A stretch of DNA of 64,000 nucleotides from Candidatus Bathyarchaeota archaeon (GTDB lineage Archaea > Thermoproteota > Bathyarchaeia > TCS64), in the NCBI GenBank assembly GCA_963771885.1, contig CAVYVF010000007.1, positions 32,001 to 96,000 of the forward strand. The letters are read 5' to 3'. The translations under genes were made by a program, and so were the position numbers. Under the pieces are notes generated by a model. The model worked only from the letters and a program-made list of their open reading frames with translations, was not told where the DNA came from and searched no databases. This document shows, piece after piece, positions 1 to 64,000 of the stretch (position 1 is the first letter of the stretch; every line of letters begins with the position of its first letter).

Positions 1-207
1 CTCCACTTCAGTCTTCCTCTGCTCGGCCCAGTACTTCCTCGCGTTCTCGAGGACCACGACGGTGGTCATCTGAGGGGTGAGGACGCCTTTGGGGGCGCCG
101 TGCTCCTCTAGCACAGCGATCATATTCCTCTTCATCTTGACAAAGTCGACCTCTGAGTTGACGAGCGTGCCGTCGAGGTCGAAGACTATGCCCTTGTACT
201 TGCCCAA
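1..207 (-). CDS. HAD-family hydrolase/phosphatase, N-terminal part (runs off window)
   Basis: Manual translation from TTG at 207: LGKYKGIVFDLDGTLVNSEVDF..., HAD motif I DxDGT. Confidence 0.8.
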   Translation of the reverse strand, partial: MGKYKGIVFDLDGTLVNSEVDFVKMKRNMIAVLEEHGAPKGVLTPQMTTVVVLENARKYWAEQRKTEVE

Positions 208-288
208 GTCGATCCCGGAACCATACGGTGAAGCGGACTTAACTTTTTTCACCGGCGGCGCCACGGGGGATTCGAGGGTGTACATTGG

Positions 289-495
289 TTGAAGGTGCTC
301 TGCAGAGAGTGCATGTGGGCAAAGGAGATCGACACCGAGACTCGCCTAGCCCTCGGGCAGGAGAACAAGGAGATACTAAACGCCCTTCTCCGCTCGCATT
401 ACAGGATAACCGAGTTCCTCTACTGCACGAAGCAGGGCTGGCTCGAGTCTGCGATAACGGAGAAAGAGTGCGACGACTATGAATGTGTCAAATAG
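289..495 (+). CDS. Small hypothetical protein, possible Zn-binding
   Basis: 68 aa ORF filling an intergenic gap; CxxC near N-terminus plus further His/Cys. Confidence 0.5.
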   Translation: MKVLCRECMWAKEIDTETRLALGQENKEILNALLRSHYRITEFLYCTKQGWLESAITEKECDDYECVK

Positions 496-501
496 TAAGC
501 G

Positions 502-1821
502 TTAGCTCGACTGCGGCGCTTTCTTTCTCTTAAGGAAGCTGAAGCTGCTGAACCGCGCTGTGATTATCCTCTCAGTCGAGAATATCTTGGCCGCCACCCA
601 CAGCACGACAACCGTGAAGACGCTGATGTAGGCGATGCTCCTGAAAATAAGCCAGTAGTTGCCGAGGAACGCAGCCTTGGTGGCGAGCATCGTGTGAGTG
701 TAGGGGATGGCGAGCATGATCCACTGGATCGCTGGGGGCAGCATCTCGATGTCGCTGAACATTAGTATCATCGCCGGGATGATGAGCGGCACGATGAGGA
801 CACCTGTGAGGCTCTGGGCACTGCGTACGCTGTCCGTGAAGACGGCGAGGCTTATCGCCAGGGCTAGCGCCGAGATGAGTGTCACGAACATCACCACACC
901 GAGCAACGCGTAGCCGATGGGCTGAATGCCGATTCCCGCACCGGAGAGGTCGACGCTAGTCAGCCCTGGGGCGAAGCTGAAGGCGGAGCTGGTGTAGTAG
1001 CCGAAGCCGATCATGTAGCTGATCGAACCCGCGATGGCGATCACCACCGAGCCGGCTAGCTTGCCGCCGAGGATCGTGAACCTGCCCACGGGCAGCGTCA
1101 TCAGCGTCTCAAGCGTCTTCTGCTCCTTCTCGAGGGCGATGCTCGTCGCGGCCATCTGGATGGCGAATATTATCATCATCATGACCATGAGGGGGAGCAT
1201 TATGCTCTGGCTTACGATGAGACTCGTGATTTGGTTCGGGGCGACCTCGACGACATTACCCTTGATAATTGACGCGTAGCTTACTGAGACGGGGTCGTGG
1301 ACGATTGCTGGGCTGCCGAGTTCACCGGTGACGTCCATGAGCTGCTGAATTATAGCAAGGGAGTAGTAATAGTTGTAAATGCTCACGAGGCTACCTGCAA
1401 CATCGGTGCCGGATGCCTCGGCGATGTTCAAGTTCTTTAGGTTCCCATATATCTTCACCCGGCCCCGAAGCCCATCCGTCACATTCTGTGAGTAGCCGTC
1501 GGGGACGTAGACGAGGGCGACCGAGTCCGAGTCCTTAAACTTGACAAGGGCATCCCCGAGACTCGACGCTTGAATTGTTGTGACAGTATTATTCGTCGTT
1601 ATGTACTGGACGAAGACGCCCGCAAGGCCACCTGCATCGTCGCTGTAGACAGAGAACTTTGCACCCATGATAGCGGTTTGGACGGACTGCTGGCTGATCT
1701 GTAGTCCCTGCCCCATGAGTGGGTATAGGAGGAGGGGAAGCAGGACGACGCCGAAAAGTATCTTCGGGTCCCTGATCAGCTCCTTGATCTCCTTGTAGAC
1801 TATGCTAGTGAAGCTACCTAA
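502..1821 (-). CDS. ABC-2 type transporter permease (NatB-like)
   Basis: Multi-TM, EKEQKTLETLMTLP motif; frame extends upstream of the called ORF (LGSFTSIVYKEIKELIRDPK) with no canonical start codon. Confidence 0.85.
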   Translation of the reverse strand, partial: LGSFTSIVYKEIKELIRDPKILFGVVLLPLLLYPLMGQGLQISQQSVQTAIMGAKFSVYSDDAGGLAGVFVQYITTNNTVTTIQASSLGDALVKFKDSDSVALVYVPDGYSQNVTDGLRGRVKIYGNLKNLNIAEASGTDVAGSLVSIYNYYYSLAIIQQLMDVTGELGSPAIVHDPVSVSYASIIKGNVVEVAPNQITSLIVSQSIMLPLMVMMMIIFAIQMAATSIALEKEQKTLETLMTLPVGRFTILGGKLAGSVVIAIAGSISYMIGFGYYTSSAFSFAPGLTSVDLSGAGIGIQPIGYALLGVVMFVTLISALALAISLAVFTDSVRSAQSLTGVLIVPLIIPAMILMFSDIEMLPPAIQWIMLAIPYTHTMLATKAAFLGNYWLIFRSIAYISVFTVVVLWVAAKIFSTERIITARFSSFSFLKRKKAPQSS

Positions 1822-2545
1822 GGTGTGTCGCCTCCATGAACGCCTGTTCGAGGTTCACCGCGTTGTAGCGCGCCTTGAGCTCCTCCGGTGTGCCCTCAGA
1901 GATGATCTTGCCCTCGTTTATGAGGGCGACCCTGTCGCAGAGGTACTCTACCTCGAGCATGTTATGGCTCGATACGAGTATGGTGACGCCCATCTTCTTG
2001 GCATAGTCTTTGATCATGCCGCGAACGTGGTAAGCCTGGATGACATCTAAGCCTGAGGTGGGCTCGTCGAGTATGGCGAGCTTGGGTTTTATCATTAGGG
2101 CGCGGGCGATTAGAAGGCGCCTCTTCATGCCTCTGCTGTAGCCGTTCACTCTGTCCTTGAGGCGCTCCTCGAGGCCGCTGATCTCCCTCCCTGCTTGTAC
2201 CATCTCCTCTATGACTGCCTTGTCGCGCGCGTAGAAGCCAGCCATGAAATTGAGGTACTCCTCGCCGGTGAGGTACTGGTAAGCCCCAGCATCCTCGGGC
2301 AGGTAACTTAGTATCTTACGAATATCGTCGGCTCCCTTCACGACATCATTTCCGAAGACCTGCGCAGAGCCCGAGCTTGGGCTTATGAGTGTACCGAGTA
2401 TCCTGAGCGTCGTGGTCTTGCCGGCGCCATTGGGTCCTATTAGCCCAAATATCTGGTTCTCCTCGACGGAGAAGCTCGTGCCCTTTAGTGCCTCGAAGTC
2501 TCCGAAGCTCTTCTTGAGGTCACGAACATCTATGGCGGCTCCCAT
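1814..2545 (-). CDS. ABC transporter ATP-binding protein
   Basis: Walker A GPNGAGKTT, signature YSRGM, Walker B ILDEPT, H-loop SSH. Confidence 0.95.
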   Translation of the reverse strand: MGAAIDVRDLKKSFGDFEALKGTSFSVEENQIFGLIGPNGAGKTTTLRILGTLISPSSGSAQVFGNDVVKGADDIRKILSYLPEDAGAYQYLTGEEYLNFMAGFYARDKAVIEEMVQAGREISGLEERLKDRVNGYSRGMKRRLLIARALMIKPKLAILDEPTSGLDVIQAYHVRGMIKDYAKKMGVTILVSSHNMLEVEYLCDRVALINEGKIISEGTPEELKARYNAVNLEQAFMEATHLR

Positions 2546-2841
2546 TAAATCCCTCTCTCAGAGCCCAGAGCAGGGTAGCCGATTTAAAGTTACCTTGAAC
2601 GAGTCCCAAACGGATTTCCTCGCTAAAATTCTATGAAAACAGGGAAAACCGGAAATTGGAGATGAGGGCTATAAACTTCTTTTTCTTCATGAAATGATTT
2701 AACTCTTGAACCATCGACGATCCTGCCCCTCCGGGATGATAGGGTCGTATATTGGGTACAATTCCCCAGCTTTGGCTTTAAGCGGTTTATGGGTGTCTGT
2801 TTTAAACGGTGTGGGCGTAGCCTTTACGGAGAGTGTCCTGA

Positions 2842-4191
2842 TTGAAGGTGGATCTTGTCGTTAGGAACGCGAGGATCGTTTCGCCTCGCGGGATCGTGGA
2901 GGGTGGGTTGGCGGTCGAAGGCGGCGTGGTTGTCGCTGTAGCTAAAGACTCGCATCTCCCCGAGGGTGACCGAGTAATAGACGCGGGTGGAAAGCACATA
3001 CTACCCGGGGTTCTCGACGGGCACGCCCACACCTATCTTCCCCCGGAGACGCCATCAACGGGTACACGCGCCGCCGCCAAGGGCGGAGTCACGACACTCC
3101 TCGAGATGCCGGGGACGCAGATGGGGTGCTTCAGTCCCGCCGAGTTCGAGAAAAAACGCGATCTCTTCAAAGCGACTAGCCACGTCGACTTCTGTATACA
3201 CGCTGGCTGCGCCAGCGGCTACCCCGACGGCAATCTCACCTCCATGTACGGACAGGGAGCGACGGGGTTCAAGTTCTTCATAAGTAGCGCAGGTCCCAAG
3301 TGGCCTCAGACATTCGATGGGGAGGTACTTGATCGCTTCGCCGAGATAGCACGCTTCGGCGGCCTCGCTCTTATCCACTCCGAGAACGACGCCATCCTCC
3401 GAGACAACTTCAAGAGACTCCAGACAGATGGGCGCAAGGACTTCGCCGCCCACCTGGAGCACAGGCCGCCTATTAGCGAGATAGAGTCTGGGCAGAGGAT
3501 GATCACCTTCCTCAGGGCGACGGGCTGCAGGGGGATGCTCGTCCACACGAGCCTGCCCGAGGTCGTCGAGGACGTGCACAAGGCGCGCCTCGACGGGGTC
3601 AGGGTGCTCACGGAGACGTGCCCTCAGTACCTCTATCTCACAGACGAGGACGTGGTGAGAAACGGGCCGTGGAACAAGTTCGCCCCGCCTGCTCGGGGAA
3701 AGGAGGACAAGGCGGCGATTAGGCGGATGCTCGCCGACGGGCACATCGACTCCGTAGCCACGGACCACGCCCCCTACTCGAAGGAGAGGAAGCTGGAGGG
3801 GATGAACGACATTTTCGCCGCTCCCAACGGGATGCCGGGGCTTGAGACCTTTATACATTTGATGCTCAACGGCGTCAGCGATGGCTGGATAACCCTTGAG
3901 CGCCTCGCCGCCGTGATGGCAGAGAACCCCGCGCGTATTTATGGCATCTATCCTAAGAAGGGGGCCCTCGTTCCAGGCGCTGATGCCGACATGGTCATCT
4001 GTGACATGAAGAAGGTGACCAAGATCAGGAACGACGACCAGATTACCGCCTGTGGTTGGACGCCGTACGACGGCATGACCGTTAAGGGTGCCCCCGTGAT
4101 GTCGATAATCAGGGGCGAGGTCTCCATGGAGGACGGCGCCGTCCATGTCAAAGAGGGCAGCGGCGCCTTCGTCCCCCGAAGCTCGGTCTAA
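2842..4191 (+). CDS. Cyclic amidohydrolase (allantoinase/dihydroorotase/dihydropyrimidinase family)
   Basis: PGVLDGHAH, GFKFF (carbamylated Lys position), HSEN, ETCPQYL, TDHAP, NPARIYG. Confidence 0.9.
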   Translation: MKVDLVVRNARIVSPRGIVEGGLAVEGGVVVAVAKDSHLPEGDRVIDAGGKHILPGVLDGHAHTYLPPETPSTGTRAAAKGGVTTLLEMPGTQMGCFSPAEFEKKRDLFKATSHVDFCIHAGCASGYPDGNLTSMYGQGATGFKFFISSAGPKWPQTFDGEVLDRFAEIARFGGLALIHSENDAILRDNFKRLQTDGRKDFAAHLEHRPPISEIESGQRMITFLRATGCRGMLVHTSLPEVVEDVHKARLDGVRVLTETCPQYLYLTDEDVVRNGPWNKFAPPARGKEDKAAIRRMLADGHIDSVATDHAPYSKERKLEGMNDIFAAPNGMPGLETFIHLMLNGVSDGWITLERLAAVMAENPARIYGIYPKKGALVPGADADMVICDMKKVTKIRNDDQITACGWTPYDGMTVKGAPVMSIIRGEVSMEDGAVHVKEGSGAFVPRSSV

Positions 4192-4230
4192 AATCTTTTA
4201 CCCACATCAGCCCTTGATCCATCGACAGCC

Positions 4231-5576
4231 TTGACCGTAGACCTCGTCATCTCTAACGCCAAGCTCGTCACCCCACGCGGCATCGTCGAGGGAGGCGTCG
4301 CCATAGACGGTGGAGTGATCGTCGCCGTAGCGAAGGACCCACACCTGCCTCGAGCCGACAGGGTGATAGACGCGAAGGGACGCCCCGTTCTCCCCGGGCT
4401 CCTCGACGGGCACCCGCACACAACCAGTCCCCCCGACACTCCCCTCACTGGAACGCGAGCGGCGGCGAGAGGCGGATTCACGACGCTGCTGGAGATGCCC
4501 GGATACCAAGTGCCTACTTTCACCCCCGAGCAGTTCGAGGAGAAGCGCAGGATCTATGAGAGGGACGCCTTCGTCGATTTCGCCCTCCACGGCGCGTGCG
4601 CCTCAGGGTACCCGCGGGGATCGCTGACGGGGATGTGGAAGCTCGGCGCAACTGGTATCAAGTTCTTCGTCTCCGACCCTGGCCCGGTTGGCCCCAGACT
4701 TTCGACGGCGAGATAATCGAGGGCTTCAAGGAGCTCGCAGCGGTCGACGGACTCGCCCTGATACATGCCGAGAACGATCAGATGATAAAGGACAACACGA
4801 GGCGCCTCAAGACGGAGGATAGAAGGGACTACGCCGCCCACCTCGACGCGCGACCACCGATAGCAGAGATCGAGGCGGGCAAGAGGATAATCGAGTACCT
4901 GAAACTCACTGGATGCAGGGGCGTTATAGTCCACACGGGCGTCCCCGAGACCATCGACTACGCCCGAAGGGCGAGGATCGAGGGCGCGGACGTATACATC
5001 GAGACATGCCCACAGTACCTCTTCCTAACCGAGGACCACGTCAAGAAGCTCGGCCCGTGGGCAAAGTTCGCACCCCCCGCGAGGAGCAAGGAGACCGCCG
5101 CGGAGATAATGAGGCTGCTCGCCGCGGGGCACATAGATACTTTGGCGACAGATCACGCCCCGTACCCGAAGGAGGAAAAGGAGGCCGGCCTTAAGGACAT
5201 GCTCGCGGCGCCGAACGGCATACCCGGATTGGAGACATTCCTGCCTCTGATGCTCAACGCCGTCAATGAGGGATGGCTCACGCTGGAGAGGCTCGTCGAG
5301 GTGACGGCGGAGAACCCCGCGAAGATATACAGGGTCTGGCCGAGGAAGGGCAGCTTCACGCCCGGGGCAGACGGCGACGCCGTGATCGTCGACATGAAGA
5401 AAGAGATGCACGTGAGTAACGACGATCTGCTCACCGCCTGCCACTGGTCGCCCTACGACGGTTGGAGACTCAAAGGCGTGCCGGTGATGTCCCTGATCCG
5501 AGGCCAGGTCGTGATGGAGGATGGCGAGGTCATCGCCAAGAAAGGCTCTGGAAAATTTGTGTCGAGGATCGACTAG
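4231..5576 (+). CDS. Second cyclic amidohydrolase paralogue, frameshift near 4685 (probable sequencing error)
   Basis: ORFs 4231..4716 and 4596..5576 join into a full-length paralogue (DGHPH, GIKFF, HAEN, TDHAP). Confidence 0.85.
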
Positions 5577-6070
5577 CGCCGCGGCTTCCTCTTCAATTCT
5601 GTCCCGCAGATGGGGCAGACGTTGTCCTCCTGCGGGGATTCGAACTTTCTCCTGCAGCCGGGGCAGTAGATGACCCATTCGTAGACCCGTTTTATGCCCC
5701 TCGTCGCTTGAGCGGCGAACCTCAGTCCGAGGCGAGACGCCATGTTCTGGACTGAGTAGTCGTCGGAAACGATCGTCGGGACATCACCCTGAGACTTTAA
5801 TTGAAGCCCGAGGGCGAGCAACCGCTTGTCGGTGTCCGAGAGCTTGTGCGCCTCCCCCGATAGAGTGGCTTTTACCTCGATCTCAGCGACCCACTTCTCC
5901 TCCGGCTGAGTCTCCCTGAGCCTACCCGACGACCGTGCACCCTCATACCTCATCCTGCCCAGCTCCTCCCTGATCTCACCTAGGACCTCGGAGACTGTGT
6001 AATAGTCCTCCTCGGGGCTTAGGTTGTACCCCTGTATAAAGGCGGACGTGTCGAGAATTACACGCCTCAA
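5573..6070 (-). CDS. nob1: Nob1-like rRNA maturation endonuclease (PIN + Zn ribbon)
   Basis: ILDTSAF PIN start, LSDTD, SDDYSVQN, CPGC...CPICG. Confidence 0.9.
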   Translation of the reverse strand: MRRVILDTSAFIQGYNLSPEEDYYTVSEVLGEIREELGRMRYEGARSSGRLRETQPEEKWVAEIEVKATLSGEAHKLSDTDKRLLALGLQLKSQGDVPTIVSDDYSVQNMASRLGLRFAAQATRGIKRVYEWVIYCPGCRRKFESPQEDNVCPICGTELKRKPRR

Positions 6071-6076
6071 TGCCGC

Positions 6077-6913
6077 TCACTGCGCCTGTATGTGCGTAAT
6101 GCGGCTTCTCAGCCTCTCGTAGAAGGGCTTGAAGCGTATGAAGCGGGTCTTATTATTCGAGACCTCTATCTCTATGGTCGAGAGTGCCTTGATGCCGGTG
6201 TAAACTTTGCCGTCTACTATTGCGAGGGCGTCTGCCCTCGGCTTGCGTAGTTCAACGGTGACCTTGGAGCCGACTGGGAGGGTTATGCTACGGAAGTAAC
6301 TGTAGGGGTTGATGGCAGTGAGTATCATGGCGTCGACGCCGGGAGCGAGGATGGAACCGCCCGCCGAGAGGTTGTACGCGGTTGAACCCGTCGGTGTCGC
6401 CACGAGTATACCGTCCGCCTGTATTTCCGTCAGTTGCTCACCGTCGATGAGGAGTCTGCAGAGTATCATCTTCGAGGGGAGGCTCGATGAGATGAGGACC
6501 TCGTTGAGGGAGTCTGGGAAGTCCTCCTTTTTGCCGCAGTCGCGGCTGCGGAGCTTGAGGCAGTTCTCTAACACGTAATCTCCCTTGATAGTTCTGTCGA
6601 TTGCGAGCTCGACCTCGTCCTTGTGAACCTCGCAGAGGAAGCCCCTGCGCCCCATGTTGACGCCGAGGAGAGGAGTGTCGGGGAATTTTAGCCCCATAGC
6701 GACCCTGAGTATTGTGCCGTCGCCCCCTATGGCGACTATGAAGTCGGCCTCGATGTCCGTGAGGTCGACTGTCTCGGCGTCAAGCTCCAATGCCATCGCC
6801 GTCTCGGTCTCGACCAGGACCTCGACGCCCTTCTCCTCCAGAAGCTGTATGACACGTCGAGTGACTGGGAAGACCGCGTCTATGTCGGTTCTGGAGACGA
6901 CGCCAACCCTCAT
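6077..6913 (-). CDS. nadK: NAD(+) kinase
   Basis: GGDGT, NE, ADGILVATPTGSTAYNLSAGG motifs. Confidence 0.95.
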   Translation of the reverse strand: MRVGVVSRTDIDAVFPVTRRVIQLLEEKGVEVLVETETAMALELDAETVDLTDIEADFIVAIGGDGTILRVAMGLKFPDTPLLGVNMGRRGFLCEVHKDEVELAIDRTIKGDYVLENCLKLRSRDCGKKEDFPDSLNEVLISSSLPSKMILCRLLIDGEQLTEIQADGILVATPTGSTAYNLSAGGSILAPGVDAMILTAINPYSYFRSITLPVGSKVTVELRKPRADALAIVDGKVYTGIKALSTIEIEVSNNKTRFIRFKPFYERLRSRITHIQAQ

Positions 6914-7023
6914 GGAGATTCAACTCAAGAGTCTCCCGGCGCTGATTTAAAGACTCACCGGCACGCAGGGGAGAGTTGAGCCACCGGTATTAACCAGTGA
7001 GTGTGAAAAAACTGAGAAAACGT

Positions 7024-8175
7024 TTAGACGATGATGCCTGCAGCGCGTAGCTCCGCGAGCTTAGCATCGTCGTAGCCGAGGAGGCCCTTGAGGACCTCAT
7101 CGTTGTGCTCCCCGAGGAGCGGAGCGGGCGCTTTAATCTGTGGTGGCGTCACGCTGTACTTTACGGGGTGCTGTGGTACGACGAACTTACCGGCGAGCTT
7201 GTGGTCGAGCTGGACGACGCTGTTCCTCGCCTTGACCTGTGGGTCCTCGAGCATGTCTGGGATATGGTTGACTGGTGCACAGGGCACGGCGTTCGCCGCG
7301 AGGATGTTGATAGCGTCTGCGGCGGTCTGTCCCTCTGCCCACTTCTTAAAGACGTCACTGCCCTCCTCGATCTCATCGACGCCGATCGCCTTCATGACAC
7401 GGCCGTCCATGTTCTGATCGGCGGCGACGTAGATGTACTTGTCATCCTTCGCCTTGAAGAAGCCCCATGCGCCGATGCCCTTGCGAGCCGCACGAGTGAC
7501 CCAGGGGAGCTTGCCGCTCAGGCTGTAGCTCGCGATGTCGACGCCATTCTGGGCGATCATGACATCGAGCTGCGCCACGTCTAGGAGTTGCCCTTCACCC
7601 GTCCTGTCGCGGTGACGTAGTGCGCCTAAGATTGCGATGGTGGCGAAGAGGCCGGGGTCGAGGTCGCCGTGATACTCAGCGGGGACGATCGGCGGCCCAT
7701 TGGGGTCAACGTTGTCGCCAGTTAGGCGGTGCCAACCACTCTCGCTCTCTGCGATGGGTGCAAAGCTGGTACGATCTTTGAAGGGGCCGTCGAGGCCGAA
7801 GCCACTCAGGCTTGCGTATATGATGTCGGGCTTCACAGCCTTTAGCTGCTCGTAGCCGAGGCCGAGTTTGTCCATCGTGCCGCGCTTGAAGTTCTCGACG
7901 ACGACGTCGCTCTTCTTGGCGAGTTCCTTGACGATGTCGAGTGCCTTGGGGTCCTTTAGGTTGAAAGCGAGGCCCTTCTTGTTCCTATTGAGGTAGTGGA
8001 AGCTGGCGCTAGCGCCTCCGTAGAGGTTTGTGCCGAGCCTGTTTATCTCACCCCACGGGGGCTCGACCTTGAGCACCTCTGCGCCCATGTCCGCGAGGAT
8101 CATGGTTGAGTATGGTCCGAAGAATACGTGTCCGAAGTCGAGGATGCGTACGCCCTCGAGCATGCCTTTACCCAT
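7024..8175 (-). CDS. Class III CoA-transferase (CaiB/BaiF family)
   Basis: LEGVRILD, LADMGAEVLKVE, LNRNKK, DVVVENF, APLLGEH; likely start MGKGML at 8175. Confidence 0.9.
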   Translation of the reverse strand: MGKGMLEGVRILDFGHVFFGPYSTMILADMGAEVLKVEPPWGEINRLGTNLYGGASASFHYLNRNKKGLAFNLKDPKALDIVKELAKKSDVVVENFKRGTMDKLGLGYEQLKAVKPDIIYASLSGFGLDGPFKDRTSFAPIAESESGWHRLTGDNVDPNGPPIVPAEYHGDLDPGLFATIAILGALRHRDRTGEGQLLDVAQLDVMIAQNGVDIASYSLSGKLPWVTRAARKGIGAWGFFKAKDDKYIYVAADQNMDGRVMKAIGVDEIEEGSDVFKKWAEGQTAADAINILAANAVPCAPVNHIPDMLEDPQVKARNSVVQLDHKLAGKFVVPQHPVKYSVTPPQIKAPAPLLGEHNDEVLKGLLGYDDAKLAELRAAGIIV

Positions 8176-8224
8176 ATTCGAATCCTGTTGAAGAGACTGG
8201 CGGAGCGGATAAATCTTGTGCGGT

Positions 8225-8710
8225 CTAGGGCTTCGTCTCCCAGATTCTGTCGCCGACGTAGTGGAGGTTGTGTATGACTTTGCCCTTCTTCTCAGCCAAG
8301 ATGGCAGCGGAGCCACGCAGTGCCTTTCCTATGGCGAGTGCCTTGCCGTACTTCACGTCGCGGACTACGACGAGGGTACCCTCCTCGAACGGCGTCTTGA
8401 TATCCGTTATTCCTGGGGCCATGACGTCAGCACCCTTGCATACGAATGGAATCGCTCCCATGTCGACGACGACCGCCGGCAGGGAGTCAACACACTTACA
8501 CCTTAGTGTCGGGTAGATGCTCCCCTCGACGGCGAACAGTAGAATCTCGTCGTCCAGTAGGTAGATGCGGGCGTTGTCCTCCGTCTCCGCCTCCTCAACC
8601 TTCGTGTATGTCATACCTTGTAGATACTTCGCTGCGCCTTCGAGGACCGTCCGAGCGTCCTGCCTCCTGAGGGCGCGCCTCTTCCTAACCTTGAGCCCGG
8701 AATCACTCAT
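8225..8710 (-). CDS. PUA-domain RNA-binding protein (DUF1947/MCT-1-like)
   Basis: VVVDMGAIPFVCKGADVMAPGI, HYVGDRIW; start MSDSGLK at 8710. Confidence 0.9.
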   Translation of the reverse strand: MSDSGLKVRKRRALRRQDARTVLEGAAKYLQGMTYTKVEEAETEDNARIYLLDDEILLFAVEGSIYPTLRCKCVDSLPAVVVDMGAIPFVCKGADVMAPGITDIKTPFEEGTLVVVRDVKYGKALAIGKALRGSAAILAEKKGKVIHNLHYVGDRIWETKP

Positions 8711-8742
8711 CGGGTGAGAATAAGCCGCGGAGGATAAGAAGT

Positions 8743-10668
8743 CTACGCGAGGGTGTAGGTGTCGAGGTTCTCCGGCGCGATGCCGTAGATGCCCCTCTGC
8801 TTGGCTATGACGCGTGAGAGGTTCTCGCATTTCGACTCCTCGCCGTGTATGACGAAGACGCGCTTCGGCTGTGGGTGGAGACGGCGGACATAGTTGACTA
8901 GTTGGCGCCAGTCGCTGTGGCCGCTGAAGCCCTCGACGGTATAGTTCTTCATGGCGACGTTTATGATCTCCATCTTACCGTTCTGCCCATACATCTGGGC
9001 TGAACCCATGCCTGACTGGACACGCTGACCCATTGTGCCGGCGACCTGGTAGCTTACGAAGCAGAGGGCGTTATTCTCGTCCGGAGCGAGGCGCTTGAAG
9101 TAGTCTATAACGGGGCCACCCTCCATCATGCCTGCTGTTGCCATAATGATGGCTGGTCCCCCATTCACTATCTCATCTCTTTTGTCCTGCTGCTTGACGA
9201 CGGTGAAGTAGTCGCTCTCGAAGGGATTGATGCCATCACGGAGTATCTGGTCCCTTATGTCGTTGCTAAGGTACTGGGGGTAGGCAGTGTGGATGCCGGT
9301 GACCTCGCTGATCATGCCCTCGATGTAGACGGGTGCCTCCGTCATCTTGCCCTCCTTCATGTACTTGTTTATGACCATCATGATCTCCTGCGCGCGCCCC
9401 ACTGCGGGGACGGGGATCAGGAGCTTGCCCTTAGAGAGCGTCTTATTCGCTATCTCGACGAAAGATGCCTCCGTCTGCTCGCGGTCGGGCGTGGTGTCGT
9501 CGAGGCCACCGTAAGTGCTCTCCATGATGAGTGTCTCGACGCGTGGGAACTGGATTGAAGCTGGTTGCAGTAGCTGAGTTGGGCCGTACTTGAAATCGCC
9601 CGTATAGACGACGTTGTGGAGCCCCTTGCCTATGTGGAGGTGGGCTTGGGCTGAGCCGAGTATGTGCCCCGCGTTGTGCAGCGTGAGGCGAATGTCCGGA
9701 CTGATGTCAGTGACCTCGCCGTAGCCGAGGGGTATCGTTCTCATGATCACCTCGCGAACCTCTTCGTTACTGTATGGGAGGAAGCGCCCCTCCTTCCCGG
9801 TGACGTCGAGGTAGTCACTCTGCAGGAGCACCATTAGGCTGGCGGTTGGCTCGGAGCAGTAGATTGGCCCCTCGTAGCCGTACTTGTAGAGGTAGGGGAG
9901 GAAGCCGCAGTGGTCTAGGTGGGCATGTGTGATGACGACGGCGTCGAGCTTGCTGATGTCGAACTCCTCCGTGTCGATACGGGGGTATGCGCCGATGGGG
10001 TTGGATGTGCCCGGGTTGATTCCGCAGTCCATGAGGATGCGGCTTTCCCTCGTCCTGATGAGCACAGCCGATCTGCCAACTTGCCTGGCTGCGCCGAGAA
10101 AGGTGACCCTGACATCCCCGCTCTGCTGGTACATGGGGCGGTAGATCGCCTCGCCAGTCTCGCGGAGGAAACGCTCACGCTCCTTACTCTTGCCGTAGAT
10201 GTAGCCCCTTACCATCTTGATTGTCATGCTGGGGATCGGCGGTGAGCGCACAACGTTCGGGCTCCAGCGGGTCTTCTTAACGATCTCAAGCAGATTCTGC
10301 CCGTTCTTACCTATGGCGACGCCAGGTTTCTCCACCTCGAGCGTTACCTCTCCAAGGCTCGGGTCGAAGTTGCTCTGCACGAGCCCCGCCTCGGCGAGGA
10401 TCTCCTTGACCATTCTCTCCGCCTCCAGTTCATTGACGCGGACGGAAGGGTCGCTGCGCACGACAATACGCTTCTTGATTATGCTCGCGATCTCGCCTAC
10501 TATATGGCTTTGCTCGACAAGAACCTCGGGCTTCTGCGTATAGATCGCCAGGCGTGGGCCCTCGAATTCGATACGCGTTATGCCGACCTCGGCGGGTATC
10601 TTTTCGAGGATTGTCTTCCTGATCTCTTCGTAGCTAAGTCCTTGGGGCTTCTGCATCCCTGCATCCAA
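8743..10668 (-). CDS. fttA: Beta-CASP ribonuclease aCPSF1 / transcription termination factor FttA
   Basis: N-terminal KH domains, HAHLDH MBL motif, AGHILG, FSGHSD, IHGE; adjacent to psmB. Confidence 0.95.
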   Translation of the reverse strand: MDAGMQKPQGLSYEEIRKTILEKIPAEVGITRIEFEGPRLAIYTQKPEVLVEQSHIVGEIASIIKKRIVVRSDPSVRVNELEAERMVKEILAEAGLVQSNFDPSLGEVTLEVEKPGVAIGKNGQNLLEIVKKTRWSPNVVRSPPIPSMTIKMVRGYIYGKSKERERFLRETGEAIYRPMYQQSGDVRVTFLGAARQVGRSAVLIRTRESRILMDCGINPGTSNPIGAYPRIDTEEFDISKLDAVVITHAHLDHCGFLPYLYKYGYEGPIYCSEPTASLMVLLQSDYLDVTGKEGRFLPYSNEEVREVIMRTIPLGYGEVTDISPDIRLTLHNAGHILGSAQAHLHIGKGLHNVVYTGDFKYGPTQLLQPASIQFPRVETLIMESTYGGLDDTTPDREQTEASFVEIANKTLSKGKLLIPVPAVGRAQEIMMVINKYMKEGKMTEAPVYIEGMISEVTGIHTAYPQYLSNDIRDQILRDGINPFESDYFTVVKQQDKRDEIVNGGPAIIMATAGMMEGGPVIDYFKRLAPDENNALCFVSYQVAGTMGQRVQSGMGSAQMYGQNGKMEIINVAMKNYTVEGFSGHSDWRQLVNYVRRLHPQPKRVFVIHGEESKCENLSRVIAKQRGIYGIAPENLDTYTLA

Positions 10669-11301
10669 CTATGCCTTTAGTAACGCTTCCTTCTCGGAGG
10701 GTGAGAGTTCACGGAAACCCTTCTTGTCTATGACGGCGACGTCGAAGCTGTCGCCGCTGTATGTGTCTCTCTTCATCGCGGAGTCTATCGCCCTCGCGAC
10801 GATGGGGAGCATCTCCTTGACGGTCTTGTCTTCCTTGTAGAGTGCCTCGAGTACGCCGTAGGCGAAGGGGCTGCCTGAGCCGGTGGAGATCATCTTGTCC
10901 TCGAGGAGGCTGCCGAAGGGGTCTAGGTTGAATATGTGTGCGCCGGTGGAGTCGTATCCGCCGACTATCGCCTGCATAGGTAGGGGTGCGCCGGCCTCAC
11001 GGTTCTGGAAGAGGATGCCTGAGACTAGGGTCGCCGCCGACTTGACCGGCATGGGGCGCCCCTTCTCGAGCTCGTAGAGACGTGTGTTGACCTTGAGTAT
11101 CTCGACGACTCTCTGCGCGACGGCTACACCGCCGGCGATGGTCATGGCGAGGTTGCCCGTGATCTGGTAGACCTTCTTCGCGTGCTTGCTCGCGACGTAG
11201 TTGCCAGCCGTTGCTCTCGTGTCTGTGCCTAGTATGACGCCGTCCTTGCAGACGACGCCCACCGTCGTTGTACCTTTGAACGCCTCGATTTCCTTTGACA
11301 T
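10669..11301 (-). CDS. psmB: 20S proteasome beta subunit (catalytic type)
   Basis: Propeptide followed by G/TTTVG, DTRAT, GSGS. Confidence 0.95.
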   Translation of the reverse strand: MSKEIEAFKGTTTVGVVCKDGVILGTDTRATAGNYVASKHAKKVYQITGNLAMTIAGGVAVAQRVVEILKVNTRLYELEKGRPMPVKSAATLVSGILFQNREAGAPLPMQAIVGGYDSTGAHIFNLDPFGSLLEDKMISTGSGSPFAYGVLEALYKEDKTVKEMLPIVARAIDSAMKRDTYSGDSFDVAVIDKKGFRELSPSEKEALLKA

Positions 11302-11463
11302 GTTCCTTCCCCTACTAACGCTCTAAAGAGGGTATCCTTAGAAGGAAGACCAATTCTAGATTCTGGGTGTTATTTAAAAACCTTTTCGATTTATTGAAAA
11401 ATGGGTGACCGTAGGGGTTAAAGCCCACGGGCTCCCCCATGCTTTCAGCACCGAGGCCCCCCG

Positions 11464-12537
11464 ATGTCCTCACCCGACCCCCCGAAGGCTATTCCCGTCC
11501 ACAGGATAGACCTGCCGAGGATCGTCCTCGTGGGGAAGGGCGTCTTGTCGAGCCTCAACGGCATATGCAAGGAGCTCGGTTACCGCAAAGCGCTCATCGT
11601 GACGGGTAAGAGCACCTTCAAGGTGGCTGGGGAGAAGGTGCAGTGGATTCTCGCCAATGACGGCATAGCGTCGGGCCGCTCGATAGTCGAGGACGCCCAG
11701 CTTGAGACGGTGGGTCGCGTCATGGAGGACGCGGACAGGGCGAACGTGGATGTCCTCATCGGCGTCGGTGGCGGCAGGAACATAGACGTCGCGAAGCTCG
11801 CCGCCGCGAAAAGGGGGAAGGCCTTCATAAGCGTCCCAACCGTGGCCAGCCACGACGGCATCGCCAGCAGCCTCGCCTCAGTCAAGGGGATGGAGCGCCC
11901 CTACACGGTCAAGGCCGTGTCACCCGTCGCCGTCGTCATGGACAGCGGCATCATCGCCGAGTCGCCTTACAGGTTCACAGCCGCCGGCTGCGGTGACGTG
12001 ATAAGCAAGGTTACCGAGGTTGAGGACTGGAAGCTCGCACACGCCGATAACGGCGACTACTACGGCGCATACGCGGCCAGCCTCGCACTCATGAGCAGCC
12101 AGCTCATCATAGAGGGCGCCGACAGGATAAGAAGAAACACCTCGGAGACCGTTCGTGACCTACTTGAAGCCCTCATCAGTTGTAGCACCTCGATGAGCAT
12201 CGCCGGGAGCAGCCGACCCTGCAGCGGCTCTGCGCACCTCTTCAGCCACGCCCTTGATCTCATCGTCGACAAGCCCGCACTCCATGGGGAGCAGTGCGGC
12301 GTCGGCGCCATAATGATGGCGCGCCTCCACGGCCTCGATTGGGAGCGTATTAGGGAGGCGCTGGAGAAGATCGGCGCCCCCACGACGGCGAAGGTCCTCG
12401 GTATCCGGAAGGAGAAGATCATAGAGGCGCTTGCCATAGCGCAGGACATTCGCCCGGACAGGTACACGATACTCTCCAAAATCAAGCTGGATAAGGCCTC
12501 CGCTGAGGCTTTGGCCCTCGAAACCGGCGTGATCTAG
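11464..12537 (+). CDS. egsA: sn-glycerol-1-phosphate dehydrogenase
   Basis: GVGGG..IDVAK, PTVASHDG, SSRPCSGSAHLFSHALD, HGEQCG. Confidence 0.95.
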   Translation: MSSPDPPKAIPVHRIDLPRIVLVGKGVLSSLNGICKELGYRKALIVTGKSTFKVAGEKVQWILANDGIASGRSIVEDAQLETVGRVMEDADRANVDVLIGVGGGRNIDVAKLAAAKRGKAFISVPTVASHDGIASSLASVKGMERPYTVKAVSPVAVVMDSGIIAESPYRFTAAGCGDVISKVTEVEDWKLAHADNGDYYGAYAASLALMSSQLIIEGADRIRRNTSETVRDLLEALISCSTSMSIAGSSRPCSGSAHLFSHALDLIVDKPALHGEQCGVGAIMMARLHGLDWERIREALEKIGAPTTAKVLGIRKEKIIEALAIAQDIRPDRYTILSKIKLDKASAEALALETGVI

Positions 12538-12624
12538 GCGTGGCACAATCAGGCGTGTTTATCACAGAACCAACTACACATTTATATTAACTGAACCCAC
12601 TGAGAAGGTCGAGATCAGCCCCTG

Positions 12625-14802
12625 GTGGACATTTTGAGCAGCGTCCAGTTGAAGGTAGCCGAAGCGAAGCAGCAGAGGGACGTCGGGCGTAGCATCGCCC
12701 GCATGGACTCGGATACGATGAAGACCCTAGGCGTCACCGTAGGCGACGTCGTCGAGGTCGTCGGCAAGAAGTCGACGGCGGCGAAGGCGTGGCCCGCCTA
12801 CCCCGAGGACCAGGGATTAAGCCTCCTCCGCATAGACGGCTTCATCAGGAAAAACTGCAACGTCAGCATAAACGAGTTCGTGCAGGTGAAGAAGGCGGAA
12901 GCCGAGTACGCTGTCGGCATAAAGCTGGCCCCCGTCGACATCAGGATCAGCGTCGACAACGACTTCATCAGATTCGTGAAGGACCGCCTCATCGACCGCC
13001 CAGCTACGAGGGGTGACACGCTGCTCATAATGATGCTGGGACACTCGGTGCCGTTCATGGTCGTCAACACGCGCCCAGCCGGCATCGTAAAGATCAGCCC
13101 AACGACTGAGATCCAGATCCTGAGCGAGCCCGTTCCCGAGATGGAGATGCCGAGCAGGACAACCTACGAGGACATCGGTGGCCTGAACGAAGAGATCCGG
13201 CGAATCCGTGAGATGGTCGAGCTTCCGCTCCGCCACCCCGAGATATTCCAGCGCCTCGGTATCGACCCGCCGAAGGGAGTGCTTCTGCACGGTCCACCCG
13301 GCTGCGGGAAGACGCTCCTCGCCAGGGCGGTCGCCAACGAGTCTGATGCCAACTTCTACGCGATAAACGGCCCAGAGATAATGAGCAAGTTCTACGGCGA
13401 GTCCGAAGGCAGGCTCAGGAAGATGTTCGAGGACGCAGAGAAGAACGCGCCGAGCATACTGTTCATTGATGAGATAGACGCCATCGCCCCGAAGAGGAGC
13501 GACGTCACAGGCGAGGTAGAGAGGCGCGTCGTCGCGCAGCTACTCGCCAGCATGGACGGGCTGAAGAGCAGGGGGCACGTCATAGTCATCGGCGCCACGA
13601 ATAGGCCGGACGCCATAGACGAGGCGCTCCGCCGCCCTGGGCGCTTCGACAGGGAGATCGAAATCGCCACTCCCGGCAGAGAGGGTCGCCTCGAGATTTT
13701 GCAGATACACACACGAGGCATGCCCCTTGCCGAGGACGTCAACCTCACAAAGGTAAGCGAGTTCACACACGGCTACACAGGCGCCGACCTCGAGGCACTC
13801 AGCCGCGAGGCAGCCATGAAGGCGCTCCGCAGGTACCTGCCCAAGATCGACCTCGAGCAGAAGAGGATACCCCACGAGGTCCTAGACCAGATGGTCGTAA
13901 CAACAGAGGACATCATGGGCGCATTCAGAGAGGTCACACCAACAGCGATGCGTGAGGTCTACATCGAGACGCCGAACGTCCGCTGGGACGAGGTCGGCGG
14001 TCTTGAGATCGTCAAGCAGTCGCTCAAGGAGGCGGTCGAGTGGCCGCTGAAGACCCCTGAGCGGTTCACGCGCTTGGGTATACAGCCGCCAAAGGGCATA
14101 CTTCTCCACGGGCCACCGGGCTGCGGTAAGACGCTGCTCGCAAGAGCAGTCGCAACCGAGTCTGAGGCCAACTTCATCAGCATCAGAGGCCCCGAGATAT
14201 TCAGCAAGTGGGTCGGAGAGTCCGAGAAGGCGATCAGGGAGACGTTCCGCAAGGCGCGAATGGCGGCGCCGAGCATCATATTCTTCGACGAGTTCGACGC
14301 CCTCGTCCCCGCGAGGGGCGGAGGTGGCGACAACCGCGTCACCGAGCGCGTCATAAGCCAGCTGCTCACAGAGATAGACGGGCTGATGACCCTGCAGAAT
14401 ATAGTTGTCATCGCGGCGACGAACCGCCCAGACATGATCGACCCCGCCATACTACGCCCCGGCAGGTTCGATAGGCGTGTCTACGTGCCCCCGCCAGACG
14501 GCGAGGCCCGGCTCAGGATACTTCAGATAAAGACGAAGGACATGCCTCTGGAGAAGGTCAAGATTGAGGACCTGGCGAAGAAGATGCAGGGATACAGCGG
14601 CGCCGACATCGACGCCATCTGCCGCGAGGCGGCTATTAATGCCCTACGCAGGGACCCCGATACGCAGAAGGTTCTCGGCACCGACTTCGAGAAGGTCATG
14701 GATGATATAGTTCCCTCGATTACTCCTGAGATGGAGAAGTGGTACCAGGACACGAACAAGCGTATCCGGGACCAGCAGAAGCCTCCCATGGATATCGCAT
14801 AG
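12625..14802 (+). CDS. cdc48: CDC48/VAT AAA ATPase
   Basis: N-domain plus two AAA modules (GPPGCGKT x2, ATNRPD, RPGRFDR). Confidence 0.95.
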
Positions 14803-15022
14803 GTGAACGATTTGGACGCAAAGCTAATTCCCTCAACAGTCGTGGAGGCCCTCGGCAAGAGCGGCGCCATGGAGTTCGACGACCTGCTAAAGCAGGTGCA
14901 GAAGTACCAGAAGAACATAAACGAGAACGAGTTTGGTAAGTCTTCTCATGGATATGGAGATACAGGGCCTCGTCAGGGTCACCAAGATGGCTAAGGGGAA
15001 GCGCAGGATAGAGCTCGTGTAG
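14803..15022 (+). CDS. Small winged-helix-like hypothetical protein, frameshift near 14943
   Basis: Two frames join into ...NENEFGKSLMDMEIQGLVRVTKMAKGKRRIELV*. Confidence 0.55.
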
Positions 15023-15035
15023 GGGGGCACAGGGA

Positions 15036-16078
15036 ATGGGCGTCCAGTTCGGCGACCTCGTCGAGCCCCGCAAGATTTCTCTGGATGAGCTGAAGGGTAG
15101 GTCCGTCGCATTCGACGGTCACAACGTCATCTACCAGTTCTTGGCGATTATCCGTGGTCAGGGTGGGGAGCAGCTCAAAGACGCGCGGGGCAACGTCACC
15201 AGCCACCTCAGCGGCATTCTTTACCGCAACAGCAACCTCATGGAGGCTGGCGTCCGCGTCGTCTACTGTTTCGACGGCAGGCCGCATGAGTTCAAGAGGC
15301 AGACCCTAGAGGCGCGCCACGAGTCAGCGTGTTCAGGCTAGGCAAAAGTTTGAGAAGGCGGTTGAGGAGGGTGACCATGTAGCGGCGCGCCGCTGGGGGC
15401 AGCAGAGTGTCGTCGCCTCAAGCGACACCATCGGCGAAGCAAAGAGGCTTACTCACGCTGATGGGCATCCCCTGGATACAGTCCCCGGGTGAGGGGGAGG
15501 CTCAGGCTGCTCACATGGCGATAAAGGGTAGCGTCTGGGCGGCGAGCAGCCAGGACTTCGACTCCCTGCTCCTCGGCGCTCCACGCCTCGTCAGGAACCT
15601 TAGCATAAGTGGGCGAAGGAAGCTGCCGAAGAAGAACGTCTACATTAAGGTCGAGCCCGAGATCTACGAGTACCAGAAGTTCCTAGCAGAGCTCGGGCTG
15701 ACGCGTGAGCAGCTGATAGATGTAGGTATACTCATAGGCACAGACTACAACCCCGAAGGCATCAAGGGAATAGGTCCGAAGACGGCGATCAAGCTCATCA
15801 AGAAACATGGTAGCCTCGAGGCGCCCTCTCTGAGTTACCAAATGCCGAGTTCCCTCATCCCGTCAGACGAGATCAGGGAGCTCTTCCTCAACCCCCCAGT
15901 CACCGACGACTACAAGCTAGACTGGGGGAAGCCCGACACGGCGGGGATACTCAGCTACCTCTGCGGTGAGCATAACTTCAGCAGGGAGAAGGTGCTTGGG
16001 GCGATTGAGAAGATGGATAAAGGCTTCAAGTCGGCGACAAAAGGCGCCGCGAGACTCGACAAGTGGTTCGGCTTTTAA
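15036..16078 (+). CDS. fen: Flap endonuclease 1 (frameshifts near 15320-15420, probable errors)
   Basis: MGV start, YQFLAIIR, TSHLSG, FDG, GEGEAQAAH, SQDFDSLL, GTDYN, GIGPKTA, C-terminal PIP-box-like LDKWF. Confidence 0.92.
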
Positions 16079-16111
16079 CTCCATTACGCCAAATTAGACC
16101 CGGTCACTTTC

Positions 16112-16245
16112 TTAGAAGAGATAAGGGTCGAGGGGGCGGCGGAGGGCTACGTCGAGGCCCTCCATAGGTACGGTGTGGATTACGTCTTCGCCTCGCCGGG
16201 GACAGAGTTCGTCCGCTCTGGGAGTATCTCGCGAAGTACAATGCG
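16112..16245 (+). pseudogene. N-terminal fragment of a thiamine-pyrophosphate-binding enzyme
   Basis: Manual translation LEEIRVEGAAEGYVEALHRYGVDYVFASPGTEF.., resembling the TPP-enzyme N-terminus (GVDYxFxxPGTE); similarity stops after about 45 codons. Confidence 0.6.
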
Positions 16246-16775
16246 CGAATATTGTGGGTAAGAGTCGGGCATACATCGCCAATAGGCTAAGGCTGCTCCA
16301 CATGGACTACTACCAAGCCCAAAGTGTTTTGGCCAAAACACAACCCCCTCCTCGGGCAGCCCTAAAGAACCAGACCACACCAATCACCGAAAAATACCGA
16401 CTAGCAGACCTAATGATAAACTGGAACCTCAGCTTCGAGGAACAGAAAACCGCCACCCAAACAATACGCGCCAACGGGGATACCATCCGGTTCAACCGAA
16501 GCGTCCCCGTCAAAGGCCTCATCACCGATCCAAGGTACCAAGACGCGGATGCGTCCCACCCCGAGAAATACCCGGCGAGAGGCGTGCAACTGTACCCCAT
16601 ATCCGTTTAGGTGGAGGGCGTAGTCCGCTGGGGAGACCTGATGGTGGAGGAGGATCGAAGCCGGGGAGTGGATACGCTTGATGTTGAGATCGTTTTTAGG
16701 ACGGAATGGCTCAGTAGGGAGGCAACCACGCCCGTTGAGACGTGGCTTAATTCTCTGACGGTATTTTTCCGGTGA
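16240..16775 (+). pseudogene. ParB/Spo0J-like HTH remnant with internal TAG
   Basis: IVGKSRAYIANRLRLL resembles the Spo0J HTH consensus GKSRxxVxNxLRLL; no 5' part, TAG at 16608-16610. Confidence 0.5.
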
Positions 16776-17074
16776 GGTCGGATGCTCAGAGGGCTAGTAG
16801 CCGGATGCTGTGTGAGCTCCTCAGAGGAAGGGAGGGGAGTGCCCGCTGCTGGTAGTTGAGCCCCTCGCCGCCGTGGGCGACGTTGAAACCGCGGAGATGC
16901 CCGCTATAGGCGAACTGCCTCATGCTAAATAATGACGCGTGCACGGATTCCCCGGTAACGTGCACTCGGTTAATTTGCCTGGGTGAATCCTCGGACGGAT
17001 TAGGTTCTCCCGAAGCGGCGCCTTAGCATCTCCCTCCTCAATTTGGTTGGAGGCGTTTTATGTAAAACGTTGAC

Positions 17075-17492
17075 GGCTTTTACCGGCGCCTCGATGCTTG
17101 GCTGGTGCATGGCTCCTATCGGCTCGTGGGGCTGGCTCCTGTAGCTTGGTGTTGGCTGTGTTGTGTGTCGGCGGTAGAGGTGGCTTTAGCTGCTGGTGTG
17201 TTAGGGGGCTGCGGCGGCTGGTGTGGCTTCAACTGGGTAGACAGGGGCTGTGTTGGCTCTTAAGCGGTTGTTTTGGATGCGGCTTTTCTTCGTGGTTGGC
17301 GTGGTGGCTTCGCGGCTGCGTGCTTGGTTAGTTGTTGTAGTGTCCTCTATAGGAGGCTTTGTAGATGGGGAGAAAATTCGCTACTAATTCTGCTAACCTA
17401 AGCCGCGGCGTGCTGCCGTGTGCCGCAGCGAGCCGCACGAGCCACAGCGAGCCGTCAGCGAGTCGCTGCAGCCATTCAGCCGACGAGCCGAG
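17075..17492. repeat. Strand-polarised GGCT / AGCC short-motif array
   Basis: About 17 GGCT in 17075-17358, then about 7 AGCC (partly as CAGCGAGCC units) in 17401-17490. Confidence 0.7.
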
Positions 17493-17970
17493 GAGTTGAG
17501 GTATCTGCCTTGCATCTATACCCCATTCAGCGAATGATGGATTATAATTGATTTATATCTTTTAATTTCACCTACATATTCTCGTCCTGATACGATGCGC
17601 GTGCCCTCGCCCCCGAAAAGCTCAGAGCCTCAAACTTTACGGTCCCCTGATCGACCCAGAGAGACGCGTCAATATATCCACTGAAGGAGTGAATAATCAA
17701 CCACTGAGCTATAGCAGACGCTGCAGCGATCTCTCTCACACGCCTTGATCCATCTTTCCATCTACGAGCAGAACTCCCCCATTTTGGTCAAAGGTCACGC
17801 TACGTATGTGGCGGCTGAGAGTCTCACCTATTTAGGCAACCAGCATCATAATGTGTCAGTATAACTTGTCGAGCTTTGGTTACCAAAATAGAAATCGAAA
17901 AGATTGCGTGGCTTTCAGAAGTGGATGAACTATGACTTCAAAGAACTGTAAAAAAAGATTGCAGTTGTGA

Positions 17971-20900
17971 TCACGTTATGGAGAAGTTGGCGTTACTCGT
18001 AATCCGTGATCGCGGCATATGACGTGCTGGTAATCCGAATCCTGTAATCAGAGCCAGCAGCCAAAGTCAGAGGGAATAAGCCACTTCTGAAGCCCAGTAT
18101 TCGCGGAGCTCCGAGAAACCAACTTCGCCAGTTCACCCCCCTTCAACAGACTCAATCCTCACATACGGCCCCGTCACCCCAGTGGAGGACCAAGTAATGG
18201 AGTAGACCTTACCCCTTACCCAGCTCTCTCCCACCATTAGGCGCAGTGACGATAATCGAGTCAGAGGCAGCCGAGCTCACGCGAGAAGTACGAGTTACTG
18301 GCGTCCATGATTGACCCATCCGAAGTGCTCGTGACCCTGATTGAGTAGTCGGCTCCAATCGCCTGGGCGGCGGGTATCGTCCAGCGAGAAGGCCCCCGTG
18401 TTAGACGTGCTGGCCGAGATCACCATGTTAACCGATCCTGCTTTCAGCAGCTCAATCTTCACGTATGACCCCGTCGGCCCGCGCTGGTGGTCCAAGTGAC
18501 TGCTTGTATCGAGCCTTGCAGCCAGCTTTCGCCTCCGTTCGGGGAGGTCACTGTGATGGTGTTGGCTGGGGTGGTGCCTATTGTGAGGTAGAAGTCGCTT
18601 GTGTCGGTGATCAACGGGTAGGTTCTGCTGTTTACCCTGATCTTGTAGTCTGAACCCTGTATCTGGGTTGTGGGTATCAACCACTTCTGCTCTCCATCGT
18701 TCAAGGAGCTTGAGGCGATAACCCGGTTAAGGACGCCGCTCTTCAAGAGCTCGATCCTAACATACGTTCCAATGGTTCCCGTGGAGGCCCAACTTATGGC
18801 GTATATCGTTCCCGGCATCCAGGTCTCACCACCATTAGGAGCCGTGACGGTGATCGAGCCGGTTGACGAGGGATTTATGGTGAAGTATGCGTCGCTGGTG
18901 TCGGAGATAGCCTCATTTGAAGTACTGATAACCCGGACCGAGTAGTCCGCACCCACCATCTGCGTGGGGGGTATGTCCCAGTCGAGGGTCCCGTCATTTT
19001 CGGTGCTGATGAACATCACGGTGTTGACCGCGCCACCCTTCAGCAGCTCGACCCTCACATACGGCCCAACGTCGCCGGTGCTTGACCAGGTTATCGGGAT
19101 CGGCTCGCCCTGAGTCCAGCTCTCCCCACCATTCGGTGAGGTTACCGTTATCGTTGACGAATATATTGCCTATTGAGAAGTATCCGTCGCTAGTATCTTT
19201 GATCGATGCGTCAGTCCTGCTAGTAATTCTAATAGAGTAGTCCGCCCCAAGAGTCTGCGTGGCAGGCATCAGCCACTTCTGCTCACCGTCGTTCACCGAG
19301 TTAGAGGCTATGACCCTGTTAATGACGCCGCCTTTCGAGCAATTCGATTATCACGTATGATCCGGTGCTGCCTGTTCTACTCCAGGTGATCGTGTAGATC
19401 TTACCAGGGAGCCAGACCTCCCCTCCATTCGGCGAGGTGACGGTTAAGGTTCCCAGCGTGGGCTGCCCATAGCCTGTAATTGCGGGCTCGGGGGAGACAA
19501 GTTTCCGGACATAAAAATTATCAACGTAATCATGCCCAGCCGGCTCACTGTGGCACCTATTCATAGGCGAAGACTTCACCGGACTACCCCACGCTGACTC
19601 GTAGCCGAGCCCATAACTAGTGCCGTTAACGACGACGCTTGCGGAGCCGCTCAGACACTTGAACTCAAAATCGTACCACTTGTTGATCGAGTAGCTCAAC
19701 TGAGGGTTCCAATCCCTCATAGCTGAGCCATCCCAGTACCCGAATCTGCCATTTAACCGGCTTAAACCAATTTCCAGTAGATCTGAGCCATCGGACTTGT
19801 ATGCGATGTTTCCAGTGTTCCACCAGTTCCACCAATTCCCATTCAGGCTAGTCATCCACTTGAAGCCGATTGCGACCTCGCCACTGTCGCTCCAGGGCTG
19901 CGTAGTCAGCGTAGTGTATACACCGTCGCAGTTATCGTAGATGTCTGTCACCTTCCCGGACCCACTGGGGTTCGCCTTGACCTGTATGTAGGCGGCTCCA
20001 ATTACGCCAGACGTAGACCACTTCTCGGAGTCGGGGGTAGAGTTCAGGTTGGTCTCTTCGAAGTCGTCGAAAAAGAGGAACACGTTATCACCATTGTCAA
20101 TTGAGGTCGCTAAGCTGTTCCCGTAGTAGACGAGGAAACCGGTGGTCGCGGGATAAGCCGGGATCTGGGGAATCTTAACCCAGACGTCCGCGTAGTCGCC
20201 GTCGATCTTTTGCTGTATCCAGTAGCTAAGATCGAGTCACCCCATCCATGGTTGTGAACCTGATGTCCCCGAAGTCAGCCCTACACTGGCCCCCGAGGTA
20301 CATGTCTGAGGCGCTGCTAGTCCCGGAGCCATAATGCAGTCGGATCAACACAGGGTAATTGTTTGGGCACCGGCCATTGAACCGGTCAGGGTAACGCGTT
20401 GACCATATTTCCACGTGGATCTGGCGTAGATGGCCTTAACGGTGCCAGGTTCAGTTACTATAAGGGTGGATGGGTTTTGGTTAGTCGAGTTCAGTGTTGC
20501 TCCTCCGGTTACCTCCCAGTGGTCAAACACATTGAATCCCACTGGGATGTAGCTTAGCATATGAGCCCCTGCGGTAACATGCACCGAGGAAGGCGGGGTG
20601 TACTTGCTGTCGTCAACTTTGATTTCCCCCAGGCTCTGCGAGGACCCACCCGCCTCTTGGGAGCTTAGGCTGATCTGGTGCCCGATTGTAATGTCAGCTT
20701 CTCCGGTTATTCCATCATATATTGACCCAACCTGCCAGTAGGCGGAGAGTCTACCGACCCTCATGAGCGAATCAGCGTAAACGAACAACTCCTCCGCCGA
20801 AGCCAGTGTATTGAGATTTGCGTAAGCGGGAAGATATTGCCCATCCCCTCCGCCAGGAAGTAGGTGAATATGCCATTCTGGTAGAATATCATCTTCGTAG

Positions 20901-21556
20901 CTGAGTGTGTTCTCCAGACTCGCCATCAAAACGACGACTCCCTGATTGTTTAGGTCCTTTGGCGAGATTCCCGAGTTCGAAGGCCCTCGGCATACCCTCA
21001 TAGTATTTTGCGGTGAGGCTGCTGGGAGTCGACGCGGCCTTGCGATACCGCCAGAGTAAACATGAGTCAAAGATAGCTTATCTTCCGATCCGAGTTGACT
21101 ATGCCCATAAGGGTCGAGATCTAATCATCTGTAATGAAGTATAGATCCCTTGACACTATGGACTCGTCTATTCCATCGGCTTCATCACCGTTAGTGTCCG
21201 GAGCTCCATATCCGTGGCCAGAGAAGTAGAATATGAAGGTGTCAGTGGAGGCGACTTCGGTTGATAGATAAGTGAAGCTGTTCACGATGTTGCTGGCCGT
21301 AGCATCCGAGTTCACTACGGAAGATTATGTTAGAGGCATTCCAACCATTGTAAGTGACTAGGTTATAGGCGATGTCGTTGGCGTCGTCGTCGGGGTATTG
21401 AAGGTCGTTTGCTGTACCGTCGTAGTCGGCTATCCCCACAACTATAGCCCATCCTTTCCTGACAGTGACTGCATTTGCTGGTTGCGGGTATGTAACTTGG
21501 AGCACGCTGATTAGCGTTAAAATTAGGATAATTGATGCAGCTCTTTTTATGAATAA
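17971..21556 (-). CDS. Large secreted protein: metacaspase (peptidase C14) + DUF2341-like + five Ig-like VTxPNGGExW repeats; heavily frameshifted
   Basis: Signal-peptide-like N-terminus; AIVVGIADY, FYFSGHG, DEADGIDESIV, IFDSC(frameshift)YSGG; DIRFT..YWI..VWVK..YYGN..FDDFE; 5 repeats VT[S/A]PNGGE[S/T/V]W. Confidence 0.75.
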
Positions 21557-21841
21557 ATTTTATGGAAGTAAATTTTGTTAGTCTATTATTTAGGGACGGG
21601 TTCACTGATGTGTTTTTCTGCAATTTATTAATATAACGTTTTCCTAACCATTAATTAGAATTTTTAGTTCAGCATGCAGTAGTAGAGCGGGAGACTGGCG
21701 AACACCTCTTATTATTATCCGCCTCCCCCCTCGCTTTTGTCTGCGCGCGCAATATGCAAAGACAGGTGTGTATGTATTCATCATTTGAATATTGAAAAGT
21801 CAATTTTTCCGGCTGTCTACGCGGAAAGTGTGTTTCGGGGT

Positions 21842-21920
21842 TGGTGCTCCCGCCGGGATTTGAACCCGGGATCCCGGACTCGAGAGGCCCATATCCTTGA
21901 CCGGACTAGACGACAGGAGC
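21842..21920 (-). tRNA. tRNA-Glu (anticodon CTC), CCA encoded
   Basis: GCTCCTG/CGGGAGC acceptor stem, anticodon arm TGGGC-CTCTCGA-GTCCG, GGTTCAAATCC. Confidence 0.95.
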
Positions 21921-21964
21921 GCGCCAAATAGTCTACCCAGTCCACAATAAAAACGTTAACCCGC

Positions 21965-22855
21965 TTAGATGTCGTCCCGGAGTTTCAGCAGCTTCGCGAT
22001 GTTCGCATCCTTCCTGACGACGGGCTTGATCATTCCCTTCGTAGAGGTGAAGAGCGTCGTCACCCCTGGGCCGTGTCCCGCAACGACGCAGTTGCTGTGG
22101 GTAACGATACCCACGGTAACGGCACCTTTCCTGTAGATGCGCCCGTAGCTGCTATCCGCGTCCGTGATGGCGACGAGGTCGCCGAGGCGCAGGTCGTCCA
22201 GGTGGCATCCCTCCACGGTCTCCGAGCAGAACATCGTGATGTCGTAGTCGCCGCTGCTCGTCTGGCTGCTGCCGAGGCCCGAGCCCATTATCGCGGCTGG
22301 TATAACATGGGTCACGGGCACCTCAAGCATCCCCTTGACATCCTCGGGTTGACAGCGTCGAGGAACTCGGGGCTCGTGTTGTAGACCTTCACATCGGGTG
22401 CATCGAGCAGCTTCAACCCGACTCCACACGCCCTGATCTGCACCTTGTCCTCGATCACCAGCTTCTCCAAGGTCTCAGGGGGGAAGTCGACCATGACATG
22501 CTCTATCCCACCGTGCTTGCCCACGACTACTCCCTTCTCCCCCTTCGCGTCCCCCTTGACCACGACCGCCTCGTTTCCTATGCAGGCGAGGACGTTCAAC
22601 GCGTTGCTCTGCCCCCGTGGGAAGCGTGAGTCGCTCACCCTGTTCTCGAGGCTTACACCCGGCTCGACGTGGTCCGCCATCCAGCCGCAGGCGAGGTCGC
22701 CTACCCTGATGTTGTATGTGATTCCTCCCACGCCGGGGAGGATCACCGGCTCTCCCATCCGCTGTTATTTTGTAGACGGCGTCCGAGATGACTGGGCTCA
22801 CTATCTCGCCGATGACCGACACCTTGACGAGCTTATCCCTGTTAGTCTTCAACAA
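21965..22855 (-). CDS. DUF4438-family protein (two frameshifts)
   Basis: Three partial ORFs join: PGVGGITYN, DHVEPGVS, ACIGNEA, GKHGG, MGSGLG, GDYDI, GHGPGV. Confidence 0.75.
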
Positions 22856-22908
22856 ACCAGATCGAGAGAAAAATGGCGCGATAACCTGTTAAAACTTGCT
22901 GAGAGCGC

Positions 22909-24099
22909 CTACTTGAGGTAGGCAGCCATCAGCTTCATTATCTTGCCCGGAGACCGTGCGACGATCTTGGCTATCGTCTTCTTCGTGCTCTCCCCGTTGG
23001 CGAGGGAGAGTATCTCGTCGTTCGTGATGATGGTGGAGAGGGTGTTGAGGTCTTCGTCGCTGAATTTGTCTAGCATCTCGACGATCTTGCGACTGTCCTT
23101 GATCCTCTTGCCCCAGTACTTCTCGAACTTTGTGCGGTACTGGCCGAGCCTCTTCGCCGAGGTGTCCTCGCCGACGATGGCGTCGACCGCTTCTGCGCCT
23201 GCAATCTTTCCCGACTCGATGCCGCTGTGGATCCCCGCACCAGTCATGGGGATGAGTTCCCCCGCCGCGTCGCCCACTAGCATCAGGTTATCGTCAACAA
23301 TCTTGTCCAGTATCCCCGATACCGGGCAGACTCCGCCGTTCCGCCTCTGCACCTTCGCCCCCTTGAAGCGTGGGTCGGAGTCTAGGAATCTGCGCAGGTA
23401 GTTGATTGCGGGTTCCGTGTGTATGTTGCGGACGCCGAGGCCGACGTTCGCCTCCCCCTCGTTCTTTGGGAAGACCCAGGCGTATCCACCCGGCGCGTAC
23501 TTCATACCGATGTAGAACTCGTTCGTCGACGGCTCATCGAGGTGGAGACCGCCGAGCTGAAACTGGGCGCAGGTGACTACGTCTGAGTACCACCTGCCGA
23601 GTCCCGCTGAGCGGCGCACAATTGACCAGTAGCCGTCGGCGCCGATGGTGACCTTCGCCTTGACCTTGATCTGATCGCTGCCACTCTCCGCCATCACCCC
23701 GGCGACCTTACCGTTCTCCCTCCATACGCCTGTCGCTTTCGTCTCCGTCAGTAGCTCAACGCCCGCCTTGACCGCGAGGTCGCCGATCGCCTTGTCGAAG
23801 AAGTTCCTGTTAAGCGTGTAGCCGACCCAGTTCTCACTCGTCAGATCGATGTTGTTCCCGTTCGGAGCGAATACCCTGGCGCGCGTGATCTTCTGGGCGA
23901 CGAGGGGCGCCACGGGTTCGAGACCCGCGTCCTTGATACCGTTGAGGCTGAGCCCCTCTGCGCAGAATACCGGCGATCCGATAACTGGGTGTTCCTCGAG
24001 TAGGACGACGTGGGCGCCCTTTGCCGCCGCGGCTCTGGCGGCCGACGAACCGGCGGGCCCGCCGCCCACAACGACGATGTCACAGTCGATTTGCCGCAT
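22909..24099 (-). CDS. Geranylgeranyl reductase / digeranylgeranylglycerophospholipid reductase
   Basis: GGGPAG, PVFCAEG, GADG, PGGYAWVFP, VGDAAG. Confidence 0.9.
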   Translation of the reverse strand: MRQIDCDIVVVGGGPAGSSAARAAAAKGAHVVLLEEHPVIGSPVFCAEGLSLNGIKDAGLEPVAPLVAQKITRARVFAPNGNNIDLTSENWVGYTLNRNFFDKAIGDLAVKAGVELLTETKATGVWRENGKVAGVMAESGSDQIKVKAKVTIGADGYWSIVRRSAGLGRWYSDVVTCAQFQLGGLHLDEPSTNEFYIGMKYAPGGYAWVFPKNEGEANVGLGVRNIHTEPAINYLRRFLDSDPRFKGAKVQRRNGGVCPVSGILDKIVDDNLMLVGDAAGELIPMTGAGIHSGIESGKIAGAEAVDAIVGEDTSAKRLGQYRTKFEKYWGKRIKDSRKIVEMLDKFSDEDLNTLSTIITNDEILSLANGESTKKTIAKIVARSPGKIMKLMAAYLK

Positions 24100-24139
24100 G
24101 ACTAATCAAATAGTCGCCAGCGGCTTTCGTATATTAATC

Positions 24140-24358
24140 CTACCTATCCATGACCTTCTGGGCGGCGATCTCTATGTCCTTCGCCTTGACCGTCTTGCGG
24201 CCCGCGTGCTTGGCGTAGTCGAGTGCCTCCTTCGCCACCTTGACGCCGATCTCCTCGAGCGCTTTGCCCAGGGCGATGGCGCTCTCCTCGCTTACGCGGT
24301 CGGCCCCAGCCCTCTTTATCAGCTTGTGCATCGGAGCAACTTTAATCTCGTCCGTCAT
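24140..24358 (-). CDS. Archaeal histone (HMf-like)
   Basis: APMHKLIKRAGADRVSE...AKHAGRKTVKAKDI. Confidence 0.95.
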   Translation of the reverse strand: MTDEIKVAPMHKLIKRAGADRVSEESAIALGKALEEIGVKVAKEALDYAKHAGRKTVKAKDIEIAAQKVMDR

Positions 24359-24719
24359 CAGGAATCAACCCTGTCTATAAACACGATTCAGATAATATTT
24401 AATACTTATCCCCATTTCAGGTAACAGGACCCGATTTAGGGCTCCCATCGGTTCTAGCGTCTGATAAACGGCTGTAAGAACGGGTGTATCCATTCCTAGA
24501 GCCGTCTTGGATGACCGTTCAGATTAATCGACCCGCATCGAATAAGGTGGGATGCTTAAAGCCTTCCACACTAGATATGTCTCGTCGAAGCCCGCCCTGA
24601 TGATTCAGGTTGACCTTCGCCGGCGACATGACTCTTATGGAGGAGCCCGTGAGGTAAGGGTAAACGTTTAAATGAGTGCCGAAGCCTCATACAGCATCGG
24701 CAAAACCATAACCGGTGGT

Positions 24720-24956
24720 ATGCAAGTGGGTAAAGTCAGAACAGAGATGGTCAAACGCGTCGCGATAGAGCTCATCGAAAAGTACAACAAGAGCTTTAAC
24801 ACAGACTTCGATCACAACAAAAAGTTCCTCACAGAACTGAACATCGGCGTATCGAAGAAGATGAGGAACAAGGTAGCCGGCTACGCCACACGCGTCGTAA
24901 AGTCCGACTTGATGGCTGTAGAGGTCGAGGGCGAAGTAGAGCCCGACAGCATCTAG
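24720..24956 (+). CDS. rps17e: 30S ribosomal protein S17e
   Basis: GKVRTEMVKR..ELIEKY..DFDHNKK..SKKMRNKVAGY. Confidence 0.95.
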   Translation: MQVGKVRTEMVKRVAIELIEKYNKSFNTDFDHNKKFLTELNIGVSKKMRNKVAGYATRVVKSDLMAVEVEGEVEPDSI

Positions 24957-24960
24957 ACAC

Positions 24961-25539
24961 TTACTTTAGGTATCGGGCGACGTCGCTTTTCTTGAAGCCC
25001 GACTCGATCAGCTTCTTAATGACTTCTTGGCCGCTGGCGCCGTCGGCGCGTATCTTCCCCGCAACTTCTAAGATGCACTCCCTGAGTTCCCAAGGGTAGA
25101 CGATCCATTTGTCGACCTCAGCCGCGTAGTAGTCGGGTATGAACTTACTCCAGGGCTTTATGTGGAGTGTCGTTATCCTGACCTCAGCCGCATTCTTCTG
25201 CAATAGATGTTCTTTCCCTTTGGCGAGGCTGGAACCGGAGTCTGAGACGTCGTCCACAAGTAACGCCTTTCTACCGCGGAGGTCGGCGTTCACGGGCAGT
25301 ACGACGACGGGCTCTGGGCGTCTAATCATTCCATCGTACGCCTCGAGCTGGACGCTGGCGAGCCTTCTGACGCTAAGTTGGTCGCAGAGTATCCTGGCGG
25401 GGTCGAATCCACCGCGGCTCACAGCGACGACGATGTCGGGTACGTATCCGGATTCCGCGATCTTGGCCGCTAACTTCTCGGTTAGTTCCTGGACGTCATC
25501 CCATGACAAGTGCAGAAACTGTAGGTTTTCCATCCACAA
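24961..25539 (-). CDS. Purine phosphoribosyltransferase (Gpt/Hpt-like)
   Basis: VSRGG, LLVDDVSDSGSS PRPP loop, WIVYPWE. Confidence 0.9.
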   Translation of the reverse strand: MWMENLQFLHLSWDDVQELTEKLAAKIAESGYVPDIVVAVSRGGFDPARILCDQLSVRRLASVQLEAYDGMIRRPEPVVVLPVNADLRGRKALLVDDVSDSGSSLAKGKEHLLQKNAAEVRITTLHIKPWSKFIPDYYAAEVDKWIVYPWELRECILEVAGKIRADGASGQEVIKKLIESGFKKSDVARYLK

Positions 25540-25636
25540 GTCCCCGGATAATACAGAATTCTACCCAGTGAGTGGAATATAAGCGCGATGCGCCTCTGAG
25601 CCGGAGTTTATATCCGGCCTCAACGGAGTGTGAGAC

Positions 25637-26494
25637 ATGACAACGAGAAGCGGCCTCGCCGAATTGTGTACGGGTATCGTTGAGAGCTTCATAGCTTCGC
25701 CCAGTAACTCCTTCAACGACATCGGCGAGCCCGCGTGGGAGGCACCCATCGTGGGCTTCTCGAGCGGCGCTGACCCACTCTACGCGTTCTACAAGAAGGA
25801 TATTGGAGACTTCTATGTCCAGCCTATCGAGTTCTTCAGGGCAGCGCATCTCGGCGTTGAGGCTGAGTCCGGCGATTTGACCGTCATTAGCTGGGTCCTA
25901 CCCCAGACGAAGGCGACGAAGTACGATCAAAGGAAGGAGCAGCTCATGCCCTCTGAGCGGTGGGCGAGGGCGCGCATCATGGGGGAGGGCGTGAACATGA
26001 AGCTCAGGGCGCACCTCGTTGCTGAGCTTGGCAAGGCAGGCTACCCGGCGGTTGCGCCGATGGCGTCCCCGCTCTGGAAGCAGTACATGTCGGAGAAGTA
26101 CCTCTTCGCCTCGTCTTGGTCGGAGAGGCACGCTGCCTACGCTGCGGGGCTGGGAACCTTTGGTCTAAGCGACGGGCTCATTACGGCGAAGGGCAAGGCA
26201 CATAGAGTCGGCTCAGTAATCGCGAAGATCAACATCACGCCGACTCCCCGCCCCTACACCGATCACCATGCCTACTGTCTCTGGTACGCCAAGGGGACCT
26301 GCGGAGCCTGCATCAAGAAGTGCCCAGCGGGAGCAATCACGGCTAAGGGTCACGACAAGCAGAGGTGCAGCGACTACGTGGATACGACGCACGCCTTCGT
26401 CGAGGAGCACTACGGCTTCAAAGGCTACGGCTGCGGCTTCTGCCAGGTCGGCGTACCCTGCGAGAGCAGGATACCCGAGGGCATCGAGGTGTAG
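25637..26494 (+). CDS. QueG/reductive-dehalogenase-like [4Fe-4S] protein
   Basis: SERHAAYAAGLGTFG, CGACIKKCP, CGFCQVGVPC. Confidence 0.75.
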   Translation: MTTRSGLAELCTGIVESFIASPSNSFNDIGEPAWEAPIVGFSSGADPLYAFYKKDIGDFYVQPIEFFRAAHLGVEAESGDLTVISWVLPQTKATKYDQRKEQLMPSERWARARIMGEGVNMKLRAHLVAELGKAGYPAVAPMASPLWKQYMSEKYLFASSWSERHAAYAAGLGTFGLSDGLITAKGKAHRVGSVIAKINITPTPRPYTDHHAYCLWYAKGTCGACIKKCPAGAITAKGHDKQRCSDYVDTTHAFVEEHYGFKGYGCGFCQVGVPCESRIPEGIEV

Positions 26495-26547
26495 AAAGGG
26501 ATAAACAGGTCCCGGAGTAGATACCCTCTAACACCGGTGTAGCCAGT

Positions 26548-27102
26548 ATGGCGAGAGCATTATTCGTAGGGCGCTTCCAGCCCTTTCACTTCGGCCACCT
26601 ATACGCCATCGAGACGATACTCGGCGAGGTGGAGGAACTGATTATCGTCGTGGGAAGCGCGCAGATGAGCCACGAGCCCGACAACCCCTTCACGGCCGGG
26701 GAGCGCATCGAGATGATTAGGGCTGCGCTCAGCGACGCGAAGGTCGACCGGAACAAGTACATGCTCATTCCCATCGCCGACGCGCCGAGCCACAGGACCT
26801 GGGTCAGCTACGTCGAGTCGCAGACGCCGCGTTTCGACGTCGTCTACTCGAACCAGGCGCTCACGAGCAGGCTGCTTATCGAAGCTGGGTACAACGTCAA
26901 AGAGATACCCCTGCACAAGAGGAGCAAGTACGAGGCGACCGAGATAAGGCGCCGCATCCTCAAGGGGGAGGACTGGAGCGAGCTCGTCCCCACACCCGTC
27001 TACAGGATAGTTTGCGAGGTCGACGGCGAGAGCCGTATACGCGACCTCGGGAAGAGCGACGGCGCGACGAGGATCAGGAGCGAAGAAAACCACTCAGGTT
27101 AG
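26548..27102 (+). CDS. nadM: Nicotinamide-nucleotide adenylyltransferase
   Basis: GRFQPFHFGH, GSAQ, NPFTAGER, ATEIR. Confidence 0.92.
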   Translation: MARALFVGRFQPFHFGHLYAIETILGEVEELIIVVGSAQMSHEPDNPFTAGERIEMIRAALSDAKVDRNKYMLIPIADAPSHRTWVSYVESQTPRFDVVYSNQALTSRLLIEAGYNVKEIPLHKRSKYEATEIRRRILKGEDWSELVPTPVYRIVCEVDGESRIRDLGKSDGATRIRSEENHSG

Positions 27103-27106
27103 GCAC

Positions 27107-27769
27107 ATGTTCCTAAGGCTCGACGCTGACCTCGGCGCCAAGTTCCCGGGGCTCCACACTATAGTCACCCACATCCGTGACGTGAGGATAGCCCAACAGA
27201 ACCCCGATCTCGAAGTCTTCAAGAGGCAAGTGTTCACCGAGACGCAAAAAAAGTGGAATATCGACGACCTAAAGGATAATCAGGTCTTCCGATCTTATCG
27301 CGACTTCTTCTGGAAGGTCAAGGTCGACCCGACGAAGACGCGCCCCGCCTCCGAGGCACTCGTTAGGCGCATACTCCGCGGGAACCCGCTGCCGATGATC
27401 AACACGCTCGTTGACGCCTACAATCTTGCCTCGGTGACGACGACGATACCCTTCGGTGCGTTCGACGCTGACAAGATGCGCGGCATCTCCATTATGCGAG
27501 AGGCGAAGCCAGGGGAGGAGTTCCTAGGCATCGGCATGGATAAGCCCCTGCAGCTGAGCGGCGGCGAGGCAGTGATACAGGACGACGAGAGGCTGGTCGC
27601 CGTCTACCCCTATAGGGACGCTGACTACAGTAAGGTCACAACATCTACGCGTAACCTCATGCTCCTCACATGCGGCGTCCCCGGCATAGGGGTCGCGGAG
27701 CTTGAGAAGGCCGAGGCGGTCTGCGTTGAGTACATCACCCGGTTCTGCGGCGGAGTACCGTCGAGGTGA
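27107..27769 (+). CDS. B3/B4 (PheRS-beta editing-like) domain protein
   Basis: DPTKTRPASEALVRR, INTLVDAYN, FDAD. Confidence 0.85.
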   Translation: MFLRLDADLGAKFPGLHTIVTHIRDVRIAQQNPDLEVFKRQVFTETQKKWNIDDLKDNQVFRSYRDFFWKVKVDPTKTRPASEALVRRILRGNPLPMINTLVDAYNLASVTTTIPFGAFDADKMRGISIMREAKPGEEFLGIGMDKPLQLSGGEAVIQDDERLVAVYPYRDADYSKVTTSTRNLMLLTCGVPGIGVAELEKAEAVCVEYITRFCGGVPSR

Positions 27770-28842
27770 CGCCGGTGATCGAGGTAGACGGCTCGCTGAT
27801 GGAGGGCGGTGGACAGCTTCTCCGAATGGCAACAACCTACAGCGCCATATTGGGCGAGTCCGTCAGGATAGTAAAGATTCGCGCGAACAGGAACCAGCCT
27901 GGTCTCAAGCCTCAACACTTCCATACCCTGAAGGCGGTCGCTGAACTCTGCGGCGCTGATACGAAGGGTCTCGAGATCGGCAGCGATGAGATCGAGTTCC
28001 ACCCGGGGCCGATCAAGGGCGGCGTCTTCAGCTTCGACATTGGAACCGCGGGGAGCTGTAGCCTCCTTCTCCAGTGTGCCGCGCCTGTCGCTGCCTATGC
28101 GGACAGCCCAGTGAAGATAAGCGTCAAGGGCGGAACCGCCGTCCGCTGGTCTCCCCCGATGCCAATCGTGCAGAGCGTTGTCTGGGCCGGCTTGAGGAAG
28201 ATGGGCTTCTCAGGCGTCCTTCGGACCTTGAAGGATGGCTACTACCCGAAGGGCGGCGGCCTCGTTGAGGCAAATGTTCAGCCCATAGATGGTTTCAAGG
28301 CGATCGTCTGCGAGAAGCCCGATGTTCGAGGAGTCCGGGGAATTTCGACGTGCGGTGGCCTCCCACGCCACGTGGCGGAGAGACAGGCGGCGGCAGCCAA
28401 AGTCGTGCTTAGCGAGGAGGGCTACGAATCCAATATAGATGTCGCGACGCCTGGTAAGGCGTTAAACCCCCTCTCGCCTGGGAGTGTCATCTGCCTCTGG
28501 GTTGAGGGCGAGGCGCTGATAGGAGACGACGGCCTCGGGGAGCGCGGCAAGACCGCGGAGAGGGTCGGTACCGAGGCGGCGCAACGACTTGTTGGCCAGA
28601 TAAAGTCAGGGGCATACGTCGACATGCACACGGCGGACAACCTCGTCCTGCCCTGCTCACTCGCCGAGGGGGTATCAAGCTTCACCGTGTCCAGGCTCAC
28701 CCTCCACACTCTCACCGCCGTCGAGGTGGCGAAGAGCATCCTCGGGGTCAAGATCACGGTCGAGGGCTCCGAGGGGTCGCCTGGGAGGATCGTGATAGAG
28801 GGACGCGGTGTCAGAAATCACCGGTTCTCGGCAAAGCTATAG
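27766..28842 (+). CDS. rtcA: RNA 3'-terminal phosphate cyclase
   Basis: EGGGQLLR, IRANR..PGLKPQH, GYYPKGGG, VDMHTADNL. Confidence 0.95.
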   Translation: MTPVIEVDGSLMEGGGQLLRMATTYSAILGESVRIVKIRANRNQPGLKPQHFHTLKAVAELCGADTKGLEIGSDEIEFHPGPIKGGVFSFDIGTAGSCSLLLQCAAPVAAYADSPVKISVKGGTAVRWSPPMPIVQSVVWAGLRKMGFSGVLRTLKDGYYPKGGGLVEANVQPIDGFKAIVCEKPDVRGVRGISTCGGLPRHVAERQAAAAKVVLSEEGYESNIDVATPGKALNPLSPGSVICLWVEGEALIGDDGLGERGKTAERVGTEAAQRLVGQIKSGAYVDMHTADNLVLPCSLAEGVSSFTVSRLTLHTLTAVEVAKSILGVKITVEGSEGSPGRIVIEGRGVRNHRFSAKL

Positions 28843-28858
28843 CGCGGTGCAATAAGGG

Positions 28859-30163
28859 TTGATTGTTCTCCGATTCGAAAGGGGGGTGCTCGTGGTCGAG
28901 GGGGACGATAGAGGCACCTCTCGGAGGCGCGCAATAGATTACCACGCTATCGTCGCCGACCTCAAGGCGCGCGGCGTCGAGTATCGAGACGAGGCACTCA
29001 AAGCGCCCCCTACTCCACAGCTTCACTCACGCTTCGAGGCGAGGGACTACCAGTCCGAGGCTGTCGAGGGCTGGGTAAAAGCCGGGCGCAGGGGTATAGT
29101 CGTCCTCCCGACCGGCGCGGGGAAGACGATAATGGCTGTGAAGGCGATGGAGCGGCTCCAGGTCGCGACTCTCGTCGTTGTGCCGACAATCGTTCTCATG
29201 GAGCAGTGGCGGGGGGTACTCGCCGACGCCTTCGGCGTAGAGATAGGGGCACTCGGTGGCGGGTCGAGCGACATCAAGCCTATAACCGTCTCCACCTACG
29301 ACTCCGCCGCCATCAGGGCGCGCGAGCTCGGGGACCGCTTCGCACTCATAGTCTTCGACGAGGTGCATCACCTCCCCGCCCCAAGCAACACACGCATCGC
29401 ACTAGCCTACCTTGCCCCGTACCGCCTCGGACTTACCGCCACACTGGGCAGGGACGAGGCGGTTCTATCGGAGCTAGATGAGCTCGTCGGTCCCCTAGTC
29501 TACGAGAAGGCTGTAGACGAGCTCGCGGGCAGACATCTTAGCGACTACACCATCCACACGATCAATGTCCCGCTGACGCCAACCGAGAAGCTGGAGTATG
29601 AGCGGCAGTTCGCGGTCTACAAGGGCTTCCTCCAGAGGCGGGGGATCAAGATCAGGAGCGCTCGCGACTACCTGCTCTTCGTGAAGAGGAGTGGAGTCGA
29701 CCCGGAGGCGCGGCGGGCGCTTATGGGGAGGAACGCCGCGATGGATGTGGCGCTCAACAGCAAGAGCAAGGAAGAATATCTAAGGAACCTCCTCACGGCG
29801 AACCCCAACGAGAAGGCGCTCATATTCACACGACACAACAAGCTCGTCTATCGTATTAGCCGCAGCCTCCTCATCCCGGCGATAACCCACCAGACGGTGA
29901 AGGACGAGCGGGAGGAGATACTTGACAGGTTCCGCAGAGGCGTCTACAAGAGGATCATCACGAGCCAGGTCCTCGATGAGGGTGTCGACGTTCCCGACGC
30001 GTCCCTCGCCGTCATACTCAGCGGTACGGGAAGCAACCGCGAATTCATACAGCGACTCGGCAGGGTGCTCAGGAAGAAGGAGGGGAAGCAGGCTAACCTC
30101 TACGAGCTGGTGAGTTTCGGCACCGCGGAGACACGTCTGAGTAGGAGGAGGAAGGAGACTTGA
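28859..30163 (+). CDS. xpb: XPB-type SF2 DNA helicase
   Basis: RDYQ, LPTGAGKT, DEVHH, GLTAT, DEGVDVP, QRLGR. Confidence 0.9.
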   Translation: MIVLRFERGVLVVEGDDRGTSRRRAIDYHAIVADLKARGVEYRDEALKAPPTPQLHSRFEARDYQSEAVEGWVKAGRRGIVVLPTGAGKTIMAVKAMERLQVATLVVVPTIVLMEQWRGVLADAFGVEIGALGGGSSDIKPITVSTYDSAAIRARELGDRFALIVFDEVHHLPAPSNTRIALAYLAPYRLGLTATLGRDEAVLSELDELVGPLVYEKAVDELAGRHLSDYTIHTINVPLTPTEKLEYERQFAVYKGFLQRRGIKIRSARDYLLFVKRSGVDPEARRALMGRNAAMDVALNSKSKEEYLRNLLTANPNEKALIFTRHNKLVYRISRSLLIPAITHQTVKDEREEILDRFRRGVYKRIITSQVLDEGVDVPDASLAVILSGTGSNREFIQRLGRVLRKKEGKQANLYELVSFGTAETRLSRRRKET

Positions 30164-31308
30164 TTCTCCCCCACGAACTAATCAGGGTCAGGCGCACCAA
30201 GGCGGCTTTAACGCCCCTCTTCGCAGACCAGGAGAAGCTCAGCCTCGCCAAGACCCTTATCGCGGTCTACTCCGAGAACCGGGACAGGAGGCGGGGAGAC
30301 CTCATGGAGGGGCTCTCGAGCTGCGAGGAGCTTGGCTACGACTTCAAGCTTGTGCGCGGCCTCTCGGCGGTGCTCGACTCGCGGTGCATCTTCGGGACGC
30401 GTTCATTCGTGCCCCCGGTGAAGGCGAGGACGCTTCTCTTCGAGGAGGCGGCGAGACGCCCATCCATCTCGGAGAGAGACCGCGCCGAGATAATCGGTAA
30501 GGTCGCGGAAAAGCTCAACGTGCCGACTGGTGACCTCGACGAGAGCATGTACGCCGACCTGCTCGAGGAGCAGAACCTCATCGACTTCAAGGAGCCGACG
30601 CCGGACGAGCTTCTGGGGCTCTACAACTTCGCCCTCGCGGCGGTGGTCCTAGCCTATTCACTGAGAATAGTGATCGGCTATTCGGGACGTGGAGAACTCG
30701 TTGAGAAGGCTTCGTCGGCGCTCGGGGAGCCCGATGTGAAGGTCGGGGGGTTGAGCATCGAATTGAAGCCGGTGAAGCAGGTCGGCGTCCGCGGCACGAA
30801 GATGGAGGTTCTCCTCGCCCGCCTCATGGAGGCGAAGAACTGGAGCCTACACGCCGACGTAGCCTACCCGCCGCGCTACAGTGAGACGCGTCCCCTTGAG
30901 CTGAGCCAGAGGCTGAACGGCGGATTGATGAGGGCGGAGCCCGTCGAGGAGGAGGTTGTCATCGAGATCAAGGCGCCTATTAGGAAGAGTAGTCTCGGCG
31001 AAGTGATTGTGATTGACGACTTGACCCACAGGATGGGCATTACCGACAGGGAGCTTCTCAGGAAGGTTGAGGCGGAGAAGGTAAGGTACGTGAGGCTCCC
31101 CGGCGTACTCATCACACCCGAGAAGCTGGAGGAGCTAAAAAGTGGACTAGCGGAGATCGAGGGGGATGATCTCTCCGACTATAAGGCGTATCTGAAGGGG
31201 CGAGGGTGTAAGAACCCAACACCCGTCCTCGAGGCCCTCGGCTACGTTATCGAGATCGACCCCGAGACGCGTAAACCTTACGTGAGCAGGCTGCGCCGCG
31301 ACTCGTAA
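30160..31308 (+). CDS. Bax1/DUF790-like XPB partner, apparently lacking the nuclease domain
   Basis: Overlaps xpb stop; KLVRGL, YADL, YN(F)ALA N-terminal DUF790 motifs; no PDF/EIVGFWT nuclease motifs. Confidence 0.75.
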   Translation: MILPHELIRVRRTKAALTPLFADQEKLSLAKTLIAVYSENRDRRRGDLMEGLSSCEELGYDFKLVRGLSAVLDSRCIFGTRSFVPPVKARTLLFEEAARRPSISERDRAEIIGKVAEKLNVPTGDLDESMYADLLEEQNLIDFKEPTPDELLGLYNFALAAVVLAYSLRIVIGYSGRGELVEKASSALGEPDVKVGGLSIELKPVKQVGVRGTKMEVLLARLMEAKNWSLHADVAYPPRYSETRPLELSQRLNGGLMRAEPVEEEVVIEIKAPIRKSSLGEVIVIDDLTHRMGITDRELLRKVEAEKVRYVRLPGVLITPEKLEELKSGLAEIEGDDLSDYKAYLKGRGCKNPTPVLEALGYVIEIDPETRKPYVSRLRRDS

Positions 31309-31347
31309 CGCTTTTATACAATTACATATTTAATTCCATCGATTCAT

Positions 31348-31863
31348 ATGACCGATGGTAAGGAATCATGCGGATGCGGAACCGGCGAGACACCATGTGG
31401 ATGTATGGAGAAGAATGAGCATGGCGAGAAGAGGCTGCAACCGGTCAAGGCGCCGAGGATCTACCGCGAGCGCAGGCCAGTTAAGGGCGAGGCCGTCACG
31501 ATCATTGACGTGGAGTTCAGTAGCTCCGGAATCAACCTGACCGACGCCTGGAGCAGGGCCGTGCTTCGAGGCGACATCCACGAGATCATGATATGGAACC
31601 CATTGGGGGAGGAGGGCGTAGACGCGGCCGCAATAGCCTTCATCGAGGTCATGCAGGGTGGTAACATTGTCAACGGCGACGAGGTTAGGGTTGATGGCGA
31701 GCCGATAGGCAACCTCGCGGGCTTCGACTACAACCACATGCCCAACCACATGAACATAGTTGTGGAGACGAAGACGTCGAAGGTACCTCTCAAGCTGGGG
31801 AGCGTCTTCGAGTTCGCGCCGAACCCGATGCTATCCCTTCTTGGACAAGAGGACTGCTGTTAG
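31348..31863 (+). CDS. Conserved hypothetical protein (DUF6917-like)
   Basis: SRAV..DIHE, GFDYNHMPNHMNIV motif; Cys-rich termini. Confidence 0.6.
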   Translation: MTDGKESCGCGTGETPCGCMEKNEHGEKRLQPVKAPRIYRERRPVKGEAVTIIDVEFSSSGINLTDAWSRAVLRGDIHEIMIWNPLGEEGVDAAAIAFIEVMQGGNIVNGDEVRVDGEPIGNLAGFDYNHMPNHMNIVVETKTSKVPLKLGSVFEFAPNPMLSLLGQEDCC

Positions 31864-32406
31864 GCGAGTTTATTGAAGTCGATGTCGTCCGCCTTCATCA
31901 TCTTGGCGAATCTGCCGCCGAAGATGGAGTTGTGGTGGGCGATTATCTGCTGCGCATTGAGGATTGGTGTGTCATAGGTCGTGTGCGCGTCCTCGGCGAC
32001 AGTGACGTCGTACTCGAGGCTGTAGGCTCGGCGCACAGTGGTGTCGACGCACCAGTCGCTCTGGATGCCAGCTACTATTAGCTTGTTTATGCCCCTCTTA
32101 TCAAGTTCATCCTTCAGGCTTGTGTGGTAGAAAGCGTCGGGAGTCGGCTTGTTGACGACGAGCTCGCCGGGCATCGGCGCGATGGCGGGGTTGATAGGCC
32201 ACCCCTGCGTACCGGGCTCGAACGGTGACCCCTTCGGCGCCGTCGTGCTGGACGAATATTACAGGCACACACGCTTCTCTGGCTCGCGTAACGAGCCCCT
32301 TCATACGTGCTAGGTACTCCTCACCATTGTATGCTAGGCGCTTTAGCTCAGGTATGAAGAACGCCATCTGGACGTCGATAATCAGGAGAGCCGCCTTTCC
32401 GCCCAT
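31860..32406 (-). CDS. Isochorismatase-family cysteine hydrolase (frameshift near 32225)
   Basis: LLIIDVQ, KPTPDAF, GIQSDWCVDTT, DAHTT. Confidence 0.85.
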
Positions 32407-32492
32407 GTCCGCCTGTTATTCATCTGGGGATATAAGAGGCGCGGAGCGTCAAGTTAATATCGCTGGGAACGGAAGGGGTTCCGGAGTTCGGC

Positions 32493-33134
32493 ATGGGCTG
32501 GCAGGATATTCAGGGCGCGACAACCGTAGGCATAATCTGCAAGGGCGGCGTGATTCTCGCCTCGGAGAAGCGCGTCACATGGGGCAACATGCTTACCAGC
32601 AGGGGGGGCATGAAGGTCTTCAAGCTCAACGACAGGATAGGTCTCGCCTTCGCCGGCCTCATGAGCGACATGCAGGCACTGACGCGGGAGGTCTCAGCCT
32701 ACGCCAAGCTCTACGAGCTTGATAATAATCACCCTATCGGCGTCAAGGCGATGGGCAAGCTCGTCAGCAACATGCTCTTCCAGCGCAGGATGTTCCCCCT
32801 CTACATGGAGACCCTCGTAGGAGGAATGGACGATGAAGGTCCCCAGCTCTTCAGCATGGACCCGGTTGGCAGCCTGATCCCTGATCCTTTCATCACTGCC
32901 GGCACCGGCGCTGCGATCGCTATGGGCGTGATCGAGGCGGAGTACAAGGAGGGCATGAGCATGAAGGAAGGCGCAGATCTCGTTCTCAAGTCGATTAAAG
33001 CCGCCGTGTCCCGCGACATCGCCAGCGGCGACGGCGTGGACATGCTCCTCATTACTAAGAGACGGTGTCGAGGAGCGCTATTTCAACCTCAGGAAGTAGC
33101 CTCGATCAGCTTTATCGATGGCAATTCGCTATAG
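32493..33134 (+). CDS. psmB: Second 20S proteasome beta subunit (Ala at the Thr1 position; C-terminus probably frameshifted)
   Basis: G/ATTVG, EKRVT, GLMSD, DPVGS, RDIASGD. Confidence 0.9.
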   Translation: MGWQDIQGATTVGIICKGGVILASEKRVTWGNMLTSRGGMKVFKLNDRIGLAFAGLMSDMQALTREVSAYAKLYELDNNHPIGVKAMGKLVSNMLFQRRMFPLYMETLVGGMDDEGPQLFSMDPVGSLIPDPFITAGTGAAIAMGVIEAEYKEGMSMKEGADLVLKSIKAAVSRDIASGDGVDMLLITKRRCRGALFQPQEVASISFIDGNSL

Positions 33135-33220
33135 CTGTGAATTTCTCCCCGTTACACGTGTTAACTGAAAATCGCGTTTTATCTCTAATAAGCCGAAGCC
33201 CTCCGCCTGGAGGCTTACAT

Positions 33221-33976
33221 TTAGGCGGTTGCGCCGCCGTCTATAACGAGTGTCGCGCCGTTCATGAAGCTTGAGTCGTCGCAGGCAAGGAATAACGCAC
33301 CTTTTGCGATCTCCTCTGGCCTCCCGAGCCTCTTGAGTGGGACATCCTGCTCGAGGCTCCTGCGCCTTAAGGCGGGGTCGGGTGACCTGTTCATGCCCTG
33401 CTCGAGCATGGGGGTGAGGGTGACTCCGGGGCATAAGCAGTTGACGCGTATGTTCCTGTCGCCGAACTCGATGGCGAGGGCACGCGTTATCTGGACTACG
33501 CCACCCTTGGCGGCGCAGTAGGCGGCGTAGTTGCGGGCACCTGTGATGCCTATCTCACTGGCGGTGTTTACGATGACGCCCCCACTCCTTTTTAGCATTT
33601 CAGGGATGACTCTTTTGCAGCCTAGGAAGACACTCTTCATATCGTTGTCAACGACAGCGTTCCAGTCCTCCTCACTCGTCTCGAGGAACGGGCGGTACAA
33701 ACCAATGCCCGCGTTATTGTAGAGGACGTCGACACCTCCGTAGGCGTCCACAGCGATCTTGACTGCCCTTTCCCAGTCACGTGCCATAGAGACGTCAGTC
33801 TTGACGAACACGGCGTCCGAGCCAATTTCGCACGCCATCTTTGCGACCTCCTCGCCTCTGTCGCTTCTCGAAATTAGCGTGAGCCTTGCGCCCTCGCCTG
33901 CGAATAGGAGCGCTGCGGCCTTGCCTATTCCCGATGATGCCCCTGTGATAATGACTGACTTTCCCTCTAGCTTCAT
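33221..33976 (-). CDS. Short-chain dehydrogenase/reductase
   Basis: TGASSGIG, NNAG, YCAAK, IDGG. Confidence 0.95.
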   Translation of the reverse strand: MKLEGKSVIITGASSGIGKAAALLFAGEGARLTLISRSDRGEEVAKMACEIGSDAVFVKTDVSMARDWERAVKIAVDAYGGVDVLYNNAGIGLYRPFLETSEEDWNAVVDNDMKSVFLGCKRVIPEMLKRSGGVIVNTASEIGITGARNYAAYCAAKGGVVQITRALAIEFGDRNIRVNCLCPGVTLTPMLEQGMNRSPDPALRRRSLEQDVPLKRLGRPEEIAKGALFLACDDSSFMNGATLVIDGGATA

Positions 33977-34112
33977 GGGTGATACGCCGCGGCAAGGCGC
34001 TTATCTCGTTTACCCCAGTGGGAAAGGATTTAGTGGGTATAGCACGCGACTGCTCTTCCGTTTCCACGTTGAAAAAGGCTTTTAACCTCGCTAGGAGTCT
34101 CAAGGGCGTTAG

Positions 34113-34187
34113 GGGCGCGTAGATTAGTAGTAGATTGCCTGCCTCGCACGCAGGAGGTCAGGGGTTCAATTCCCCTCGCGTCCACCA
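34113..34187 (+). tRNA. tRNA-Ala (anticodon CGC), CCA encoded
   Basis: GGGCGCG/CGCGTCC acceptor stem with G3:U70, CCTGC-CTCGCAC-GCAGG arm, GGTTCAATTCC. Confidence 0.92.
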
Positions 34188-34194
34188 CAACATT

Positions 34195-34469
34195 CTAGAG
34201 CTTGAATTCCGGGCTCTTCCTGTAGATTTCGAGGTACATCTCCCTGAAGGAGTCGAGGAAGACCCCCGCCTTCTCCGTGGTTTTATAGAGGTTGCTGCCC
34301 TCCTCCTCGTACCTCTTGAGGAACCCCCTCTTGAGCAGGAAGTCCATGTGCTCCTGCGCAATGTCGCTATTGAGGCTGCACCTGTGAACTATGCTTGTGA
34401 AGGTCCTCGGGCTGCGGCAGTAGGTGAGTACCTCCCAGTAGATTCGTAGAGGGTCCTCTTTCCGGTCAT
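34195..34469 (-). CDS. Winged-helix transcriptional regulator (frameshift near 34445)
   Basis: Manual join: MTGKRTLYEIYWEVLTYC..FTSIVHRCSLN..HMDFLLKRGFL..YKTTEKA. Confidence 0.7.
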
Positions 34470-35093
34470 CTATGAGCCCTCTAGTAGCTTCCCTAGCCTC
34501 TCCTCAGCTTCACCTGAGCCCTCGACGCGGCTGTCCCATGTCGCCGTGAACCTCGTGATGAAGGTGGGTATCATCAGACCTAACACGCCGAAGGCCAGGC
34601 AGAGCGCAAGCCCCGCCACCGATAGCAGGATGTTTGCCTGCGTGGTAGATCCAAGAGTCCCTACTAAGTTGACGGCCTGCAGTGCCGCTGAGGCTAGGAA
34701 GAACATCCCCGTGACCCTGCTCCCGAGCTTGAGCTGACCGATATTCTCCTGCTTGTCCCTATACCACGCGATGCTCCTGACGATGAGCCTCGTCAGGGCG
34801 TCTCCACTCGCCTTTACGTTACTCACCTCGTCCTTGAGTTCGTCGAACCCGTCGAATACCTCGGCGCTCTTGACGAGCCAGCTTATCGCGAAGGCGCATC
34901 CGGCAAGGGCCAGCCCCGCGATCCCCAGATTAAGGATCTCTATAGGTTGCCCTGCGAAGATCGGCTGCACGTTGCCGACGCCCCACGCTACACCGAAGGC
35001 CATGCCTAGCCCTGCGCCGACTATGTTGAGGATTATGAGGGCGAAAAAACTCCTCATCTCCCTATTGAACCTCTCGAATGTATCGTTCTCCAT
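34470..35093 (-). CDS. Hypothetical membrane protein (about 4 TM)
   Basis: Hydrophobic segments; abuts the wHTH gene. Confidence 0.7.
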   Translation of the reverse strand: MENDTFERFNREMRSFFALIILNIVGAGLGMAFGVAWGVGNVQPIFAGQPIEILNLGIAGLALAGCAFAISWLVKSAEVFDGFDELKDEVSNVKASGDALTRLIVRSIAWYRDKQENIGQLKLGSRVTGMFFLASAALQAVNLVGTLGSTTQANILLSVAGLALCLAFGVLGLMIPTFITRFTATWDSRVEGSGEAEERLGKLLEGS

Positions 35094-35398
35094 TCTATTC
35101 TACCTCCAAATACACGAGACGAGTATAAATAATATAAGGCGGTATGAAAGAATGTTACATGCTTGAGTTATGTAGTGAATGCTATTATTCAACTAATTAA
35201 TTCACTATGATAAAATGAAGTTGGGTGCCTATATTTAGAGCCAATTATATTGACATTTACTATCCATACAATCTTTATCGAGAAAATAAACGTTTAAATA
35301 TCCTGCAATCCCCCTCAGACGAAATTAAAGGATTAACAGTTGGGATACATCCACGGGGAAAAACATTCTGCGGAGTTTTGTGGGTGGAATAACAGCAT

Positions 35399-37346
35399 TT
35401 GATTGAGTCACTCTACCAGATCGGCCTGCTCCTCCTGATCCTGAGCATCTTCTACCCCTTCGCTGTATTCATTAAGCGGAGCAGTGCCCCGCGGGCTCTC
35501 TCTAACACGTCCCTGATACTCTCCTCCCTACTGCTCACCGTGGCGTCCGTCCTACTCCTGCTCGACGGAAATGAGGTGGCTATCTTCAGCCACGTCTTCG
35601 CCCCGAGCCTCACCCTCTCCTTATCCGTCGACCGCCTCTCCGCATTCTTCGTTCTCGTGGTCTCCATCGTCTCCCTGAGCGTCGGGATATTCACGCCCGG
35701 TTACTTCCACCACGTCGAGTCCGAGGTACGCCGCAGCGTGGTCACATCCACAACAAGCATCTTCGTCGCCTCGATGCTCCTACTAGTCGTATCGCGTGAC
35801 ACTTTCTCGTTCCTCCTTTTCTGGGAGGCGATGAGCCTCTCCTCCTTCATGCTCGTCATGACGAGCTATGAGGCGAGGGAGGCGGGGAAGGCGGGGCTGT
35901 TCTACTTCGCGATGACGCAGCTGAGCACAATGTGCCTGATGGCGGGTTTCCTCGCCCTCTACGCGTTGACGGGTTCCTATTCGATCCCCTTCGCAGGCGT
36001 GATTGACCCGACTGTCCTCAGCATAATATTCGTAGTGCTCTTCATTGGCTTAGGCATCAAAGCGGGCGTCGTGCCGTTTCACAAGTGGCTTCCCTATGCC
36101 CACCCGGCGAGCCCCTCGAACGTCTCCGCTCTCATGTCAGGCGTCATGATAAAGGTCGCGATCTACGGCCTGATACGCTTCGTCTCCGGCGTCGCGTTCC
36201 CGCCGACATGGTGGGGTGGGCTCATTCTAGTCGCCGGCACCGTCTCCGCCGTCCTCGGCGTCGTCTACGCGATGAAGGAGCACGACGTCAAGCGCCTCCT
36301 CGCTTACCACAGTATCGAGAACGTCGGCATAATACTCGTCGCCTACGGGTTGAGCGTCAGTCTTCTCCAGCTACGGGCTCGCCGACCTAGCGAATCTCTG
36401 CCTCGTTGCCTCACTCTTCCACACCCTCAACCACGCCCTCTTCAAGAGCCTCCTCTTCATGACTGCGGGCTCGGTCATCAACGCGACTGGGCTGCGGAAC
36501 GTGGAGGAGCTTGGGGGGCTGATCAAGAGGATGCCCTACACGGCTGTTCTCTTCCTGATTGGGGCGGTCGCCATCTCGGGTCTGCCTCCCTTCAACGGCT
36601 TCGTGAGTGAGCTGATGATCTTCCAGGCGTTCTTCGCGGGGTGGCGCGTCGGAGGACCACTTGAGTCGGCGGTTATGCTTGCTTGCCTCGCCGTCTTTGC
36701 TCTAACGAGCGCCCTCGCCGCCGCTTGTTTCGTCAAGCTCTTCGGGACCATGTTTCTAGCAGCGCCGCGGAGCGAGGAGGCGGGTGAGGCACACGAGGTC
36801 AGGGGAGGGATGTTAGCCGGCCCCGCGATCCCGGCGGTGCTCTGCGTACTACTCGGGGTCTTCTCCTACCAGTTCCTCGCCCCCCTGGGGCTGGGCGCCT
36901 ACGTGCCAAACATGGCGGTCTTCGGGGTCGCCCTCCTCGTCTCTGGGGCCGCGGTCTTCGCCATCATCCGACTGTTCTCCAGCCGCGAGACACGCGTCTC
37001 TGAGACCTGGGGCTGCGGCATACATGAGCAGGACAGCCGCATGGAGTACACGCCTTCCGGCTTCTCCGAGCCCATCATGATAATCTTCAGGCAGATTTAC
37101 CGGACGCAGGAGCGCCTCGACCTCACCTACTATGACAGGAACCGCGTCATCCTACGCGGGGGTCTCGCCGAGGTGCGCCTCGTCAAGCTCTTTGAGGACC
37201 GGCTCTACCTCCCCGCGGCGAACGCGGCGCTCCGCGTCTCCGAGGCCTTTAACAGGGCGCAGGAGGAGCCACTCAGCGACTCCTACTTTCTCTACATCTT
37301 CGCGGCATGCCTCGCGCTTCTCATCGCCGGGGGGCTACTGCTATGA
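35399..37346 (+). CDS. hyfB: Ehr/Hyf antiporter-like subunit (HyfB/NuoL-like), frameshift near 36360
   Basis: FWEAMS, GIKAGVVPFHKWLPYAHP, LAYHSIENVG, GLPPFNGF, TWGCG. Confidence 0.85.
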
Positions 37347-38284
37347 TAGAGCAACTAACCTACGTCGCCCTGAACACGCTCGTCTTCTTACTCGTCTCGC
37401 CGCTGTTCGTCAGCCTCGTGAAGAAGGTGAAGGCGTGGTGTCAGGGGAGGCGGGGGCCGCCGCTCCTACAGGGCTATTACAACGTCGCGAAGCTATTGCG
37501 TAAGGAGGTAGTCTACTCCTCGACATCCTCGTGGGTTATGCGGTTCACCCCTTATCTGAGCATGTCCGTCCTTGCTGTCGCGTCTCTGGCGGTGCCGCTC
37601 GTGCTCGTGCCCGGCGACCTCTGGGGCCTAGGCAACGTGATACTGCTCATCTACGCGCTGGCGCTCGCCAAGTTCTTCATGGCGCTCTCTGGCCTCGACG
37701 CGGGCAGCACCTTCGGCGGCATGGGAGCGAGCCGCGAGATGAGCCTCTCGGCCGTCTTCGAGCCCGTCGTCATAATGGTCTTCGCTGCCCTCAGTTACCT
37801 GCTCCACACTTCAGACGTGCCGCAGATGCTCGGCCTCGGGATCGGGGCACCTCTAATACTGATCCACCCGACGCTCATTCTGCTCCTAATCAGCCTTTTC
37901 ATAATTCTAATAGTCGAGACGGCGCGGGTGCCTGTGGACAATCCGGAGACCCACCTCGAGTTGACGATGATTCACGAGGCTATGATACTGGAGCAGTCGG
38001 GGCGCAACCTCGCACTGATGGAGTACAGCTACGCGCTGAAGAACACCCTCTTCATCGCCCTGCTAGTAAACCTCGCGTTTCCCTGGGGGCTGACGACTGA
38101 GCTGAGCCTCGTGCCCATCTGCGTAGGCGTCGCCTTATTCCTAGCTAAGGGCGTCTTGGCTTCCCTACTCATCGGGCTCGTCGAGTCGAGCCTCGCCAAG
38201 TACCGCCTCTTCAGGATGCCGAGCATGTTCACGGTGGTCCTGTTCTTCTCTTTCCTCACGATAATCCTGGAGGTGTTCAGTTAA
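37343..38284 (+). CDS. hyfC: Ehr/Hyf membrane subunit (HyfC/NuoH-like)
   Basis: QGRRGPP, GGMGASRE, ETARVPVDNPETHLELTMIHEAM. Confidence 0.9.
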   Translation: MIEQLTYVALNTLVFLLVSPLFVSLVKKVKAWCQGRRGPPLLQGYYNVAKLLRKEVVYSSTSSWVMRFTPYLSMSVLAVASLAVPLVLVPGDLWGLGNVILLIYALALAKFFMALSGLDAGSTFGGMGASREMSLSAVFEPVVIMVFAALSYLLHTSDVPQMLGLGIGAPLILIHPTLILLLISLFIILIVETARVPVDNPETHLELTMIHEAMILEQSGRNLALMEYSYALKNTLFIALLVNLAFPWGLTTELSLVPICVGVALFLAKGVLASLLIGLVESSLAKYRLFRMPSMFTVVLFFSFLTIILEVFS

Positions 38285-38967
38285 TGGACGCCACCTTCTA
38301 CGCCGAGGTGTTACGGGTGCTGCTGGTCCTCGTCGTCGTTACGGCGGCTGCTATAGTTGTCATGAGGGATATCCCCTTCCTCTTCGCGAGCTATGCCTTC
38401 CAGTCGCTGCTTCTCGCCCTTGTCGCCTTCGCCCTCTACGCGGAGACAGGTGAGCTCTCCCTCATCGGCGTGGGTGTGGCGACGATCGTGGGGAAGGTGC
38501 TGATAATCCCCCGCTTCATGGGCAAGATACAGGGCGACATGCGTGTGCGCCGCGACATAGAGTTCCGCATCTTAAGCCCAACGACGAGCGTGTTACTCTC
38601 CGTAGCCGTGCTCTTCATCGTCCACTACTCCTTCCAGCGCTTCGCCGCCGTGCTGGAGCTCGACACCGTCCACTACCTCGGCACAATCTTCGGGCTCCTC
38701 CTCGTCTTCATGGGGCTGCTAGTCATGTTCAGCAGGAGGAGGCCGATCACGAAGATAGTAGGCTACCTCACGATGGAGAACGGGGTTCTCCTCTTCAGCC
38801 TATTCTTCGCGGCGCTGCCCCTCGTCTTCGAGGTTATAGTGACCGTCGACCTGATCGTCGTCGTCCTGCTGGCGACTTTACTCGCCTTCGGGGAGTCCTC
38901 GGACGTTGACACCTTCCAGAGGCGTCTAGTTCCGTTCAAAACGTGGATACTGGAGGGGGACGAATGA
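38284..38967 (+). CDS. hyfE: Ehr/Hyf membrane subunit (HyfE/NuoK-like)
   Basis: Hydrophobic, GYLTMENG motif, operon position. Confidence 0.85.
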   Translation: MDATFYAEVLRVLLVLVVVTAAAIVVMRDIPFLFASYAFQSLLLALVAFALYAETGELSLIGVGVATIVGKVLIIPRFMGKIQGDMRVRRDIEFRILSPTTSVLLSVAVLFIVHYSFQRFAAVLELDTVHYLGTIFGLLLVFMGLLVMFSRRRPITKIVGYLTMENGVLLFSLFFAALPLVFEVIVTVDLIVVVLLATLLAFGESSDVDTFQRRLVPFKTWILEGDE

Positions 38968-40400
38968 TAGAGTTTTACGTTCTCCTCTGCATGGCGGCGC
39001 TCGCAATCGTGGTTGCCTCGAAGAGCAGGGTGCAGATGAACTCGGTGACCGTGGTCTACGCCTTCGTCTGTCTCGCTCTCACCGTATACGGGCTCACAGT
39101 TCCCTTGCCCATCTACTACTTCGCCGACCACCTGTTCGCCTTGACGAACCTCGGGCTCTACTTGGTCGCCGGCGCCTCGGCGGTCTTCCTCCTCGCCGCC
39201 GTCTACAGCTACGGCTACGTCCAGGACCTGCTAGACGTGGAGGCGATGAAGAGGGAGAACCTTCGCCTCTTCTATATCTCTTTCAACCTGCTGCTGCTCT
39301 CCGTAGTACTCGCGTTCCTCTCGAACAGCGTTGCCCTCTTCTGGGTCTTCACGGAGCTGACGACGCTCTTCTCCTGCGTGCTGGTTGTGTCGGTTAGAGA
39401 CAGGGGCGCGATACACGCTGCGCTAAACTACGTCTTCGTCGCCTCGGCGGCGATGATTTTCAGCTTTATGGGGATACTTATGGCTTATGCTCTCACGACT
39501 GGTGGCACCGTCGCCCTCAACTGGGACAGCCTCGCCGCCGGTGCGTCCTCATTCAACGCCCATCTACTCGGGCTAGCGGCGGTCTTCATGTTCGTGGGCT
39601 TCGCCGCCAAGGCGGCCGTCGCGCCGTTCCACACGGGGCTCGCCCCCGTCTACGGGAGGGGTCCCGTCATATTCAGCGTGTTGTCGGGCTCGCTGCTGAC
39701 AGTCGGGGTGTACGGACTCATCCGAGTCAACTCGATTGTCTCCGGGACAGCCGCAGGCTCCGCCTTCTCGATGCTCCTCATAGGCTTCGGCGTGTTCACC
39801 ATCGCGGTGGCGGGCTTCACGATGCTCGCCCAGAGGAGGCTTCGCAGGCTCTTCGCCTTCTCAAGTGTAGAGAATATGGGTGTGGCGCTGATCGCAGTCG
39901 GCGTTGGGACGCCTGTGACGCTCCTCTGGGTGCTCTATCACCTCGTGGCGCACGGGTTCGCCAAGTCGCTGATCTTCTTCAGTCACGGCATTCTTCGCGT
40001 CCAGTACCGGAGCGTGGATGATGGGAAGGTGGTCAACCTGATCAGGCTTCAGCCGCTGGCGCTTGCTGGGCTCGTGGTGGGGAGCGCAGCTGTGATAGGG
40101 GCACCCCTCCTCCCCCTCTTCCTATCGAAGTTTTTCATACTATCAGAGCTAGCGAAGCTATCCCCTATCTTGCTGGGGCTAACGCTGCTCCTGCTCGCTA
40201 TAGTAGCGATCGCCGTGGGATATTCATTGATACACGTTGTGACACGTGTTGAGGAGGGTGGGCCGAAGCCCGTCTCGGTCACCCCTTCGATGTGGGCGCC
40301 GATCGCGGTGTTGATCCTTGTATTATTCGTTCTCGGCTTGGCAATGCCGGAGGGACTACATGCAGTCCTCGCCGGTGCCCTAGCCGAACTGGGGGTCTGA
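38964..40400 (+). CDS. hyfF: Ehr/Hyf antiporter-like subunit (HyfF-like)
   Basis: WVFTELTT, GFAAKA..PFH, AFSSVENMG, HGFAKSL. Confidence 0.85.
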   Translation: MIEFYVLLCMAALAIVVASKSRVQMNSVTVVYAFVCLALTVYGLTVPLPIYYFADHLFALTNLGLYLVAGASAVFLLAAVYSYGYVQDLLDVEAMKRENLRLFYISFNLLLLSVVLAFLSNSVALFWVFTELTTLFSCVLVVSVRDRGAIHAALNYVFVASAAMIFSFMGILMAYALTTGGTVALNWDSLAAGASSFNAHLLGLAAVFMFVGFAAKAAVAPFHTGLAPVYGRGPVIFSVLSGSLLTVGVYGLIRVNSIVSGTAAGSAFSMLLIGFGVFTIAVAGFTMLAQRRLRRLFAFSSVENMGVALIAVGVGTPVTLLWVLYHLVAHGFAKSLIFFSHGILRVQYRSVDDGKVVNLIRLQPLALAGLVVGSAAVIGAPLLPLFLSKFFILSELAKLSPILLGLTLLLLAIVAIAVGYSLIHVVTRVEEGGPKPVSVTPSMWAPIAVLILVLFVLGLAMPEGLHAVLAGALAELGV

Positions 40401-40404
40401 TGAA

Positions 40405-41952
40405 ATGACTACGATTCGCGAGTTAGCGCTAGGGCTCTTCGAGGGCATAGTGATGCACGAGGCGCATAACGAGTGCTACTTCTCAGTCGATGAGCCACAC
40501 TTCCACGATGCTATCAACGCACTATCAGGCGCCGGCTTCGGTCTCATGGGGCTCTTCTGCGTCGAGGGCTTCGAGGGCGAGGCGCTTAGCATCCTCTACG
40601 CCTTTGAGAAGAAGGACGCGGAGGGCATCCTCTTCATAGTCAGGGGCGTCGTGGGCGGCGTCGCCTCGATTGCCGACATCTACCCATCCGCCTCTTGGTA
40701 CGAGCGCGAGGCTGCCGACGGCTTCGGTATCCGCTTCGCCGACGCCTTCGACAGGCGCCGCCTTTTCCTGCACGAGGTCTACCCCGAGGGCTTCCACCCG
40801 CTCCAGAAGCTGTTCGTGAACGGCCCCATGAAGCTGGGCGGCGCGAGGGCTGAGGAGTACCGCTTCAAGCGCGTCTCCGGTGAAGGCGTCTACCAGATAC
40901 CCGTCGGCCCCGTCCACGCAGGCGTTATCGAGCCCGGCCACTTCCGCTTCAGCGTTATCGGCGAGTCCGTTTTCAGCCTCGAGCTCAGGATGTTCTGGAA
41001 GCATAGGGGCGTCGAGAAGCTCTCCGAGGGGCGCATGCCCGCCGACTGCGTTAGGATCGCCGAGTCGATAAGCGGTGACGAGTCCGCGTCGAACGCACTC
41101 GCCTACTGCATGGCGGTCGAGCGTATATCAGGAGCATCCGTCCCCGAGAGGGGGTGGGCCCTAAGGACGGTCTACGCGGAGCTAGAGCGCATCTACGCCC
41201 TTCTCGGCGATCTCGCCGGGATGGTTGTTGACGTAGCCTATCCTGTGGGCGCTAGCCCATTCTTCATCCTCAGGGAGGAGATTCTCAGGTGGAACGCCTC
41301 CCTGACCGGTTCACGCTTTCTTAAGAAGGCGGTGCGCCTCGGTGGTGCCGTCGACCCGGGGGATGAGAAGCTCGGCGAGCTAGTATTATATCTCGAGCGG
41401 TTTACGACACGCTTCTCGGAGACATGGAGGCACGTTGTAAACAACCCGAACGTTGTGGACAGGTTTGAGACGACGGGCGTGCTGAAGACGGAGCTCGTGT
41501 CTCTGCTGCACGTCACGGGGCCCGTAGCTCGGGCGTCTGGTGTCGCAGTCGATACGCGCGTTGATCATCCCTATGGTGTCTACCCGGAGGTCTTCAAGGA
41601 GATTGGACCGCAGAGCGGCGGCGACGTCATGGCGAGGTTCCAGCAGAAGTCGGGGGAGGTGCTGGCCTCGGCTACGATAATCAAAGGGATCGTGGAGAAG
41701 ATGCCACAAGGCGCGGCAAGGGTTGATGTGCCTGTCAGGGACGGCTTCGCCTGCGGGCTCGTCGAGTCGCCTCGCGGCCAGAACCTCCACTGGGTCCACA
41801 TACGCGGCGGGCGGGTGAGCCGGTATAAGGTGAGGACTGCCTCCTACTGCAACTGGCAGGCTATGGAGCATGCCGTCCCCGGTAACATCGTCCCCGATTT
41901 CCCGCTCGTCAACAAGAGCTTCAACCTCTCCTACGCGGGGACGGACCTCTAG
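40405..41952 (+). CDS. Ehr large subunit (fused NuoC/D-like, HyfG-like) without NiFe-binding Cys
   Basis: WYERE, VGPVHAGVIEPGHFRF, KHRGVEK; AESISGDE in place of RxCGxC and NKSFNLSY in place of DPCxxC. Confidence 0.9.
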   Translation: MTTIRELALGLFEGIVMHEAHNECYFSVDEPHFHDAINALSGAGFGLMGLFCVEGFEGEALSILYAFEKKDAEGILFIVRGVVGGVASIADIYPSASWYEREAADGFGIRFADAFDRRRLFLHEVYPEGFHPLQKLFVNGPMKLGGARAEEYRFKRVSGEGVYQIPVGPVHAGVIEPGHFRFSVIGESVFSLELRMFWKHRGVEKLSEGRMPADCVRIAESISGDESASNALAYCMAVERISGASVPERGWALRTVYAELERIYALLGDLAGMVVDVAYPVGASPFFILREEILRWNASLTGSRFLKKAVRLGGAVDPGDEKLGELVLYLERFTTRFSETWRHVVNNPNVVDRFETTGVLKTELVSLLHVTGPVARASGVAVDTRVDHPYGVYPEVFKEIGPQSGGDVMARFQQKSGEVLASATIIKGIVEKMPQGAARVDVPVRDGFACGLVESPRGQNLHWVHIRGGRVSRYKVRTASYCNWQAMEHAVPGNIVPDFPLVNKSFNLSYAGTDL

Positions 41953-41960
41953 GTGATTTC

Positions 41961-42483
41961 ATGGAGACTGTAAAGAGACTCATTGGGCGGAAGGCGACGG
42001 AGGATTTCGTGCTACGCGATGAGGAGTTTGAGGCTGCTCGGCGCACAGCTCAAGCGTCAAATAGACGCCGTCTTCGGGCGAAGCATCGCGATACGCGAGG
42101 TCGACACTGGCAGCGACAACTCACCCGAGATTGAGTTGAACAACCTCGCCACCCCCTACTATGATATAGAGCGCTTCGGTGTGAGCTTCGTCGCATCGCC
42201 CCGCCACGCGGATGTCCTCGCTGTAACCGGCCCAGTCACCCACAACATGGTGGAAGCGCTTCTGAAGACATACGAGGCGACGCCCAGTCCCAAATTCGTC
42301 GTCGCTGTGGGGGATGACGCTTGCGGCACAGGCGTGTTCAGCGAGTCTTATGCGGTTATCGGCTCCGTTGAGAAGGTGATACCCGTCGATCTGAAGATAC
42401 CTGGCGACCCACCGACGCCTACAGAGATAATGAAGGGATTGCTCGCCCTCATGAGGGTGGCGCGTGAAAGACGCGGGGCATAA
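41961..42483 (+). CDS. Ehr small subunit (NuoB/HyfI-like) with Fe-S ligands replaced; frameshift near 42025
   Basis: ATG after AGGTGA RBS; YDIERFG, SPRHADVL; GSDNSPE, GDDAC and PGDPP at the usual Cys positions. Confidence 0.9.
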
Positions 42484-42511
42484 CTGACCACCTTCAGCTG
42501 ATTGGAACCTA

Positions 42512-43057
42512 TCAGACCTTCTCCGGAGGTAGCAGCCTCCAGAACGGCACCCAGCGCCCCGTCTTCAGGTTATAGAACCAGGACTCGTCGACTTTCTTCA
42601 GAAGCCGCTCCGTTATAGCAGCAATCAATGGGTAGTATGTATTCTCCACCTCGACGCTCGCCGAATCCACGGGGACCAGCCCAGCCCCGTATTCCTCGGC
42701 ACGGTCCTTCAACGCTGTGCAGGTCATATCGAAGGTCTTCACAACCCTCAGCCCCTGACTCATCACGGGGACGAATGGGTAGGACCTACAGATGGCGGGG
42801 CGGTAAGCGTGCATGAAGCAGCCGCCGAGCCCCCTATGCGGGCATGAGCTCCGACGCATCTGATATGCTATTACCTCGAAGCTAGGGTCCTTCGGGTTCC
42901 TGCCTACCCCGTAGGCGGGTCTCACGTCCCCTTTCCTGAACAACTCGACCTCGCCGGGGAGGAGTGGCAGCCCCTTACGGACACCTTGCCTGTCTATGAG
43001 GAGCCTGTTGCAGCAGACGCCGCAGTTGGCGCAGCGGTACACTATCGGCTTCAGCAA
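42512..43057 (-). CDS. YkgJ-family Zn/Fe-chelating (CxxCxxCC) protein
   Basis: CANCGVCC, CPH..C..H..RPAICRSYPF. Confidence 0.85.
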   Translation of the reverse strand: MLKPIVYRCANCGVCCNRLLIDRQGVRKGLPLLPGEVELFRKGDVRPAYGVGRNPKDPSFEVIAYQMRRSSCPHRGLGGCFMHAYRPAICRSYPFVPVMSQGLRVVKTFDMTCTALKDRAEEYGAGLVPVDSASVEVENTYYPLIAAITERLLKKVDESWFYNLKTGRWVPFWRLLPPEKV

Positions 43058-43061
43058 TCCG

Positions 43062-43358
43062 CTAGAGCCTCTCCAACTTGAAGACCACTGGGCGCATCCC
43101 GTCGCTGCAGCAGCTTATCATGACACCCTTCTCACGTACCCATGGGAAGTCGCCGCCGAGGGCTAGGTGGGTAACGTCCCTGTGTATGTCTGCCCAAGCC
43201 CTCCCACAGAAACCTGCGGGCATCTGCATGTCCTTCGACATATATACGCCATCCATCTTCACGCACTCCGGCGTCAAAGTCGCCGAGGCGTACCTGTCGA
43301 AGACCTCACCCATTCTCACCTTTTGCAGCACTGAAATTCTGACGTCCCTTCCGACCAT
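43062..43358 (-). CDS. TIGR04076-family protein
   Basis: PAGFCGRAW, CCSDGMRPVVFKLER. Confidence 0.8.
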   Translation of the reverse strand: MVGRDVRISVLQKVRMGEVFDRYASATLTPECVKMDGVYMSKDMQMPAGFCGRAWADIHRDVTHLALGGDFPWVREKGVMISCCSDGMRPVVFKLERL

Positions 43359-43427
43359 ACAGGGAACACCGTTTCAACGCGTATTTTATGCTACCTAAGA
43401 ATGAGGTAGGAATCTATCACTGTTTGT

Positions 43428-43504
43428 TGGTGCCGCTGGTGTGATTTGAACACACAACCCCTCGGTCTTCAGCCGAGCGCTCTCCCAGGCTGAGCTACAG
43501 CGGC
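43428..43504 (-). tRNA. tRNA-Phe (anticodon GAA), CCA encoded
   Basis: GCCGCTG/CAGCGGC acceptor stem, TAGCTCAG, CTCGG-CTGAAGA-CCGAG, TTCAAATC. Confidence 0.95.
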
Positions 43505-43590
43505 GCGACAAACCATAGGCTGGGGGATTTGATATAAAGATTTTCGTCAGGCTGGGCTGGCTGAGGGCTCCATGCAAAACAATAAAAGCC

Positions 43591-44112
43591 GTGGGGGGAA
43601 AGGGAGACAAATTGGAACCCCCTTCACCGGATGCTAATAGGCTGGTCGATGACATCTACCCCAGCTACGCGGGCTACACCCCCATACAGAGTGCCCTGAT
43701 ACCCATCCTCCAGGAGATACAGAAGAAGGCGGGGTACCTCCCCCCTGCTTCTCTGGCGCGCGTAGCGGAGCTGCTACACATCCCCCCGAGCCAGGTCTAC
43801 GGCGTCGCCACATTCTATCACCAGTTCCGCCTCCGCCCCAAGGGGGAGCACCTAATCACGGTCTGTAGAGGGACCGCCTGCCATGTCAAGGGGTCGCAGG
43901 ACACCATCAACTACATCAACCAGCAGCTCGGCATCAAGGCGCCTCAGGACACGTCGCCGGACGGCGCCTTCACCGTCCAGCAGGTCAGGTGCCTCGGTGC
44001 ATGCGGACTCGCCCCTGTGATAAAGGTCGATGAAACCGTCTACGGGAAGGTCGACCACGCGAAGATCAGGGGCATCCTGAAGGCGATCAGGAAGGGAGGT
44101 AAACCGGAGTGA
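43591..44112 (+). CDS. NuoE/HydC-like [2Fe-2S] subunit
   Basis: VATFY, CRGTAC, CLGAC..APV. Confidence 0.92.
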   Translation: MGGKGDKLEPPSPDANRLVDDIYPSYAGYTPIQSALIPILQEIQKKAGYLPPASLARVAELLHIPPSQVYGVATFYHQFRLRPKGEHLITVCRGTACHVKGSQDTINYINQQLGIKAPQDTSPDGAFTVQQVRCLGACGLAPVIKVDETVYGKVDHAKIRGILKAIRKGGKPE

Positions 44113-45959
44113 ACGGGCTGATGGACCGCTGCGACAAGGATGATACGCTATACGGGGCTGGAGGCATCAGGGTCACCGTCGGGATGAGCACGTGCGGGCT
44201 CGCCTCGGGCGCTCAGGCCGTTTACGACGCGCTCCACGGGGAGTTTGCCCGGAGAGGACTGCACGCGAAGCTTGTCCCCGTTGGGTGCATGGGCTCCTGC
44301 TACGCTGAGGTCATCGTCGAGGTGACCCGGAAGGGCTACCCCACAGCGATATACAGCGACGTGACGCCCACGAAAGTGCCGGATATCCTCGACTCCTATC
44401 TATCGGGGGACGTATCCGGCGCACTTGCACTCAGATCCAAGACCGGGAAGATGAGGGGCGAGGAGACGGTTCCGCTCATAGAAGAGCTGCCCTTCTTTAG
44501 GCACCAGACGAGGAGGGTGCTAAAGAACTGCGGGGTCATCGACCCCGAGTCAATCGACGAGTACATCATCGCAGGCGGCTACCGCGCCCTCTCAAGGGTC
44601 CTCAAGGAGATGACCCCGGAGCAGGTGATAGCAGAGGTCTCCGCCTCCGGGCTCAGGGGGCGCGGAGGGGCGGGCTTCCCCGCGGGGCTCAAATGGAAGT
44701 TCTGCAGGCAGGTCCCCGGCGAGACCAAATACATGATCTGCAACGCGGACGAGGGCGACCCCGGGGCATTCATGAACCGCCTTACGGTCGAGGGCGATCC
44801 CCACAAGGTGCTTGAGGGACTGATAATCGCGGGCTATGCCATCGGTGCACACGAGGGCTACATATTCGTACGCGCCGAGAAGCCTCTCATGGCTGAGCGC
44901 CTTGAGACCGCCATCGCGCAGGCGAGGAAGAACGATCTACTAGGGAACAACATCCTCGGCTCGGGCTTCGGCTTCGACGTTAAGATAATGCTGAGTGCGG
45001 GTGCCTTCGTATGCGGTGAGGAGACGGCGCTCATCGCGGCGATCGAGGGCAAGAGGGCGATGCCCCGGGCGCGCCCGCCGTTCCCCGCCACGCAGGGGCT
45101 GTGGGACAAGCCCACCACGATAAACAATGTCGAGACGCTCGCACACGTCCCTCTCATACTCGCCGAAGGCGCGAAGGAGTATGCTGGCGTCGGCTCTGAG
45201 AAGAGCAAGGGAACCAAGGTCTACTGCCTCGCCGGCGACGTGGAGCGCACCGGCGCCGCCGAGGTCCCTATAGGGACAACCATCAGGAGGCTCGTCTTCG
45301 ATATCGGAGGTGGCGTCCCATTCGGGAAGAAGTTCAAGGCGATACAGATCGGCGGACCCAGCGGCGGCTGCCTCCCCGAGAAGTTCCTCGACCTCCCCCT
45401 CGACTACGAGTCGCTGCAGTCGGCGGGCGCCATCATGGGCTCCGGCGGCATCGTCATAATCGACGAGGACACGTGCATCGTCGACCTCGCCAAGTACTTC
45501 CTCAACTTCACCACCGCCGAGTCCTGCGGGAAGTGCTCCCCGTGCAGGATAGGGCTGCAGAGGATGCTCGAAACCATCACCAGAATCACCGAAGGTAACG
45601 GTACTGATGCGGACCTCGCCGCGCTGCGCGACATATCCGTCGCCGTGGCAGACTCGAGCCTCTGCGCCTTAGGGCGCACGGCGCCTAATCCAGTACTCAG
45701 CACCATGAAGTACTTCCCCGAGGAGTACCAGGCACACGTCGAGGAGAAGCGCTGCCCCGCCCACGCCTGCGTAGCGATGAACAAGGGCTACGCGGTCGAT
45801 GAGGCGGAGTGCAAGGGCTGCGGGCTCTGCGCCAGTAAATGCCCGACGAACTCGATAAACGTCGAAGCCATGAAGGCGAGCATAGACGCCGCCAAGTGCA
45901 TCAGATGCGGGCAATGCGTAAACGAGTGTCCCTTCGGGGCGATTAAGGAGGTGTGGTGA
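44109..45959 (+). CDS. NuoF/HydB-like FMN/NAD(P)H-binding subunit with C-terminal 2x[4Fe-4S]
   Basis: GRGGAGF, NADEGDPGAFM, CGEETAL, GGPSG, CGKCSPC, H..C...C site, two CxxCxxCxxxCP. Confidence 0.92.
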   Translation: MNGLMDRCDKDDTLYGAGGIRVTVGMSTCGLASGAQAVYDALHGEFARRGLHAKLVPVGCMGSCYAEVIVEVTRKGYPTAIYSDVTPTKVPDILDSYLSGDVSGALALRSKTGKMRGEETVPLIEELPFFRHQTRRVLKNCGVIDPESIDEYIIAGGYRALSRVLKEMTPEQVIAEVSASGLRGRGGAGFPAGLKWKFCRQVPGETKYMICNADEGDPGAFMNRLTVEGDPHKVLEGLIIAGYAIGAHEGYIFVRAEKPLMAERLETAIAQARKNDLLGNNILGSGFGFDVKIMLSAGAFVCGEETALIAAIEGKRAMPRARPPFPATQGLWDKPTTINNVETLAHVPLILAEGAKEYAGVGSEKSKGTKVYCLAGDVERTGAAEVPIGTTIRRLVFDIGGGVPFGKKFKAIQIGGPSGGCLPEKFLDLPLDYESLQSAGAIMGSGGIVIIDEDTCIVDLAKYFLNFTTAESCGKCSPCRIGLQRMLETITRITEGNGTDADLAALRDISVAVADSSLCALGRTAPNPVLSTMKYFPEEYQAHVEEKRCPAHACVAMNKGYAVDEAECKGCGLCASKCPTNSINVEAMKASIDAAKCIRCGQCVNECPFGAIKEVW

Positions 45960-46790
45960 TTGAGCATCGAGATAACCATAGACGGGCGCAAGGTCAAGTG
46001 CGAGCCGAACCAGTCGATCCTCGACGTCGCTGAGGCGAATGGGATACACATCCCGACGCTCTGCCACCACCCTCACCTCAGAGCCACTGGCGCGTGCAGG
46101 ATGTGTGTCATCGATCTCGGGCGCCCCGACAGGCTCGAAGCAGCCTGCACGACCCCGGTCGCCCCTAACATGGTCGTCAACACAGCAAACGACAGGGTCA
46201 CGAGGGCGAGGAAGACGACCCTCGAACTCATCCTCTCCAACCTCGGCGTCGAACCAGAGGCGCTAAAAAAGAGCGACGGGAACAAGCTGCTGGAGCTAGC
46301 AAAGGAGCTTGGCGTCGACACGCAAGCCCTCAGGTTCAAGCCGCCGAAGGCGGAGCCGAGACAGGTCGACAGCCGTAACCCCGTCATCATCAGGGACAGG
46401 GACAGGTGTATACTCTGCGGGCGCTGCGTGAGTGCATGCAACGAGCTTCGCCACTACGGCGTCCTCAACTTCGAGGGGCGCGGGTACAACACGGACGTGG
46501 TCTCAGGCCTCGTCGAGCCGCTCCTAGAGTCTGGCTGCGCCTCGTGCGGCGAGTGCGTCGAGGTCTGCCCTACGGGTGCCTTCAAGACGCTGGCGAAGGA
46601 GCTAGTGCAAGGCGAGGTCGACACCCTCATCGAGACGGGTTTGGCCTTGCCCTCCTCGGCTGCGACGCAGTCGGCGAGGAGCAGGCTCGGGTTACCACCC
46701 ATCGATAACAGTGGCGCAGGTGACCTGCCCAAGATCGCGCGTAAAACTAGGCTTCAATGCAAGACCGTTAAGGAGGCTGAAACGCAGTGA
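45960..46790 (+). CDS. NuoG/HydA N-terminal-like ferredoxin subunit ([2Fe-2S]+2x[4Fe-4S]) with HdrC-like tail, no catalytic domain
   Basis: IPTLC..GACRMC..AC, CILCGRCVSAC, CASCGECVEVCP, tail ETGLALP..ARSRLGLPP. Confidence 0.85.
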   Translation: MSIEITIDGRKVKCEPNQSILDVAEANGIHIPTLCHHPHLRATGACRMCVIDLGRPDRLEAACTTPVAPNMVVNTANDRVTRARKTTLELILSNLGVEPEALKKSDGNKLLELAKELGVDTQALRFKPPKAEPRQVDSRNPVIIRDRDRCILCGRCVSACNELRHYGVLNFEGRGYNTDVVSGLVEPLLESGCASCGECVEVCPTGAFKTLAKELVQGEVDTLIETGLALPSSAATQSARSRLGLPPIDNSGAGDLPKIARKTRLQCKTVKEAETQ

Positions 46791-47674
46791 CACACAGCTA
46801 CGCCTTCTTCACAGGGTGCCAGATGCCCATCCGCCAGCCCCACATCGAGTACGTCACGAGGAAGATAATGCCAGAGCTCGGCGTCGAGCTGGTCGACGTC
46901 AAGGGCTTCACATGCTGCCCCGAGCCCGTCGCCGTGGGTCTCCAGGACAGATTCGCCTCGACCGCCATCGCGGCGCGGAACATCGCCGTCGCCGAGGAGC
47001 AGGGAGCAGACCTCATGACAGCCTGCAACGGCTGCTACTTCACGCTCAGGCACGCGGTCGAGGAGCTCCGTGACGCGGGGACGAGGGTTAAGGTGAACGA
47101 GGCACTCGCCGAGACCGGGCACACATACCGAGGAACCGCTTCCGTCAAGCACTTCGCACAGGTTCTCAGGGACGACGTGGGCATCGAGGCGATCAGGCGC
47201 GCGTCAAAGCACCAGCTAACCGGGCTGAACGTCGCTGCGCACACGGGGTGCCACTTCTCAAACCGCATGGGCGAGGACGCCAAGCTCCTCGACACGCTCA
47301 TAGAGGCGACGGGGGCAAAATCGATAGCTTACGAGGATAAGAACCTCTGCTGCGGCTGGACGCTCGGCACCTACGGGAAGCCCGAGGAGGGCTACGCGTG
47401 GCTCAAGAAGAGGCTCGACTCCATGAAGGCGGGAGGAGCAGAATGCATCGCCGTAATCTGTCCCCAGTGCCTGCAGCAGTTCGACATGGGGCAGCTCATA
47501 GCGTCGAGGAAGGTCCAGTTAGCATACAAGCTACCCGCCCTCTTCTACCTGCAACTACTCGGGGTCGCCATGGGGCACACGCCGGAGGAGATGCAACTCA
47601 GTGCTGACAGGGTCAAGGAACCCGCCCTCGACGAGAAACTGAGGAAACTGCGGCGCCTGAGTCCCCGCAAGTGA
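46787..47674 (+). CDS. hdrB: Heterodisulfide reductase subunit B-like (two CCG domains)
   Basis: FTGC, FTCCP, ACNGC, HTGCH, LCCG, ICPQC..QFD. Confidence 0.9.
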   Translation: MTHSYAFFTGCQMPIRQPHIEYVTRKIMPELGVELVDVKGFTCCPEPVAVGLQDRFASTAIAARNIAVAEEQGADLMTACNGCYFTLRHAVEELRDAGTRVKVNEALAETGHTYRGTASVKHFAQVLRDDVGIEAIRRASKHQLTGLNVAAHTGCHFSNRMGEDAKLLDTLIEATGAKSIAYEDKNLCCGWTLGTYGKPEEGYAWLKKRLDSMKAGGAECIAVICPQCLQQFDMGQLIASRKVQLAYKLPALFYLQLLGVAMGHTPEEMQLSADRVKEPALDEKLRKLRRLSPRK

Positions 47675-47702
47675 TTTCAGGGGTCACCGGCACCATTCTA
47701 CC

Positions 47703-49720
47703 ATGTTCAAGAGGGTCTACGAGGAGCTGAGCCGCGAGGTCTCTGGCGAGATAGCATTCAATCACGTCGCCGAGGTCTCGCGCCACCACAGGATTCAGGT
47801 CAGCCCCGGCATCAGGGCGGCGGTCAACTACGCGACGGAGACGCTGAAGGGCTACGGCCTCGGCGTCGAGATAAGGCGCTACAAGTCAGACGGTAAGGCT
47901 CTCGCTTGGAGCAGCCCCATGTTCAAGGAGTGGAGCTGCGACGGCGCGGAGCTGAAACTCATCGAGCCCGCGGGGGAGGCGCGGTTCCTCGCCCGCTTCA
48001 GCGAGAACAAGATGAGTATAATCCAGCGCAGCCTGCCGACTCCCAAGGGAGGCGTCGACGCTGAGGTCGTCATCCTCAGGAAGGGCGAGGAGGAGTCCGA
48101 CTACAAGGGGCTCGACCTCAAGGGGAAGGTCGTCCTCACGGACGGCGACGTGTCACGCGTCAGAGACCTCGCCGTCGGTCGCCACGGAGCCCTGGGCATC
48201 CTCTACGACGGTATGTGGCTCAGGGAGCCCAACCTCAGGGAAGGCGAGCTCGACGACGCGATGAAGTACACGAGCTTCTGGTGGTACGGCGACGAGGCGC
48301 CGTGCTGGGGCTTCGTCCTCACGCCCCGGACGGGGCGCTGGCTGCGTAGGCTCGTCGAGAAGAGCAAGACTCCAGTCAAGGTCCACGCGGAGGTCGACTC
48401 GAGGCTCTACCCCGGGGAGATGGAGAACTGCGTAGCGACCATCCCTGGCGAGTCGAAGGAGCTGGTCGTCGTCATCGCCCACATCTGCCACCCACAGCCG
48501 AGCGCGAACGATAACGCCTCGGGTACAGGCGCCGCGATGGAGGCGGCGAGGGCGCTGCAGAGGCTGGTCGCTTCGGGGAAGCTGGCGAAGCCCAGGAGGA
48601 GCATAGTGTTCACCCTCGTCCCCGAGATGTCAGGCACCTACCCGTACCTCGCAGAGAACGAGGCGCGGATATCCGACATGGTCGCGGCTCTCAACCTCGA
48701 TATGGTGGGTGAGAACCAGAACCTATGCGGAGGCCCCCTCATCGTGGAGAGGACGCCTGAGTCGTGCCCCAGCTACGTGAACAGCCTCATGGAGTCCATC
48801 TACGACTCGGTGAAGAATGAGGCGAAGAACCTCGGAGGCACAAGCAGCTACGCTCTATTCAAGCACGCGGTGACGCCCTTCAGCGGCGGGAGCGACCACT
48901 ACGTCTACAGCGACCCTACCGTCGGCGTCGCCTGCCCCATGATGATACAGTGGCCTGACAAGTTCTACCACACTAGCGCCGACACCATTGACAAGGTTGA
49001 CCCCGAGATGCTCAGGAAGGTGGCGTTGATGACGGCGACCTACGCATACTTCATCGCCGATGCAGGAGCGGAAGAGGCGCTCTGGCTAGCCTCGGAGACC
49101 GCGTCGCGTGAGAAGCGCGCCATCATGCAGAGGATACAAGACGCTGTGACGACCGCGTCAAACGGCGATGTGGAAGAGTGCGTCCGAGGAGCTTCTAAAA
49201 CTGAGGGACCGAGTTGACTACTGGACTGGGCGAGCCGCTGAGGCGGTGATGTCCACCAAGCGTCTCGCGCTAAAGGACAAACGCCTAGACTCAGTCATCA
49301 CAGAGCTGGTCGCTAACCTCGAATCATCAACCAAGGCTGAGAGGAGAAACGCCGAGGCGGCGATCAGGAGGCTCGCCGAGGCGAAGGGCTGGACGCTCAA
49401 GCCGAGGAGTAAGAGGCTAACCAAGCTAGAGAAGGAAGCCACAGACGATCATTCCCGTGAGAAAGTTCAAGGGCCCCGTGTCGACGCGCCAGTGGGTGCG
49501 CAAGCTCTCCCCCGAGGACCGCGAAGCCTTCTACAGGTTCGGGAAGCAGCACAAGGAGGCTTCGGGCATGGAGACCCTTGCCGTCTACTGGGCTGATGGG
49601 AAGAGAAGCCTACTTGAGATCGCGCGCCTTGTTGAGCTGGAGTCGGGGAGGAGCGATCTTCCTTACCTCGTCGGCTACTTCGGATTCATTGAGAAGATGG
49701 GGCTCGTCTCCCTCCGGTAA
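47703..49720 (+). CDS. M28-family aminopeptidase-like protein (DUF4910-like), two frameshifts in the C-terminal part
   Basis: AHICH, ANDNASG, VPE, NLDMVG, GSDH, YHTSAD; continues in ORFs 49168 and 49457. Confidence 0.85.
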
Positions 49721-49757
49721 CCTTTATACGATCCATCCGAGGTATGGATGCTTGGTC

Positions 49758-49833
49758 GGGCCGGTGGTCTAGTGGTTATGACATCGCCTTGACATGGCGG
49801 GGGTCGCAGGTCCGACTCCTGCCCGGCCCACCA
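49758..49833 (+). tRNA. tRNA-Val (anticodon GAC), CCA encoded
   Basis: GGGCCGG/CCGGCCC acceptor stem, TCGCC-TTGACAT-GGCGG arm; T-loop reads TCCGACT. Confidence 0.9.
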
Positions 49834-49910
49834 CCCATTTTTCTATTATCTCAGTGTTAGTATCTAGAAAATTTGGAATATTAAACCCCTCTAATCACAC
49901 ACGCGAACCG

Positions 49911-49944
49911 TAAATATATTATACGTCAACCCATATACGTTGAC
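49911..49944 (+). promoter_or_regulatory. TATA-like box followed by inverted repeat GTCAAC-N8-GTTGAC (putative operator)
   Basis: TAAATATATTATA at 49911-49923; perfect 6-bp inverted repeat 49925-49944, ending 2 nt before the ATG of an HTH gene. Confidence 0.55.
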
Positions 49945-49946
49945 AT

Positions 49947-50420
49947 ATGAGCTTCTCATCAGCCTACCTCACACCGCGTGAAACGGGCATATGGGACCTA
50001 AGACGGAGAAGCAATACCCAGTCCGAGATAGGGCGATTGCTCGGTATCAGCAGGCAGGCGGCTCATAAGTCGCTGCGGGAGATCGATGAGAAGGTTGAGA
50101 AGGCATTCAATGAGGCTGCAAAGACCAATAACCTCGAAGTTAGAAAAATCGACCTCATCCATGGACTGATGGAAGCATATAGTCCAACCCATAAGCTACC
50201 TGTCTTCGTGAGCTTATCGAAGGCCAATGGTCTGAGGGTCTGGTATATGCATGAGGGGAACTGCAGCTCATGTGGGTATGAACGGGACTGTAGGATGTTC
50301 CTGGAAAAGGAAGCTGATGAGCGAAGCGTGTCTCTAAACTCGGAAGAGCGAGCTATGCCACCTACTCTGCTGGCTCTCAGAGTCTTCCCAGTCAGCAAGG
50401 AGGAGACGAAGGTTGGCTAA
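49947..50420 (+). CDS. HTH DNA-binding protein with C-terminal CxxC..C
   Basis: LTPRE..TQSEIGRLLGISRQAAHKSL. Confidence 0.8.
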   Translation: MSFSSAYLTPRETGIWDLRRRSNTQSEIGRLLGISRQAAHKSLREIDEKVEKAFNEAAKTNNLEVRKIDLIHGLMEAYSPTHKLPVFVSLSKANGLRVWYMHEGNCSSCGYERDCRMFLEKEADERSVSLNSEERAMPPTLLALRVFPVSKEETKVG

Positions 50421-52123
50421 GAAGAGGCAGGCGAGACCAGATGACGCCTGCCCGTTCCCGCCTGGAGTGGACTTGCCTGGGAAACCCCGATCATCAATTA
50501 TCTCAGCTTCTATATTCGCTGATCCGAGGTTCGTCACATCAGCCCTAGTAGTGGCGGGAATAATCTTCATCCTCGGATTTACGCTGGTCCCGCCACCAGT
50601 CATCAAGCTACCTGGTGAACCAAGCATCTGGAGCTCCGCAACACCCGTCGGAGAGGGGACAGACTCTGCTGAGAGGCCAGAGCAGTGGATACCCAAGCAT
50701 CAGAACGTCACGACGATCAATGACGACATCATCCTTAGCGGCGAGGAGACATATACCATTGAAAACGGATCATACTATCTTCTCGGATCAATATTCGTTA
50801 AAGACAATGCGAAGCTGATCATCAGAAATGCCGACATCTCGATAAGATATAAAAGCGGATACTCGCAGGAAAACCCAATTCAAACAGCTTACAACGGGTT
50901 ACTTATCGGAAACGCGACGCTAGAAGTCCTCAACTCAACCATCTATTACCCTAAACCCGGTGAGGCAATAATTGGCCTCTACGAAAACAGCAGCTGCAAA
51001 ATCGTGGACTCTGACCTACCACTATTAAACATCAACCAGATGCGGAACTCAAACCTGGAGCTGGACGGATCAAGGGTTAGGTACATTGTCAGTGGGGAGA
51101 ACGCTAAGACTAGATTAAACTCAAGCGACGTGTATGCTATGTGGCCTGTTCAATTTGACTTTGGCGGAGTATACGATGACAGGGAGCCGAAGCTCGGGGA
51201 ATTAAAGCTCGATGCCCAGGACACGAGGATAATCTGGCTTACAACCTTCAACCGCAACTCGACAATTAACGTTAGTAAGTCCCTCAGCGGATATCGCGAT
51301 AGCTGGAGCAGCTGAGAAATTGCCTCCAGTGGGACTGGGCTCGACATCAATCTGACTCGGTGTAACGTTTCGCATTATCAGATCTGGGTAGAGAGGAGGC
51401 AACGTTACCGTCACTAACGTCGATGATCTGTACAGTGTTTTGGTGCGGTGGGGTAACCTCAAGATTTCCAATTGCTCGTTAGTACATTTATCAGCGGGTG
51501 GACAGGGAACCATCTATAACTGCCTAGTTCAGGTTTTGAACATGTTTCAGGGAGAATTTCAGGTATCAGACTGCAAGGTAAATGACCTCTACCTCAACTC
51601 CCTCCACGGAGTATTGACGCTTAACCGCGTCATGACCAACAAGCTAACTGGCCACGACTTCAACTGCACGATAACTGGAGGTTTTGTTATTGAGAATACG
51701 ACCAGTCCCTGGCTTCAAGGCCACTCGCAGGTGACGCGGAGCTACCCCATACAGGTGTTGAATGCTGAGAGGGCGGCCCCCAATGTGGAGCTTGAGATAT
51801 TCAATTCAACTGGGCAAACGCTCTGGAAGGGATCGACAGATAACCTCGGCTCCGCTACGGCGTCAATTACCTATTATCAAAATCTTCGGATCAACGACCT
51901 GCCTGAGAAGCCGGGCCTCAAGGATACGTTGAGGCTTGTAGTTAAGAATGGATTAGAGTCTAGGGAAACTGAGATTGGCCTGATGAGTGATACGCCTGTC
52001 GTTGTGACGTTCCCTGAGGCGGAGGCTCCGTTTTGGTCTCAGGGGTGGTTCATTCAAGGGCTTTCCATTATCTTGGCTGTATCAGTGGTCGCTCTTTTTT
52101 TGGTGAAGAGAAGGTTGAACTGA
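50413..52123 (+). CDS. Membrane-anchored extracellular protein (beta-helix-like), frameshifted near 51310-51400
   Basis: N-terminal TM, repetitive beta-strand pattern, C-terminal TM + KRR; split into two ORFs. Confidence 0.6.
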
Positions 52124-52131
52124 TGTGTGGT

Positions 52132-52375
52132 CTATCTGGAGGCTGGAGCCATTTTCTCCACCATCTCCAAGTAGATTTCAGTGGCGGTCTTGGCGCGTCT
52201 GAGAACAGCTTCATCAAACCGTCCGTCTGTCTCAATTAAGGTCTCAATATAATCATCGAAAACGCCCTTGTTACAGAGCATATCTATGATCTCATCCTCG
52301 TTGCGCGCACTAACTCTTCCTCTCCATGCTCTTTCACTACCCCGCGTTCGTGTAAGAGATAACCAACTGATTCAT
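52132..52375 (-). CDS. Small hypothetical protein (one frameshift)
   Basis: Manual join MNQLVISYTNAGSERAWRGRVSARNEDEIIDMLCNKGVFDDYIE... Confidence 0.4.
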
Positions 52376-52458
52376 TAGTTGCCGCAGTATAGAAGATGAG
52401 GCCACAGTTTCGCTTTATAAAGTACTAGGGAAACAATCCGACAAGAACGGGTGATGAC

Positions 52459-53109
52459 ATGAAAATACGTGCGCTGCTTTTCGATATGGATGGAACTCTC
52501 ACCGACTCGGAGCCCGCATGGTTCGACGCGTGCAATGATATGCTAATGCATTACAGGGAAAACAAGATCGGAAAAGAGGCGTATGAGCGCGACTTCGTCG
52601 GGACCACAGTAATTAAAAACATCGAAAAACTGTTCCCAGATTTTTCTCCGGAGGAACTGAAGCAGGCTGAGGAGAGGTACAAGGATGAATTCGAAAAGAG
52701 ACTTGACCAGATCCAGATAAAGGAGAACTCCATCGATGTGCTTGAACTCGTGAAGAAGAAAAACCTAAAGTGCGGGCTTGTAACGAACACGCCACGCAGA
52801 ATCGTGAACAAGGTTCTAAAGAAATTCGGCATCGACAGATTCTTTCAAGCAATCGTTTGCGAAGGCGATACCACGAGGGCAAAGCCTTTTCCAGACCCGG
52901 TTCTAAGAGGTTGCGAACTGTTATCGGTTCTTCCGGATGAAACCATCCTAATTGAGGACAGCGTGACTGGAGTCACAGCCGGAAAGGCGGCGGGTTGCTT
53001 TACGGTCGCGGTGACCGCAGTGATGAGAAAAGAGTTGTTGAAGGAAGCAGGCGCCGATATTGTGCTTGACGACATCGGCCAACTCTCCCAAATTTTAGCA
53101 GATGTGTAA
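52459..53109 (+). CDS. HAD-family phosphatase
   Basis: FDMDGTLTDS, VTN, KPFPD, IEDS. Confidence 0.92.
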   Translation: MKIRALLFDMDGTLTDSEPAWFDACNDMLMHYRENKIGKEAYERDFVGTTVIKNIEKLFPDFSPEELKQAEERYKDEFEKRLDQIQIKENSIDVLELVKKKNLKCGLVTNTPRRIVNKVLKKFGIDRFFQAIVCEGDTTRAKPFPDPVLRGCELLSVLPDETILIEDSVTGVTAGKAAGCFTVAVTAVMRKELLKEAGADIVLDDIGQLSQILADV

Positions 53110-53427
53110 ACACGCGTTAGTGTGCTAATATATGCGTGTGAGATTCTTGGGGGCCCACGTGAACGTTGTGGTTCGACCTCGTGGTGTGTGGAGAAATGAC
53201 CGGCCTTTAGCGCCGCCACATTCACAGTCCTTCTCGGACGCACCCCACTCTCGAATCGAACATAGATCGTTAACACATATAAGATTCACGTAACAGTTAT
53301 CAGAACCAATTATCAGAATAATACCAACTACCACTGCATCGAGGCAAGATTCCCACGCTCGTAGTTCAATAGGCTTCGCCCGCAAAGGCTACATGTAATT
53401 TAATAAACATGAATCCTAAGAGACACT

Positions 53428-55188
53428 ATGAAAAAACCTGTCTGCAAAGGACTACGTGACGAAACCATAAACATCCTAATTGGAGGAGAAGCCGGACAGG
53501 GGATCACCAGAAGCGGGAACCTCCTAAGCCATGCATTGCTAAAGTCTGGATTGCACATTTTTGGAACAAACGAGTACCCTTCACTCATACGAGGAGGCCA
53601 TAACTATTACCAACTTAGAACATCAACAAGACCAGTCTACGCCCAAACCGAAAACATTGACATCCTCATTGCCCTCAACAAAGAAACAATCACCCTCCAC
53701 GAGCCCGAGATTAACCCCGGTGGAGACCTCTTAATCGATGAAACAATCAATATTACTCCTGAAGAGTTGGGGCGGAAAGACCTCCACATCTACAAGGTAC
53801 CGATGACCTCCACGGTCAAAGAACTTGGAGGCCCCGAAATTATGAGAAACACGGTCGCCTTAGGTGCAATTTTCTGTCTGTTGAACTTGGATAAAGTCAA
53901 TCTAGACGAGGTGGTAACAAGCACATTCTCCAAACCAGAGGTTCGCGATATGAACCTCAAGGCGGTAGACCGAGGTTACCAATGTGTAAAAAACGAGTCA
54001 AACAACTTTAACTGCGTCATCAATACCCCAAACAAATCTAATAGAATAATTGTGACTGGGAACGAGGCACTCTCCCTCGGAGCAGTATCAGCTGGACTCA
54101 GGTTCTTCGCCGCTTACCCAATGACCCCTGCTAGCCCCATTTTGGACTGGATGGTTGCGAATGGCCCTAAATCGGGAGTGATAGCGATTCAAGCTGAAAG
54201 CGAGATAGCCGTCATCAACATGGTTGTTGGGGCAAGCTATGCAGGAGTTCGAGCAATGACGGCTACTAGCGGAGGTGGCTTTAGCCTCATGACTGAGGGG
54301 CTCGGATTCGCTGCTATGTCGGAGAACCCCATAGTGATCAACATAGGGCAACGCCCCGGGCCAAGTACAGGTCTAGCGACGCACAGCAGTCAAGGTGACC
54401 TATTATTTGCTATTCATGCAAGCCAAGGCGAGTTTCCGAGAATTGTGCTCGCCCCCGGCGACATAGAGGAGTGCTTTACATTGACAAAACAAGCATTCAA
54501 TCTTTCAGAGAAGTACCAAATACCCGCAATTATATTGACCGACAAGTATCTGGCCGAGAGCGAACGAGACGTAGAACAATTCGATGAGACCTCGGTTCCA
54601 ATAGATAGAGGAAAAATGTACAACGTCCAAGAATGGAGTGGGGAATACAAGAGATATCTCGTTACCGATGACGGCGTCTCACCTAGGCTCATCCCAGGCA
54701 CCAGTGGCGCATTAATCAACTCGACCTCAAATGAACATAAAGAATCAGGCTTCTCAACATCTGCCCCCCGCGAGGTCACTGCTATGGTGAACAAGAGGCT
54801 CAGAAAGACGCCATTCATCGCTGAAGACGTCAACAAGCTTAACCCTGTAAAAAACATGGGAGATGAAGACGCCGAGGCCACGGTCTATAGTTGGGGAGGA
54901 AATAAGGGGCCTATCCTCGAAGCGATGAGATTATTAAGAGACGAAGGAGTGAAAATCAGATACACTCAAGTCGTTTACCTTGAACCCTTCCCAACTAAGA
55001 TAATGCAAGAGGACCTCCAAAAAACCACGAAAAACATACTTTTCGAATGTAACGCCACCGCCCAACTAGGGCAACTCGTAAAGATGCACACAGGCTATAC
55101 ATTCCAACACATTGGTCTTAGATACGACGGCAGACCCTTCAACCCCTCTGACATAGTCAAGAAAGTTAAGGAGGTAGTCAACAGATGA
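53428..55188 (+). CDS. korA: 2-oxoacid:ferredoxin oxidoreductase alpha subunit (fused gamma-alpha)
   Basis: GGEAGQG, IRGGH, AYPMTPA, TSGGGF, RPGPSTG. Confidence 0.92.
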   Translation: MKKPVCKGLRDETINILIGGEAGQGITRSGNLLSHALLKSGLHIFGTNEYPSLIRGGHNYYQLRTSTRPVYAQTENIDILIALNKETITLHEPEINPGGDLLIDETINITPEELGRKDLHIYKVPMTSTVKELGGPEIMRNTVALGAIFCLLNLDKVNLDEVVTSTFSKPEVRDMNLKAVDRGYQCVKNESNNFNCVINTPNKSNRIIVTGNEALSLGAVSAGLRFFAAYPMTPASPILDWMVANGPKSGVIAIQAESEIAVINMVVGASYAGVRAMTATSGGGFSLMTEGLGFAAMSENPIVINIGQRPGPSTGLATHSSQGDLLFAIHASQGEFPRIVLAPGDIEECFTLTKQAFNLSEKYQIPAIILTDKYLAESERDVEQFDETSVPIDRGKMYNVQEWSGEYKRYLVTDDGVSPRLIPGTSGALINSTSNEHKESGFSTSAPREVTAMVNKRLRKTPFIAEDVNKLNPVKNMGDEDAEATVYSWGGNKGPILEAMRLLRDEGVKIRYTQVVYLEPFPTKIMQEDLQKTTKNILFECNATAQLGQLVKMHTGYTFQHIGLRYDGRPFNPSDIVKKVKEVVNR

Positions 55189-56036
55189 GCACCTCTGAGT
55201 TTGACACAGGAGAAAAAATCACCTGGTGCCCTGGCTGTGGCAACTTCGGTATACTAAACGCTGTGAAACAGGCTCTCCAGCAACTCGGTCTTCCCCAGGA
55301 AAAAGTTGTAGAGGTCTCAGGGATTGGCTGCCACGGGAAAATTACTGATTATGTCAAAGTAAACACGCTACATGTTATCCATGGTAGGGTGCTACCAGCG
55401 GCAACTGCGATAAAATTAGTTAACCACGAACTAACAGTCATCGGAAACGCGGGAGACGGCGATGCGTTTGGGATAGGGCTCGGACACTTTGCCCACGCTG
55501 CGCGAAGAAACATCCCCATCACATACTTAACACATGATAACATGGTCTACGGGTTGACTACCGGACAAACGAGCCCAACTAGTCAACCAGGTTTTAAAAC
55601 GAAGACATCGCCGCAAGGTGTATTCGAGGAAGCAATCAACCCCATTGCGCAGGCCCTCGCAGCTAACACAAGCTTTGTGGCAAGGGGCTACGCTGGTGAC
55701 TTGAAACAGCTTGTAGAAATCTTGAAACAAGCGCTAACCTGGAGGGGTTTCAGCTTCATAGACATCCTTCAACCCTGCGTCACCTTCAACAAGTTAAACA
55801 CATACGAGTATTATCAGAAACGCGTATACCGGCTGGAGGAAATTGATTATGACCCAACAGATATTGAATCTGCAATAAAAAAGTCCTATGAGTGGAGTGA
55901 CAAGATACCCTTAGGAATCATATACAAACAGGAAAGGCCAACTTACCTCGAAGCATTTCCCCAACTAAAAGAAGGCGCTTTAACATTCCAACAATTGAGA
56001 CCTTCCATCAAGGACTTGTTAGAAGAGTACAGATAG
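55185..56036 (+). CDS. korB: 2-oxoacid:ferredoxin oxidoreductase beta subunit
   Basis: WCPGCG, SGIGC, HGR, GDGD, YGLTTGQ, QPCVTF. Confidence 0.92.
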   Translation: MSTSEFDTGEKITWCPGCGNFGILNAVKQALQQLGLPQEKVVEVSGIGCHGKITDYVKVNTLHVIHGRVLPAATAIKLVNHELTVIGNAGDGDAFGIGLGHFAHAARRNIPITYLTHDNMVYGLTTGQTSPTSQPGFKTKTSPQGVFEEAINPIAQALAANTSFVARGYAGDLKQLVEILKQALTWRGFSFIDILQPCVTFNKLNTYEYYQKRVYRLEEIDYDPTDIESAIKKSYEWSDKIPLGIIYKQERPTYLEAFPQLKEGALTFQQLRPSIKDLLEEYR

Positions 56037-56177
56037 AAAGTGTGACCCATAGGAAACGCAAGCAGTCATCCATGCGCGCGATTAGAAGGTTTGACCTTGT
56101 GACCCGCGAGCACGTGTTAGGGTCTAGTTACTTCTTAACGTTTAATAACGTTCCTCCGGAATAGTACTCGATCAAGT

Positions 56178-56480
56178 ATGAGGGTCTACGAGGAAGTTAT
56201 GAGTAAGATCATCGTTGACGCGATGGGAAACGAGATCGGGAAGGTAGATGACGTCGAAATCGATCTTGAATCTAAGAAGGTCGAGGCCATAATAGTAAAG
56301 GGCAAGGGTATGCTAACTAAGCAATTTCAAGCCGAGAAGCTCGCCTCCATCATGAAGAGGCTAAGGATCTCCAAGACCGAGGATCTTCTCATTCCTTTCG
56401 ACGAGGTCCAAGCCATAGGTAAATACATCGTGCTAAAGAGCACTATCGAGGACGCGGGCACGCCTCCGACCACTGAGTAA
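56178..56480 (+). CDS. PRC-barrel domain protein
   Basis: GNEIGKVDDVEID..IPFDEVQAIGKYI. Confidence 0.85.
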   Translation: MRVYEEVMSKIIVDAMGNEIGKVDDVEIDLESKKVEAIIVKGKGMLTKQFQAEKLASIMKRLRISKTEDLLIPFDEVQAIGKYIVLKSTIEDAGTPPTTE

Positions 56481-56602
56481 CCATGCGCGTGCGCAGGCCA
56501 GACTCTTGTCCCTGTCCCCATTAACCTAATTCTATATACTGTAATACGCGTCACGTATCTAGTTTAAAAAAGGGTAGAACCAATTCATACCGGTCTCCCC
56601 CG

Positions 56603-57973
56603 ATGCATGCATCCGAGAAGACGTACGACGTCGTCATAATAGGTGGCGGCCCGGCTGGTTACATCGCCGCGAATAAGGCAGCGCAACGCGGCGCAAGCGT
56701 GGCGCTCATCGAGAAGGACATTCTCGGCGGCACATGCGTCAACCGGGGTTGCGTCCCTACCAAGGCTTTGGTTAACATAGTCAAGTGGAAGGGTACCTCC
56801 GAGAAGCTGACGCGATTCGGCATCTCCGCTGACGCGTCGAACCTCAGCCTCGGCAAAGTTATGGACGAGGCGAGGCGCGTCTCCTCGGAGATTCGCAGCC
56901 AGATTCAGGAGATGATCGAGCACAACGGTGTTATAGTCTATAATGGCGTCGGGCGTCTCGTCGGAGAGCGCCTCGTCGAGGTGGAGTCGGGGAGCGCCAA
57001 GACCCGCCTCTCGGCGAAGGCAGTCATAATCGCCACTGGTTCTAGCCCCTTCATACCTCCGATCCCCGGCGCAGACTCGCCTGGAGTCTATACCAGCGAC
57101 AACGTCTACGTCCTCAACGACCTCCCCAAGCGCCTCACCGTCATCGGCGCGGGCGCCGTCGGCCTCGAGTGGGCCTCCATCTTCCACGGACTCGGCTCCG
57201 AGGTCAATATCATCGAGATGCTTGGCGACATCCTTCCTCGTGAGTCTGGTGACGAGGTCAAGATAATGCTAAGGGAGATGATGGAGGAGTCCGGCGTCAC
57301 CATCCTCACCGCCACGAAGGTCAACAAGATAGAGAAAACGGCGGACGGGCTGCGTGCCGTCCTCACGAGCGGGGTGAGCGTCGACTCAGACATCATCCTC
57401 ATGGCCGGCGGCAGGGCGACAAACAACAAGGGGCTGGGAATAGAGAACTACGCCGATATGGAGAGGGGCTTCGTCAAGGTCGACGGTGGGATGAGGACAC
57501 GTTCCCCGTGGCTATACGCTATCGGCGACTCCGTGGGGAAGTGGATGCTCGCCCACGTTGCAATGCACGAGGGGCTCATAGCGGGGGAGAACGCCACGGG
57601 AGGCGACGCGCAGATTAGCTACACAGCGGTGCCCCGCTGCGTCTTCACGGCGCCCGAGATAGCCTTCGTTGGAGTAGATGAGGATGAGGCGGAGAAGCTC
57701 GGCTTCGAGCCACGCTCTGTCCTCTATCCGATGAGGATTAACTGTAGGGCCCTGACGCTTGGGGAGAACAGGGGAATGATAAAGCTCGTCTACGGAGCCA
57801 AGGATAGAGTGGTGGTTGGTGCCCAGATGCTTGGTCCTGATGTCAGCGAGCTGGCGGCCGAGGTCTCACTCGCGATAGTCAAGCGAGCCACACTCGATGA
57901 CCTGCGTAAGACTATTCATGCACATCCAACGCTCGGCGAGGCTATCTGGGAGTCTAGTCTTAGAGCCCCATGA
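56603..57973 (+). CDS. lpdA: Dihydrolipoamide dehydrogenase
   Basis: GGGPAG, GGTCVNRGCVPTK, GAGAVG, HAHPTLGE. Confidence 0.9.
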   Translation: MHASEKTYDVVIIGGGPAGYIAANKAAQRGASVALIEKDILGGTCVNRGCVPTKALVNIVKWKGTSEKLTRFGISADASNLSLGKVMDEARRVSSEIRSQIQEMIEHNGVIVYNGVGRLVGERLVEVESGSAKTRLSAKAVIIATGSSPFIPPIPGADSPGVYTSDNVYVLNDLPKRLTVIGAGAVGLEWASIFHGLGSEVNIIEMLGDILPRESGDEVKIMLREMMEESGVTILTATKVNKIEKTADGLRAVLTSGVSVDSDIILMAGGRATNNKGLGIENYADMERGFVKVDGGMRTRSPWLYAIGDSVGKWMLAHVAMHEGLIAGENATGGDAQISYTAVPRCVFTAPEIAFVGVDEDEAEKLGFEPRSVLYPMRINCRALTLGENRGMIKLVYGAKDRVVVGAQMLGPDVSELAAEVSLAIVKRATLDDLRKTIHAHPTLGEAIWESSLRAP

Positions 57974-58133
57974 CGCGAAACCCGCTCTTTTCACTCATTT
58001 TGCCTCGTTCCCTGCATCTTGTTCCATATTTATTGAAAGGACTTGAAGTGCGTGCTGCAACCATAGGCGCATGAATCGCGCACTAAACATAAGGATAAAA
58101 TAACAGTCCACATTCATTTTAAAATGACCACAT

Positions 58134-58235
58134 ATGCCGTGTAAATGCAAAGATTGTGGCGAAGTCTTCCCGAGTGCTAAGAAAAGAGATGAACACATAG
58201 CTAAAGCACACCCGGAGAAGAAAAAGCCAAAATAG
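58134..58235 (+). CDS. 33-aa C2H2 zinc-finger microprotein
   Basis: MPCKCKDCGEVFPSAKKRDEHIAKAHPEKKKPK*: C-x2-C-x3-F-x8-H-x4-H; below ORF-track cutoff. Confidence 0.7.
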   Translation: MPCKCKDCGEVFPSAKKRDEHIAKAHPEKKKPK

Positions 58236-58399
58236 AACCCTACATATAGCCCACTTCAGAAGCTGGGGCTGAAATTTTTTCAATTACTCACCTAAATTAT
58301 GCAAAGGAGGTCTTATAACCCGCTGATTTATTCTCAGCGACGCGCGCTCGAGAGCCTCTTATTAGCCTCCTAAGCATAGTTCAGGTTGGGTGGACCAAG

Positions 58400-59566
58400 T
58401 TACCCACGAACCTCCCACCGCTGGCGAAGGAGAAGTGGAACGAGGTCACCCTCACACGCAACCCCGAGGAACGTCTACGCCTCATGGAGGAGTTCCTCCG
58501 ACTTGTACCCAAACACCACGGAACCGACCGGATGATAAGCCAGGTCAAGAAGCAGATGGCGATCCTCCGAGAGGACATTGACAAGAAGAAGAAACAGCAG
58601 AAGACAGGGAGCGCTTCCTCCTACTTCGTCCCAAAGGCTGGGGCGGCGCAAGTCGCCGTAGTCGGGCCGACGAACGTGGGGCGAAGCAGCCTACTGCGGG
58701 CCGTCACGAACGCCCAGGTAGAGGTCACCCCATACCCCTATGGGACGAAAGCACCCGTACCCGGTATGCTTCCCTTCGAGGACATACAGTTCCAGCTCGT
58801 CGAGGTCCCAGCTCTAGTCGAGGGGAGCAGCGAGGGGCGCGCTGATGGCTTCATGAAGCTCAGCGTCGCCCGAAACGCGGATGCGGTAATAATCGTCGTT
58901 GACGTGCGTGATGACCCCGCCGGCAACTTCCTCATGATCGCGGGGGAACTGGCGAACAGCAGGATACTCGTCGCTCCCCCGGAGGGTGAGGTGGAGATAG
59001 AGAAGAGATCCGGAACTCAGATTCAGTTCCTATGGGAGGGTGAGCTCGTCGACTGTTCCACCGAGGAGGTGATCGCTCTGCTCAACGGATACAAGATTCG
59101 CAGCGCCCTCGTCAAGATCAAGGGAAGGGTAAACATGGAGGCCGTCGAGGACGCGATCTTCGGCAACACAGTCTACCGCCCCACCCTCGTACTCGCCAAT
59201 AAGTCGGACCTCCGCCCCGACCGCCAGTTGATGGAGCAGCTAAGGGTGGCAGCTGAGCCCCTCGAGGTAATAGTCGCTTCTGCCGAGCACACCTCCGGCT
59301 TGGCGAAGATACTGGGCGAAAAGCTCTTCAAGCTCCTCAACGTGACGCGCATCTACACAAGGGAGCCGGGAAAGGAGCCCGCGAAGGTCCCTATGGTCTT
59401 CAAGGGGGCAGTCACCGTCGGGGAGCTAGCTCTCACAATCCACAACGACTTTTACAGGAACTTCAAGTACGCTCGCATATCTGGCCCCGCTGCCAAGTTT
59501 CCAAATGAGAAGGTTGGGCTAGACCGGAAGCTTACCGACGGAACGATCATTCAGCTGCGTGCCTGA
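58400..59566 (+). CDS. DRG/Obg-family GTPase with TGS domain
   Basis: PKHHGT, GPTNVGRSS, PYGT, NKSD, TGS tail; frame extends to (L)PTNLP at TTA 58400. Confidence 0.88.
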   Translation, partial: LPTNLPPLAKEKWNEVTLTRNPEERLRLMEEFLRLVPKHHGTDRMISQVKKQMAILREDIDKKKKQQKTGSASSYFVPKAGAAQVAVVGPTNVGRSSLLRAVTNAQVEVTPYPYGTKAPVPGMLPFEDIQFQLVEVPALVEGSSEGRADGFMKLSVARNADAVIIVVDVRDDPAGNFLMIAGELANSRILVAPPEGEVEIEKRSGTQIQFLWEGELVDCSTEEVIALLNGYKIRSALVKIKGRVNMEAVEDAIFGNTVYRPTLVLANKSDLRPDRQLMEQLRVAAEPLEVIVASAEHTSGLAKILGEKLFKLLNVTRIYTREPGKEPAKVPMVFKGAVTVGELALTIHNDFYRNFKYARISGPAAKFPNEKVGLDRKLTDGTIIQLRA

Positions 59567-59601
59567 AGCCCGTTAAATATCGACACCGTCACAGTTACAC
59601 C

Positions 59602-59961
59602 ATGGTCAACCTCGGACTCGACCACGTACACCTCTACGTCAAGGACTTGGAAGAGGCGCTTACATTCTATCGGATGATTGGGCTGGAGTTCGTCGAGTAC
59701 ACGAGCCACGGCGGTAAGGCGGCTATGATGAGGGTGCCTGGCTCGCCCGTCCAGTTTGAGATACAGGAGACACGTGTCATTGAGAACCCGGGGCTCAACC
59801 ACCTTGCCTTCCTAGTCGATGATCTCGATGACCTCTGCGACAGCTACAAGGCAAACGGTGTCGATGTGGACGGTCCCCTCGATAACAAGGCTACGGGGCG
59901 ACGCCTCGCCACCATTAGGGATCCTCACGGGTTCCTAATACAGCTCGTTCAGAGGGCGTGA
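59602..59961 (+). CDS. VOC/glyoxalase-family protein
   Basis: LDHVHLYVKD, NHLAF, RDPHG. Confidence 0.88.
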   Translation: MVNLGLDHVHLYVKDLEEALTFYRMIGLEFVEYTSHGGKAAMMRVPGSPVQFEIQETRVIENPGLNHLAFLVDDLDDLCDSYKANGVDVDGPLDNKATGRRLATIRDPHGFLIQLVQRA

Positions 59962-60879
59962 CTACCTCCGCCTTAGGCGTGCCATGCGCCTCTCGTAGAC
60001 ATTCACGGCGCTGATTTTTCCCTTCTTGTCCGTGGCGAAGACAACCTCGTAGGTCCCGAAGTCACCAAACGTGAAGGCGTCGACACCACAAGGCTTTAGA
60101 GGCAACTCCTTACTGCCGCTTGTCGCCAACGCGATGTGTAGCCGTCCTTCCTTAACGTAGACCTCGGCGGAGTTCTCCTTCGAGGTATACTGCCCCACGT
60201 ACTTTTCGGGTTGTTTCGGCGCAGGTGTCTCGGCATAGCTGAACCGCTCTGGCTAAGCATCCACTTGTACAGCCTCTCGTTAAGGTAGGTTTCGCTCCAG
60301 CTGTCATGGTCCGCTTCTGGGTAGACCGTGTACTTGACGTTCCCATACTTCCTCAGAGCCTTCTTCATGTCGTCGGAGTGCTTGATGGGCACGACGCTGT
60401 CCTTCGCGCCGTGGAATATCCAGGTGGGCATATGGCGCAGCTTCCACGCCGAAGCGGGGTCGCCCCGCCCACAGATGGGGGCGATGGCCGCGAATAGTTC
60501 GGGGTACCTCGAAGCGGTCTCCCAGGTACCATAGCCTCCCATACTCAGCCCAGTGAGATAGACACGCTCCGGGTCGACCCTCAAGGAGGAGATAAGCTCC
60601 CTCGTTAACCCGGCGACCATGTCCGGTGACCACCATTCACCGAGGGCGAGTTGGGGCGACGCGACTATGAATGGGTACTTCTTCCCCGCCTGGATGAGCT
60701 TCGGTGGTCCATGTACCTTGACGAGTTCGAGGTCGTTGCCTCGTTCACCCGCGCCATGCAGGAAGATGAGTGAGAGGCCAAACCCCTCCGTTCGGCTCGT
60801 AACCCTCGGGGAGGTAGAGTAGGTACCTCATTTCCCTCGAAAAGGTTCGCTTCGCCTGCTTCGTGGATGTTTTTACCAT
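59962..60879 (-). CDS. Alpha/beta-hydrolase (predicted esterase/peptidase), several frameshifts
   Basis: FLHGAGERG, GLSMGG nucleophile elbow, FHGAKD, HDSW. Confidence 0.8.
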
Positions 60880-61126
60880 TGCATAAATGTCTATTCAACT
60901 TAGCATAAGTGTTGCCACGAAGGAATTTGCGTGAGATACTTGACGAAGAAAAACAGTCTAATCTGTTTGATTTCGGATTTAGTTGGTAATGATTTCATAG
61001 AGTAATTAAGTGAAGCCTAGCAATTCTTTGACATTTTCATATGAACCACACAGAAATCTTATTATTAAATCCCTTAATAATAACCAACACCATCCAATAC
61101 CGTACTAAAGACCAGCTGGACTCCTT

Positions 61127-63025
61127 ATGGATCTGAAGCGGTTACGAGATATTATTATCGGCGCACCACTTAGAACCCTAGAATACGGGGAGCGACAGCT
61201 GAATAAGCTGCGAGCGCTAGCGGCACTTTCGCCTGATTCACTCTCCTCAATCGCTTACGCAAACCAGGAGATATACATCGCGTTAGCGGCTGCCGGAGCA
61301 ATCGGGTTATCGATGTCTTTTACGATAACTCTAGCCATTATAGCCATACTCATAATACTAACCCTCTCCTACTACCAGACTATCCACGGGTACCCATCAG
61401 GAGGGGGATCATACACAGTTGCCCGTGAAAACCTCGGCGAGAAAGCAGGCCTAGTCGCAGCTATGGCTCTAGTTATAGACTACATACTAGTGGTAGCCGT
61501 TAGCCTTACTGCGGGGGTTGAAGCCATCGGGTCAGCATTCCCCGCGTTACTTCCACATCGCATTGAGGTTTCACTGTTAATCCTCATCGTGCTTGTGATC
61601 ATAAACTTACGAGGTGCACGCGAAGCTGGTACTGTAATGGCTGTTCCTGTTTACCTATTCTTATTCACATACATCCCCATGCTCGCATACGGGGCTTGGA
61701 TCGCCATGATTGAGGGTCCGGGTAACCTCGCAGCCGTTGCTCCCCCCGCGCTAGAACCACTTACCCTCGTACTGCTATTACACGCCTTCTCCTCCGGGTG
61801 CACAGCTTTAACCGGGGTCGAGGCGATAAGCAATGCTGTCCCAGCATTCGAGGAACCCAAATCGAAGAATGCAGGTAAAACTCTAATTGTTATGTCTTTT
61901 ATCGTAGGATTGCTCTTCATAGGCAGCACGGGGCTCACACAATATCTTGCAGTCATCCCCATGGGCCATGAGACCATCCTATCAGCACTATCACACCGCA
62001 TCCTCGGAGAAGGACCGCTGTATATCCTAATTCAAATATCTACATTGCTAATACTTGCGGTAGCGGCAAACACGAGTTTCACAGATTTTCCACGTGTTGC
62101 AGCTCTGCTAGCAAAAGACAGCTACATTGCCCGACAGCTATCAAATCTTGGTGACAGACTCGTATTCTCAAATGGGATCTTACTGCTCTCAGCCATAGCC
62201 GCCATCCTAATAATCGCTTTCAACGGTCAATCTCACCCGCTCGTTCCCCTCTTCGCAGTAGGTGCATTCCTCTCCTTCACTCTTTCACAGGCGGGTATGG
62301 TCGTTCACTGGTGGAGGATCAGGGGACGATACTGGCAATGGAAATCCATAATCAATGGAGTGGGCTCCTTCACTACCCTATCTGCACTCACAATTATAGG
62401 AGTAAGCAAATTCGTCGACGGTGCCTGGATGACGTTCATCATCATTCCAATAGGCGTCATCGCGTTCCTGCGTATACGCCAGTACTATAGAGAATTCGAC
62501 ATCCAGATGTCGCCAATTGCCATCGAGCACCTCCCGAGGCTTGGTAGATCTCTTGAGCGTGCTGCAATACCCGTTTCGCACATCAACCAGGGGACCGTCG
62601 ATGCTGTCGTCTTAGCCAGCAGGATAGCGGGAGAAGTCATAGGCGTACACATTGAAGTCACTGAGGGGAGTGGTGCCCCACTAGAAGCTGAGTGGAAGAG
62701 TCTTTGGCCAAAAATACCATTCTTCATCGTCCCCTCACCTTACCGATCAGTGACCGAACCACTGATCGAATTCCTTGAAAAAAGCGACATGATGAATAGC
62801 TGGGAGCCGACCGCAGTCGTGTTACCCGCATTTGTTACTGAGAAGTGGTGGCAAGCAGTTCTTCATAACCAGACGACATGGTGGATCAGGCAGGCAGTCC
62901 TCGAAGCTAATCGAATCTCAGGAGTTGAGCGTGCAATAATCGAGGTGCCTCATCTTCTACAGCACAGAGAATTTAATCCAACACAGTTATTTGACAATGG
63001 GAAGCATTCAGAATCCCCAAATTAA
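61127..63025 (+). CDS. APC-superfamily permease, KimA/YdaO-like K+ importer
   Basis: DSLSSIAYA, YPSGGGSY, DYILVVAVS, LTGVEAISN, soluble C-terminal domain with LHNQT. Confidence 0.85.
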   Translation: MDLKRLRDIIIGAPLRTLEYGERQLNKLRALAALSPDSLSSIAYANQEIYIALAAAGAIGLSMSFTITLAIIAILIILTLSYYQTIHGYPSGGGSYTVARENLGEKAGLVAAMALVIDYILVVAVSLTAGVEAIGSAFPALLPHRIEVSLLILIVLVIINLRGAREAGTVMAVPVYLFLFTYIPMLAYGAWIAMIEGPGNLAAVAPPALEPLTLVLLLHAFSSGCTALTGVEAISNAVPAFEEPKSKNAGKTLIVMSFIVGLLFIGSTGLTQYLAVIPMGHETILSALSHRILGEGPLYILIQISTLLILAVAANTSFTDFPRVAALLAKDSYIARQLSNLGDRLVFSNGILLLSAIAAILIIAFNGQSHPLVPLFAVGAFLSFTLSQAGMVVHWWRIRGRYWQWKSIINGVGSFTTLSALTIIGVSKFVDGAWMTFIIIPIGVIAFLRIRQYYREFDIQMSPIAIEHLPRLGRSLERAAIPVSHINQGTVDAVVLASRIAGEVIGVHIEVTEGSGAPLEAEWKSLWPKIPFFIVPSPYRSVTEPLIEFLEKSDMMNSWEPTAVVLPAFVTEKWWQAVLHNQTTWWIRQAVLEANRISGVERAIIEVPHLLQHREFNPTQLFDNGKHSESPN

Positions 63026-63119
63026 GTATTATTTCAAGTTTAGTTTAGTTACTTAGAATTATATGAGGTTGCGAAAACCCTTATATTAAACGAGCCTATG
63101 GTAAATCCGTAACTCAACT

Positions 63120-63347
63120 TTGTTTGAGTGGCTTAGAAGAGTCTTCGGAAAGGCAAAATTTAGTAAAGACGGGTTAAAGCGCCGCACCACCTGTCGAATT
63201 TGCACATTCCTCGACGGGTTAACGCCAAATACGCAGATAACTCTTTGCAAAGCATGCGACGAGTTTCTCGGAAGTAATGTGCTTGAGTTTTCAAACTCAT
63301 TAAGGTACAGGCTGTTACTCGATGCAAGCTCCGTAACGCGTGAATAG
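63120..63347 (+). CDS. Small hypothetical protein with CxxC...CxxC
   Basis: CRIC..CKAC in a 75-aa ORF. Confidence 0.45.
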   Translation: MFEWLRRVFGKAKFSKDGLKRRTTCRICTFLDGLTPNTQITLCKACDEFLGSNVLEFSNSLRYRLLLDASSVTRE

Positions 63348-63872
63348 AACGGTGGAGTCGTGCGCATACGCCAAAAAATGCAGCTATCATGGAACTCTAT
63401 TTTTTTAAATCACTCATAGTGAAACATCTGAGACAAAATATCCAAACTAGAGTAAGAGGCGGTTTTTCATGCGTTTACGCTTGCGCAAATACTCCTGTTT
63501 GCCCCACATGCGCTATCAACAGAGCAATCTTAATCTAGCTTATTTTCATGCCTAATCGTTTACTAATTGACCAATTAAAATAAATATACATCCCAATAAA
63601 TAGCATGGTTACACCCGCTCCAAATAGGGCTAGTTTTATCTGATTATCCATACTAAATCAATTACTATCTTTTCCCCCCTTATTTATCCCTTTTTTCAAT
63701 TTATATAGCTTCAAATCTTTTCATTTAACTACTTTCAGGCAAAGTCAGGCAAACCTGCCTTTTTCAAAAATATTTAGACTAATATTGCCTAAATTAACTA
63801 AATACCGTTACTATGTGTTAAAAACAACATAAATAAGTTAGGAAACCGTTCTTAAAATCGAGGCGGGACGAC

Positions 63873-64000
63873 TTGGAGCAGACAACACTATTCAGAGCCG
63901 TCGTAGACATCTGCATCCTAATCATTCTCGCGGAACTCACCTCAACAATCGCCGCAAAACTCAATCTACCTCGAATACTCGGGCCACTCTTCGCAGGCAT
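63873..64000 (+). CDS. Cation:proton antiporter (CPA2/KefB-NapA-like), N-terminus only
   Basis: Manual translation from TTG after GAGGCGG: MEQTTLFRAVVDICILIILAELTSTIAAKLNLPRILGPLFAG. Confidence 0.65.
   Translation, partial: MEQTTLFRAVVDICILIILAELTSTIAAKLNLPRILGPLFAG

Follow-up and report, generated by a model that had tools for sequence, protein, structure and literature searches.

A cluster-less Ehr operon in a sediment archaeon: a complex I relative that may move ions without redox chemistry

Results

Gene content of the operon

The window, a stretch of 64,000 nucleotides from a sediment archaeon (Candidatus Bathyarchaeota), carries six co-oriented genes, ehrABCDLS, which encode a relative of respiratory complex I (Table 1). 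Their composition and order, together with a large subunit that has no Ni-Fe ligands, uphold the identification of a six-gene Ehr operon in the initial annotation, and the gene content likewise agrees with its statement that no ferredoxin is encoded there. A TATA-like element about 100 nt 5' of ehrA, in an intergenic region of 34% GC, may act as the promoter.

The initial annotation was right about the six co-oriented genes but overlooked frameshifts in ehrA and ehrS. One extra base near 36358 splits ehrA into ORFs 35399-36610 and 36459-37346, and another near 42037 in ehrS puts the motifs in a different frame from the ATG at 41961, which lies 523 nt from the stop. Because near-identical contigs (about 97-99% alike) do without these bases, contig X2 lacking the one at 36358 and X1 and X3 the one at 42037/42038, both are probably sequencing errors. 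Of the 12 full homologues listed as closest, 11 have the start MET(A/L/V/T)(K/R)R, as read in the 41961 frame, and the twelfth starts later.

Table 1. Positions of the genes, motifs and ligand sites of the ehr operon in the window.
Feature	Position	Strand	Remark
TATA-like element TTTAAATA	35293..35300	+	pattern scan; putative promoter
ehrA, HyfB/NuoL/MrpA-like antiporter subunit, ~648 aa	35399..37346	+	PF00361; PRK08667 positions 1-317 and 351-642
ehrB, HyfC/NuoH-like	37343..38284	+	PF00146
ehrC, HyfE-like	38284..38967	+	PRK11492 match, below its cut-off
ehrD, HyfF/NuoN/MrpD-like	38964..40400	+	profile matches, residue comparison
ehrL, NuoC+NuoD/HycE-like large subunit, 515 aa	40405..41952	+	
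Glu176 of EPGHFRF motif	40930..40932	+	kept at 90% or more in every Ehr-type group examined
AESISGDE, RxCGxC remnant	41059..41082	+	E226 and N230 fixed in clade
NKSFNLSYAGTDL, DPCxxC remnant	41911..41949	+	alignment
ehrS, NuoB/MbhJ-fold small subunit, ~173 aa	41961..42483	+	
GSDNSPE: Asp at first cluster-ligand position (GAC 42115), Pro at second (CCC 42124)	42115..42126	+	
GDDAC: Asp at third ligand position (GAC 42316)	42313..42324	+	alignment to MbhJ
PGDPP: Asp at fourth ligand position (GAC 42406)	42406..42408	+	Asn in most relatives

Loss of metal ligands in the soluble subunits

Aligned to the four Ni-Fe cysteines of HycE (7z0s_E), EhrL carries S223, E226, S509 and G512 instead, which confirms that both NiFe motifs are gone, and it has no C-terminal extension. 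It retains Glu176, which we take to be the proton-transfer Glu of hydrogenases, and the polar pocket residues H171, H179, H200, D225, E226, N230, N503 and K504 are invariant in this clade. Where NuoD has its quinone-site Tyr, EhrL has Gly224 (RMDY vs SISG). A cluster-less lineage with the ligand set D-V-D-D keeps E176 but not H171, H179, H200, D225, K504 or Y510. Loss of the RxCGxC Arg was considered as a general companion of cluster loss and rejected: the Arg is lost in this clade, yet kept in the D-V-D-D (42/42), DTED and CPR groups. There are also lineages whose large subunit retains four Cys.

The model of EhrS has the MbhJ fold (pLDDT 94, TM 0.83), and its D/P/D/D sites align with the four cluster cysteines of MbhJ (6cfw_J), the three altered motifs and their four codons being just as first annotated. 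A single non-ligand Cys is left, at 42322 (+2 of the third site); it is present in 115 of the best 120 protein matches and replaced by I, V, G or R in the other five, and is thus dispensable. In agreement with the initial annotation, the sequence therefore excludes both a Ni centre and an Fe-S wire held by Cys ligands. In the modelled complex of the two subunits (score 0.95, best control 0.01; mark reached by 116/157 solved and 2/215 mismatched pairs), 99% or more of the contacts agree between runs, partner pLDDT is 91 or higher, and S223 of EhrL touches the first Asp of EhrS. Such a pass is expected given the likeness to the solved MBH and FHL, and the convergence of the Asp residues is read from homology to MbhJ only.

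Membrane subunits

Charged residues of a complex-I-type ion path are kept in ehrA (E143, K221, H228, K252, H345, K349, E404), ehrB (the acidic E141, E193, D200, E207, E213), ehrC (E165, E183, D189) and ehrD (E131, K216, H223, K334, K389); the E/K/H residues of the membrane arm are invariant within the clade and common to cluster-bearing Ehr. Decay of ehrD, which has 15 departures from the consensus (the others at most 5), was considered and set aside, as its 9 closest homologues have the same or similar residues. The operon holds no MrpE/F/G-like gene, and Na+ antiport is therefore not a given. The proposal that the soluble arm caps an Mrp-like antiporter fits the retained membrane residues but not the lack of MrpE/F/G-like genes.

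Conservation, selection and repeated origin

Loss of the cluster cysteines is common to the best 120 protein matches, one of which is the EhrS studied here, and is not confined to this genome. Position 1 is Asp in 120/120, position 3 is Asp in 117/120, and position 4 is Asn (109) or Asp (11) throughout, giving the clade consensus D-x-D-N; Asp at positions 1 and 3 is conserved, but the full D/x/D/D pattern belongs to a minority. The first Asp is encoded by GAT in 23 cases and GAC in 22. Small-subunit dN/dS has a median of 0.16 and a maximum of 0.25 (20 unsaturated of 990 pairs), and among 40 listed strain variants 30 are synonymous and 10 non-synonymous. Since the substitutions are conserved clade-wide and under purifying selection, neither error nor decay explains them, and relaxed selection and Cys in close homologues, which the initial annotation had named as counter-evidence, are both absent. 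In the small-subunit tree the clade falls among Ehr-type small subunits. A plasmid search comprised 252 records, with the best rows 52-61% identical.

In one methanogen class, 66 of 251 genomes have the ehr small-subunit gene, and the cluster cysteines are absent from all 40 loci checked, two of them read at two positions only. Cluster-less copies occur, among others, in Methanospirillum lacunae (L065), which is in culture, and in a MAG of Methanosarcina barkeri (L049). All 33 proteobacterial Ehr loci keep the four cysteines. Cluster loss arose at least four times, repeatedly to Asp, a single origin being rejected (AU p=0.0013). Across 19 representative cluster-less rows the replacements are D29, E9, S8, N7, G7, A6, V3, P1, T1 and I1, never R, Y, F or W; two or three carboxylates occupy the four ligand positions in 14/19 rows and none in 2/19. 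A Gly at position 3 often goes with Glu at position 2, and ligand sets differ among lineages (DADN, NEGD, SAES, SVGN, TCGN).

Gene neighbourhood

Of the 40 methanogen loci, 20 have a gene for beta-carbonic anhydrase (beta-CA) no more than 1.5 kb away, where chance would give 0.23, although these represent about three gene orders, perhaps of common origin; CA is present in 227/251 genomes of the class. The link is absent outside Methanomicrobia: among 45 GTDB loci of the clade only two, both Methanospirillum, have a CA neighbour, and the D-V-D-D lineage has none in 54 loci, many of them short. In two of the 45 loci the operon sits inside or directly behind A-type ATPase genes. Next to cluster-bearing Ehr, SulP adjoins 15/33 and DabAB 2/33 loci. 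A CA partner within this genome (92% complete) was sought and rejected: searches for beta-CA (PF00484), alpha-CA (PF00194) and DabA (PF10070) and a gamma-CA motif scan were empty. No redox partner recurs beside the operon across lineages; the NuoE/F/G-like and HdrB-like genes 1.1 kb 3' of it (43591-47674) were rejected as electron input, not being a recurring neighbour of related loci.

Discussion

We favour, at roughly even odds (about 0.5), the reading that this is a functional cluster-less Ehr, a secondary ion translocator that is coupled to protons, does without redox chemistry and helps to balance pH or CO2/bicarbonate. Redox-free translocation appears the most likely because there is no electron wire, and the neighbours (beta-CA, A-type ATPase, SulP, DabAB) point to acid-base and ion handling; from sequence and models we infer the transport, the ion moved and the physiological role. 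The four membrane subunits would form a complex-I-type ion path on which the two soluble subunits dock, with neither Ni-Fe site nor Fe-S cluster. The Asp/Asn residues would fill the empty cluster pocket and preserve its negative charge and, with S223 and E176, may provide a polar proton/water relay or a pH-sensing switch into the NuoH-like subunit. Given that cluster loss has several origins and is frequent among methanogens, ion movement in this family probably proceeds without electron transfer.

It is possible, though we incline against it, that Ehr is a complex-I-shaped acid-base engine, an ion-gradient-coupled CO2/bicarbonate converter like DAB or NDH-1/Cup. The old Ni-Fe pocket and the Asp nest would then hydrate CO2 or dehydrate bicarbonate, and the proton would travel via E176 and EhrB into the two antiporter subunits, coupling the reaction to ion translocation; protonation of the carboxylate nest, or a bound divalent metal, would take the place of the redox switch, and the proximal cluster would have been discarded at least four times because the family needs no electrons. 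The invariant polar pocket of this clade would suit such a role, as would the CA genes beside the methanogen loci and one NEGD-type locus (L188), the SulP and DabAB genes beside Methylococcales Ehr and, in the accessible parts of the two sources, the Acidithiobacillus caldus hyfBCEFG cluster that adjoins a beta-CA gene (PMC3826726) and the precedent of DAB2, where subunits of the complex I type are able to power the hydration of CO2 (PMC13144422). However, the pocket differs in the D-V-D-D lineage and there is therefore no common catalytic set, CA, SulP and DabA were not found in this genome, a recognisable Zn motif is absent, and a free neighbouring CA would be expected to short-circuit a vectorial one.

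We consider improbable a dedicated Mg/Mn/Ca/Zn site that is built from the Asp/Asn residues and serves to gate or power the membrane arm. Asp, though two base changes away from Cys, does recur in independent lineages at positions 1, 3 and 4, and the prevalence of carboxylates over R, Y, F and W in the cluster-less rows, with Glu at position 2 where position 3 is Gly, is what a metal site might produce; yet the same pattern would be expected if acids merely make up for the lost cluster in charge and hydrogen bonding. The comparison does not establish the three-Asp site first envisaged: position 4 is usually Asn, other cluster-less lineages have S, N, T, E, G or A, and two of the 19 rows have no carboxylate.

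Quite improbable, too, is that the operon is a recent pseudogene in this strain with both frameshifts real, whatever holds for the clade. Two frameshifts lie within 7.1 kb, a search of the 17 other genomes of the genus did not find the operon, which is therefore dispensable, and one relative (L036) keeps just a split small subunit. Nevertheless, the genome has 9 frame changes in 61.3 kb of orthologous genes, which predicts about one for 7.1 kb and makes two unremarkable; both extra bases are missing from the near-identical contigs, there are no in-frame stops, and pN/pS is 0.11.

Very unlikely, finally, is a surviving redox enzyme (Fdh-Ehr or ferredoxin-reducing hydrogenase) that uses an atypical Asp-ligated cluster or the clusters of a partner, for although an Fdh-Ehr complex is proposed in the available part of one source (PMC6349859), Fdh genes occur in the 20-kb locus of 6/40 methanogen loci, the Ehr proteins of Geobacter increase on formate (PMC7894505), and the leftover Cys and the downstream module of the window would fit, none of the four Cys ligands is left, that Cys is replaceable, the RxCGxC Arg is lost in this clade, Gly224 stands at the quinone-site Tyr of NuoD, and the module does not recur.

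Ehr complexes are widespread and their function is not known. Published text treats them as probable redox complexes, with methanogen copies called ferredoxin-reducing or H2-evolving hydrogenases (PMC4704411, PMC11346949), whereas here there are no cluster ligands; we found no published mention of a cluster-less Ehr small subunit, though Ehr itself is published. Because the metal ligands are gone, a large, selected and repeatedly evolved subset would rule out a redox or hydrogenase role for those copies, L065 and L049 included. Cluster-less Ehr thus points to a redox-free function and offers a natural test of how a complex-I-type membrane arm is driven without a redox step.

Comparison with known systems

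The Ehr concept reportedly goes back to Marreiros et al. in 2013. In the accessible parts of the literature Ehr is defined by a group-4-like large subunit without CxxC Ni-Fe motifs (PMC6349859, PMC4378227, PMC10284858). The present operon has such a subunit, with two antiporter-like, a NuoH-like and a HyfE-like subunit, and shares the ehrABCDLS composition and order with Geobacter sulfurreducens GSU0739-45 (PMC7894505) and Methanospirillum hungatei Mhun_1817-1822 (PMC4704411). It differs in the clade-specific E226 and N230, the lost RxCGxC Arg and the small subunit, where 0/4 of the usual cluster cysteines, against 4/4 in the proteobacterial loci, make it an Ehr variant; these cysteines do not belong to the published definitions as far as those parts go.

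With group 4 [NiFe] hydrogenases (E. coli Hyc/Hyf, 7z0s; Pyrococcus MBH, 6cfw) it shares the large and small subunit folds, a HyfB/C/E/F-type arm and the EPGHFR Glu, but it lacks RxCGxC, DPCxxC, the proximal [4Fe-4S] ligands, a ferredoxin-type subunit and the C-terminal extension; the same genome holds two intact group-4-type sets with all Ni-Fe and cluster cysteines. Respiratory complex I (NuoB/C/D/H/L/N) has a homologous core and the same membrane ion-path residues, whereas here the N2 ligands of NuoB are absent, the quinone Tyr of NuoD is Gly and the operon has no NADH module. The redox-free Mrp Na+/H+ antiporter matches in its MrpA- and MrpD-like subunits with conserved Glu/Lys, but where Mrp has MrpE, F and G, the operon instead encodes a NuoH-like subunit plus the soluble arm. 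The soluble arm also differs from that of DAB (DabA/DabB), being of hydrogenase rather than beta-CA fold and free of a Zn motif, and the beta-CA-like DabA (PF10070) was not found in this genome; even so, the accessible part of the DAB source (PMC13144422) describes the same arrangement, a soluble module seated on a proton conductor of complex I type, with no transfer of electrons, and inorganic-carbon genes often neighbour Ehr operons.

Loss of the cluster ligands

The six genes of the Ehr operon, and every motif and codon position quoted in the initial annotation, are present in the sequence, and the products are two antiporter-like proteins and NuoH-like, HyfE-like, NuoC+D-like and NuoB-like proteins (Pfam, NCBIfam). 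Aligned to MbhJ, the Pyrococcus MBH small subunit (6cfw_J), EhrS reads D, P, D and D at the four Cys sites of the proximal Fe-S cluster (positions 1 to 4), and alignment of EhrL to E. coli HycE (7z0s_E) gives S, E, S and G at the four Ni-Fe Cys sites. As an internal control, the Cys motifs are intact in two other group-4-type gene sets of the same genome. Besides these two, the 92%-complete genome encodes two hydrogenase gene sets of group-3 type.

Among the best 120 protein matches, the source protein included, Asp occupies position 1 in 120 and position 3 in 117, position 2 is Pro, Thr or Ala in 119, and Asn (109) outnumbers Asp (11) at position 4, which makes D/x/D/D a minority pattern in the clade and D-x-D-N its consensus. 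Both Asp codons are in about equal use at position 1. The dN/dS check proposed for the small subunit gave a low ratio (median 0.16, maximum 0.25, from the 20 of 990 pairs that were unsaturated), in line with the other tested subunits and indicating selection. Near-identical strain contigs carry 232 differences, and the 40 best-supported listed are 30 synonymous and 10 non-synonymous (pN/pS 0.11). We conclude that the loss of the cluster ligands is real and under selection.

The initial annotation overlooked that ehrA and ehrS are each interrupted by one extra base in the assembly. Read from 41961, ehrS agrees with the N-termini seen in its closest homologues. With 179 ORFs of two congeneric genomes as reference, we found 9 frame changes in 61.3 kb of the source genome, spread over 7 of 60 orthologues; the reciprocal test on those two genomes showed 4 changes in 36.5 kb for one and 2 in 22.9 kb for the other. 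At the source genome's rate a 7.1-kb stretch should contain about one break, so two are ordinary (P ~0.28). Assembly error is the likeliest origin of the extra bases; that the source strain's copy is a pseudogene, a matter separate from mechanism, is improbable. Decay of EhrD, suspected from its divergence, was ruled out, as the departures are fixed in its nine closest homologues.

Features in the source stretch and in fetched homologous loci (L-numbers)
Location	Strand	Feature	Observation
35399..42483		ehrABCDLS	Ehr operon
36358		Extra base in ehrA	Absent in near-identical strain contigs (run X2), which are other than the source genome's own reads
41961		Start of ehrS frame
42037/42038		Extra base in ehrS	Absent in near-identical strain contigs (runs X1, X3), which are other than the source genome's own reads
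31860-32406; 32493-33134	-; +	Isochorismatase-family gene split over two frames; proteasome beta gene with odd C-terminal tail	Both consistent with the assembly indel rate
42512-43358	-	Two small Cys-rich genes directly 3' of the operon, opposite strand	One a weak CxxCxxCC (PF03692) match; other 98 aa, no Pfam hit
43591-47674	+	NuoE-, NuoF-, NuoG-N-like genes, then HdrB-like (CCG) gene	No hydrogenase or Fdh catalytic gene; not conserved beside the Ehr operon
L041:3344-10441; L031:3356-10492		Woesearchaeota operons	Flanked by atpB and atpD of an A-type ATPase, or immediately 3' of its atpD
L036:10001-10444		Split small-subunit gene	Decayed remnant; no other ehr gene 10 kb upstream

Distribution and repeated loss

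Cluster-less Ehr is not peculiar to the source genome. The 80 GTDB loci comprise 45 of the source clade, 2 CPR-like (T-C-D-D) and 33 proteobacterial, all 33 of which keep the four Cys in the same operon. The 45 span Bathyarchaeia, Methanomicrobiales, Methanosarcinales, Woesearchaeota, Altiarchaeota, Dehalococcoidia, Moduliflexus and others. Among named homologues, those from Bathyarchaeota are nearest, and only 2 of 301 genomes of the source organism's class have a match better than 1e-60; a search of the 17 remaining genomes of its genus did not find the operon. Of 251 genomes from the class that includes Methanospirillum lacunae, 66 carry the gene, and the loci fetched from 40 of these carriers, long contigs being favoured, lack Cys at every position read (DTDN 19, DADN 15, DAEN 3, DADT 1; in two the reading covers just positions 3 and 4).

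Across 150 representatives at 50% identity, 91 read C-C-C-C, and another 18, with full coverage, show no more than one Cys, in patterns such as DADN, DVDD, DDDS, NEGD, SAES and TCGN. For the small-subunit tree, 140 of 178 rows covered all four positions, and the ligand columns were taken out; the final 90 rows comprise the full set of 35 cluster-less sequences plus 55 of 101 with four Cys, omitting 4 with two or three Cys (LG+G4, a short alignment of 126 columns). The source clade is one starred group (100/99). Mapping the cluster label takes 8 changes, of which starred branches force 4; the direction, loss and not gain, is an assumption from the hydrogenase outgroup. A single clade of all cluster-less rows was rejected (p-AU 0.0013).

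A scan seeded with a second cluster-less lineage returned 54 loci with an Ehr-type operon of other gene order and other large-subunit motifs, 52 of which read D-(V/I/A)-D-D, so that Asp had independent origins at positions 1, 3 and 4. In these loci (L122-L175) the genes run B-C-D-L-S-A and the small subunit carries a ferredoxin-like remnant at its N-terminus; 11 have a HAD-family gene nearby. L174 has the operon twice in tandem, with four Cys in at least one copy. At L178, L181, L183 and L190, Ehr-order operons, the small subunit has no cluster Cys (DTED, NEGD) and the four Ni-Fe Cys of the large subunit are all present (RLCGVC and LCYSC, or HVCGMC and LCYAC), which on sequence makes them a predicted hydrogenase-like site lacking an electron exit. 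A beta-carbonic anhydrase (CA) gene adjoins L188, a relative of these loci.

Models, neighbours and mechanism

The small-subunit model has the MbhJ fold (pLDDT 94; TM 0.83, rmsd 2.4). The large-small model scored 0.95 against 0.01 for the best control (the mark is attained by 116/157 solved and 2/215 mismatched pairs), with contact agreement of at least 99% and partner pLDDT of at least 91; because like complexes are already solved, it is evidence of likeness, not of binding. In this model S223 is predicted to contact the first Asp of the small subunit. The large subunit keeps E176, E204, E259, E261, R262, D407, D498, S505 and D514 in all groups; conservation of H171, H179, H200, D225, K504 and Y510 does not extend to the second lineage. 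Along the membrane axis the charged residues do not vary within the source clade and are common to cluster-bearing Ehr, and from complex I and Mrp work we take them to act in ion translocation.

We propose, at a probability of roughly one half, that cluster-less Ehr translocates ions in a proton-coupled, redox-free manner and serves pH or inorganic-carbon balance. The acidic nest would stand in for the charge of the lost cluster and may relay or sense protons.

The Ehr operon is a self-contained cassette, and no neighbour recurs across lineages. A CO2/bicarbonate converter like the pmf-driven DabA/DabB is a doubtful alternative. In Methanomicrobia, 20 of 40 loci have a beta-CA gene at a distance of 31-1448 nt versus 0.23 by chance, a linkage in about three gene orders that may have one shared origin, and cluster-bearing proteobacterial Ehr (mostly Methylococcales) neighbours SulP in 15 of 33 loci and DabAB in 2. 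Against a general CA link, CA occurs in 2 of 45 source-clade loci (GTDB set) and in none of 54 loci of the second lineage, and neither beta-CA, alpha-CA nor DabA was found in the 92%-complete source genome. In the cluster-bearing Methylovulum loci L069 and L078, dabA and dabB lie directly downstream of the operon; L069 has two SulP genes ahead and DUF2490 after.

A dedicated divalent-metal site is a distinctly unlikely reading of the substituted positions. Fdh genes occur in 6 of 40 Methanomicrobia loci, and a residual redox role is the least probable mechanism.

Relation to known Ehr complexes

In their accessible text, PMC7304191, PMC7894505, PMC6349859, PMC4758237, PMC4704411, PMC11087674, PMC8691401, PMC4378227, PMC10284858, PMC6688271, PMC6155033, 10.1101/2021.08.23.457424, PMC3826726, PMC11346949 and PMC13144422 define Ehr by the absent Ni-Fe motifs and call its function unknown. 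The same portions of PMC6688271 propose pH homeostasis for Ehr, and those of PMC3826726 describe a beta-CA adjoining a hyfBCEFG cluster. The Methanospirillum operon is regarded as a hydrogenase in the available parts of PMC4704411 and PMC11346949; M. lacunae (L065), a different strain from those named there, lacks all ligands. Our literature search, with most subscription papers, Marreiros et al. 2013 and some supplements outside its scope, returned no statement of small-subunit cluster loss. The source operon belongs to the known Ehr family as a cluster-less variant and does not represent a new system.

Follow-up and report, generated by a model that had tools for sequence, protein, structure and literature searches.

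Within the window analysed here, a 64,000-nt stretch of a Bathyarchaeia genome, genes for a flavin module of the NuoEF/HydBC type are followed directly by hdrB, which raises the question of how such a module could be wired to HdrB without HdrA, and what reaction the two might catalyze together. The first-pass annotation had described four tightly coupled genes, and this was borne out by the ORFs, by synteny in relatives and by the junctions, which in the order bfuC/bfuB/gene 3/hdrB are a 4-bp overlap, an abutting stop and start, and another 4-bp overlap (Table 1). Pfam assigned 2Fe-2S_thioredx to bfuC, Complex1_51K, SLBB, NADH_4Fe-4S and a C-terminal Fer4 to bfuB, Fer2_4 and a Fer4 dicluster to gene 3, and two CCG domains to hdrB. 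As had also been claimed, HdrA, stand-alone HdrC, the H-cluster and molybdopterin domains were all missing from the domain calls of the four-gene unit.

Table 1. Genes and features of the unit, with positions in the window
Feature	Position	Strand	Description
bfuC (NuoE/HydC-like)	43591..44112	+	173 aa, GTG start
bfuC C1 [2Fe-2S] ligands			C92, C97, C134, C138
bfuB (NuoF/HydB-like, FMN/NAD)	44109..45959	+	616 aa, GTG start
gene 3, chimeric bfuA::hdrC-arm	45960..46790	+	276 aa, TTG start; diagnostic gene of the system
BfuA-type head of gene 3, residues 1-209	45960..46586	+	A1 [2Fe-2S] and 2x[4Fe-4S] dicluster (A2, A4)
degenerate A3 site of gene 3, residues 95-108	46242..46283	+	
HdrC-derived C-terminal arm of gene 3, residues ~210-268	46587..46763	+	
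hdrB	46787..47674	+	295 aa, GTG start; 2 complete CCG motifs and H156

The link appears to lie in gene 3 which, judged from its alignments, is a chimera of a BfuA/HydA-type wire and the C-terminal arm of HdrC. It had been annotated as a ferredoxin subunit, and the ferredoxin domains were indeed found, but the arm had been overlooked and the His-ligated A3 motif is absent, occurring in none of 51 aligned family members. The A3 His/Cys ligands, retained in the 10 sister or other BfuA ORFs shown, are substituted in gene 3; those of the A1 [2Fe-2S] cluster are C35/46/49/63. With 276 aa, gene 3 has no catalytic domain. A single-chain model (pLDDT 82; an earlier one with pLDDT 58 was left unused) retrieved 7t2r_A in a fold search (E 4e-19, rmsd 1.9 over 210 columns), although these searches matched the BfuA head only and were uninformative on the arm, which was modeled at low confidence (~53).

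Searched against 10,011 ORFs, a profile of the gene 3 tail gave the HdrC of the same genome (E 1.3e-14) as its sole other match below E 0.1, and hhalign paired the tail with HdrC (P 99.4%, E 2.6e-21). In the next tier of class-level loci found with this profile, all 23 examined were HdrC, 20 of them of the fdh-operon type, and the class-level HdrC alignment aligned with solved HdrC chains across the arm region. On its own, the 7-sequence tail profile had no match to solved HdrC, and an atlas search with gene 3 residues 185-270 returned generic ferredoxins only. We presume that the arm is an HdrB-binding element, and its fusion to gene 3 makes the link between Bfu and HdrB stronger than first described. 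Gene 3 does not hold a complete HdrC, as only the arm is HdrC-derived and the dicluster is BfuA-type. The fusion lacks the helix that follows the second motif in HdrC, and the A4-to-HdrB geometry is therefore an assumption.

Loss of hdrB synteny in relatives had been named beforehand as a point against the unit. The synteny was kept: seven of the 71 family genomes have the order nuoF-gene 3-hdrB, and 12/12 metagenome loci have gene 3-hdrB, with nuoF upstream in the nine whose contigs reach that far. A dN/dS of 0.10-0.23 for all genes and for the gene 3 tail (three genome pairs) indicated purifying selection. Outside the family, no fusion was found with the tail profile in 401 class genomes, in 401 phylum genomes or among the matches listed in a genome-contig scan; in the best 150 of 1.84 billion representatives, only one spanned both head and tail of gene 3, again with no fusion outside the family. 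The host, placed in Bathyarchaeia by named relatives, is probably non-methanogenic judging from its gene content, since neither McrA nor ComA was found in its genome (92% complete). HdrA is encoded elsewhere in this genome, which has several hdrA and hdrC genes, and no hdrA lay inside or adjoining the unit in the fusion loci examined. The domains of the unit, together with the searches that found no McrA or ComA, thus supported the original view: an archaeon, probably not a methanogen, in which a HydBC/Bfu core is tied to HdrB with no HdrA in between.

The flavin module was compared with the BfuABC family as defined by Schut et al. 2022 (PMC9304861), in which Wor-Bfu, Codh-Bfu and Por-Bfu are Type 2 examples. 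The BfuB domains of this definition (FMN-binding, SLBB, NADH-4Fe-4S and C-terminal ferredoxin) and BfuC are present, and gene 3 has the [2Fe-2S] and [4Fe-4S] ferredoxin domains that BfuA must at least contain, while it shows neither the full A1-A4 set of Type 1 (A3 is missing) nor the catalytic H-cluster, pterin or FAD domain that Type 1 has inside BfuA. By these marks the unit fits Type 2, with an A3-less BfuA and the catalytic domain on an extra subunit, although we infer the association with HdrB. Using bifurcation criteria from PMC7311640, PMC8880783 and PMC12018979, all signatures tested were present in BfuB: AFM 220-222 (A220/M222), F300, GGPSG 415-419, the flavin Asp D214, B1 ligands C473/476/479/519, the B2 site C456/H543/C549/C554 and a B3-B4 dicluster with eight Cys at residues 568-607. 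In the N-terminal B5 region, three cysteines (C29/C60/C64) aligned with 9bov_B and 8oh5_B, and no fourth ligand could be recognized; in two enzymes known to be active, B5 is Zn. NAD(P)H had been suggested as donor. NADH stands, but the NADPH part is unsupported because BfuB retains E305, the equivalent of a glutamate said to favor NADH over NADPH (PMC12018979).

A reading of the module as a Complex I N-module (NuoEFG) failed on the extra clusters in BfuB, the short gene 3 and the varying neighbors of relatives; the N-module has a NuoF without B2-B5, a long NuoG with a His-ligated cluster and membrane nuo genes in its operon. BfuB scored 474 against TIGR01959 (cut-off 559). Set against the BfuABC structures 7t2r, 9bov, 8oh5, 9n5u and 9mqx, the unit shares with Type 2 enzymes the BfuC and BfuB core, FMN, the B1-B4 ligands, the bifurcation motifs, a BfuA with A1/A2/A4 and no A3, and an extra catalytic subunit, but differs in having HdrB as this subunit and an HdrC arm grafted on BfuA.

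We consider it an even call that the unit encodes one soluble Type-2 complex, "Hdr-Bfu," which would confurcate NADH and reduced ferredoxin onto a disulfide other than that of CoM and CoB. NADH would enter at the FMN and reduced ferredoxin via B3/B4 and C1, confurcation would occur at the FMN-B1-C1 site, and electrons would follow B1-A1-A2-A4. The second ferredoxin motif, which in HdrC contains Y81 and faces HdrB, would bind A4, and the grafted arm would position HdrB so that A4 supplies the non-cubane clusters. The net reaction, NADH + Fd_red(2e) + 2 X-S-S-Y -> NAD+ + Fd_ox + thiols, would be a coupled electron sink. Confurcation is the likely direction because the mean potential of NADH/Fd, about -390 mV, is far more negative than that of a disulfide near -140 mV; the computed yield is about -89 to -97 kJ. 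Reduction of ferredoxin by bifurcation, as first envisaged, is thermodynamically doubtful, since the third substrate of Bfu enzymes is the mid-potential partner and the disulfide is too far above the mean. Strict confurcation with a high-potential acceptor squanders ferredoxin energy.

Both CCG domains of HdrB had been called intact, and all 10 cysteines of the five-Cys CCG sites (C11/43/44/80/83 and C155/188/189/225/228) were found, along with H156 as the equivalent of H154. HdrB scored 247 against TIGR03288, under the cut-off of 345. The pocket region is altered (W191, L193, Y196, Q227, M234). Of six CoM/CoB contacts in 5ODR (R14, G46, G198, R201, F233, R240), one is retained (R16), with R201->Y, R240->M, F233->Q, G46->V and G198->L relative to the methanogen enzyme, although the R240 position is weak evidence because it is Val in 8rvu also. 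CoM-S-S-CoB, earlier named among the disulfides to assay, is therefore an unlikely substrate. The methanogen proton-path residues are likewise substituted (HdrB E87->H, HdrC Y81->G). A 7-residue loop deletion in HdrB was found in 19/19 fusion loci and 0/23 fdh-operon loci, and a Trp follows the second CCG in all 19.

Changes of this kind are also compatible with a non-catalytic electron outlet like BamD. HdrB of the same complex would then hand electrons on to ETF or another carrier protein and reduce no disulfide, a reading that we regard as rather unlikely but as the main rival to Hdr-Bfu with a disulfide acceptor. It would account for the bulky pocket residues, the conserved Trp and the loss of the CoB arginine and proton-path residues from HdrB and the arm; BamD, with its occluded pocket and ETF acceptor, is a precedent (10.64898/2026.04.10.717634), and the host genome has two ETF loci, but the neighborhoods of the fusion loci showed no etf genes.

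Phylogenies pointed to the parents of the unit. The fusion HdrBs formed one clade (100/100) within a clade of fdh-operon and fusion HdrBs (100/99), in a tree that included duplicate partial rows and in which the inner nodes nesting them in the fdh clade were weakly supported (82/87, 92/87). The HdrB clade of the hdrC-hdrB-fdhA operon is, on this tree, also the source of the fusion-linked HdrB. This HdrA-less operon is widespread, and its HdrC arm matches the gene 3 tail. The gene 3 heads (SH-aLRT 92) were sister to 13 of 18 FdhA heads (95), these heads being the N-terminal regions of FdhA proteins of ~900 aa found in the same archaeal family. The Type-1 Fdh-Bfu operon encoding these proteins (nuoE-nuoF-fdhA) is also nearest to BfuB (61-65%) and to the gene 3 head (50-56%), but has A3 and a molybdopterin domain, and the fusion has neither. 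The unit may have arisen by recombination of this operon with hdrC-hdrB-fdhA just past the dicluster common to both, which would make NADH/ferredoxin and formate parallel donors to the same acceptor. In two genomes (L171, L172), HdrC is fused straight to FdhA, with the arm and the intervening hdrB both missing.

The same parentage allows a split formate dehydrogenase, in which the fusion and hdrC-hdrB-fdhA complexes exchange electrons through their related HdrBs (by a shared thiol or direct docking) and replace Type-1 Fdh-Bfu (formate <-> NAD + Fd). Six of seven fusion genomes have the hdrB-fdhA of that operon (hdrC was seen in five; in G050 it is off the contig), none of the seven has Type-1 Fdh-Bfu, and none of 19 Type-1 genomes has fdh-type hdrC. 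We nevertheless find this improbable. Of 29 genomes with fdh-type hdrC, 24 showed no fusion, so this operon functions by itself; NAD+ and ferredoxin cannot both be reduced by a thiol near -140 to -290 mV; and, since the genomes are kin and drafts, the mutual exclusion is not an independent test.

It is quite improbable that the unit is a plain NADH:disulfide (or thiol:NAD+) oxidoreductase with an uncoupled or vestigial ferredoxin branch. NADH alone would run downhill to a -140 mV disulfide and B5 has three cysteines only, but B5 can be Zn in active Bfu enzymes of archaea and bacteria, and AFM, F300, GGPSG, the B2 ligands and the B3/B4 cysteines are retained in six other aligned fusion-linked BfuB (one probable). 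Very doubtful, too, is a non-canonical bifurcation without HdrA, as in Etf/Bcd or Flx-Hdr, in which the flavin receives electrons from two NADH and sends one pair to the higher potential of the disulfide and the other to the lower potential of ferredoxin. Both the bifurcation motifs and the ferredoxin branch are intact, energy would be conserved and standard potentials give about -15 kJ with a -140 mV acceptor, but physiological potentials give about +15 kJ, and the flavobicluster of described Bfu enzymes has NAD at its high-potential end, not as a mid-potential donor. It is highly implausible that hdrB is only a passenger in the transcript, its protein working in trans with HdrA/HdrC encoded at other loci while the Bfu module has a different partner. 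Several hdrA and hdrC genes exist in the host and hdr genes need not share a locus with their partners (PMC6085437), but BfuA carries the HdrC arm in its own chain, this arm is conserved and evolves under purifying selection, and the deletion in HdrB is specific to the fusion.

The proposed Hdr-Bfu was next set beside known systems. Methanogen HdrABC-MvhAGD and Fdh-Hdr (5odc, 8rvu, 9sfi, 7bkb) have an alike HdrB (two CCG sites, E 1e-48 to 1e-66) and a homologous HdrC arm, but in the unit there is no HdrA, the HdrC ferredoxin core is replaced by the BfuA wire and the CoM/CoB contacts are mostly altered. In class II benzoyl-CoA reductase BamDE-GHI (10.64898/2026.04.10.717634), one complex contains a HydABC-type confurcating module that feeds an HdrBC-like subunit downstream; HdrA-type BamE lies in between and the BamD distal cluster is disrupted, whereas the Hdr-Bfu wire would meet HdrB directly and the ligands of both clusters are intact. 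None of the class II marks (BamE, tungsten BamB, disrupted BamD distal cluster) is in the unit. Rub-Bfu and Nuo-Bfu, both uncharacterized, are predicted to confurcate NADH and reduced ferredoxin to a high-potential acceptor (PMC9304861), with a rubrerythrin or quinone arm as acceptor module in place of HdrB. An Hdr(B) third reaction is absent from the list and Table 1 of PMC9304861, and no report of an HdrB-linked Bfu was found in the literature searched.

Hdr-Bfu would add a third-reaction type to the Bfu family, in a soluble, expressible four-gene unit whose parts come from two bifurcating systems unrelated to each other. With it one could ask directly if a Bfu core remains coupled when its third partner is of high potential, so far only predicted for Rub-/Nuo-Bfu, and gain a handle on HdrB in non-methanogenic archaea without visible Mcr or CoM biosynthesis gene. 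It would be a rare, recent domain-grafted redox complex in which one can still read the junction, both parental operons, the loss of the A3 cluster and the co-adapted HdrB loop. More tentatively, HdrA-free HdrB modules may serve a thiol/disulfide hub on one coenzyme in non-methanogenic Bathyarchaeia, with formate feeding HdrCB-FdhA and NADH/ferredoxin feeding Hdr-Bfu; no earlier case would then be known in which a non-cubane disulfide site receives its electrons directly from a Bfu flavobicluster, the disulfide possibly being the high-potential sink for NADH-driven ferredoxin reduction.

A tie to the upstream Ehr/hyf-like membrane cluster was rejected, as a tRNA and two opposite-strand ORFs intervene and relatives have different neighbors. 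A sigma-70 promoter/terminator scan, a model unsuited to archaea, stayed at chance level. Of five RNA runs listed, two contained a small share of the sequence words, and three runs gave scattered, near-identical pieces of ~150 nt and no bridging contig. Downstream of hdrB, an M28 peptidase gene was present only in the window and in one 96%-identical relative.

The first-pass annotation had described four tightly coupled ORFs encoding NuoE-, NuoF/HydB-, ferredoxin- and HdrB-like proteins, and the coordinates and domains that we re-derived agree with this; neighboring ORFs either overlap by 4 bp or abut at their stop and start codons. In the source genome (2.46 Mb, 92% complete), bfuB is the sole NuoF-like gene, and neither McrA (PF02249) nor ComA (PF02679) was found there in searches whose controls worked. 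Homologues of gene 3 in Candidatus Bathyarchaeota were 96% and 61% identical.

Four-gene unit and neighboring features (window positions)
Feature	Position	Strand	Description
bfuC	43591-44112	+	NuoE-like; 173 aa; Pfam, NCBIfam
bfuB	44109-45959	+	NuoF/HydB-like with C-terminal dicluster; 616 aa; Pfam, NCBIfam
gene 3	45960-46790	+	[2Fe-2S] + 2x[4Fe-4S] protein; 276 aa; nearest, N-terminus of group A6 [FeFe] hydrogenases/HoxU (Pfam, NCBIfam)
hdrB	46787-47674	+	two CCG domains; 295 aa; Pfam, NCBIfam
tRNA-Phe	43428-43504	-	directly 5' of operon
tRNA-Val	49758-49833		3' of operon; GC falls from ~62% to ~50% past it
Ehr/hydrogenase-4-like membrane cluster	35399-42483	+	large subunit without NiFe CxxC motifs; frame change near 36360 in first subunit

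Judged from sequence and profile comparisons, gene 3 is a chimera of a BfuA-type head (residues 1-209) and an HdrC arm (~210-268). The head is predicted to adopt the N-terminal fold of HydA/FdsA/HoxU (pLDDT 82; 7t2r_A, E 4e-19), and the arm is modeled as three helices with a pLDDT of only ~53. Residues 193-265 match an ORF on contig C23 of the source genome, located directly upstream of the closest hdrB paralogue (50% identical to the hdrB of the unit), which carries 8/8 HdrC cysteines and has HdrC (TIGR03290, below cut-off) as its sole NCBIfam match. When a tail profile (residues 210-268 of 51 family members) was run against 10,011 ORFs of the source genome, this ORF was recovered at E 1.3e-14, and nothing besides it and gene 3 at E < 0.1. 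In profile-profile comparison, gene 3 matched 21 HdrC sequences (P 99.4%, E 2.6e-21) with the signal peaking in the tail, and the 21-sequence alignment matched solved HdrC chains over the same arm (8rvv_C, 8rvu_c, and 5odc_C); a 7-row tail profile alone did not reach solved HdrC. The His-ligated A3 motif, present in the sister FdhA proteins, is missing in 51/51 gene 3 family members, one of which has a single vestigial A3 Cys left, and the junction has dropped the helix that follows the second motif in HdrC. In two genomes (loci L171 and L172), HdrC is fused straight to FdhA and arm and hdrB are both absent, which fits a role of the arm in holding HdrB. These ~810-aa fusions of the HdrC N-terminal dicluster and FdhA (L171:2283-4721 and L172:1-2427, both minus strand) constitute a complementary graft.

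BfuB keeps A220-F-M222, F300, GGPSG, and D214, together with the B1, B2-site, and B3/B4 ligands, signatures that mark bifurcating enzymes according to excerpts of PMC7311640, PMC8880783, and PMC12018979, and its best PDB matches are Bfu subunits throughout (E 1e-172 to 1e-215). E305 aligns with the NADH-selecting glutamate described in the available part of PMC12018979, which supports the NADH half of the NAD(P)H donor proposed earlier and leaves the NADPH half without support. Type 2 Bfu enzymes combine a BfuA without A3 with an extra catalytic subunit (PMC9304861; PMC11829005, in excerpt), and by sequence the four-gene system belongs to Type 2, with an output module of a new kind, and is no HdrABC. 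Most fusion-linked BfuB proteins (loci L159, L167, L032, L033, L035, and L178) have a ~40-residue Cys/His-rich N-terminal extension, a possible extra metal site; it is deleted in the window's lineage (window 44109-44140).

A synteny search for nuoE-nuoF-gene 3-hdrB bore out the proposed arrangement. The full-length fusion was present in 7/71 genomes of one family of uncultured Bathyarchaeia, from two genera, lying between nuoF and hdrB in all seven, with nuoE upstream in the five whose contigs extend to it; an eighth genome had the head only, at a contig end. In metagenomes, hdrB followed the fusion in 12/12 loci, near-copies among them, with nuoF on the contig in nine and nuoE in two. A protein search gave 57 tail-bearing clusters (50 of which had contributed to the profile used), none with the precomputed A3 Pfam. 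Outside the family, no fusion was found in 401 class genomes, in 401 phylum genomes, or among the 150 top-ranked representatives from a set of 1.84 billion proteins. In three genome pairs, dN/dS ranged from 0.10 to 0.23 across all genes tested and from 0.15 to 0.23 in the tail. These comparisons indicate that the four-gene system is real, under selection, and lineage-restricted. Rubrerythrin is encoded two genes 3' of hdrB on the same strand at two loci (L032:2519-3031 and L033:7148-7651) and was not seen in the other fusion genomes.

HdrB retains 10/10 CCG cysteines and H156, and the earlier call of two intact CCG domains stands. Among the CoM/CoB contacts taken from excerpts of PMC13261682, R14 alone is conserved, the others being replaced (G46->V, G198->L, R201->Y, F233->Q, and R240->M), and a Trp follows the second CCG. 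The proton path is also changed (HdrB E87->H and HdrC Y81->G). In HdrBC, HdrC Y81 lies at the HdrB interface (PMC13518236, partial text). By our own count on the HdrC alignment with solved chains, Y81 falls within the second cysteine motif, which is the motif preceding the graft in gene 3, and for this reason A4 of gene 3, taken as the cluster bound by that motif (with A2 at the first), would face HdrB. Complex formation by the four proteins is well supported, indirectly. The strongest rival to a disulfide acceptor, which we consider unlikely, is that HdrB is a BamD-like electron outlet to ETF: the HdrBC-like subunit of class II benzoyl-CoA reductase, with a blocked pocket, passes electrons to ETF (available part of bioRxiv 10.64898/2026.04.10.717634), and the source genome has two ETF loci. 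However, the distal cluster, usually disrupted in BamD, is intact in the HdrB of the unit.

nuoF accompanied by a ~900-aa FdhA (Type-1 Fdh-Bfu) was found in 19 family genomes, the heads of the closest group being 50-56% identical to the fusion head, and in a quick tree the fusion heads formed one group (SH-aLRT 92), sister to 13/18 Type-1 FdhA heads (95). The next-best matches of the tail were HdrC at 23/23 loci examined, 20 of one type, followed by hdrB in 19 and by hdrB-fdhA in 17. FdhA of the hdrC-hdrB-fdhA operon in the source genome exceeds the TIGR01591 cut-off, and no hdrA adjoins it. The Type-1 Fdh-Bfu operon and this HdrA-less operon are the presumed parents of the fusion system. Fusion-linked HdrBs formed one clade (100/100) inside a clade of fdh-operon and fusion HdrBs (100/99); the tree, which contained long outgroups as well as duplicated partial rows, gave the inner position weak support. 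Seven residues following H156 are deleted in 19/19 fusion HdrBs versus 0/23 fdh-operon HdrBs. That the unit is part of a split formate dehydrogenase is improbable. The Type-1 enzyme was present in 0/7 fusion genomes and hdrB-fdhA in 6/7, with fdh-type hdrC in 0/19 Type-1 genomes, as would suit a split enzyme (these are related draft genomes, not independent, and the P values computed from the counts are too strong), but no fusion was seen in 24/29 family genomes with fdh-type hdrC (29/71 in all). The HdrA-less operon itself (L124:4947-8328, equal to C23:764946-768327; FdhA of 671 aa without a BfuA head), with further loci in several bathyarchaeial families (L136-L158, L173-L176, and L179), is a candidate formate:disulfide oxidoreductase.

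Acceptor, direction, and coupling are predictions. Using potentials from the available text of PMC9304861, we computed -89 to -97 kJ for NADH + Fd_red -> -140 mV disulfide and -15 kJ (standard) to +15 kJ (physiological) for 2 NADH -> disulfide + Fd. We therefore favor confurcation of NADH and reduced ferredoxin onto a disulfide other than CoM-S-S-CoB, with about an even chance of being right. An uncoupled NADH:disulfide reductase is very unlikely, and NADH-driven bifurcation, the ferredoxin coupling suggested earlier, ranks just below it; it would be uphill at physiological potentials. That hdrB is a mere passenger is scarcely credible. A thiol sink might, speculatively, be a fumarate-reductase-like hdrC-hdrB-FeS-flavoprotein cluster beside fumarase genes, whose best match is TfrA, far below cut-off, and whose HdrB is distant from that of the unit. 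This cluster (L125:3711-8386, equal to C23:969707-974388), which also holds hdrA pieces, is a possible thiol:fumarate reductase. At L126:14498-16081, a GcvH-like protein and lipoate ligase adjoin an hdrA-mvhD-hdrCB-mvhGA cluster; the disulfide of a lipoyl group may be a substrate of Hdr. Two further hdrB genes (C23:983638 and C23:992218) are broken across frames or stops.

The available text of PMC9304861 names FeFe, NiFe, Fdh, Nfn, F420, Wor, Bam, Codh, Por, Mbh, Nuo, and Rub types of Bfu, with Hdr present only as HdrA in Bam and 17 clades unassigned; the accessible part of its supplement has no mention of Hdr or Bathyarchaeia, and Supplementary Table 1 of that paper could affect how new the arrangement is. 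No description of a Bfu and HdrB arrangement was found in the literature searched, chiefly open-access, and it is absent from excerpts of PMC5736913, PMC8407382, PMC11406978, and PMC6085437. One bathyarchaeial MAG with a broken nuoEFG, and hdrB2 within an fpo operon, are reported in the available part of PMC8407382. Two proteins (P0059 and P0060) combine a 435-aa BfuA head, A3 region kept, with an extra dicluster and an MvhD/FlpD domain, and are possibly another Bfu-to-Hdr connector. Operons of nuoF-short bfuA-mvhG-mvhA-like genes in other class and phylum genomes (L189, L192, L193, and L194) apparently encode NiFe-Bfu hydrogenases.
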